Shown: positions 1-12,766 of the stretch, piece after piece
Numbering within the stretch: the stretch's first letter is position 1
Layout: every line of letters starts with the position of its first letter
From: Candidatus Woesearchaeota archaeon
GTDB lineage: Archaea; Nanobdellota; Nanobdellia; Nanobdellales; CAZNIQ01
Direction of reading: 5' to 3'
Length of the DNA: 12,766 nt
Assembly: GCA_964573185.1 (NCBI GenBank)
Contig: CAZNIQ010000021.1
Coordinates: 1 to 12,766 of the forward strand
Made by a program: the position numbers and the translations under genes
The notes under the pieces: generated by a model
Database searches by the model: none
What the model was told of the DNA's origin: nothing
Seen by the model: only the letters and a program-made list of their open reading frames with translations

Positions 1-2
1 TT

Positions 3-164
3 GGAACAGAATTAAAGCCAGAGGACCATTTAGTTTCATTATATTTTATTGTAAAACTTAAAAAGGGTGATTTTAAAAAAGTAGATTATGAAGAAATTTA
101 TAAGGAATTGGTTGAGAAAGGAATAATTACTCCTGATATAGGAGATGAAATATATAAGCATTGA
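3..164 (+). CDS. 3' end of an upstream CDS (53 codons plus stop). Function is not assignable. By position it could be an archaellum accessory gene preceding flaH.
   Basis: Frame 3 is open from the window edge: GTELKPEDHLVSLYFIVKLKKGDFKKVDYEEIYKELVEKGIITPDIGDEIYKH, with stop TGA at 162-164. It overlaps the flaH ATG (145) by 20 nt. It is absent from the ORF track because its start lies outside the window. I recognise no motif. Confidence 0.4.
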   Translation, partial: GTELKPEDHLVSLYFIVKLKKGDFKKVDYEEIYKELVEKGIITPDIGDEIYKH

Positions 165-834
165 AATAGACAGGGACGATCTGAATCAAAAATTAGGAGG
201 AGGGATACCTAGAGGTAGTTTAATGATTATTGAAGGTCCAGATGGAACAGGAAAATCAGTTTTATCTCAAAGAATAACGTATGGCGCTTTAGCTAATGGT
301 TCTTCTGTAACCTATATTTCTACAGAGCTTTCTACGTGGGATTTCTTAAAACAGATGAATTCATTAAACTATATAATTGATAATTATTTATTTAATGGTA
401 AATTATTGTTTTTAACATTAGTTCCTTTGTATGCCGATATTGAAGAAGGAGAAAATCTTATATTTAAATTAGAAGAATCGCCCCAACTTTTTGAAAGGGA
501 TATTCTTATAATAGATTCATTATCTTATCCTTTAGTATCGGAATTGTCATATAAAGAAGTTAAAGAGCTAGTTATGTTTTTAAATAAGGTAAAAGACGAT
601 AAAATAATTATTCTAACATATGATCCTGAATCGATTGATCAGAAATTGGTAAAAGAACTAAGGAGAATTGCAGATATATATTTTAAGTTAAAAATAGGTT
701 CCATTGCTGGTCAAAGAGTGAGATTTATCGAGATAGAAAGATTTAGAAACGCCCTAGATACCTACACACCAGTTATACCCTTCAGAGTTGAGCCTAAATT
801 AGGATTCGTTATAGAAATAGTATCAGTAGTATGA
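145..834 (+). CDS. flaH: Archaellum accessory ATPase FlaH/ArlH (KaiC/RecA-like, single domain)
   Basis: 229 aa. The N-terminus LGGGIPRGSLMIIEGPDGTGKSVLSQRITYG is the typical FlaH/KaiC-like opening with Walker A GPDGTGKS. A Walker-B-like hydrophobic strand ends in Asp (ILIIDSLS). Its stop overlaps the flaI ATG (ATGA at 831-834), which implies co-translation with the FlaI homologue. Confidence 0.85.
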   Translation: MKYISIEIDRDDLNQKLGGGIPRGSLMIIEGPDGTGKSVLSQRITYGALANGSSVTYISTELSTWDFLKQMNSLNYIIDNYLFNGKLLFLTLVPLYADIEEGENLIFKLEESPQLFERDILIIDSLSYPLVSELSYKEVKELVMFLNKVKDDKIIILTYDPESIDQKLVKELRRIADIYFKLKIGSIAGQRVRFIEIERFRNALDTYTPVIPFRVEPKLGFVIEIVSVV

Positions 835-3800
835 GGTTAAATCCTAAAAAAGCAAAAGTATTTATTGAAGAGAAAACAACAGATTTTCAAGAAGCTTTAA
901 GAAGATATCCGCATTTAAGAGAATACGTTCAGAAGGTTTCAGCAGAGTTAGGGATGCCAGATTGGAAAGTAGAATTAACAAGGGATCTTAGAGAAATAAA
1001 ATATCCAAATATAATTTATCCAGTAGGTGACCCAATTTTTATACATATTTATAGGAAACCGGGTGAGCCTGTGAAGTACTATGCCATAGAACCTCAATTG
1101 AATGCAAAAGAAAAAGAATTATTTAACAAAATAATGGATAAAATAACGCAAGCGGCAGTAAATCTACCTGTACCAAAATCAAAAGAAGATTTATACAATA
1201 ATCTTATAACATTATTTGAGAAATTCGTAGTTCCAAAAGATAAAGCTTCTGTAATAGATAGGCTAACAAAGATTGTAGTTCCAAGGGAAACTTATGACAA
1301 ACTTAGGTATTATTTAATTAGAGAGAGAATTGGATATGGAAAGCTAGAACCCTTGTTAAGAGATCCTTACCTTGAAGATATTCATGTTTTAGGTATAGGT
1401 CCTATCTGGGTTACACATAAGATTTGGGGTACTATGCAAACAAATTTGGCCTTCTGGGATGAAAAAGAGCTGAATAAATATATTATAAAAATGTCTGAAT
1501 TAGTAGAGCGTCCAGTCTCAGACGCAAGACCTATTGTTGACGCTATAATGCCTGATGGTTCTAGAGTTAATTTTATTTACGGTAAAGACATTTCTTTAAA
1601 AGGTTCTTCATTTACAATAAGAAAATTTACTAAAAAGCCTATATCAATAACTCAGTTAATTGCTTGGAATACCATGTCTGCAGAGGAAGCTGCTTATTTA
1701 TGGTTAGCAATAGAACACGGAATGAATATATTTGTAATCGGTGAAACAGCATCTGGAAAATCCGTTGCAGGGTATGAAAAAACTTTAGTGATATTTGATG
1801 ATAGAGTTGAATTGTTAAGTTTTGACGAACTATGGAAAAAATGGAATAAAAAAGAAATTAAGATAGGGAATTTTGTAGGAAAGAGGACCTGTTTCAAAAT
1901 ATATTCAATTGATGGCATAGATAAACCTATCTTACTTTTAAAACACGATTCCCCAGAGTATTTATATGTTATTGAAACTATAGGAGGAAGAAAGGTAACT
2001 GTAACCCCAGATCATTCCTTATTTGTATTAGATGGAGAAATAGGGGAAATAAAAGTTAAAAAACCAACAGAATTAAAGAAAAAAGATTATCTAATTTCCA
2101 TAAGAAGGTTAAAGCTTCCCGAGAAAAAGTTATCCAAAGAGGAAATAATAAAAATAATCGGAAATTCAAGATATAGGGATAAAATAAAAATTGAAAATGA
2201 TTATTTAGTATGTGGAAGTGGAAAAGTAAAGATAGATTATATAAACTCTGAAAAATTTGCATTTTTGTTTGGTATATTCATAGCTGAAGGAACATTTGAT
2301 CATAAAGGTGTTAAAATATTTAATAAAGATGAAAAAGTAATTAAAACTATAGAATCTTTTGCAAAAGATTTAGGTTTCCATGTAAAAATAGTTAAACCAA
2401 AGAATAGAGTTCCATATGTATTTCTTGGAAAACTTGCTGAATATTTATTCAAAATTTTTGGTTATGAAAAGAAAAGAATTCCATGGATCTTCTGGACAAT
2501 GCCAAAAGAATGGAAAAAAGCATTCTTAAGAGGTTTATTTACAGGAGATGGTGCTGTTACTGATAGAGGCGTTGAGATAGTAACTAGAGATAAAGATTTA
2601 GCAGATGATTTGATTTATGCTTTATCAACTTTCGGAATTTTTGCTTCTAAATATGAAAAGAAAATTAATGGAAAAACTTATTATAGAATTGAGATATCAC
2701 GATACTGGTTAGAAGAATTCTTAGAAATAGGTTTCCTTCAAGAGGAAAAAAATGAAAGAATAAGAAAATTAATAGAAAAGCAAGATTATTTTAGATCGGA
2801 GCACGATATTATTCCAAATGTTTTACTGAAAAAATACTGGAAAGAAATTGAAAAGTATTCAAAATTATCCGGAGATATATTTAGAAAAATTGGAATTTAC
2901 AATGGGAGAAATATAAGTAGAAAGCCACTAAGAAAATTATTAGAAAAAGTGGATCCTGAAAAGAAATTATTGAAGAACTTATGGTCATTAGTTGAATCTA
3001 ACTTACTATTTTTAAAAATAAGAAAAATAGAAAAAATAAAAAGTGATTCTAAGTATGTTTATGATTTTGAAGTTCCAGGATCACAAAGCTTCTTAGCAGG
3101 AGATTTAATTATAGTTCATAATACAACAACATTGAATGCACTAACTGTTTTCATTAGACCAGATTGGAAAGTTTATTCTGTTGAGGACACTCCTGAGGTA
3201 AATATTCCGCATCCAGTATGGCAAAGAACTGTTACCAGAGAAGCTGGAAAGCAAACAGATGTTGAGATGTATGATTTGTTAAAAGCTGCCTTAAGATCTA
3301 GACCTAATTATATAATAGTTGGGGAAATACGTGGTAAAGAAGCTTATGTAGCGTTTCAAGCGATGCAGTGTGTAAAAGATGCTCAAGTAGTTTTAGGAGA
3401 TGATGTTAAAAGTATAAAAGAGATATTTGAAGAATATAAAAAGAAATATAGAAGTAAGAGTATTGATGGAAAAGAAATAGTTGAAATAAAGGAAAATTTG
3501 GAGATTCCCGCTTTTGATCCAAATATAGGATTAACTAAAGCAAGGGTTAAGGCTATTTTGAAGATGCCTAAAAGCAGGTTAATTAAAGTTGTTTTAGAAG
3601 ATGGAAACGTATTTGAAGTAACCCCAAATCACAAATTTATAACTCGTTATGGCGAAATCGAAGCTAGAAATCTAAAAGAGGGATTAAAAATAATAACATT
3701 TAATGATAAATTATCAAAAATAAAGGAGGTAGAAATTGTTGAAATAAAAAAAGTAAATAAAGATAATACATATGATTTGTTATTAGAAGGGGCCAAATAT

Positions 3801-4316
3801 TATATAGGCTTTACAGATGGTAATCCTATTCCCTTAGAAGATACGGGACACCCTGTGCTAAGCACTATGCACGCAGGATCAGTCAGGCAGTTAATTGAAA
3901 GACTTACGGGACCCCCGATGAATGTTCCAATAACTTTTATAGATAACTTAAATATAGTTGTTTTGCAAGGAACAGTTTTCATCAAAGGAAACATGGAAAG
4001 AAGAGTGTTATCTATAACAGAAATAGAGAGATATATACCTGAAATAAATAGAATAGCTACAAGAGAAGTTTTTGTCTGGGATAAATTAAAGGATAAACAT
4101 GTTTTTAGAGGAAAATACAATTCTTATATTTTAGAATATAAAATAGCTCCAATGATGAGATTAAAGGATAGGAGAAAAATATATGAAATATTGGAGTTAA
4201 GGAAAAGGATTTTGGAAAGAATGGTAGAGGAAAAGATATTTGATTTCTTCGAAGTATGGAATGTTATAAGAAGATTCTATGAATATGGAATAGAAGGCTT
4301 GCCTTTCAGCTTATAA
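831..4316 (+). CDS. flaI: Archaellum motor ATPase FlaI/ArlI (type II/IV secretion NTPase superfamily), precursor containing two inteins. The predicted spliced product is 549 aa.
   Basis: The 1161-aa ORF has exteins at 831-1760 (310 aa), 3123-3368 (82 aa) and 3843-4313 (157 aa). Joining them restores Walker A GETASGK/TTTLNAL, the Asp-box/Walker B PNYIIVGEIRGKEAYVAFQAMQ, and the His-box /TGHPVLSTMHAGS. It lies immediately downstream of flaH and overlaps it. Confidence 0.9.
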   Translation: MRLNPKKAKVFIEEKTTDFQEALRRYPHLREYVQKVSAELGMPDWKVELTRDLREIKYPNIIYPVGDPIFIHIYRKPGEPVKYYAIEPQLNAKEKELFNKIMDKITQAAVNLPVPKSKEDLYNNLITLFEKFVVPKDKASVIDRLTKIVVPRETYDKLRYYLIRERIGYGKLEPLLRDPYLEDIHVLGIGPIWVTHKIWGTMQTNLAFWDEKELNKYIIKMSELVERPVSDARPIVDAIMPDGSRVNFIYGKDISLKGSSFTIRKFTKKPISITQLIAWNTMSAEEAAYLWLAIEHGMNIFVIGETASGKSVAGYEKTLVIFDDRVELLSFDELWKKWNKKEIKIGNFVGKRTCFKIYSIDGIDKPILLLKHDSPEYLYVIETIGGRKVTVTPDHSLFVLDGEIGEIKVKKPTELKKKDYLISIRRLKLPEKKLSKEEIIKIIGNSRYRDKIKIENDYLVCGSGKVKIDYINSEKFAFLFGIFIAEGTFDHKGVKIFNKDEKVIKTIESFAKDLGFHVKIVKPKNRVPYVFLGKLAEYLFKIFGYEKKRIPWIFWTMPKEWKKAFLRGLFTGDGAVTDRGVEIVTRDKDLADDLIYALSTFGIFASKYEKKINGKTYYRIEISRYWLEEFLEIGFLQEEKNERIRKLIEKQDYFRSEHDIIPNVLLKKYWKEIEKYSKLSGDIFRKIGIYNGRNISRKPLRKLLEKVDPEKKLLKNLWSLVESNLLFLKIRKIEKIKSDSKYVYDFEVPGSQSFLAGDLIIVHNTTTLNALTVFIRPDWKVYSVEDTPEVNIPHPVWQRTVTREAGKQTDVEMYDLLKAALRSRPNYIIVGEIRGKEAYVAFQAMQCVKDAQVVLGDDVKSIKEIFEEYKKKYRSKSIDGKEIVEIKENLEIPAFDPNIGLTKARVKAILKMPKSRLIKVVLEDGNVFEVTPNHKFITRYGEIEARNLKEGLKIITFNDKLSKIKEVEIVEIKKVNKDNTYDLLLEGAKYYIGFTDGNPIPLEDTGHPVLSTMHAGSVRQLIERLTGPPMNVPITFIDNLNIVVLQGTVFIKGNMERRVLSITEIERYIPEINRIATREVFVWDKLKDKHVFRGKYNSYILEYKIAPMMRLKDRRKIYEILELRKRILERMVEEKIFDFFEVWNVIRRFYEYGIEGLPFSL
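1761..3122 (+). mobile_element. Intein 1: full-length intein (454 aa) with a LAGLIDADG homing endonuclease domain, inserted in the FlaI P-loop
   Basis: It starts with Ser (SVAGYEKTLVIFDD, block A-like). Block B is VTVTPDHSLF (TxxH). The two LAGLIDADG motifs are FAFLFGIFIAEGT (about 2262-2294) and AFLRGLFTGDGA (about 2520-2555). Blocks F/G are YVYDFEVPGSQSFLAGDLIIVHN, followed by Thr at +1. Removing it gives GETASGKTTTLNAL. Confidence 0.85.
3369..3842 (+). mobile_element. Intein 2: mini-intein (158 aa, no endonuclease domain) inserted just before the FlaI His-box, with an atypical C-terminus ...PLED
   Basis: It starts with Cys (CVKDAQVVLGDD, block A-like). Block B is VTPNHKF. The block F-like stretch is NTYDLLLEGAKYYIGF. 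The block G position reads TDGNPIPLED and is followed by Thr at +1. Removing it gives FQAMQ/TGHPVLSTMHA, the usual FlaI/GspE-family His-box context. Confidence 0.7.
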
Positions 4317-5010
4317 GCTTTAGATATAATTCTTGAAAATCTAGTTTTAATCCTAATTTGTTAAAAAATCTTACAATATTTTGTAAATCCTTTTTTAAAT
4401 ATTCTAACGCGTTATGTGCGTGTATTGGTAAAGCTTGAGAAACATCTATTATTACAGGTCTTTCTTTAAAATTTAATATATTGAATTCTGATAAATCTCC
4501 ATGAACTAATTCTGCTTTTTTAATCATTTTTTCTATATTTTTCCAAAGTTTATCCCAAAATTTTTTAGGATCTTCCGGATATTTATCTTTTAATAAAGGA
4601 GCTGGAACTCCTTTTTCTCCAATAAATTCCATCACTAGGACATTTCTGTAAAAAGCTATTGGCATAGGAACTCTAACTCCAGCTTGGTACATTTTATTCA
4701 AATTTCTGAATTCTTTCTTAACCCATTCCAAAACTATTGCAACTCTCGATTTCTGAACGCCATGAAATCTTGGATCTTCAATTAATTTTTCATACATCCT
4801 CTTGTAGTCTTTAACCATTACTTTGTATATTTTTACTGCAACATATTCTCCTGTTTTGTCTATTCCTAAAAAAACTGAAGCTTCTTTTCCTATTGAAATT
4901 GGAGATAAAATATCTTTGAGATAACCAGAATTAACTAATTTATCTATTGCTCTAATAGTGCTTAAATCAAAAACGTCCTGATAAACTTTCCATAATTCTC
5001 TATACCTCAC
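4306..5010 (-). CDS. rio1: RIO-type serine protein kinase, Rio1 class (no N-terminal wHTH of Rio2)
   Basis: 234 aa. The flexible/ATP loop is SPISIGKEASVF, followed by VAVKIYK (Lys), the catalytic loop LVHGDLSEFNIL and the metal-binding IDVSQA. The start codon is GTG at 5010-5008, overlapping the aCPSF1 TGA stop (GTGA). The 3' end overlaps the flaI 3' end by 11 nt. Confidence 0.85.
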   Translation of the reverse strand: MRYRELWKVYQDVFDLSTIRAIDKLVNSGYLKDILSPISIGKEASVFLGIDKTGEYVAVKIYKVMVKDYKRMYEKLIEDPRFHGVQKSRVAIVLEWVKKEFRNLNKMYQAGVRVPMPIAFYRNVLVMEFIGEKGVPAPLLKDKYPEDPKKFWDKLWKNIEKMIKKAELVHGDLSEFNILNFKERPVIIDVSQALPIHAHNALEYLKKDLQNIVRFFNKLGLKLDFQELYLKLIS

Positions 5011-6890
5011 CTTAACCTAATAGCGTCAAGATTTTTCGGAACATAAACATTCACATTTATATTTTGCTTTTTATACAAAGATTTTATTCCAGATGCTAGT
5101 TCAAATGGTTTTGGGGGTTCTCCATGAACTATTACTACATTTTTTGGCTTTGGATTTAACTTTGATACAAACTTCAATAGTTCTTTCCTATCGGCATGTC
5201 CAGAAAAACCTTCAAACCTTTGAACTTTTAATCTAACTTTTACTAACTCCCCATTAATATTTACTTCCTTTGCACCATCTAAAATCAACCTTCCAAGAGT
5301 TCCTCTCGCTTGGTAAGATACAAAAGCTAATAAGTTCCTTGGATCCTCTGCTCCTAATCTAAAGTAATCTACAATTGGACCTCCATTCATCATACCTGAA
5401 GTTGCTATTATTATTGCAGGTTTGTTCTCATTCATTATATTTTCTCTATCTTTCGGAGAAGCCCTATATATGAATTCTGCTTCAAAGGGATTCTCTCCCC
5501 TTTCAATTTCTTCTTTTAACTCTTTGCTTAAAAATTCTGGATAAGCAGTATGAATCATAGTAGTTTCCCAAAGAACTCCTTCAAGATACACATCTACTGG
5601 GGGTAATATTCCTTGTTTTACAGCATCTATAATTAATAGTAAGATTTCTTGAGCTCTTCCGACAGCTAAAACAGGTATTAAAACTTTTCCCCCTTCAGAT
5701 AATGTTTCCTTTACTGCTTCCAAGAATTTCTTTTCAGTTTCTTCTCTAGAAGGGTGTATATCGTTTTTTCCACCATATGTGCTTTCCATAATCACTGTTT
5801 CTAACCTTGGAAATATTGTTTTTGGAGGATCTAATAACCTTGTTTTGGAAAACTTGAAATCACCTGTATACAAAATATTATGCAAGCCATTCCCTATATT
5901 CAGGTGTACCATTGCAGAACCTAAAATATGACCCGCATTATGAAATGTAATTTTTATATCTGGTGTAATATCAGTTACTTCTCCGTAATTTAAAGTTATA
6001 GTGTGTTTTAACATTTCACGAATTTCTGAAGAAGAATATAATGATTGCTTGTTTTGTTGCTCCGAAACTTTGATATAATCTAGGCATACCAAAGCAGCTA
6101 AATCTCTTGTTGGCTCTGTCATATAAACAGGGCCTTTCCAGCCTAATTTAAATAAAAAAGGTAGCAATCCAACGTGATCCAAATGTGCATGAGTTATTAT
6201 TACTGCATCTAATTTTTGTATATCGAATTCAGGAGCATCTAAATGTGGAAAAGCGTCTGGACCTGTGTTATTTACACCTATTCCAAAATCTAAAAGAACA
6301 TTTGATTCCGGGGTTTGCAAGAGAATAGCAGATCTCCCCACTTCTTGTCCAGCTCCCAAAATACTTATTCTAACCCACTTTCTTTTAGATTTCGTTCCCC
6401 AACCAGCAACAATTTTTTCTCCAACTTTATGTAACAATTTTTTTCTTTCTTCAGAGACAGAATATAAATAAGCTCTTATAGCATCTATAATCTTTGAACT
6501 CTGTATAGGAGCCCTCTTAACTTTCGGTATCAATAATGTTTCTTCTTTTATCTTTTCTAATATTTCATCTGTGATTTTCTCAGGTCTTAAACATTCTATT
6601 ATTACTATACTTCTAGCTCTCTCGATATAGATGTTTCTTAATTCCGCTTCCTTTGGAACTATTTTTTCAATCCTTTCTTTTATAACATCATCTTCTGGTA
6701 AAAGATTTGGATCTATTCTAATTTCAAATCTTTTTTTAAATTCCTTAGCTAATTTAGCACCAATTTCCTTTCCTTTAAGAAATAGTTCTTTATCTTTAAC
6801 ATAAATTACAATTAAAGGTCCTTCGAAAACTACTTCAGAGACTTTATCCTTCGGTAGTTTCTTAAGTATTTCTTCTTGTATTCGCAACAT
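5007..6890 (-). CDS. aCPSF1: aCPSF1 (FttA-type) RNA-processing/termination nuclease: N-terminal KH domains plus metallo-beta-lactamase and beta-CASP domains
   Basis: 627 aa. The roughly 170-aa KH-like N-terminus is followed by ISILGAGQEVGRSAILL, the MBL motif VIITHAHLDHVG (HxHxDH), ESTYGG, and C-terminal GFSGHAD and VHGE motifs typical of beta-CASP enzymes. It sits next to psmB, a gene pairing I recall from Methanocaldococcus and Methanothermobacter. Confidence 0.9.
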   Translation of the reverse strand: MLRIQEEILKKLPKDKVSEVVFEGPLIVIYVKDKELFLKGKEIGAKLAKEFKKRFEIRIDPNLLPEDDVIKERIEKIVPKEAELRNIYIERARSIVIIECLRPEKITDEILEKIKEETLLIPKVKRAPIQSSKIIDAIRAYLYSVSEERKKLLHKVGEKIVAGWGTKSKRKWVRISILGAGQEVGRSAILLQTPESNVLLDFGIGVNNTGPDAFPHLDAPEFDIQKLDAVIITHAHLDHVGLLPFLFKLGWKGPVYMTEPTRDLAALVCLDYIKVSEQQNKQSLYSSSEIREMLKHTITLNYGEVTDITPDIKITFHNAGHILGSAMVHLNIGNGLHNILYTGDFKFSKTRLLDPPKTIFPRLETVIMESTYGGKNDIHPSREETEKKFLEAVKETLSEGGKVLIPVLAVGRAQEILLLIIDAVKQGILPPVDVYLEGVLWETTMIHTAYPEFLSKELKEEIERGENPFEAEFIYRASPKDRENIMNENKPAIIIATSGMMNGGPIVDYFRLGAEDPRNLLAFVSYQARGTLGRLILDGAKEVNINGELVKVRLKVQRFEGFSGHADRKELLKFVSKLNPKPKNVVIVHGEPPKPFELASGIKSLYKKQNINVNVYVPKNLDAIRLR

Positions 6891-6904
6891 TTTAGAAAAC
6901 GTAA

Positions 6905-6930
6905 TTATTTAAATAAGTAAAATTTAAAAA
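6905..6930 (-). promoter_or_regulatory. Candidate TATA/BRE region for aCPSF1
   Basis: The 45-nt AT-only spacer between the psmB stop (6936) and the aCPSF1 ATG (6890) holds a palindromic TTATTTAAATAA (6905-6916) and TTTTTAAA on the minus strand (6923-6930). Either box could place a transcription start at or just upstream of the ATG. There is no experimental support. Confidence 0.3.
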
Positions 6931-6935
6931 ATTAA

Positions 6936-7562
6936 TTAAGTCTCGATGATTTCCTTTATTGGGATATACTCTCTTTCTACACCCTTATCTGAAATGCTCA
7001 CTATTTCTATTCCATCACCTGAACCAGCATCCCTTTTAATTGCGGCATAAACCGCTTTCTTAGCCAATTCTTTTGCCTCTTCTAGAGTAAGATTCTCTTT
7101 ATAATTAGCTTCTAGAACTCCTAATGCAAACATCATTCCAGAACCTTCAGCGTAATATTTTTTCTCTTCAATTACAGAACCTATTGGATCCAGAACATAT
7201 AAGTTCCAGCTACCATTATCTTTTCCGGCGACTATCAAAGCTACCATATATGATGTAAAGTAAAATCTTTTAGAATATAATATCGTAGCTAAAAGGTTTG
7301 CAGCTTCTTTTGCAGTAGGCTCCTTTCCACTTCTTAGTTGTTTTAATGTTAATTCGGCTTTTAATACTTTTGCTAAAACTTGTAGATCTGCAACAACACC
7401 AGCAGCAGCTAAAGCAATTTTATCTGTAATTTGATATATCTTTTGAGCGGATTTACTTGCTATTATGAAATATTCTGTTGCTCTCTTATCAGAAGCTAAG
7501 ACCACTCCATCTTTTGCAACAATACCAACAATGGTAGTACCAGTCTTAAAAACTTTCTCCAT
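6936..7562 (-). CDS. psmB: 20S proteasome beta subunit (Ntn hydrolase) with a short propeptide
   Basis: 208 aa. MEKVFKTG/TTIVGIVAKDGVVLASDKRAT carries the propeptide-Gly-Thr1 junction, with Asp17 and Lys33 equivalents (SDKR ... SAQKI). The later GSG motifs are typical of proteasome beta subunits. Confidence 0.9.
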   Translation of the reverse strand: MEKVFKTGTTIVGIVAKDGVVLASDKRATEYFIIASKSAQKIYQITDKIALAAAGVVADLQVLAKVLKAELTLKQLRSGKEPTAKEAANLLATILYSKRFYFTSYMVALIVAGKDNGSWNLYVLDPIGSVIEEKKYYAEGSGMMFALGVLEANYKENLTLEEAKELAKKAVYAAIKRDAGSGDGIEIVSISDKGVEREYIPIKEIIET

Positions 7563-7591
7563 TTATCTTTAGATATAAAAAAAGATAAAAA

Positions 7592-8656
7592 CTATTTGCT
7601 AACGAAAAGAGCTTCTATCTTAGGTATAACATAATAAATGTATTTATTCCCTTCCCTTCTCCTTTTTACTAATCCCATATCCATTAATCTCTTAAGAATA
7701 TTGTTCACTGCTCTCAAAGCGTTTTGCCTATCTTTATATTCTGATAAGTCAATGTATTTTAGTATGTCTGAAGTTGCCAATGGACCTTTTGTAGCTAGAA
7801 TCTCTAGTATCTTTCTTTGTTTTGGTGTTAATGAATCCAAGATTCTAAATATATCTTCTTTTGTTCTAAACTTCTCAAAAACAGCCTCTTCCACAACAGT
7901 GTGATCTATTTCCTTTATATTATTTCTAAAAGCATACTCACAAACTTTTGCCGCGATCTTTAAAACTTCCCTTGGCAAACCTCCAGTAATCTCGTGTATC
8001 TTGCTTATAGCTTCTTCCGTAAAGGGTTTTATCCCGTCTCCTCCAGCCTTTTCTATTCTCTTTTTAATTAGCAAATAAACTTCTGTTCTCGATAAAGATC
8101 CTAAAGATACCTTTGTTGTTACCCTTTCATATAAAGTTGTTAGGTTTTCTTTTACGAAGTTTTCAAAATGTGGTAATGCTGCAAAAATAATAGAAACTTT
8201 TTCTATTTGATCTGAAAAAACTCTTAACCATTCTAGAACATCAACATTTGTTTCATGTGCCTCATCAATCAATAAAACTAAATGTCTTCCTTGAAGCTTA
8301 GAATTCACATATTTATGAAGATTATATATAGTTGGCTTTCCTTTAAGAATTCTTTCAAAGAGAGACATTGGGAATTGCTCCAAGAATATATCTCTAAATT
8401 CAAATTTATCCTTAGGCGGTTTAACTAAGTACATCAAGATCTTATTTTCATTTCTATAGTTCTTTAATAAATATTGTAATAGGGTTGTTTTTCCAGATCC
8501 GGTAGGTCCTAAAAGCAAAGCTACTCTTTCCTCTTCATCAATGAAGTTTTTTAATTCGTTTACTTGATTTTCATACCCTACAAATGTATCGGGATCGACT
8601 TTCAATGAAAAGGGATTCTCTTTCCAACCAAAATACTCATAAAAGGTTTTAGCCAT
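7592..8656 (-). CDS. ExeA-like (AAA_22 type) P-loop ATPase with a C-terminal winged-helix DNA-binding domain. Function is unknown.
   Basis: 354 aa. The N-terminal YFGWKENPFS matches the ExeA-family Y-F-G-L-x-E-x-P-F opening. Other matches are Walker A LLGPTGSGKTTLLQYL, Walker B LVLLIDEAHE followed by VLEWLRVFSD, and LSRTEVYLLIKKRIEKAG. The C-terminal LTPKQRKILEILATKGPLATSDILKYI ... LKRLMDMGLVKRRREGNKYIYY looks like a MarR/TrmB-type wHTH. Confidence 0.7.
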   Translation of the reverse strand: MAKTFYEYFGWKENPFSLKVDPDTFVGYENQVNELKNFIDEEERVALLLGPTGSGKTTLLQYLLKNYRNENKILMYLVKPPKDKFEFRDIFLEQFPMSLFERILKGKPTIYNLHKYVNSKLQGRHLVLLIDEAHETNVDVLEWLRVFSDQIEKVSIIFAALPHFENFVKENLTTLYERVTTKVSLGSLSRTEVYLLIKKRIEKAGGDGIKPFTEEAISKIHEITGGLPREVLKIAAKVCEYAFRNNIKEIDHTVVEEAVFEKFRTKEDIFRILDSLTPKQRKILEILATKGPLATSDILKYIDLSEYKDRQNALRAVNNILKRLMDMGLVKRRREGNKYIYYVIPKIEALFVSK

Positions 8657-8669
8657 AAATATATGTGAA

Positions 8670-9743
8670 ATGAAAATGAACTTAAAATTAACTTCACGTG
8701 CAGATTTATATCTTGTTCACGGAAAGGTACCTCATTATCATGAAATGGTTAACCTATCTAGATACATCCTTAAATTAATGATAGAAGATTTAGGATTGGA
8801 TGAAACGGTACGAAGGTTTTCAAATGCAGCATGGTTTCAATGTTTAGCTTCAGTTTTAGGAATGGAATGGTATACTTCTGGTTCTACCACTGTTGTTTTT
8901 AAAGCTCTAAAAGAAGCTTCAATAAAAGAAAATTTACCTATTAAGTTTTTAGGGGGAAAAGGCAAAGATGCAATAAATATTCAAAAAGAAATAGAAAAAT
9001 ATGATCTAGATGGGAAATTTAAAGAAATATCAATAATTACTGTTAAAACTGATAATGCGTTAATACAAGACTCTTTTCAAATATATTTTCACGGAATGAT
9101 TATTGGAGAGAAGGAATATGTTGTTATAAATCAAGGAATGAATGAAAAGGAAAGATTAGTTAGAAGATATCATTGGTTAAGTCCAGAAGATTTTAGAGAA
9201 GATCATTTTAAATCAGAAACTAATAAAGTTACTTTAAATTTAGCACACAGGAAAATAGAGGAAACGAGAAAAGCTATTCTGGATTTATTACAAGAGCCCA
9301 TTGAAAGAATACAAAGATACTTTATTACGGTAAAAAATACTTTGGAAAATAGGACGTTATCTGAATATTTTGAGAACATAAAAATTATAAGGTTACCATA
9401 TTACCTTAAGCTCCCTAAAAAGTTAGATTTAAAAGTAATTGAGAAAGCAAGAGAAGTTATAGAGTTTAAGGAGTTGCTTAAAATAAAAGGATTGGGTCCA
9501 GCAACTTTTAGAGCATTAGCATTAATAGCTTCAATAATTTATGGAGAGCCTTTATATTGGGAAAAACCTGAAATATATTCTTATGCGCACGGAACAAAAT
9601 CTGGAAAACCATACTTTGTTAACAAGAAACTAATGTTAGAAAGCGCTGAAATCCTTAAAGAAATAATAGAAAAACTTCCTAAAGAATATAGAGTAAAAGC
9701 AATGAGAAGATTGGCAAGAACTACTGGGGCCGCCGGGATTTGA
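8670..9743 (+). CDS. DUF763-family protein with a helix-hairpin-helix motif near the C-terminus. Function is unknown.
   Basis: 357 aa. From memory, the N-terminal ADLYLVHGKVPHY ... RRFSNAAWFQCLASVLGMEWYTSGSTTVVFKALKE resembles the conserved DUF763 core (LPLHxGxxP ... WFQ ... DWHSSG-TT ... LKE). IKGLGPATFRALALIA is HhH-like. The last 19 nt overlap the 3' end of the convergent tRNA gene. Confidence 0.65.
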   Translation: MKMNLKLTSRADLYLVHGKVPHYHEMVNLSRYILKLMIEDLGLDETVRRFSNAAWFQCLASVLGMEWYTSGSTTVVFKALKEASIKENLPIKFLGGKGKDAINIQKEIEKYDLDGKFKEISIITVKTDNALIQDSFQIYFHGMIIGEKEYVVINQGMNEKERLVRRYHWLSPEDFREDHFKSETNKVTLNLAHRKIEETRKAILDLLQEPIERIQRYFITVKNTLENRTLSEYFENIKIIRLPYYLKLPKKLDLKVIEKAREVIEFKELLKIKGLGPATFRALALIASIIYGEPLYWEKPEIYSYAHGTKSGKPYFVNKKLMLESAEILKEIIEKLPKEYRVKAMRRLARTTGAAGI

Positions 9744-9830
9744 ACCCGGGACCTCCCGGTCTTCAGCTTCGCCACGGGTAAGGTGCGCCCTTACCCGTAC
9801 GGGCGCTCTCCCGGGCTGAGCTACGGCCCC
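9725..9830 (-). tRNA. tRNA-Phe (anticodon GAA) with a 32-nt intron at non-canonical position 30/31. No CCA is encoded.
   Basis: The minus-strand read is GGGGCCG TA GCTC AGCCCGGGA GAGC G CCCG[intron]G CTGAAGA CCGGG AGGTC CCGGG TTCAAAT CCCGG CGGCCCC A. The acceptor stem has 7 bp, the T arm 5 bp, the D arm 4 bp and the spliced anticodon stem (CCCGG/CCGGG) 5 bp. All of them pair perfectly. The anticodon loop is C-U-GAA-G-A. The mature length is 74 nt with 55 G+C by my hand count. Confidence 0.9.
9768..9799 (-). other. tRNA intron (32 nt) bounded by a bulge-helix-bulge splicing motif
   Basis: The intron is TACGGGTAAGGGCGCACCTTACCCGTGGCGAA. Exon CGCC pairs with intron GGCG to form the 4-bp central helix. 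It is flanked by the 3-nt bulges CG|T and AA|G, and both cleavage sites fall after the second bulge nucleotide. The intron also forms a perfect 10-bp hairpin, ACGGGTAAGG/CCTTACCCGT, with loop GCGCA. Confidence 0.85.
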
Positions 9831-9856
9831 GCTAAAGATTTATTTCTTAGAAAGAA

Positions 9857-9864
9857 ATTTTAAA
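9857..9864 (-). promoter_or_regulatory. Candidate TATA box (TTTAAAAT, preceded by a purine-rich CAAAA BRE-like stretch) for tRNA-Phe
   Basis: On the minus strand TTTAAAAT lies 27-34 nt upstream of tRNA nucleotide +1 (9830). That is the spacing expected for an archaeal promoter giving a very short 5' leader. Confidence 0.45.
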
Positions 9865-9868
9865 TTTT

Positions 9869-9916
9869 GTGATGAAAGGACCGAACGCTGAATATGATGA
9901 GGGAATATTAATCTGA
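9869..9916 (+). ncRNA. C/D box sRNA (guide for 2'-O-methylation) with two 12-nt guides
   Basis: The element order is C box GTGATGA (9869-9875), a 12-nt guide AAGGACCGAACG (9876-9887), D' box CTGA (9888-9891), 2 nt, C' box ATGATGA (9894-9900), a 12-nt guide GGGAATATTAAT (9901-9912), and D box CTGA (9913-9916). All four boxes are perfect and both spacers are exactly 12 nt, which is the canonical archaeal architecture. I see no obvious terminal stem. Confidence 0.75.
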
Positions 9917-10639
9917 TCCGTATAAAAACCTTGCAAGATTCTTTTGTATAATTTTTTTCAATTTATCTATTGGAACGCTCTTTACTTTCGAAATATACTC
10001 CAATGTCAATTCTATTAAACTTGGAGAGAGCTTTAGACCTCTATAATCATAAGGACCATCTGATTCTGTTAGTATATTTTTTAAATCTGCTTTTTTAAGA
10101 ACCTCTTGATGTTTCTTCTGTATTCTAATTGCAGGATTTATTCCAATAAAATACCCTTTTTCTTGAATTTCTTCTAATAAATCTAAAGGTCCAGTATACC
10201 AGTGAAAATAAGCTTTCTTTATATCATATTTCAACAATAAATCAAAAACGTCCCTCCAAGCATCCGGAGCATGAAGATTTAAAGCTAAATCATATTCCTT
10301 AGCTAGCTCTAAAAAATACTTAAAGAATTCCAATTGTTTATCAAATGTTTCAGGAACAAATTTTTTATCTAACCCTATTTCTCCTAAAACTGAAATTTCA
10401 TATTTTTCAACTAACTTTTTTATCTTTTCAAGATCTTCTTTTGAATGCTTATGGACTTCCCATGGATGGATTCCAACAGCAGGAATAATATGTTCATATA
10501 ATAAAGAGAGATGAATTGTTTTATAAGAAGAAGAGATATCATCTGAAACTGCTAACAAAATATATTTATCTTTAGGCCATCTTCTCAATTCAGTTTTTTC
10601 ATATTCATACAAATGCACATGTGCATCTACAATCTTCAT
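9908..10639 (-). CDS. tatD: TatD-family metal-dependent hydrolase/DNase
   Basis: 243 aa. The N-terminus MKIVDAHVHL carries the HxH metal site. Other matches are GIHPW, the GEIGLD motif, LNLHAPDA (His), YFHWYTG (His) and LTESDGPY (Asp). Together these cover the usual TatD amidohydrolase-fold ligand pattern. The ATG overlaps the upstream gene's TGA (ATGA at 10636-10639). Confidence 0.85.
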   Translation of the reverse strand: MKIVDAHVHLYEYEKTELRRWPKDKYILLAVSDDISSSYKTIHLSLLYEHIIPAVGIHPWEVHKHSKEDLEKIKKLVEKYEISVLGEIGLDKKFVPETFDKQLEFFKYFLELAKEYDLALNLHAPDAWRDVFDLLLKYDIKKAYFHWYTGPLDLLEEIQEKGYFIGINPAIRIQKKHQEVLKKADLKNILTESDGPYDYRGLKLSPSLIELTLEYISKVKSVPIDKLKKIIQKNLARFLYGSD

Positions 10640-12681
10640 TTAACTATTAGCTTAGTTACTATTAAAGAAATTACTGCTAAAGCTATATATGGTAATAAAT
10701 CTGTCATTTTTATACCTATTTTGTTATACATGATATATACTTTTGTAATTCTGTCACCTATCCTAGCGTATATTTCTTTTAAACCGGAAGTCTTAGGAAT
10801 AACACTCCTCACCATATATGTATAACCCGTTAAAGTAATGTTCTCACATTTTTCATATTCATTTCTAATGCCATAACAAATTTTTGTCTTAATTGGTATT
10901 TTCGAACTCATTTCGATTTTAATCAGATAAGGGGGCTCCTTTTTTAACAAAGTTATGTTTAAGCTAATATATCTTGTTGCATTTATAATTTTTATTTTAA
11001 ATATTCTGCTTTCATTCAAAAACCTAAAATAAAAAATGTGGGTTCCCTCTATTGTTGGAACCTTTATCTTTATTATTTTGCTCTCCTTCGGTTTTATTAA
11101 GAACTCCCATTCTCCTAAATCAGAGGAGATATTTAATGTTAGTTCCTTACTTAACATATTGTTCACGCGGAAGTTCACAAAAGTTTCATTAGCTACAGCG
11201 TAAATAGTATCTTGTAAAGGTTGGATAATAACTTTCCCAAATTCCCTTGGAATAACCGTAATCAACACCCATCTCGGTCCATAAGAAACATTTAGGACTA
11301 TTTTATGTTCCGGGATTTTAAAAACTAATTCGTAAGAGTTTTTGCCAATATTTCTTATAATACAACTGTAATTTACTTTTAAATTGTATTTTGGACAAAA
11401 ATTGTTAGTTTTAATATAAACAATTGTTTTTATCGTGCTTTGAGGTGTCCCATATATGGGATTTTCATAGAAGATCTTTATTTCACATTCCCTCTTCTCT
11501 ATTTTAAATGCATATAACCTAGGCACCTTTATAACAATGTATTTTCCTTGTTTGACGTATTTTACTTTTTCCCAACCGGATATGCAGGAATCTCCATAAT
11601 TTTTACAAACAAAGACTTCAAAGAAGTCGAAAGGAGTATACAAATAAACTATAGCTTCTTCAAAAGAGAAGTCTGCGGAAAAGTTATAGATAATAGAGTC
11701 ATTTGTTGATCTTAATTTATAATATAATATCAACTTATCTTTTAATTCTGGCGATAGGAAAACAATAGAGAACTCATCAGTAGATACTACTATTTTTGCT
11801 TCCTCTGGTAACATAAACTTATGTTTTACATCTTTTTTATCATATAGAACTTTTCTTTTGAATTCAACTTTTAAATGATAATCTCTATCAAACCCTTCTA
11901 TCCAAAAAGTTGAATTCACAGTATTTATAACACGAACTATTTTACTTTCATTCAAAATCCTTATTATAAGTTTTCCAGGATGTTTTGGGCAATATCTTAT
12001 ACTCCCGCTACCCACAACATTAAAAGTTTCATTATCTATAGTTATATTTACTCTTTCTAGATTAGTTTTGTATGTTATATTGAAACATTCTCCTAAGAAA
12101 ACCTCTTCCGGAACTTCTAATAAAAGAACTTGTGGGTTGTACCTCACATAATAAACTAGAGTTTTATTTATGCACCTAACAGCGTCACAGATTACCCATG
12201 TTATAATATTTCTTCCAACATTTATATTATCTGGAGAAATTCTGTTTCCATAAAATATTTTTCCATTTACGATCGCATATATTTTTGTTATCCTAAAATC
12301 ATCTTCAGCCTCTATCCAAAATGTATAATTGTTTACTGGCAAACTATTGTTTGAAGGATAGAAACCATAAGAAATTATTTTTGGAGGTTCAGAGTCAATA
12401 CATACATGAAAAGTATCTGTTGCCATTCTTCCCACTAGATCAATTGCCTCAACAGTTATGTTATAGCAACCAGAATCCAATTTTATTTCTTTACAATTAA
12501 AAGCTTCCTTTACAGTATTTAAATAATAATAACAAGCTTTTAAACCAGTATCATCAGAAATATTGAATCTAAGAATGGAAGAAGGTAAAATGGTGTTATT
12601 TTGAAAGTATGGTATTATTTTTGGAGGATGAGTATCTATAACAAGAGTAAATATTCCCAAAGCTAAAAGAAGAGGCAACAT
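10636..12681 (-). CDS. Large secreted, C-terminally membrane-anchored, Cys-rich putative surface glycoprotein with no recognisable family
   Basis: 681 aa. It has an N-terminal hydrophobic signal-like segment (MLPLLLALGIFTLVI) and a C-terminal TM anchor (LLPYIALAVISLIVTKLIV). By my hand count it has 21 N-x-S/T sequons and about 15 Cys. Two consecutive roughly 80-aa modules each start with PPKII (aa 19 and aa 99). The first module ends in an Ig-like-domain-style signature, ITVEAIDLVGRMATDTFHVCID. Its start overlaps the upstream stop (TAATG). Confidence 0.7.
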   Translation of the reverse strand: MLPLLLALGIFTLVIDTHPPKIIPYFQNNTILPSSILRFNISDDTGLKACYYYLNTVKEAFNCKEIKLDSGCYNITVEAIDLVGRMATDTFHVCIDSEPPKIISYGFYPSNNSLPVNNYTFWIEAEDDFRITKIYAIVNGKIFYGNRISPDNINVGRNIITWVICDAVRCINKTLVYYVRYNPQVLLLEVPEEVFLGECFNITYKTNLERVNITIDNETFNVVGSGSIRYCPKHPGKLIIRILNESKIVRVINTVNSTFWIEGFDRDYHLKVEFKRKVLYDKKDVKHKFMLPEEAKIVVSTDEFSIVFLSPELKDKLILYYKLRSTNDSIIYNFSADFSFEEAIVYLYTPFDFFEVFVCKNYGDSCISGWEKVKYVKQGKYIVIKVPRLYAFKIEKRECEIKIFYENPIYGTPQSTIKTIVYIKTNNFCPKYNLKVNYSCIIRNIGKNSYELVFKIPEHKIVLNVSYGPRWVLITVIPREFGKVIIQPLQDTIYAVANETFVNFRVNNMLSKELTLNISSDLGEWEFLIKPKESKIIKIKVPTIEGTHIFYFRFLNESRIFKIKIINATRYISLNITLLKKEPPYLIKIEMSSKIPIKTKICYGIRNEYEKCENITLTGYTYMVRSVIPKTSGLKEIYARIGDRITKVYIMYNKIGIKMTDLLPYIALAVISLIVTKLIVK

Positions 12682-12766
12682 TATATTTCTTTCAATCCTG
12701 CATTTTTAACGATTATTTCTCCCTCATTTTCTTTTACAACTTTTTCAAACTCTATCCATATTCTTT
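12681..12766 (-). CDS. 3' end of an upstream minus-strand CDS (27 codons plus stop), unknown product
   Basis: The minus-strand frame is open from the window edge: RIWIEFEKVVKENEGEIIVKNAGLKEI, with stop TAA at 12683-12681 sharing one nucleotide with the next ATG. It is not in the ORF track because its start is outside the window. Confidence 0.4.
   Translation of the reverse strand, partial: RIWIEFEKVVKENEGEIIVKNAGLKEI

Follow-up and report, generated by a model that had tools for sequence, protein, structure and literature searches.

Inteins in the archaeal ATPases of the VirB11/FlaI family (COG0630) are not new territory. Table 3 of the survey by Novikova et al. (2016, PMC4760082) counts 21 of them, distributed among Crenarchaeota, Euryarchaeota and other Archaea, and 15 of the 36 closest cluster representatives of the ArlI protein described here carry an intein at one of its two insertion sites (site b, FQAMQ/TGH, the slash marking the junction here and below), this site being empty in the other 21. 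The KlbA inteins from Methanocaldococcus and Pyrococcus belong to class 2: they begin with Ala1, end in Ser-Asn and are followed by Cys+1, and their splicing bypasses the initial acyl shift (PMC4031507). Asp or Gln in place of the terminal Asn of an intein is still able to cyclise (PMC4031507; PMC2807308), and splicing is known for Asp-terminated inteins (PMC4031507).

Text searches of the literature found no paper dedicated to inteins of FlaI, ArlI or the archaellum, and a 270,000-character review of archaellation makes no mention of inteins. The archaellum literature appears to overlook inteins that are routine in ArlI. Furthermore, annotation pipelines give such intein-bearing genes hypothetical or generic ATPase labels.

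Here, we analyse the arlI gene of an uncultured hot-spring nanoarchaeote-like organism, located in a window of 12,766 nucleotides (contig CAZNIQ010000021.1). Our main reading, to which we give a probability of roughly 0.85, is that this gene encodes a 1161-aa precursor from which two inteins are spliced out to yield a 549-aa enzyme (Table 1).

Host protein and gene neighbourhood

A previous sequence-only reading had proposed that this ORF encodes the archaellum ATPase FlaI/ArlI and that the removal of two internal segments restores its ATP-binding motifs. Recomputation gave exactly the same result: the in-silico deletion of both in-frame segments leaves precisely 549 aa, in which GETASGK/TTTLNAL (Walker A) and FQAMQ/TGHPVLSTMHA (His box) are contiguous. 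This contiguity of both motifs is far beyond chance.

The assignment of the host also held. The 549-aa product matches the NCBIfam model NF058587, "archaellum motor ATPase FlaI", with 700.7 bits (E 1.2e-210; cutoff 550), residues 31-547 covering profile positions 2-527 of 527 without interruption, whereas the match of the unspliced precursor is broken into three separate stretches; the best stretch of the precursor in Pfam T2SSE is aa 765-846. The spliced product aligns with FlaI from S. acidocaldarius (PDB 4II7; E 1.9e-129) without gap at either junction, colinearity running across GETASGKTTTLNA and AFQAMQTGH, and GETASGKT, SVEDTPE, IIVGEIRG and TGHPVLSTMHA are each aligned to their 4II7 counterpart motif. 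The absence of colinearity with an intein-free FlaI, named by the sequence-only reading as an argument against inteins, was therefore not observed over either junction.

The upstream gene encodes ArlH (230.4 bits with NF052589, cutoff 215; 234.8 bits with NF006320, FlaH), and its stop codon overlaps the start codon of arlI (ATGA). The arrangement arlC/D/E-arlH-arlI is found in three loci, i.e., the contig under study (L001) and those of two relatives (L028 and L029). Because the NCBIfam equivalog cutoff is passed and the gene lies directly downstream of those of ArlH and ArlC/D/E, the host protein is, on sequence grounds, ArlI/FlaI.

The host might also be considered as a KlbA/VirB11-like paralog serving as the ATPase of a type IV filament or of a secretion system, in which case archaellum function would be independent of the inteins. 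Several FlaI paralogs are known in Nanoarchaeota (PMC3655853) and neither arlJ nor an archaellin gene adjoins arlI; none was found on the whole 30.8-kb contig. It should be noted that arl genes have been reported outside a traditional cluster in Nanoarchaeota (PMC10117864). However, the second-best profile of the host, BasE, reaches 208 bits for a cutoff of 1000, FlaI is its best PDB match, and the overlap with arlH and the upstream arlC/D/E on the contig and in both relatives also argue for ArlI, which makes a paralog very unlikely. Since the contig lacks arlJ and archaellin genes, a working archaellum is putative in this organism.

Table 1. Features of the arlH-arlI region and predicted junction peptides
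Feature	Position (nt)	Strand	Description
arlH/flaH	145-834	+	229 aa, KaiC-like ATPase partner of ArlI; NF052589, NF006320, Pfam PF06745
arlI/flaI precursor ORF	831-4316	+	ATG start, 1161 aa plus stop; NF058587 649.7 bits, three stretches
N-extein	831-1760	+	aa 1-310; C-terminal end is Walker A GETASGK (nt 1740-1760); aligned to FlaI 4II7
Intein 1	1761-3122	+	aa 311-764, 454 aa; between GK and T of P-loop (site a); Ser1 (SVAGYEK)
Intein 1 block B, VTVTPDHSLF	1995-2024	+	
Intein 1 LAGLIDADG motif, FAFLFGIFIAEGT	2256-2294	+	
Intein 1 LAGLIDADG motif, KAFLRGLFTGDGAV	2517-2558	+	
Intein 1 block F, YVYDFEVPGSQSFLAG	3054-3101	+	
Intein 1 block G, DLIIVHN	3102-3122	+	Canonical, VHN/T
Middle extein	3123-3368	+	aa 765-846; first residue Thr+1 of Walker A (TTTLNAL), last residues FQAMQ
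Asp box, SVEDTPE	3177-3197	+	In middle extein
Walker B, IIVGEIRG	3312-3335	+	In middle extein
Intein 2	3369-3842	+	aa 847-1004, 158 aa; mini-intein without endonuclease; between FQAMQ and TGH (site b); Cys1 (CVKDAQVV)
Intein 2 block B, FEVTPNHKFI	3612-3641	+	
Intein 2 block F, TYDLLLEGAKYYIG	3768-3809	+	
Intein 2 block G, NPIPLED	3822-3842	+	Non-canonical, LED/T
C-extein plus stop	3843-4316	+	aa 1005-1161; opens with Thr+1 of His box TGHPVLSTMHA (nt 3843-3875)
Predicted junction peptide, intein 1 site			GETASGK-TTTLNALTVFIR; expected after splicing
Predicted junction peptide, intein 2 site			EAYVAFQAMQ-TGHPVLSTMHAGSVR; expected after splicing

Characteristics of the two inserts

The sequence-only reading had described both inserts as inteins showing blocks A, B and F. 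These blocks are all present, intein profiles are matched and the structural model of insert 2 has a HINT fold. It had left unmentioned a difference between them, namely the canonical block G of insert 1 and the non-canonical one of insert 2 (Table 1).

Insert 1 possesses all the residues expected for splicing: Ser311, TPDH (aa 392-395), His763-Asn764 and Thr765. It matches PF14890 (Intein_splicing, E 3.9e-27) and, in two stretches, PF14528 (LAGLIDADG_3, E 1.9e-22), and scores above the cutoffs of TIGR01445 (32.8 bits) and TIGR01443 (24.4 bits). PI-PkoII and VMA inteins are among its PDB matches, and both LAGLIDADG motifs retain an acidic residue (AEG and GDG). Judging from these motifs, insert 1 is a canonical class-1 intein with a LAGLIDADG endonuclease.

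Insert 2 carries Cys847, TPNH (aa 931-934), Asp982 within TYDLL and Thr1005, and ends with Glu1003-Asp1004 rather than the canonical His-Asn. It scores 39.2 bits with TIGR01445 (cutoff 24.5), and the profile search gave no match to the C-terminal intein model TIGR01443. When used alone as a query, it retrieved no homologues at E <= 0.001, even its parent protein being missed. Its AlphaFold model (pLDDT 92.3, pTM 0.85) displays a HINT fold, the mean pLDDT being 67 for the block that includes the last intein residues and the 5-residue C-extein flank. Foldseek comparison of this model with the PDB gave 71 matches at E <= 0.001 (best E 4.8e-10, top TM 0.79-0.82), the best 50 of the 71 consisting of inteins and a small number of intein-like BIL/HINT domains. 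According to this model, insert 2 is an intein with a HINT fold. As Asp is a documented functional substitute for the terminal Asn, its end makes it a variant and does not exclude it from inteins.

Base composition was also compared along the gene: GC content is about 0.24-0.29 in intein 1 and about 0.31-0.34 in the exteins, a weak signal that was not counted as evidence.

Distribution in relatives and selection

Inserts in homologues were located by an ungapped scan for the flanking extein peptides. Site a (GK/T) is exactly empty in P0004, the protein of locus L028, whose exteins are 93.8% identical and whose intein-less allele reads ATTGGTGAGACGGCATCTGGTAAA/ACTACCACACTAAACGCTTTAACC. In the same way, site b is exactly empty in P0002 and in P0003, the protein of locus L029. 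Identity to the exteins of the latter is 70.6%, compared with 78.6% for its intein 1, the intein being better conserved than its host. Exactly these two sites are also intein-bearing in database homologues, but none of the other 119 homologues that were compared pairs GK/T and MQ/TGH inteins in one protein. An assembly chimera was rejected, since each intein occupies the identical codon position in assemblies made independently.

These empty sites bear on the possibility that both segments are lineage-specific accessory domains staying in the mature protein. Many homologues with a site b insert indeed have no intein domain in precomputed Pfam annotation. Against this stand the HINT fold and intein blocks of both inserts, their boundaries placed exactly at the nucleophiles (Ser or Cys first, Thr next), the precisely empty sites of close relatives, and the fact that the inserts cut the P-loop and abut the His box, positions at which a domain that stayed in place would disrupt the binding of ATP. 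The accessory-domain explanation is effectively refuted, and the insert domains devoid of intein blocks that the sequence-only reading had named as a refutation were not found among these relatives.

Exteins and inteins are under purifying selection: dN/dS is 0.028 for the exteins, 0.086 for intein 1 (0.095 for its endonuclease part) in comparison with L029 and 0.20 for intein 2 in comparison with L028, these values being rough, like the inference of horizontal transfer, because dS is high (1.0-2.9).

The interruption of arlI by inteins is real but fairly ordinary, not rare, since about two in five of its closest relatives, from hot-spring archaea, have an intein at site b. The modest novelty lies rather in the wide site b family of which insert 2 is a member and in which the terminal residue is nearly always Asp (37 of 38 members, the remaining one having Asn). 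This Asp-ended family is spread over Nanoarchaeota, Woesearchaeota, Caldisphaera, Aigarchaeota and Nitrososphaerota. Cys1 is found in all members except P0104, which has Tyr1 (37/38), and a sub-alignment of 16 sequences of the family shows that the His of block B and the Tyr-Asp of block F are invariant and the Thr of block B nearly so.

Alternatively, insert 2 might have decayed and might no longer splice, the His box remaining interrupted and this arlI copy being either inactive or tolerant of a permanent 158-aa insert. The Glu-Asp end, the lack of a TIGR01443 match, the loss of the endonuclease and the absence of arlJ and archaellin from the contig would fit such a decay, and P0104 is a clearly degenerate member of the family (besides Tyr1, it has TGA for TGH). 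However, Cys1, the Thr and His of block B, the Asp of block F and Thr+1 are all intact in insert 2, and its terminal Asp is retained across several archaeal groups. Furthermore, the intein and its flanking exteins are both constrained, the strong constraint on the exteins being unexpected for a dead host, and other Asp-ended inteins are known to splice, as mentioned above. A decayed insert 2 is hence considered unlikely.

Proposed maturation of ArlI

We infer that both inteins are spliced out of the ArlI precursor, purifying selection being the sole indirect support for this. Intein 1 would follow the standard class-1 route: an N-to-O acyl shift at Ser1, transesterification to Thr+1, His763-assisted cyclisation of Asn764, and finally an O-to-N shift. 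Its LAGLIDADG homing endonuclease, maintained by purifying selection, probably carries the element into arlI alleles devoid of an intein. Intein 2 would be a derivative deprived of the endonuclease that longer members of the same-site family, in many archaeal phyla, possess. Because its terminus is Glu-Asp and not His-Asn, its last cleavage would involve cyclisation of the terminal Asp.

As the P-loop and the His box are predicted to remain split until both inteins are removed, the ATPase would be inactive before then, and an active archaellum motor would be possible only after two independent protein-splicing events restoring these motifs. A more speculative proposal, which we regard as doubtful, is that the Cys1...Asp/Thr family of site b, lacking His-Asn across several archaeal phyla, could constitute a distinct natural sub-class, more than a selfish passenger, whose slow or condition-dependent Asp step would gate the assembly of the archaellum motor post-translationally, for example according to temperature or, via Cys1, to redox conditions.

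These data should help to annotate ArlI correctly in the genomes of hot-spring and DPANN archaea. The Asp-ended thermophile intein, of naturally small size, and the Ser1/Thr+1 intein, whose splice-junction nucleophiles both carry oxygen, may be of interest to protein engineers. In addition, the 38 natural variants of site b (Asp-ended apart from one Asn-ended) could serve for the study of splicing without His-Asn.

Comparison with known inteins

The inteins of arlI share with those counted in COG0630 their host family and a tendency to sit in ATPase motifs, the P-loop among them (PMC4760082). The table of that survey gives a count per COG. In arlI, GK/T and MQ/TGH inteins are combined within one protein.

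The sequence-only reading had mentioned the inteins known in the related KlbA/VirB11-like secretion ATPases. A comparison with the KlbA inteins holds insofar as both concern archaeal ATPases, and the model of intein 2 and the KlbA intein (2JMZ; TM 0.79, Foldseek rank 25) are both HINT-fold mini-inteins; it does not extend to the mechanistic class. A class-2 assignment was rejected on junction residues, which are Ser1/His/Thr+1 for intein 1 and Cys1/Glu/Thr+1 for intein 2. At the sequence level, KlbA was absent from the matches at E <= 1.

Intein 1 resembles the class-1 LAGLIDADG inteins inserted at the P-loop GK/T of DnaB, MCM and RFC (PMC4760082), with Ser1, TxxH, the Asp of block F, His-Asn, Thr+1 and a two-motif endonuclease. 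It differs from them by its host, a motility ATPase and not a replication protein, and is also set apart by its two oxygen nucleophiles. Intein 2 is close to the atypical Asp- or Gln-ended inteins (PMC4031507, PMC2807308), with a cyclisable terminal Asp and no penultimate His, as in some characterised inteins. In the allelic family of intein 2, where it is combined with Cys1 and Thr+1, Asp is no sporadic variant and appears, from the sequences compared, to be fixed across several phyla.

The Interrupted arlI Gene and Its Product

The two-intein finding in the archaellum motor ATPase gene arlI (flaI) is real, and the interpretation of its inserts as inteins is supported. The first insert lies in the Walker A P-loop (site a, GK|T, the bar marking the insertion point) and the second at the His box (site b, FQAMQ|TGH). 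The sequence-only reading had located and counted both in-frame segments correctly within the 1161-aa ORF: once they are deleted, exactly 549 aa remain, in which GETASGK|TTTLNAL and FQAMQ|TGHPVLSTMHA are each contiguous. This product gives one uninterrupted match to NF058587, the NCBIfam equivalog of FlaI (residues 31-547 against profile positions 2-527 of 527; 700.7 bits, curated cutoff 550), whereas the unspliced precursor matches it in three separate stretches. Its expected colinearity with intein-free FlaI is borne out by the Sulfolobus acidocaldarius structure 4II7 (E 1.9e-129), the alignment being gapless at both junctions and spanning Walker A, the Asp box (EDTPE), Walker B (VGEIR) and the His box (TGH...H).

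Features of the window (12,766 nt, 30.5% GC)
Feature	Position	Strand	Remarks
arlI precursor ORF	831..4316	+	ATG start, 1161 aa
insert 1	1761-3122	+	in frame, aa 311-764, 454 aa
insert 2	3369-3842	+	in frame, aa 847-1004, 158 aa
RIO-kinase ORF	4306..5010	-	convergent with arlI
DUF763 ORF	8670..9743	+	
tRNA gene with intron	9725-9830	-	Rfam tRNA 50.4 bits; GC 71% (window 30%)
681-aa ORF	10636-12681	-	Asn, Ile, Lys and Tyr rich

Insert 1 is a class-1 intein of textbook form, starting with Ser (SVAGYEK), carrying blocks B (TPDH), F (YVYDFEV...FLAG) and G (IIVHN), and followed by the Thr of Walker A. The N- and C-terminal intein models (TIGR01445 and TIGR01443) both match it, as do Pfam Intein_splicing (E 3.9e-27) and, in two stretches, LAGLIDADG_3 (E 1.9e-22), with an acidic residue retained in both LAGLIDADG motifs (IAEG, TGDG). 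Its matches among solved structures include the PI-PkoII and VMA inteins.

Insert 2, a mini-intein, ends unusually. Its first residue is Cys (CVKDAQ), it contains block B (TPNH) and block F (TYDLLLEGAKYYIG), and a Thr follows it. TIGR01445 matches it (39.2 bits, cutoff 24.5) and TIGR01443 does not, because its terminus is Leu-Glu-Asp instead of His-Asn. An AlphaFold model, built from 54 rows that are exact fragments of family members, reached a mean pLDDT of 92.3 and a pTM of 0.85. Foldseek gave 71 PDB matches at E <= 0.001; each of the 50 listed is an intein or an intein-like BIL/HINT domain, the best being the TFIIB, RadA, VMA and CDC21 mini-inteins (TM about 0.8). Insert 2 is thus a HINT domain.

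Predicted Splicing

Before splicing, the precursor would be unable to bind or hydrolyse ATP, because 454 aa part the P-loop Lys from its Thr and 158 aa part the His box from Walker B. Intein 1 is predicted to follow the standard four steps, with Ser1 and Thr+1 as oxygen nucleophiles and cyclisation of Asn764, and its endonuclease is expected to target alleles that lack the intein, cutting around GGTAAA|ACTACC, the empty-site sequence of the closest relative (locus L028). For intein 2, a thioester would form at Cys847, the N-extein would pass to Thr1005 and Asp1004 would then cyclise to release the intein with no help from a penultimate His, a residue that some inteins can dispense with (PMC4031507, PMC2807308).

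Distribution and Evolution of ArlI Inteins

Inserts were mapped in 120 homologues from the precursor search by locating the flanking extein peptides; only the window combines inteins at sites a and b. In the closest relative, P0004 (exteins 93.8% identical), site a is exactly empty and site b holds a 162-aa intein. With extein identities of about 70%, P0002 and P0003 carry a 454-aa intein at site a, and their site b is exactly empty. Presence or absence to the single codon marks inteins rather than accessory domains, and the empty sites in P0004 (a) and in P0002 and P0003 (b) speak against lineage-specific accessory domains.

The two inteins differ in their divergence relative to the host exteins. 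Intein 1 shares 78.6% amino acid identity with that of the more distant locus L029, above the 70.6% of the exteins, whereas intein 2 evolves faster than its exteins (69.6% against 93.8% for the exteins, compared with L028). These contrasts, and the fact that the closest relative lacks intein 1, suggest that this intein was acquired horizontally, a rough inference as synonymous sites are near saturation. Nei-Gojobori dN/dS values are 0.028 for the exteins and 0.20 for intein 2 (against L028), and 0.086 for intein 1 and 0.095 for its endonuclease part (against L029); both inteins and the endonuclease are thus under purifying selection, with synonymous sites near saturation.

Site b is shared by two unrelated intein families. 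The first starts with Ser-Val, ends in ALHN and is crenarchaeal in all five cases with a source organism name. The second starts with Cys; 37 members end in Asp and one more (P0033) in Asn. The Ser-Asn end of P0033/P0130 suggests Asp/Asn interconversion in this family. P0104, one of the 37, has Tyr at the position of Cys1 and TGA for TGH in the C-extein, and looks like a degenerate, dead copy. A sub-alignment of 16 sequences of the Cys...Asp family shows no variation in the block B His or the block F Tyr-Asp, and almost none in the block B Thr. Lengths in the family run from 158 to 684 aa; the long members have readable divergent LAGLIDADG motifs (LGRLLGDDS, LAGMFDSDG), so that the 158-aa intein 2 is a derivative without the endonuclease, which it has lost. 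Among species-representative genomes, hosts are Nanoarchaeota YN1, Caldisphaera/Acidilobaceae, Ca. Hestiella, Woesearchaeota, Aigarchaeota/Calditenuaceae and Nitrososphaerota.

In an unbiased HMMER search of 1.84 billion cluster representatives with the N-extein alone, sites were mapped in the 46 best hits. Site b is filled in 15 of the 36 scorable proteins (ten by the Cys-started family, five by the Ser...HN family). Inteins in the P-loop are less frequent: three cases are clear. The wider ArlI/T2SSE family has at least five insertion points (SF|TVRKF, GE|TASGK, GK|TT, ED|T(P/R)E, MQ|TGH), all followed by Thr (homologues P0027-P0037, P0064, P0102-P0119), and up to three inteins per protein. 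P0102 (2011 aa) has three large inserts; P0027, P0030, P0031 and P0037 have two each, at GE|T and at MQ|T. Inteins at GE|T start SVAGGEK or SIARGER, similar to intein 1 (SVAGYEK), whose site is four residues downstream.

Intein-bearing ArlI genes are under-annotated. Precomputed Pfam annotation gives T2SSE only for the YN1 protein P0006 (AP031373.1; locus L002), labelled "hypothetical protein", and for other long site-b inteins.

Gene Neighbourhood

The upstream ArlH/FlaH gene (NF052589, 230 bits, cutoff 215) shares an ATGA between its stop and the arlI start (831-834), a tight packing, and the RIO-kinase ORF overlaps the final 11 nt of arlI (4306-4316). An ArlC/D/E gene precedes them on the source contig L001 (ENA metagenome assembly, 30.8 kb), an order also found in L028 and L029. 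The archaellum cluster is cut down to arlC/D/E-arlH-arlI (8612-13486 of L001); neither this contig nor the two relatives carry arlJ, arlF/G or archaellin genes. This fits the layout published for terrestrial Nanoarchaeota, whose arl genes do not form a traditional cluster (PMC10117864). Among named genomes, "Nanoarchaeota archaeon YN1" is the closest.

The block from RIO kinase through FttA/aCPSF1, proteasome beta and AAA+wHTH to DUF763 (4306-9743) is wholly inverted in L028 (8126-13551), where DUF763 is two ORFs (204 and 84 aa). One breakpoint lies right at the arlI 3' end, and the other block end in the window lies at the intron-containing tRNA gene, which is on the strand opposite to DUF763 and shares 19 nt with the 3' end of that ORF. 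By reading, this would be a tRNA-Phe (anticodon GAA) whose anticodon stem is interrupted by a 32-nt intron at position 30/31, a non-canonical site; ARAGORN detected no tRNA in the window. The 681-aa ORF has a hydrophobic N-terminus, a hydrophobic C-terminal segment and no Pfam match, and may encode a surface or envelope protein.

Comparison with Known Inteins

A literature search turned up no publication specifically on ArlI/FlaI inteins, and the word "intein" is absent from a long review of archaellation. The part of Novikova et al. 2016 (PMC4760082) concerning archaeal COG0630 (VirB11), the COG that holds ArlI/FlaI, counts 21 inteins in Crenarchaeota, Euryarchaeota and other Archaea and stresses P-loop insertions. 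The two arlI inteins are a further case of a known phenomenon, not a new kind. Neither is an orthologue of the inteins of the secretion-type ATPase KlbA, named in the sequence-only reading, because those belong to class 2 (Ala1, Ser-Asn, Cys+1; PMC4031507). Only the Asp-terminated family at the ArlI His-box site, large and spread widely across the archaeal phylogeny, is mildly novel; intein 2 is a minimal member of it.

Follow-up and report, generated by a model that had tools for sequence, protein, structure and literature searches.

An aspartate-terminated mini-intein in the archaellum motor ATPase FlaI of a woesearchaeal genome, and its relatives in other archaea

The closest described counterpart of the element reported here is the Chy RIR1 intein of the thermophile Carboxydothermus hydrogenoformans, a class 1 intein in which the C-terminal Asn is replaced by Asp. 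It reportedly splices, and its Asp is said not to be replaceable by Asn, in work attributed to Amitai, Dassa and Pietrokovski (J Biol Chem 2004). That work is cited in PMC4031507 and PMC4760082. The Gln-terminated inteins (Pab and Mma Pol II, and CIV RNR) are also class 1 and also have a non-Asn residue that cyclises in step 3 of splicing (PMC4031507), and some of them are improved by reversion to Asn. Reviews (PMC4031507, PMC7664689) further indicate that Asp, Gln and Glu ends can all cyclise at this step and that the penultimate His is dispensable in some functional inteins; the original prediction on this DNA had pointed to the existence of Asp- and Gln-terminated inteins, and these sources bear it out.

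The Mja KlbA intein (MJ0781; PDB 2jmz) is an archaeal mini-intein in an ATPase of the FlaI/VirB11 superfamily, and in this it resembles the element described below. It belongs to class 2, with Ala1 and without an N-terminal nucleophile, ends in Asn followed by Cys+1, and lacks a penultimate His. A survey by Novikova et al. 2016 (PMC4760082) has already catalogued inteins of FlaI-family ATPases, from Crenarchaeota and Euryarchaeota as well as other archaea; it counts 21 archaeal inteins in the COG0630 'VirB11' ATPases, and its main text gives these 21 without insertion sites or termini.

The window analysed here is a 12,766 bp stretch of contig CAZNIQ010000021.1 from a Candidatus Woesearchaeota archaeon, and in it a gene for the archaellum motor ATPase carries two inteins. 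The features at this level are as follows.

145–834, forward strand: FlaH (KaiC-like ATPase), directly 5' of flaI (PF06745, 66.3 bits)
831–4316, forward strand: precursor ORF of FlaI, the archaellum motor ATPase, with two inteins, 1161 aa (ORF list, NCBIfam match, orthologue alignment)
1761–3122, forward strand: intein 1, canonical, 454 aa (precursor residues 311–764), Ser1 to VHN, then Thr+1 (alignment with intein-free orthologues)
3369–3842, forward strand: intein 2, a class 1 mini-intein with a HINT domain and without endonuclease, 158 aa, in the His box between FQAMQ and TGHPV (alignment, NCBIfam, AF2, Foldseek)

The flaI ORF is intact over its 1161 codons and matches the NCBIfam FlaI equivalog NF058587 with 649.7 bits (cut-off 550). 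The adjoining FlaH and FlaI genes are an archaellum operon context. The gene order FlaC/D/E-FlaH-FlaI is also present at loci L011 and L001. Intein 1 interrupts the Walker A motif of FlaI, between GETASGK and TTT, and contains a LAGLIDADG homing endonuclease (Intein_splicing, 95.4 bits; LAGLIDADG_3, 79.7 bits).

Intein 2 is the more unusual of the two. Nine FlaI orthologues without inteins (~556 aa), when aligned with the precursor, reveal a 158-aa in-frame insert exactly between the invariant FQAMQ and TGHPV of the His box. No residue that could shift the junction is common to both of its sides, and the boundary is therefore fixed by the extein alignment; none of the best 120 FlaI homologues exceeds 566 aa, and the motif is uninterrupted in orthologues. 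The splicing motifs of intein 2, all on the forward strand, are arranged as follows, with conservation given for an alignment of 14 family sequences (alignment A2) unless stated otherwise.

3369–3371, forward strand: Cys1 (TGT, codon 847), the block A nucleophile; Cys in 13 of the 14
3621–3632, forward strand: block B, T85-P-N-H88 (TxxH); T85 and H88 invariant
3771–3776, forward strand: block F, Y135-D136 (the F:4 Asp); both invariant
3795–3797, forward strand: Lys143, at the place of the canonical block F His (F:13); of the 16 family members, 13 have K, R or H here
3837–3842, forward strand: end of block G, Glu157-Asp158 (GAA GAT, codons 1003–1004), replacing His-Asn; D158 invariant
3843–3851, forward strand: Thr+1 (ACG, 3843–3845) and the Gly-His of the FlaI His box; TGH invariant in the intein-free orthologues

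Intein 2 thus has the features expected of class 1, namely Cys1, TxxH, the F:4 Asp, a HINT fold, a +1 Thr (the putative C-extein nucleophile) and an in-frame insertion, and its canonical catalytic residues (Cys1, T85/H88, D136) are all kept; block G is the exception, ending in Glu157-Asp158 where class 1 inteins have His-Asn. The profile matches follow the same division. The NCBIfam model of the intein N-terminal splicing region scores 39.2 bits (cut-off 24.5), and the C-terminal model TIGR01443, which ends in HN, has no match to intein 2; its match to precursor residues 742–765 belongs to intein 1 only. The sole Pfam match to the insert is Intein_splicing, which at 28.5 bits falls short of the gathering cut-off (35.8), and neither LAGLIDADG nor HNH is inserted in the splicing domain; scoring below the Pfam threshold, members of this family are easily overlooked in annotation. 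From the block F pattern we infer that the Lys143 position is equivalent to F:13, and the motifs around it in the family read GAKYY, GGRYY, PCKFF, PDHFY and GAHYY.

Cys1, TPNH, the junction between QAMQ and TGH, the PIPLED end and Thr+1 all lie exactly where the original prediction had put them, as do the boundaries that it proposed be checked by alignment. It had also found no canonical Asn junction nearby, and we concur: a junction after the Asn of DGN is rejected since the following Pro is no nucleophile, the exteins would gain six residues, and the Asn is not conserved, relatives reading GGR, GGG or NGY at this position. Assignment to class 2 or class 3 is likewise rejected, with Cys1 present and block F position 4 occupied by Asp and not by the class 3 Cys.

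An AlphaFold (AF2) model of intein 2 built with the family alignment, using exact sub-sequences, has a pLDDT of 91.7 and a pTM of 0.85 (pLDDT 40.3 from the single sequence), and its predicted fold is that of a true intein. Foldseek gives TMq values of 0.79–0.83 against the RadA, VMA, CDC21 and KlbA intein structures and about 0.8 against the TFIIB mini-intein, and the Pol II mini-intein structures 5bkh, 2lcj and 7oec are also among the matches. The best structural and profile matches, the Tvo VMA, Pho RadA and Pab CDC21-1 inteins (PDB 4o1s, 4e2t/4e2u and 6rpp), share the HINT topology of intein 2, including the helix after block A, but are canonical, with His-Asn or X-Asn ends and unrelated hosts. 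The KlbA intein matches the model with a TMq of 0.82 and the family profile with an E value of 3.5e-11, and its block F ('YIAGKNE') is similar to that of intein 2. However, intein 2 differs from it in having Cys1, an Asp end and Thr+1, and HMM scores clearly separate KlbA-type inteins from the Asp-ending FlaI family.

Relatives of intein 2 were gathered by an exhaustive HMMER search, which returned 107 sequence relatives, and by DNA pattern scans, the metagenome scan pattern being built from the six closest sequences. A word-index protein search with either the insert alone or the 14-sequence family alignment returned no match, in spite of the existence of relatives 70% identical. Four scan loci (L007–L010) do not belong to the family and are unrelated ribonucleotide reductase inteins caught by the block B pattern. 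The original prediction had suggested inspecting FlaI inteins of related genomes, and there are 11 further complete inteins at the His-box site, in FlaI genes of nanoarchaea and other archaea, all of them ending in Asp. Four related inteins occupy a second site, F/TIRKF, in FlaI-like ATPases, and four family hosts (P0121, P0123, P0133 and P0138) score above the FlaI equivalog cut-off. A carrier in culture is the Nanoarchaeota YN1 co-culture (AP031373.1), whose FlaI precursor has about 1043 aa.

With the window included, the family thus comprises 16 inteins at two insertion sites, spanning about 30–70% identity, and every one (16/16) ends in Asp followed by Thr. Because the extein motif also constrains Thr+1, its conservation is by itself no proof of a role as nucleophile. 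Alignment A2 has just eight invariant columns, D158 among them, and the window intein keeps every invariant and near-invariant position of the family. The residue before it is freer: at the His-box site it is Glu in eight of the 12, the window included, with Asn, Phe, Gln and Tyr in the others, and at the F/TIRKF site it is Phe in three and Tyr in one. That the Asp is invariant while the penultimate Glu varies in the wider clade marks the Asp as the feature that matters. The earlier view of Glu-Asp as an unusual ending therefore holds among inteins at large but not within this family, where it is the commonest ending at the His-box site. Among the non-family Hint domains of the same match set there is no true Asp end; they have 72 xN[CST] junctions, 58 of which are HN. 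The Asp terminus is a trait of the family, and together the fold of the insert and the recurrence of its Asp end are far beyond chance.

The PIPLED end of intein 2 is identical in P0123 and L003, and Glu-Asp is the ancestral state of the family and not a recent loss. Family members include endonuclease-bearing inteins of 479–690 aa, a degenerate form of 238 aa and mini-inteins of 158–162 aa; with the empty alleles, these sequences show the full spectrum of a homing cycle. In relatives of 391–690 aa an insert of LAGLIDADG type occupies the same loop. Members can also decay, as P0177 illustrates, beginning with Tyr and residing in a host whose His box reads TGAG. Chy RIR1 is bacterial and lies in a ribonucleotide reductase, whereas intein 2 is archaeal and lies in FlaI, and Chy RIR1 is a single described example where the FlaI family is a whole clade with an invariant Asp. 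Neither Chy RIR1 nor any other Asp-ending RNR intein is among the 107 relatives, and the Asp end of the FlaI family is therefore probably independent, a reading drawn from the match set. Likewise, the Gln-terminated inteins have Gln and not Asp, and other hosts. Our literature search found no account of a FlaI intein and no family of Asp-ending inteins, papers on a C-terminal aspartate dealing instead with residues of exteins or with unrelated proteins, and these relatives apparently constitute an undescribed clade of an already known atypical, Asp-terminated kind of intein.

The window and its closest relative (L011) have exteins that are 93.8% identical, with dN/dS of 0.028 for the exteins and 0.20 for the intein; dS is about 1, near saturation, so these ratios are approximate. 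The values point to purifying selection on intein 2, much stronger on the FlaI exteins, and to a retained function.

Intein 2 is probably a splicing-competent class 1 mini-intein, belonging to a small lineage in archaeal FlaI and FlaI-like ATPases that has a C-terminal Asp in place of Asn. As all 15 complete relatives end in Asp, it is most likely working and not broken, and the comparative evidence favours a functional atypical intein over an impaired insert or a repurposed Hint domain. In the proposed route, Cys1 would form a thioester at the Gln-1/Cys1 junction, aided by Thr85 and His88 of block B, and the N-extein would then move to the hydroxyl of Thr+1 to give a branched ester, with Asp136 of block F assisting. 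In the third step the side-chain carboxyl of Asp158 may attack its own backbone carbonyl, which would free the intein with a cyclic anhydride at its end, where Asn would give a succinimide. An O-to-N shift would restore the peptide bond, remaking the His box FQAMQTGHPV and active FlaI. Both of the histidines that help the third step are absent from intein 2, G:6 being Glu (variable in relatives) and F:13 being Lys143. Amitai et al. (2004) are said to have seen C-terminal cleavage persist in Chy RIR1 with the Asp changed to Ala, which suggests that simple Asp cyclisation may not be the whole mechanism.

A more elaborate reading sees in these inteins an undescribed monophyletic clade, specialised to Thr+1 sites of archaeal type-IV-filament ATPases and marked by an obligate terminal Asp and Lys or Arg for the block F His. 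A carboxyl needs protonation or other activation before it can cyclise, and on this reading splicing would be gated by pH or temperature; the intein would be a natural post-translational switch by which hyperthermophilic nanoarchaea and their neighbours control the assembly of their archaella, and would spread between them by homing. Taken as a whole we regard this reading as rather unlikely.

It is also unlikely that intein 2 is splicing-impaired or strongly conditional, such that slow carboxylate chemistry keeps most FlaI inactive as a gate on archaellum assembly, with FlaI freed only at certain temperatures, pH values or redox conditions. The missing helper histidines and the slow splicing of Gln-terminated Pol II inteins (PMC4031507) would fit such a gate, the role of the His box in the ATPase superfamily implies that the precursor should be inactive, and the carriers look like thermophile-type archaea of low GC content. 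However, conditionality has no direct evidence, the intein is missing from most close FlaI orthologues and so is not required for host function, a selfish mobile element would leave just such a mixture of empty alleles, mini-inteins and endonuclease-bearing forms, and an Asp invariant across the family suggests an optimised rather than a crippled active site.

We find it quite improbable that intein 2 is a decaying relic that lost first its endonuclease and then block G, no longer splices and is turning FlaI into a pseudogene. The unbroken ORF, the similarity and low dN/dS of the exteins, the constraint on the intein itself, the retention of all conserved family positions and the ancestral Glu-Asp end all argue against decay, although the lack of both endonuclease and HN, the reduced genomes of Nanoarchaeota, the absence of flaJ beside flaI within the window and the example of P0177 would be in keeping with it.

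Self-cleavage without ligation, as in Hedgehog or BIL domains, yielding two FlaI fragments or serving some other role, seems very improbable. BIL domains are among the HINT domains with non-Asn ends, and the BIL structures 2lwy and 6y75 are among the fold matches, but at lower rank than the true archaeal inteins that head both the fold and the profile matches. BIL domains lie in variable regions of bacterial secreted proteins; intein 2 lies in an archaeal cytoplasmic ATPase, in a conserved catalytic motif essential for function, and its Cys1 and +1 nucleophile (Thr) complete the signature of an intein. Its relatives carry LAGLIDADG homing endonucleases, and a FlaI cut in the His box would be unlikely to function.

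The original prediction had allowed that GAT might be a misread AAT; this, and a true junction at a canonical Asn elsewhere, can be dismissed: a single A-to-G change would turn AAT into GAT, but nothing was found in support, seven independent assemblies encode the terminal Asp (five with GAT and two with GAC, the codon before it being GAA or TAC), the extein alignment fixes the boundary, and alignment A2 has no conserved Asn near the C-terminus.

Asp-terminated inteins have so far had essentially one characterised example. The 16 natural sequences described here, which keep the Asp while the penultimate residue drifts, are a comparative set for the question of how a carboxylate can stand in for an amide, and the family could yield inteins with pH- or heat-controlled C-terminal cleavage. 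For the organisms themselves, the two inteins in one gene suggest that maturation of the archaellum motor ATPase in some nanoarchaea would need two successive protein-splicing events.

The FlaI reading frame lies downstream of a FlaH (KaiC-like) gene and matches the NCBIfam FlaI equivalog model at 649.7 bits (cut-off 550). Its closest homologues in a search of 5.8 billion proteins are FlaI proteins of ~556 aa encoded in MAGs of Nanopusillaceae and other nanoarchaea, with no protein longer than 566 aa among the best 120, and alignment with nine close homologues (alignment A1) reveals two clean insertions in the window protein:

831..4316, + strand: FlaI ORF, 1161 codons
1761-3122, + strand: insert 1, aa 311-764, in Walker A (GETASGK/TTT; slashes mark junctions)
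3369-3842, + strand: insert 2, aa 847-1004, in the His box, between the invariant FQAMQ and TGHPV

Insert 1 (454 aa) is a canonical intein with Ser1, a terminal VHN followed by Thr, and a LAGLIDADG endonuclease. It is missing from the FlaI of the relative P0121 (contig L011, 5001-7136), and this presence/absence polymorphism at 93.8% extein identity suggests recent homing or precise loss. Insert 2 has the sequence CVKD...TPNH...YDLLLEGAKYYIGFTDGNPIPLED, with Thr as the next residue; the original prediction of a Cys1 insert with TPNH and a Glu-Asp end at 3369-3842 was correct to the base. A 106-aa antisense ORF (3800-4120, - strand) overlaps the junction of intein 2 with the C-extein; nothing indicates that it is a gene, and in such AT-rich DNA it has most likely arisen by chance.

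The NCBIfam model of the intein N-terminal splicing region matches insert 2 (39.2 bits, cut-off 24.5), and the C-terminal (HN) model matches insert 1 only. AlphaFold gave no usable model from the single sequence (pLDDT 40), and with three flanking residues on each side and an 11-sequence family alignment it predicted a fold with pLDDT 91.7 and pTM 0.85. Foldseek matches this model (TM ~0.8) to PDB structures of the Pho RadA, Tvo VMA, Pab and Pho CDC21-1, Mvu TFIIB and Mja KlbA mini-inteins, and the same structures are retrieved by sequence with the family profile (4o1s, 2e-16; KlbA, 3.5e-11). Insert 2 is thus a HINT domain, of the type seen in archaeal mini-inteins.

Relatives were gathered by searching 1.84 billion cluster representatives exhaustively with HMMER and by scanning GTDB species genomes and metagenomes. 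The family is small and sharply set apart, the N-terminal domain scoring at least 95 bits in members and at most 62 bits in all other Hint domains. Besides the His-box members there are four clearly homologous inteins at a second site (GPTF/TIRKF) in FlaI-like ATPases, which score 372 bits on the FlaI model, below its cut-off; the hosts P0121, P0123, P0133 and P0138 are above it.

C-terminal junctions of relatives of intein 2 (P, proteins; L, genome or metagenome loci), at the His-box site of FlaI unless stated
P0121 (L011; 711-aa FlaI, 162-aa mini-intein): ...SIAIED/TGH
P0122: ...AIPIED/TGH
L001 (Nanoarchaeota archaeon YN1, AP031373.1): ...AIAIED/TGH
P0123 (L005): ...PIPLED/TGH
L003: ...PIPLED/TGH
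L002 (MAG S141): ...IIPIED/TGH
P0133: ...LCYVED/TGH
P0135: ...ISFVFD/TGH
P0138: ...FYFVND/TGH
L006: ...MSYTYD/TGH
P0177 (host His box TGA): ...AMPIQD/TGA
P0137, P0180, P0203 (GPTF/TIRKF site): ...FD/TIR
P0194 (GPTF/TIRKF site): ...YD/TIR

The termini of related FlaI inteins, which the original prediction had proposed to inspect, are uniform: all 16 complete members, the window included, end in Asp followed by Thr, and the penultimate residue is Glu in eight and Phe, Tyr, Asn or Gln in the others. Only eight columns are invariant in a 14-sequence family alignment (A2; F20, T85, H88, F90, A99, Y135, D136 and D158), among them the Thr and His of block B, the Asp of block F and the C-terminal Asp, and intein 2 retains all invariant and near-invariant residues. 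In a rough scan of non-family Hint domains in the same matched proteins there were 72 xN[CST] junctions (58 of them HN), and the few apparent D or Q termini were mis-parses with HN visible downstream; ending in Asp is therefore particular to this clade. Pfam Intein_splicing scores 22-35 bits on the family (window 3369-3842, 28.5 bits; L001 6001-7446; L002 1716-2429), below the gathering cut-off of 35.8, the precomputed annotation of P0121 is T2SSE only, and a word-index protein search overlooked 70%-identical relatives; the family is likely under-annotated.

Some members have unusual arrangements. The GC-rich P0177 (767 aa) begins with Tyr instead of Cys (FQTMQ/YVEDAY...), ends in ...PIQD and has a host His box of TGAG rather than TGH; the intein may have decayed within a host paralogue that is itself degenerating, or be a variant of another sort. 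P0180, which has an Asp-ending intein at F/TIRKF, also carries an unrelated canonical intein (~946-1390; Ser1 ... ILHN, then Ser+1) at the His-box position (FQGMA/SGH), and P0203 (2097 aa) apparently carries three inteins in a single ATPase, with the Asp-ending one (at F/TIRKF) in the middle. The His box is a hot spot for inteins, which have entered it independently.

The family covers the whole homing cycle, from members of 391-690 aa with LAGLIDADG-type inserts, through a remnant of such an insert in L002 (238 aa), to the minimal members (window, 158 aa; P0121, 162 aa) and to empty alleles, which make up most of those of FlaI. The splicing domains of P0123, L003 and L005 are 51-52% identical to window 3369-3842 with exteins at 44-45%, and all three share its C-terminal PIPLED; in the closest pair the relation is reversed (intein 70%, exteins 94%), which suggests that the intein has been transferred horizontally between distant archaeal hosts, possibly symbiont and host lineages.

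That closest pair is the window and L011 (GCA_054017035.1), which are syntenic across FlaC/D/E-FlaH-FlaI. By the Nei-Gojobori method the exteins (93.8% aa identity) have dN 0.033, dS 1.18 and dN/dS 0.028, and intein 2 (69.6%) has dN 0.194, dS 0.98 and dN/dS 0.20, values that are rough with dS near saturation. The direction is clear, and indicates that FlaI is strongly constrained in both lineages despite the His-box insert and that intein 2 itself is under purifying selection. Downstream of flaI (4306-9743) are genes for a RIO kinase, FttA/aCPSF1, proteasome beta, an AAA/ORC-like ATPase and DUF763; this block is inverted in L011 (7126-12136), where DUF763 is two ORFs. No flaJ follows flaI in the window (4306-5010, - strand), YN1 (L001 8001-9272) or L011 (7126-7272), and the gene for the archaellum platform must be located in another part of each genome. 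A 681-aa ORF (10636-12681, - strand) without a Pfam match at E<=1e-5 has a hydrophobic segment at the N-terminus of its product and, at the C-terminus, a tail resembling a membrane anchor, and may encode a surface protein.

The most economical reading of intein 2 is the standard class 1 pathway. Cys1 would form the thioester, assisted by T85 and H88; the N-extein would be moved to the Thr+1 hydroxyl, assisted by D136; Asp158 would resolve the branched intermediate, cyclising in place of Asn as the sole departure from the pathway; and an O-to-N shift would follow. According to reviews, an intein with Asp, Gln or Glu as its last residue is considered to follow the same mechanism, with that residue cyclising, and the penultimate His can be absent from functional inteins (PMC4031507). 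Both histidines that help at the third step are gone in the family, with G:6 variable. At the position that we equate with F:13, 13 of the 16 members have Lys, Arg or His (GAKYY, GGRYY, PCKFF, PDHFY, GAHYY), and this residue is a candidate partner for the Asp carboxylate.

A functional atypical intein was one of three possibilities offered originally, and is favoured. The data would allow the intein to act as a gate on FlaI, conditional or slow in splicing, but lend this no positive support; most orthologues manage without the intein. Retention as a Hint domain that only cleaves does not agree with the insertion in a catalytic motif, the presence of a +1 nucleophile, or the endonucleases of its relatives. 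Decay in the window genome conflicts with an ORF that is intact, with dN/dS of 0.03 in the exteins, with the full set of conserved intein residues and with the ancestral state of ED in the family. Artefact is excluded: the extein and family alignments (A1, A2) leave no room for a misplaced boundary with the true junction at an Asn, and GAT cannot be a sequencing error for AAT because five assemblies have GAT and two have GAC as the last codon of the intein.

The bacterial Chy RIR1 intein shares the atypical Asp terminus but sits in a different host protein, and the two termini probably arose independently. In 2004 Amitai et al. reportedly found that it is intolerant of Asp-to-Asn and that cleavage persists with Ala. 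In the Pol II and CIV inteins, which end in Gln, the substitution is of the same kind. The Mja KlbA intein, whose host belongs to the same ATPase superfamily, is folded very much like the model of intein 2, but is a class 2 intein with Ala1 and a terminal Asn rather than Cys1 and Asp. A previous count gave 21 archaeal inteins in COG0630 'VirB11/FlaI' ATPases, with neither termini nor insertion sites stated in the main text (Novikova et al. 2016, PMC4760082). Because Asp- and Gln-ended parallels exist and our literature search found no published description of an Asp-ending FlaI intein family, we regard intein 2 as an atypical intein of the already known Asp-ended sort, in a small clade that looks undescribed; we take it neither for a defect nor for a mechanism that is categorically new. 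The family is of interest mainly as a natural resource for studying the chemistry of inteins that end in Asp.

Follow-up and report, generated by a model that had tools for sequence, protein, structure and literature searches.

We report here a stretch of 48 bases in an archaeal DNA sequence of 12,766 nucleotides (the whole stretch that was analysed, referred to below as the window) that is very probably the unannotated gene of a dual-guide archaeal box C/D sRNA, with a predicted RNA of ~48-55 nt. The element occupies positions 9869-9916 of the forward strand and reads GTGATGA/AAGGACCGAACG/CTGA/AT/ATGATGA/GGGAATATTAAT/CTGA, which places its boxes in the order C-D'-C'-D around two spacers of exactly 12 nt each. 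Box C (9869-9875; GTGATGA, corresponding to RUGAUGA) aligns with the box C columns of the models described below (model R1 and the Rfam sR families) and is followed on the same strand by the D' guide AAGGACCGAACG (9876-9887; 12 nt, with CGUUCGGUCCUU as its perfect target), box D' (9888-9891; CTGA), a D'-C' linker (9892-9893; AT), box C' (9894-9900; ATGATGA), the D guide GGGAATATTAAT (9901-9912; 12 nt) and box D (9913-9916; CTGA), all of which can be read directly from the letters. When box C' is counted as UGAUGA only, the linker becomes 3 nt long (AUA), and a gap of 3 nt between the D' CUGA and the UGAUGA core of C' is also found in the sRNAs of N. equitans. An earlier reading of this DNA, made from sequence only, had given the same order of boxes and spacers, and re-reading of the letters showed it to be exact; its further statement that no other TGATGA in the window has a CTGA 12 nt downstream was borne out as well, as only the hexamers at 9870 and 9895 do so among the 10 present on both strands. 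The layout of the element is far beyond chance. The full C-D'-C'-D arrangement is found a single time in the window and never in 2000 dinucleotide-preserving shuffles, and the half motif TGATGA-N12-CTGA arises at a rate of 0.0235 per window in the same 2000 shuffles.

Comparison with models of C/D sRNAs, which the sequence-only reading had called for, gave a two-sided result: a generic model ranks the element first, whereas the C/D families of Rfam stay below threshold. The generic model (R1) uses sequence only; its training set comprised four sRNAs of N. equitans and one of S. acidocaldarius, all listed in the PMC4644070 supplement (Dennis et al. 2015), and it was run with filters off against 88.5 kb made up of the window and five related loci. 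Its top match in this search space is the window element (18.2 bits, E = 1.8e-4), and the runners-up are all located in relatives (candidates at L135:13468-13515 (+), L135:16358-16404 (-) and L007:2558-2592 (+), where the prefix names the related locus); two of these three candidates were also matched by a regular expression. In the Rfam scan of the window, tRNA alone rose above its gathering threshold. With relaxed thresholds, many Pyrococcus C/D families (sR2, sR9, sR49, sR14 and others) span the element from box to box at 18-21 bits; the gathering thresholds are 36-50 bits and the best score is 21.2 versus 42 (sR2), such that the element is a member of none of these families. Rfam recognizes the class architecture of the element and no specific family. 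The predicted minimum free energy is -3.2 kcal/mol, with 198 of 200 shuffles folding equally well or better, and the element has no terminal stem and no predicted hairpin or terminator-like structure; this predicted lack of structure is as expected for an sRNA with accessible guides. Together, the canonical ordered boxes, the 12-nt guides, the predicted unstructured state and the first rank with the generic model support the original claim of an unannotated C/D box sRNA. No genes for L7Ae, Nop5 or fibrillarin are located in the window.

In RNAs of this class, the C/D and C'/D' box pairs fold as a kink-turn and a kink-loop, respectively, and bind L7Ae and then Nop5 and the methyltransferase fibrillarin. 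About 10 nt of the 12-nt spacer pair with the substrate in structures of C/D RNPs, and the substrate nucleotide opposite guide position 5, counted upstream from box D or D' (the +5 nucleotide), receives a 2'-O-methyl group. Guide targets were judged by the criterion of Dennis et al. (2015), which asks for at least 9 consecutive Watson-Crick pairs to rRNA or tRNA with the +5 nucleotide included. As neither the host nor its lineage yielded an rRNA sequence, the targets of both guides rest on proxy rRNAs. The perfect target of the D guide is AUUAAUAUUCCC, and its 10-nt core within the 23S domain III hairpin (G-UUAAUAUUCC-C) is perfectly complementary in the 23S rRNA of six of the seven reference archaea (P. 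calidifontis, T. tenax, M. kandleri, N. equitans, I. hospitalis and M. maripaludis) and of E. coli (1388-1397), yielding 10 consecutive pairs that include the +5 nucleotide on these seven proxy rRNAs, none of which is the host's. In the 23S alignment of the PMC4644070 supplement, the site reads GGG(G)UUAAUAUUCCC(C) in P. calidifontis, T. tenax, M. kandleri and N. equitans, CCGGUUAAUAUUCCGG in I. hospitalis and CAGGUUAAUAUUCCUG in M. maripaludis, and only S. acidocaldarius departs from the core among the seven archaea (UUAACAUU). In E. coli numbering, which was taken from a real rrl gene and anchored on A2602, the target comprises G1387-U1398 and the +5 nucleotide is A1391. A 10-nt run including the +5 nucleotide was reached on E. 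coli 23S rRNA by 20 of 20000 shuffled D guides (p ~0.001).

These results agree with the sequence-only reading in that the D guide fits a conserved loop of the LSU rRNA (10/10 core pairs in the six archaea and E. coli) and in that the +5 rule lands on the second A of UUAAU, as seen both on the rRNA alignment and on E. coli 23S. The E. coli stretch that it had cited, GGUUAAUAUUCCUG, does exist, but it sits at 23S positions 1386-1399 and not at 1370-1380, ~15 nt off. Because the D guide is complementary to the hairpin loop in archaeal and bacterial rRNAs alike, an Am would be expected at the equivalent of A1391. The core of the guide, GAATATTAA, is present in none of the sRNAs listed for the seven reference species, N. 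equitans included, and four M. kandleri sRNAs that are marked near the D hairpin (Mka sR22, sR24, sR43 and sR102) show no pairing with its loop, the comparison at this spot covering these Mka sRNAs and leaving aside the P. calidifontis (Pca) sRNAs marked there. Methylation at the A1391 equivalent is thus not among the sites predicted by Dennis et al. 2015. The D guide is AT-rich and has many near matches within the AT-rich sequence of the host genome. Scans of viral contigs returned 0 matches, both for the 23S D site and for the D half of the sRNA.

The D' guide, which the sequence-only reading had left unplaced, has its best rRNA match at the base of helix 93 (E. coli 23S A2602-U2613, AGUUCGGUCCCU). 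The pairing there is Watson-Crick over 9 contiguous positions (E. coli 2603-2611), including C2606 at +5, and 218 of 20000 shuffled D' guides do as well on E. coli 23S rRNA (p ~0.011). This placement is backed by an 8-mer, GACCGAAC, that the window D' guide has in common with the D' guide of M. kandleri sR3, in the same register relative to box D'. C2606 (pan-archaeal U/C2880, helix 93 base) is predicted to be modified in all six of six thermophilic archaea, and the named guides are Mka sR3, Neq sR10, Iho sR6, Pca sR30, Sac sR13 and one T. tenax sRNA, which is called sR152 in the text of the paper and sR112 in a figure legend (Dennis et al. 2015, PMC4644070). On the seven reference archaeal 23S rRNAs, the D' guide forms 6-8 pairs, as compared to 9 consecutive pairs on E. 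coli. At helix 93, the sequence GUUCGGUCC is present in E. coli and in 0 of these 7 archaea, which mostly contain GGUCGGUCU (GUGUGGAUU in N. equitans); against either sequence, the guide has an internal A-G mismatch. Each nucleotide that the guide predicts at the variable positions 2604-2611 occurs in at least one of the eight aligned rRNAs. We consider it probable that the D' guide targets helix 93 and places a methyl group on the equivalent of C2606, a reading made on proxy rRNAs.

Among the matches listed, wider scans for the D' target gave only rRNA of bacterial or probably organellar origin. A collection scan for 23S rRNA with the perfect D' target (CGNCGNGAGNCNGTTCGGTCCTT) yielded at least 120 bacterial 23S genes and no archaea among the matches listed, and AGUUCGGUCCUU, an 11/12 match to the D' target, is found at the helix 93 site in at least 120 bacterial 23S genes. 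In a metagenome scan, no archaeal-type 23S rRNA with GUUYGGUYYU at helix 93 was found; the pattern permitted G-U pairs and required U at 2612, and for this reason it would miss GUUCGGUCCC. The helix 93 pattern also matched six low-GC (31-41%) rRNA contigs (L129-L134), four of which contain bacterial-type LSU by Rfam (two with LSU followed by SSU and one with a group II intron); these six contigs are probably organellar and unrelated to the sRNA. A search for tRNA or local targets of the D' guide returned none besides the gene's own antisense strand, a T-loop target of the Cm56 type was rejected by eye, and the H69-71 segment AACGGUCCUAAGG matches over 7 nt only.

In the mechanism that we propose, transcription would probably start from the gene's own box-A-like promoter, divergent from a tRNA-Phe gene, and the 3' end of the transcript would overlap the end of tatD on the other strand. 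As in other members of the class, L7Ae would bind to the C/D kink-turn and the C'/D' kink-loop, Nop5 and fibrillarin would assemble, and each 12-nt spacer would form a duplex of ~10 bp with rRNA. The D guide would pair with the 23S domain III hairpin loop UUAAUAUUCC and direct formation of Am at the A1391 equivalent, and the D' guide would most likely pair with the 5' strand of the helix 93 base, adjoining the peptidyl-transferase centre, and direct formation of Cm at the C2606 equivalent; the latter step requires that helix 93 of the host reads GUUCGGUCC, as it does in E. coli. A long-range folding role has been proposed for N. equitans sR15 and sR17 on 16S rRNA (Dennis et al. 2015, PMC4644070). 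That the sRNP described here similarly tethers domain III to domain V, with targets ~1200 nt apart, and so acts as a long-range folding chaperone in 50S assembly of a reduced-genome archaeon, strikes us as improbable.

The gene is located between tRNA-Phe and tatD, in agreement with the sequence-only reading: Rfam and ARAGORN place tRNA-Phe(GAA) at 9725-9830 (-), and the tatD ORF extends over 9908-10639 (-). The tRNA gene lies 38 nt to the left of the element on the opposite strand, diverging from it (Rfam score 50.4 bits), and contains a 32-nt intron at a non-canonical position ('aragorn -i', i(33,32)). At default settings, ARAGORN reported no tRNA in the window, and this gene was found only when introns were allowed. 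In the Rfam alignment, the tRNA shows a 41-nt insert in its anticodon arm, and the intron holds a 10-bp hairpin. On the other side, the claimed 9-nt overlap with the tatD 3' end holds, as the tatD ORF reaches down to 9908 (-): positions 9908-9916, the 3'-terminal 9 nt of the element, lie opposite the tatD stop and the two codons before it, with box D antisense to the terminal Ser-Asp codons. The tatD stop and an extension of three codons (Gly-Ser-Asp; 9908-9919, -) run into the sRNA gene, covering box D and entering the D guide. In all five TatD homologues compared (53-81% identity), the protein terminates with ...FLY or an equivalent, and the GSD extension is present in the window TatD only. 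The extra codons and the new stop thus sit inside the sRNA gene, as if it had replaced the original stop. Expression of tatD might also, though this is improbable, be coupled to transcription of the sRNA through the antisense overlap at its extended 3' end.

Two putative promoter elements were located by eye in the intergenic DNA. A TATA-like candidate box A for the sRNA, TTTATT, is positioned at 9839-9844 (+), 25-30 nt upstream of G9869, and a palindromic TTTAAA at 9859-9864 would suit the divergent tRNA-Phe gene; the latter would be too near box C for a promoter of the sRNA. In N. equitans, box A lies ~26 nt upstream of transcription starts and TTTAAA is the tRNA promoter consensus (Randau 2012, PMC3491384). 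In the closest relative (GCA_054017035.1, TatD 81% identity), synteny is held upstream of tatD and is broken exactly at the tatD 3' end, and the DUF763 side is likewise rearranged, which places the sRNA gene at a rearrangement breakpoint. This position fits published descriptions of C/D sRNA genes as mobile and as frequently overlapping ORF ends (Randau 2012, PMC3491384). DUF763 itself is split into three ORFs of 84, 204 and 48 aa in the closest relative (L135:7666-8724, as compared to 8670-9743 in the window), and is therefore probably a pseudogene there. The flaI block is inverted beside DUF763 in the same genome, and the synteny of the window is lost on both sides of the tRNA-Phe/sRNA spot.

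The host is a metagenomic archaeon of ~30% GC with GC-rich RNA genes, and the window encodes a KaiC-like ATPase, the archaellum ATPase FlaI with intein domains, a RIO kinase, aCPSF1, a proteasome beta subunit, DUF763 and TatD. The named relatives of its TatD are Nanopusillus/Nanopusillaceae (52-59%) and Desulfurococcales (~52%), and the best named relative of its DUF763 is an Aenigmatarchaeota MAG (44%), on which basis a DPANN or Nanoarchaeota-like host seems probable. The ENA contig ERZ27262635:k141_272809 differs from the window at 14 of 12766 positions (99.89% identity), none of them in the sRNA, and a Logan contig (SRR7968109) is identical to the window across 1976 overlapping bases. The sRNA sequence is hence identical in three assemblies of one population, which their near-identity or identity indicates was sampled more than once. 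FlaI (T2SSE family; 831-4316, +) is 1161 aa long in the window and has intein-splicing and LAGLIDADG matches, whereas the orthologue in the closest relative is 711 aa long (L135:8714-10849), indicating that one or more inteins are present in one population and absent from the other. Five related genomes, covered over ~75 kb, yielded no homologue of the sRNA. Following the gene order outward from homologues of TatD and DUF763 revealed neither an sRNA copy nor any rRNA, the intergenic DNA around tatD in one related locus (L005) contains no sRNA copy, and a search of the literature for the guide and target strings returned nothing relevant.

The related genomes do hold further C/D candidates. In a close relative, the element at L135:13467-13515 (+) reads ATGAAGA GCACGGCCGCCT CTGA TAA ATGATGA TTTTTCGAGGAA CTGA and reaches 17.1 bits in the R1 search; the D' guide of this candidate complements 23S GGCGGCCGU, around E. 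coli 1906-1915, a region known as a hot spot of methylation. A second candidate on the opposite strand of this locus (L135:16358-16405 (-); 16.8 bits) reads UGAUGA GUAAUCCCAUUU CAGA AAA AUGAAGA GACUACUGGGGC CUGA, and by eye its D guide seems complementary to the 790-loop region of 16S rRNA (CCCnnGUAGUC). The third, found at L007:2557-2606 (+) and L008:529-578 (+), reads ATGATGA ATGACGTGCGAT CTGA AGA ATGAAGA AAAGGAGGTGATA CTGA and is located directly upstream of tatD in a relative of 24% GC; its D guide complements the anti-Shine-Dalgarno region at the 3' terminus of 16S rRNA (AUCACCUCCU).

Other readings of the element differ from ours mainly in what they assign to the D' guide. In one of them, the RNA has a single working guide, the D guide, and the D' guide is either an orphan or directed at a tRNA, 5S rRNA or other RNA. 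There is precedent for this, as 163 of 489 archaeal sRNAs lack any significant complementarity to rRNA and D' guides that are 'empty' have been described (Dennis et al. 2015, PMC4644070), and a perfect D' target is absent from the seven archaeal rRNA sets and from the fetched loci, the gene's own antisense strand aside. We nonetheless regard it as a minority possibility, to be kept in mind, because a random spacer would be unlikely to find its best rRNA match exactly at the most conserved archaeal methylation site and to share an in-register 8-mer with a known guide. In another reading, the D' guide acts close to the D target, on a 23S segment (archaeal GAGUCGGUCCUAAGG, E. coli 1339-1351) with the methyl group on the equivalent of C1343, and the RNA would be a conventional double guide that also aids folding of domain III. 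This segment, GAGUCGGUCCUA, precedes the D target by ~45 nt. In the 23S rRNAs of N. equitans and I. hospitalis it contains UCGGUCCU, 8 contiguous nucleotides of the D' target with the +5 position included, which by a rough estimate would occur by chance within 100 nt of the D target in about 1-3% of cases, and both targets do lie within 100 nt of each other in 262 of 489 archaeal sRNAs (Dennis et al. 2015, PMC4644070). Against this, the AG that precedes this 8-nt match is invariant in 8 of 8 aligned rRNAs and mismatches guide positions 2 and 3, beside the methylation site, so that the local target falls short of 9 consecutive pairs; the match to helix 93 is longer on E. coli (9 nt), and it has the similarity of the guide to known sRNAs in its favour. 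On balance, local pairing appears unlikely, and helix 93 remains the target that we prefer for the D' guide.

A different question is whether the gene is active at all. Its location at a synteny breakpoint, the displacement of the tatD stop by three codons, the described mobility of C/D sRNA genes (Randau 2012, PMC3491384) and the absence of a homologue from the ~75 kb of the five related genomes could all be expected if a mobile gene had inserted at the 3' end of tatD and its copy there were now silent or in decay, neither expressed nor assembled into an RNP. Decay would, however, first erode just those features that are intact here, namely four consensus-perfect boxes, spacers of the optimal 12 nt and a D guide with 10/10 pairs to rRNA, and we judge such a copy to be very improbable. 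It is hardly credible that the element is a chance motif, or an antisense or terminator element of the tatD 3' end without C/D function. Although the 9-nt overlap with tatD on the opposite strand and the many near matches of an AT-rich guide in an AT-rich genome could be cited for it, none of 2000 shuffles reproduces the full layout, the half motif has an expectation of 0.02 per window, the two independent rRNA complementarities have p values of ~0.001 and ~0.011, and no hairpin or terminator-like structure is predicted. A box C/D sRNA with two guides is accordingly the reading that we retain.

The window sRNA is an ordinary further case of a large known class, and it leaves the working principle of these RNAs unchanged. 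In thermophilic archaea, few RNA gene families are as large as the box C/D sRNAs, and these are almost never annotated in metagenome-assembled genomes because the curated models are guide-specific. The present example adds one clean C/D gene for an uncultured archaeal lineage of ~30% GC, and with it two predicted rRNA modifications: Am at the A1391 equivalent, a site for which Dennis et al. 2015 give no prediction in any of their seven reference archaea, and Cm at C2606, of all reported archaeal C/D targets the most conserved. That the two predicted targets of one sRNA are ~1200 nt apart is of modest interest, as is a gene that sits at a synteny breakpoint and rewrites the last codons of the neighbouring tatD, to which three codons are added.

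The closest parallel among known systems is N. equitans, which has 26-27 box C/D sRNA genes (Randau 2012, PMC3491384; Dennis et al. 2015, PMC4644070). Like the window element, its sRNAs are compact (RUGAUGA-12-CUGA-3-RUGAUGA-12-CUGA, ~50 nt) and encoded in an AT-rich genome, and their genes lie directly against, or extend into, ORF ends and tRNA genes and have a box A ~26 nt upstream; Neq sR10, with CTGA-ATA-ATGAAGA, has the same 3-nt D'-C' loop. A point of difference is that the tRNA neighbour in the window is divergent, so that tRNA-Phe and the sRNA do not form a dicistronic unit. When Rfam sR2 (RF01139), sR9 (RF01312), sR49 (RF01303) and sR14 (RF01145) are compared to the element, their four boxes align end to end with its own, whereas the guides differ. 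Among the guides to C2606, the D' guide of Mka sR3 (GGCGACCGAACA) contains GACCGAAC in register with the window D' guide and selects the same +5 nucleotide, and the Neq sR10 guide (AAAATCCACACA) resembles the window D' guide in consisting of AA, nine complementary nucleotides and one that is unpaired, with an A facing the invariant C2612. This likeness to the C2606 guides resides in the register and core of the D' guide. Four C/U2606 sRNAs are conventional double guides whose partner site lies in the same part of the 23S rRNA (pan-archaeal 2807-2908), in contrast to the window sRNA, whose partner (D) guide targets domain III, ~1200 nt away. For the domain III hairpin, the relevant comparison is with eukaryotic U24/snR24, which guides 2'-O-methylation on both stem strands of the homologous LSU hairpin, presumably at C1437, C1449 and G1450 of yeast 25S rRNA, around GGUUAAGAUUCC. 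No sequence homology is known between U24/snR24 and the window guide RNA, and the target nucleotides differ, as those of U24/snR24 are in the stem, whereas the window sRNA would select an A in the loop. On these assignments, the domain III hairpin would be a spot of methylation in eukaryotes too.
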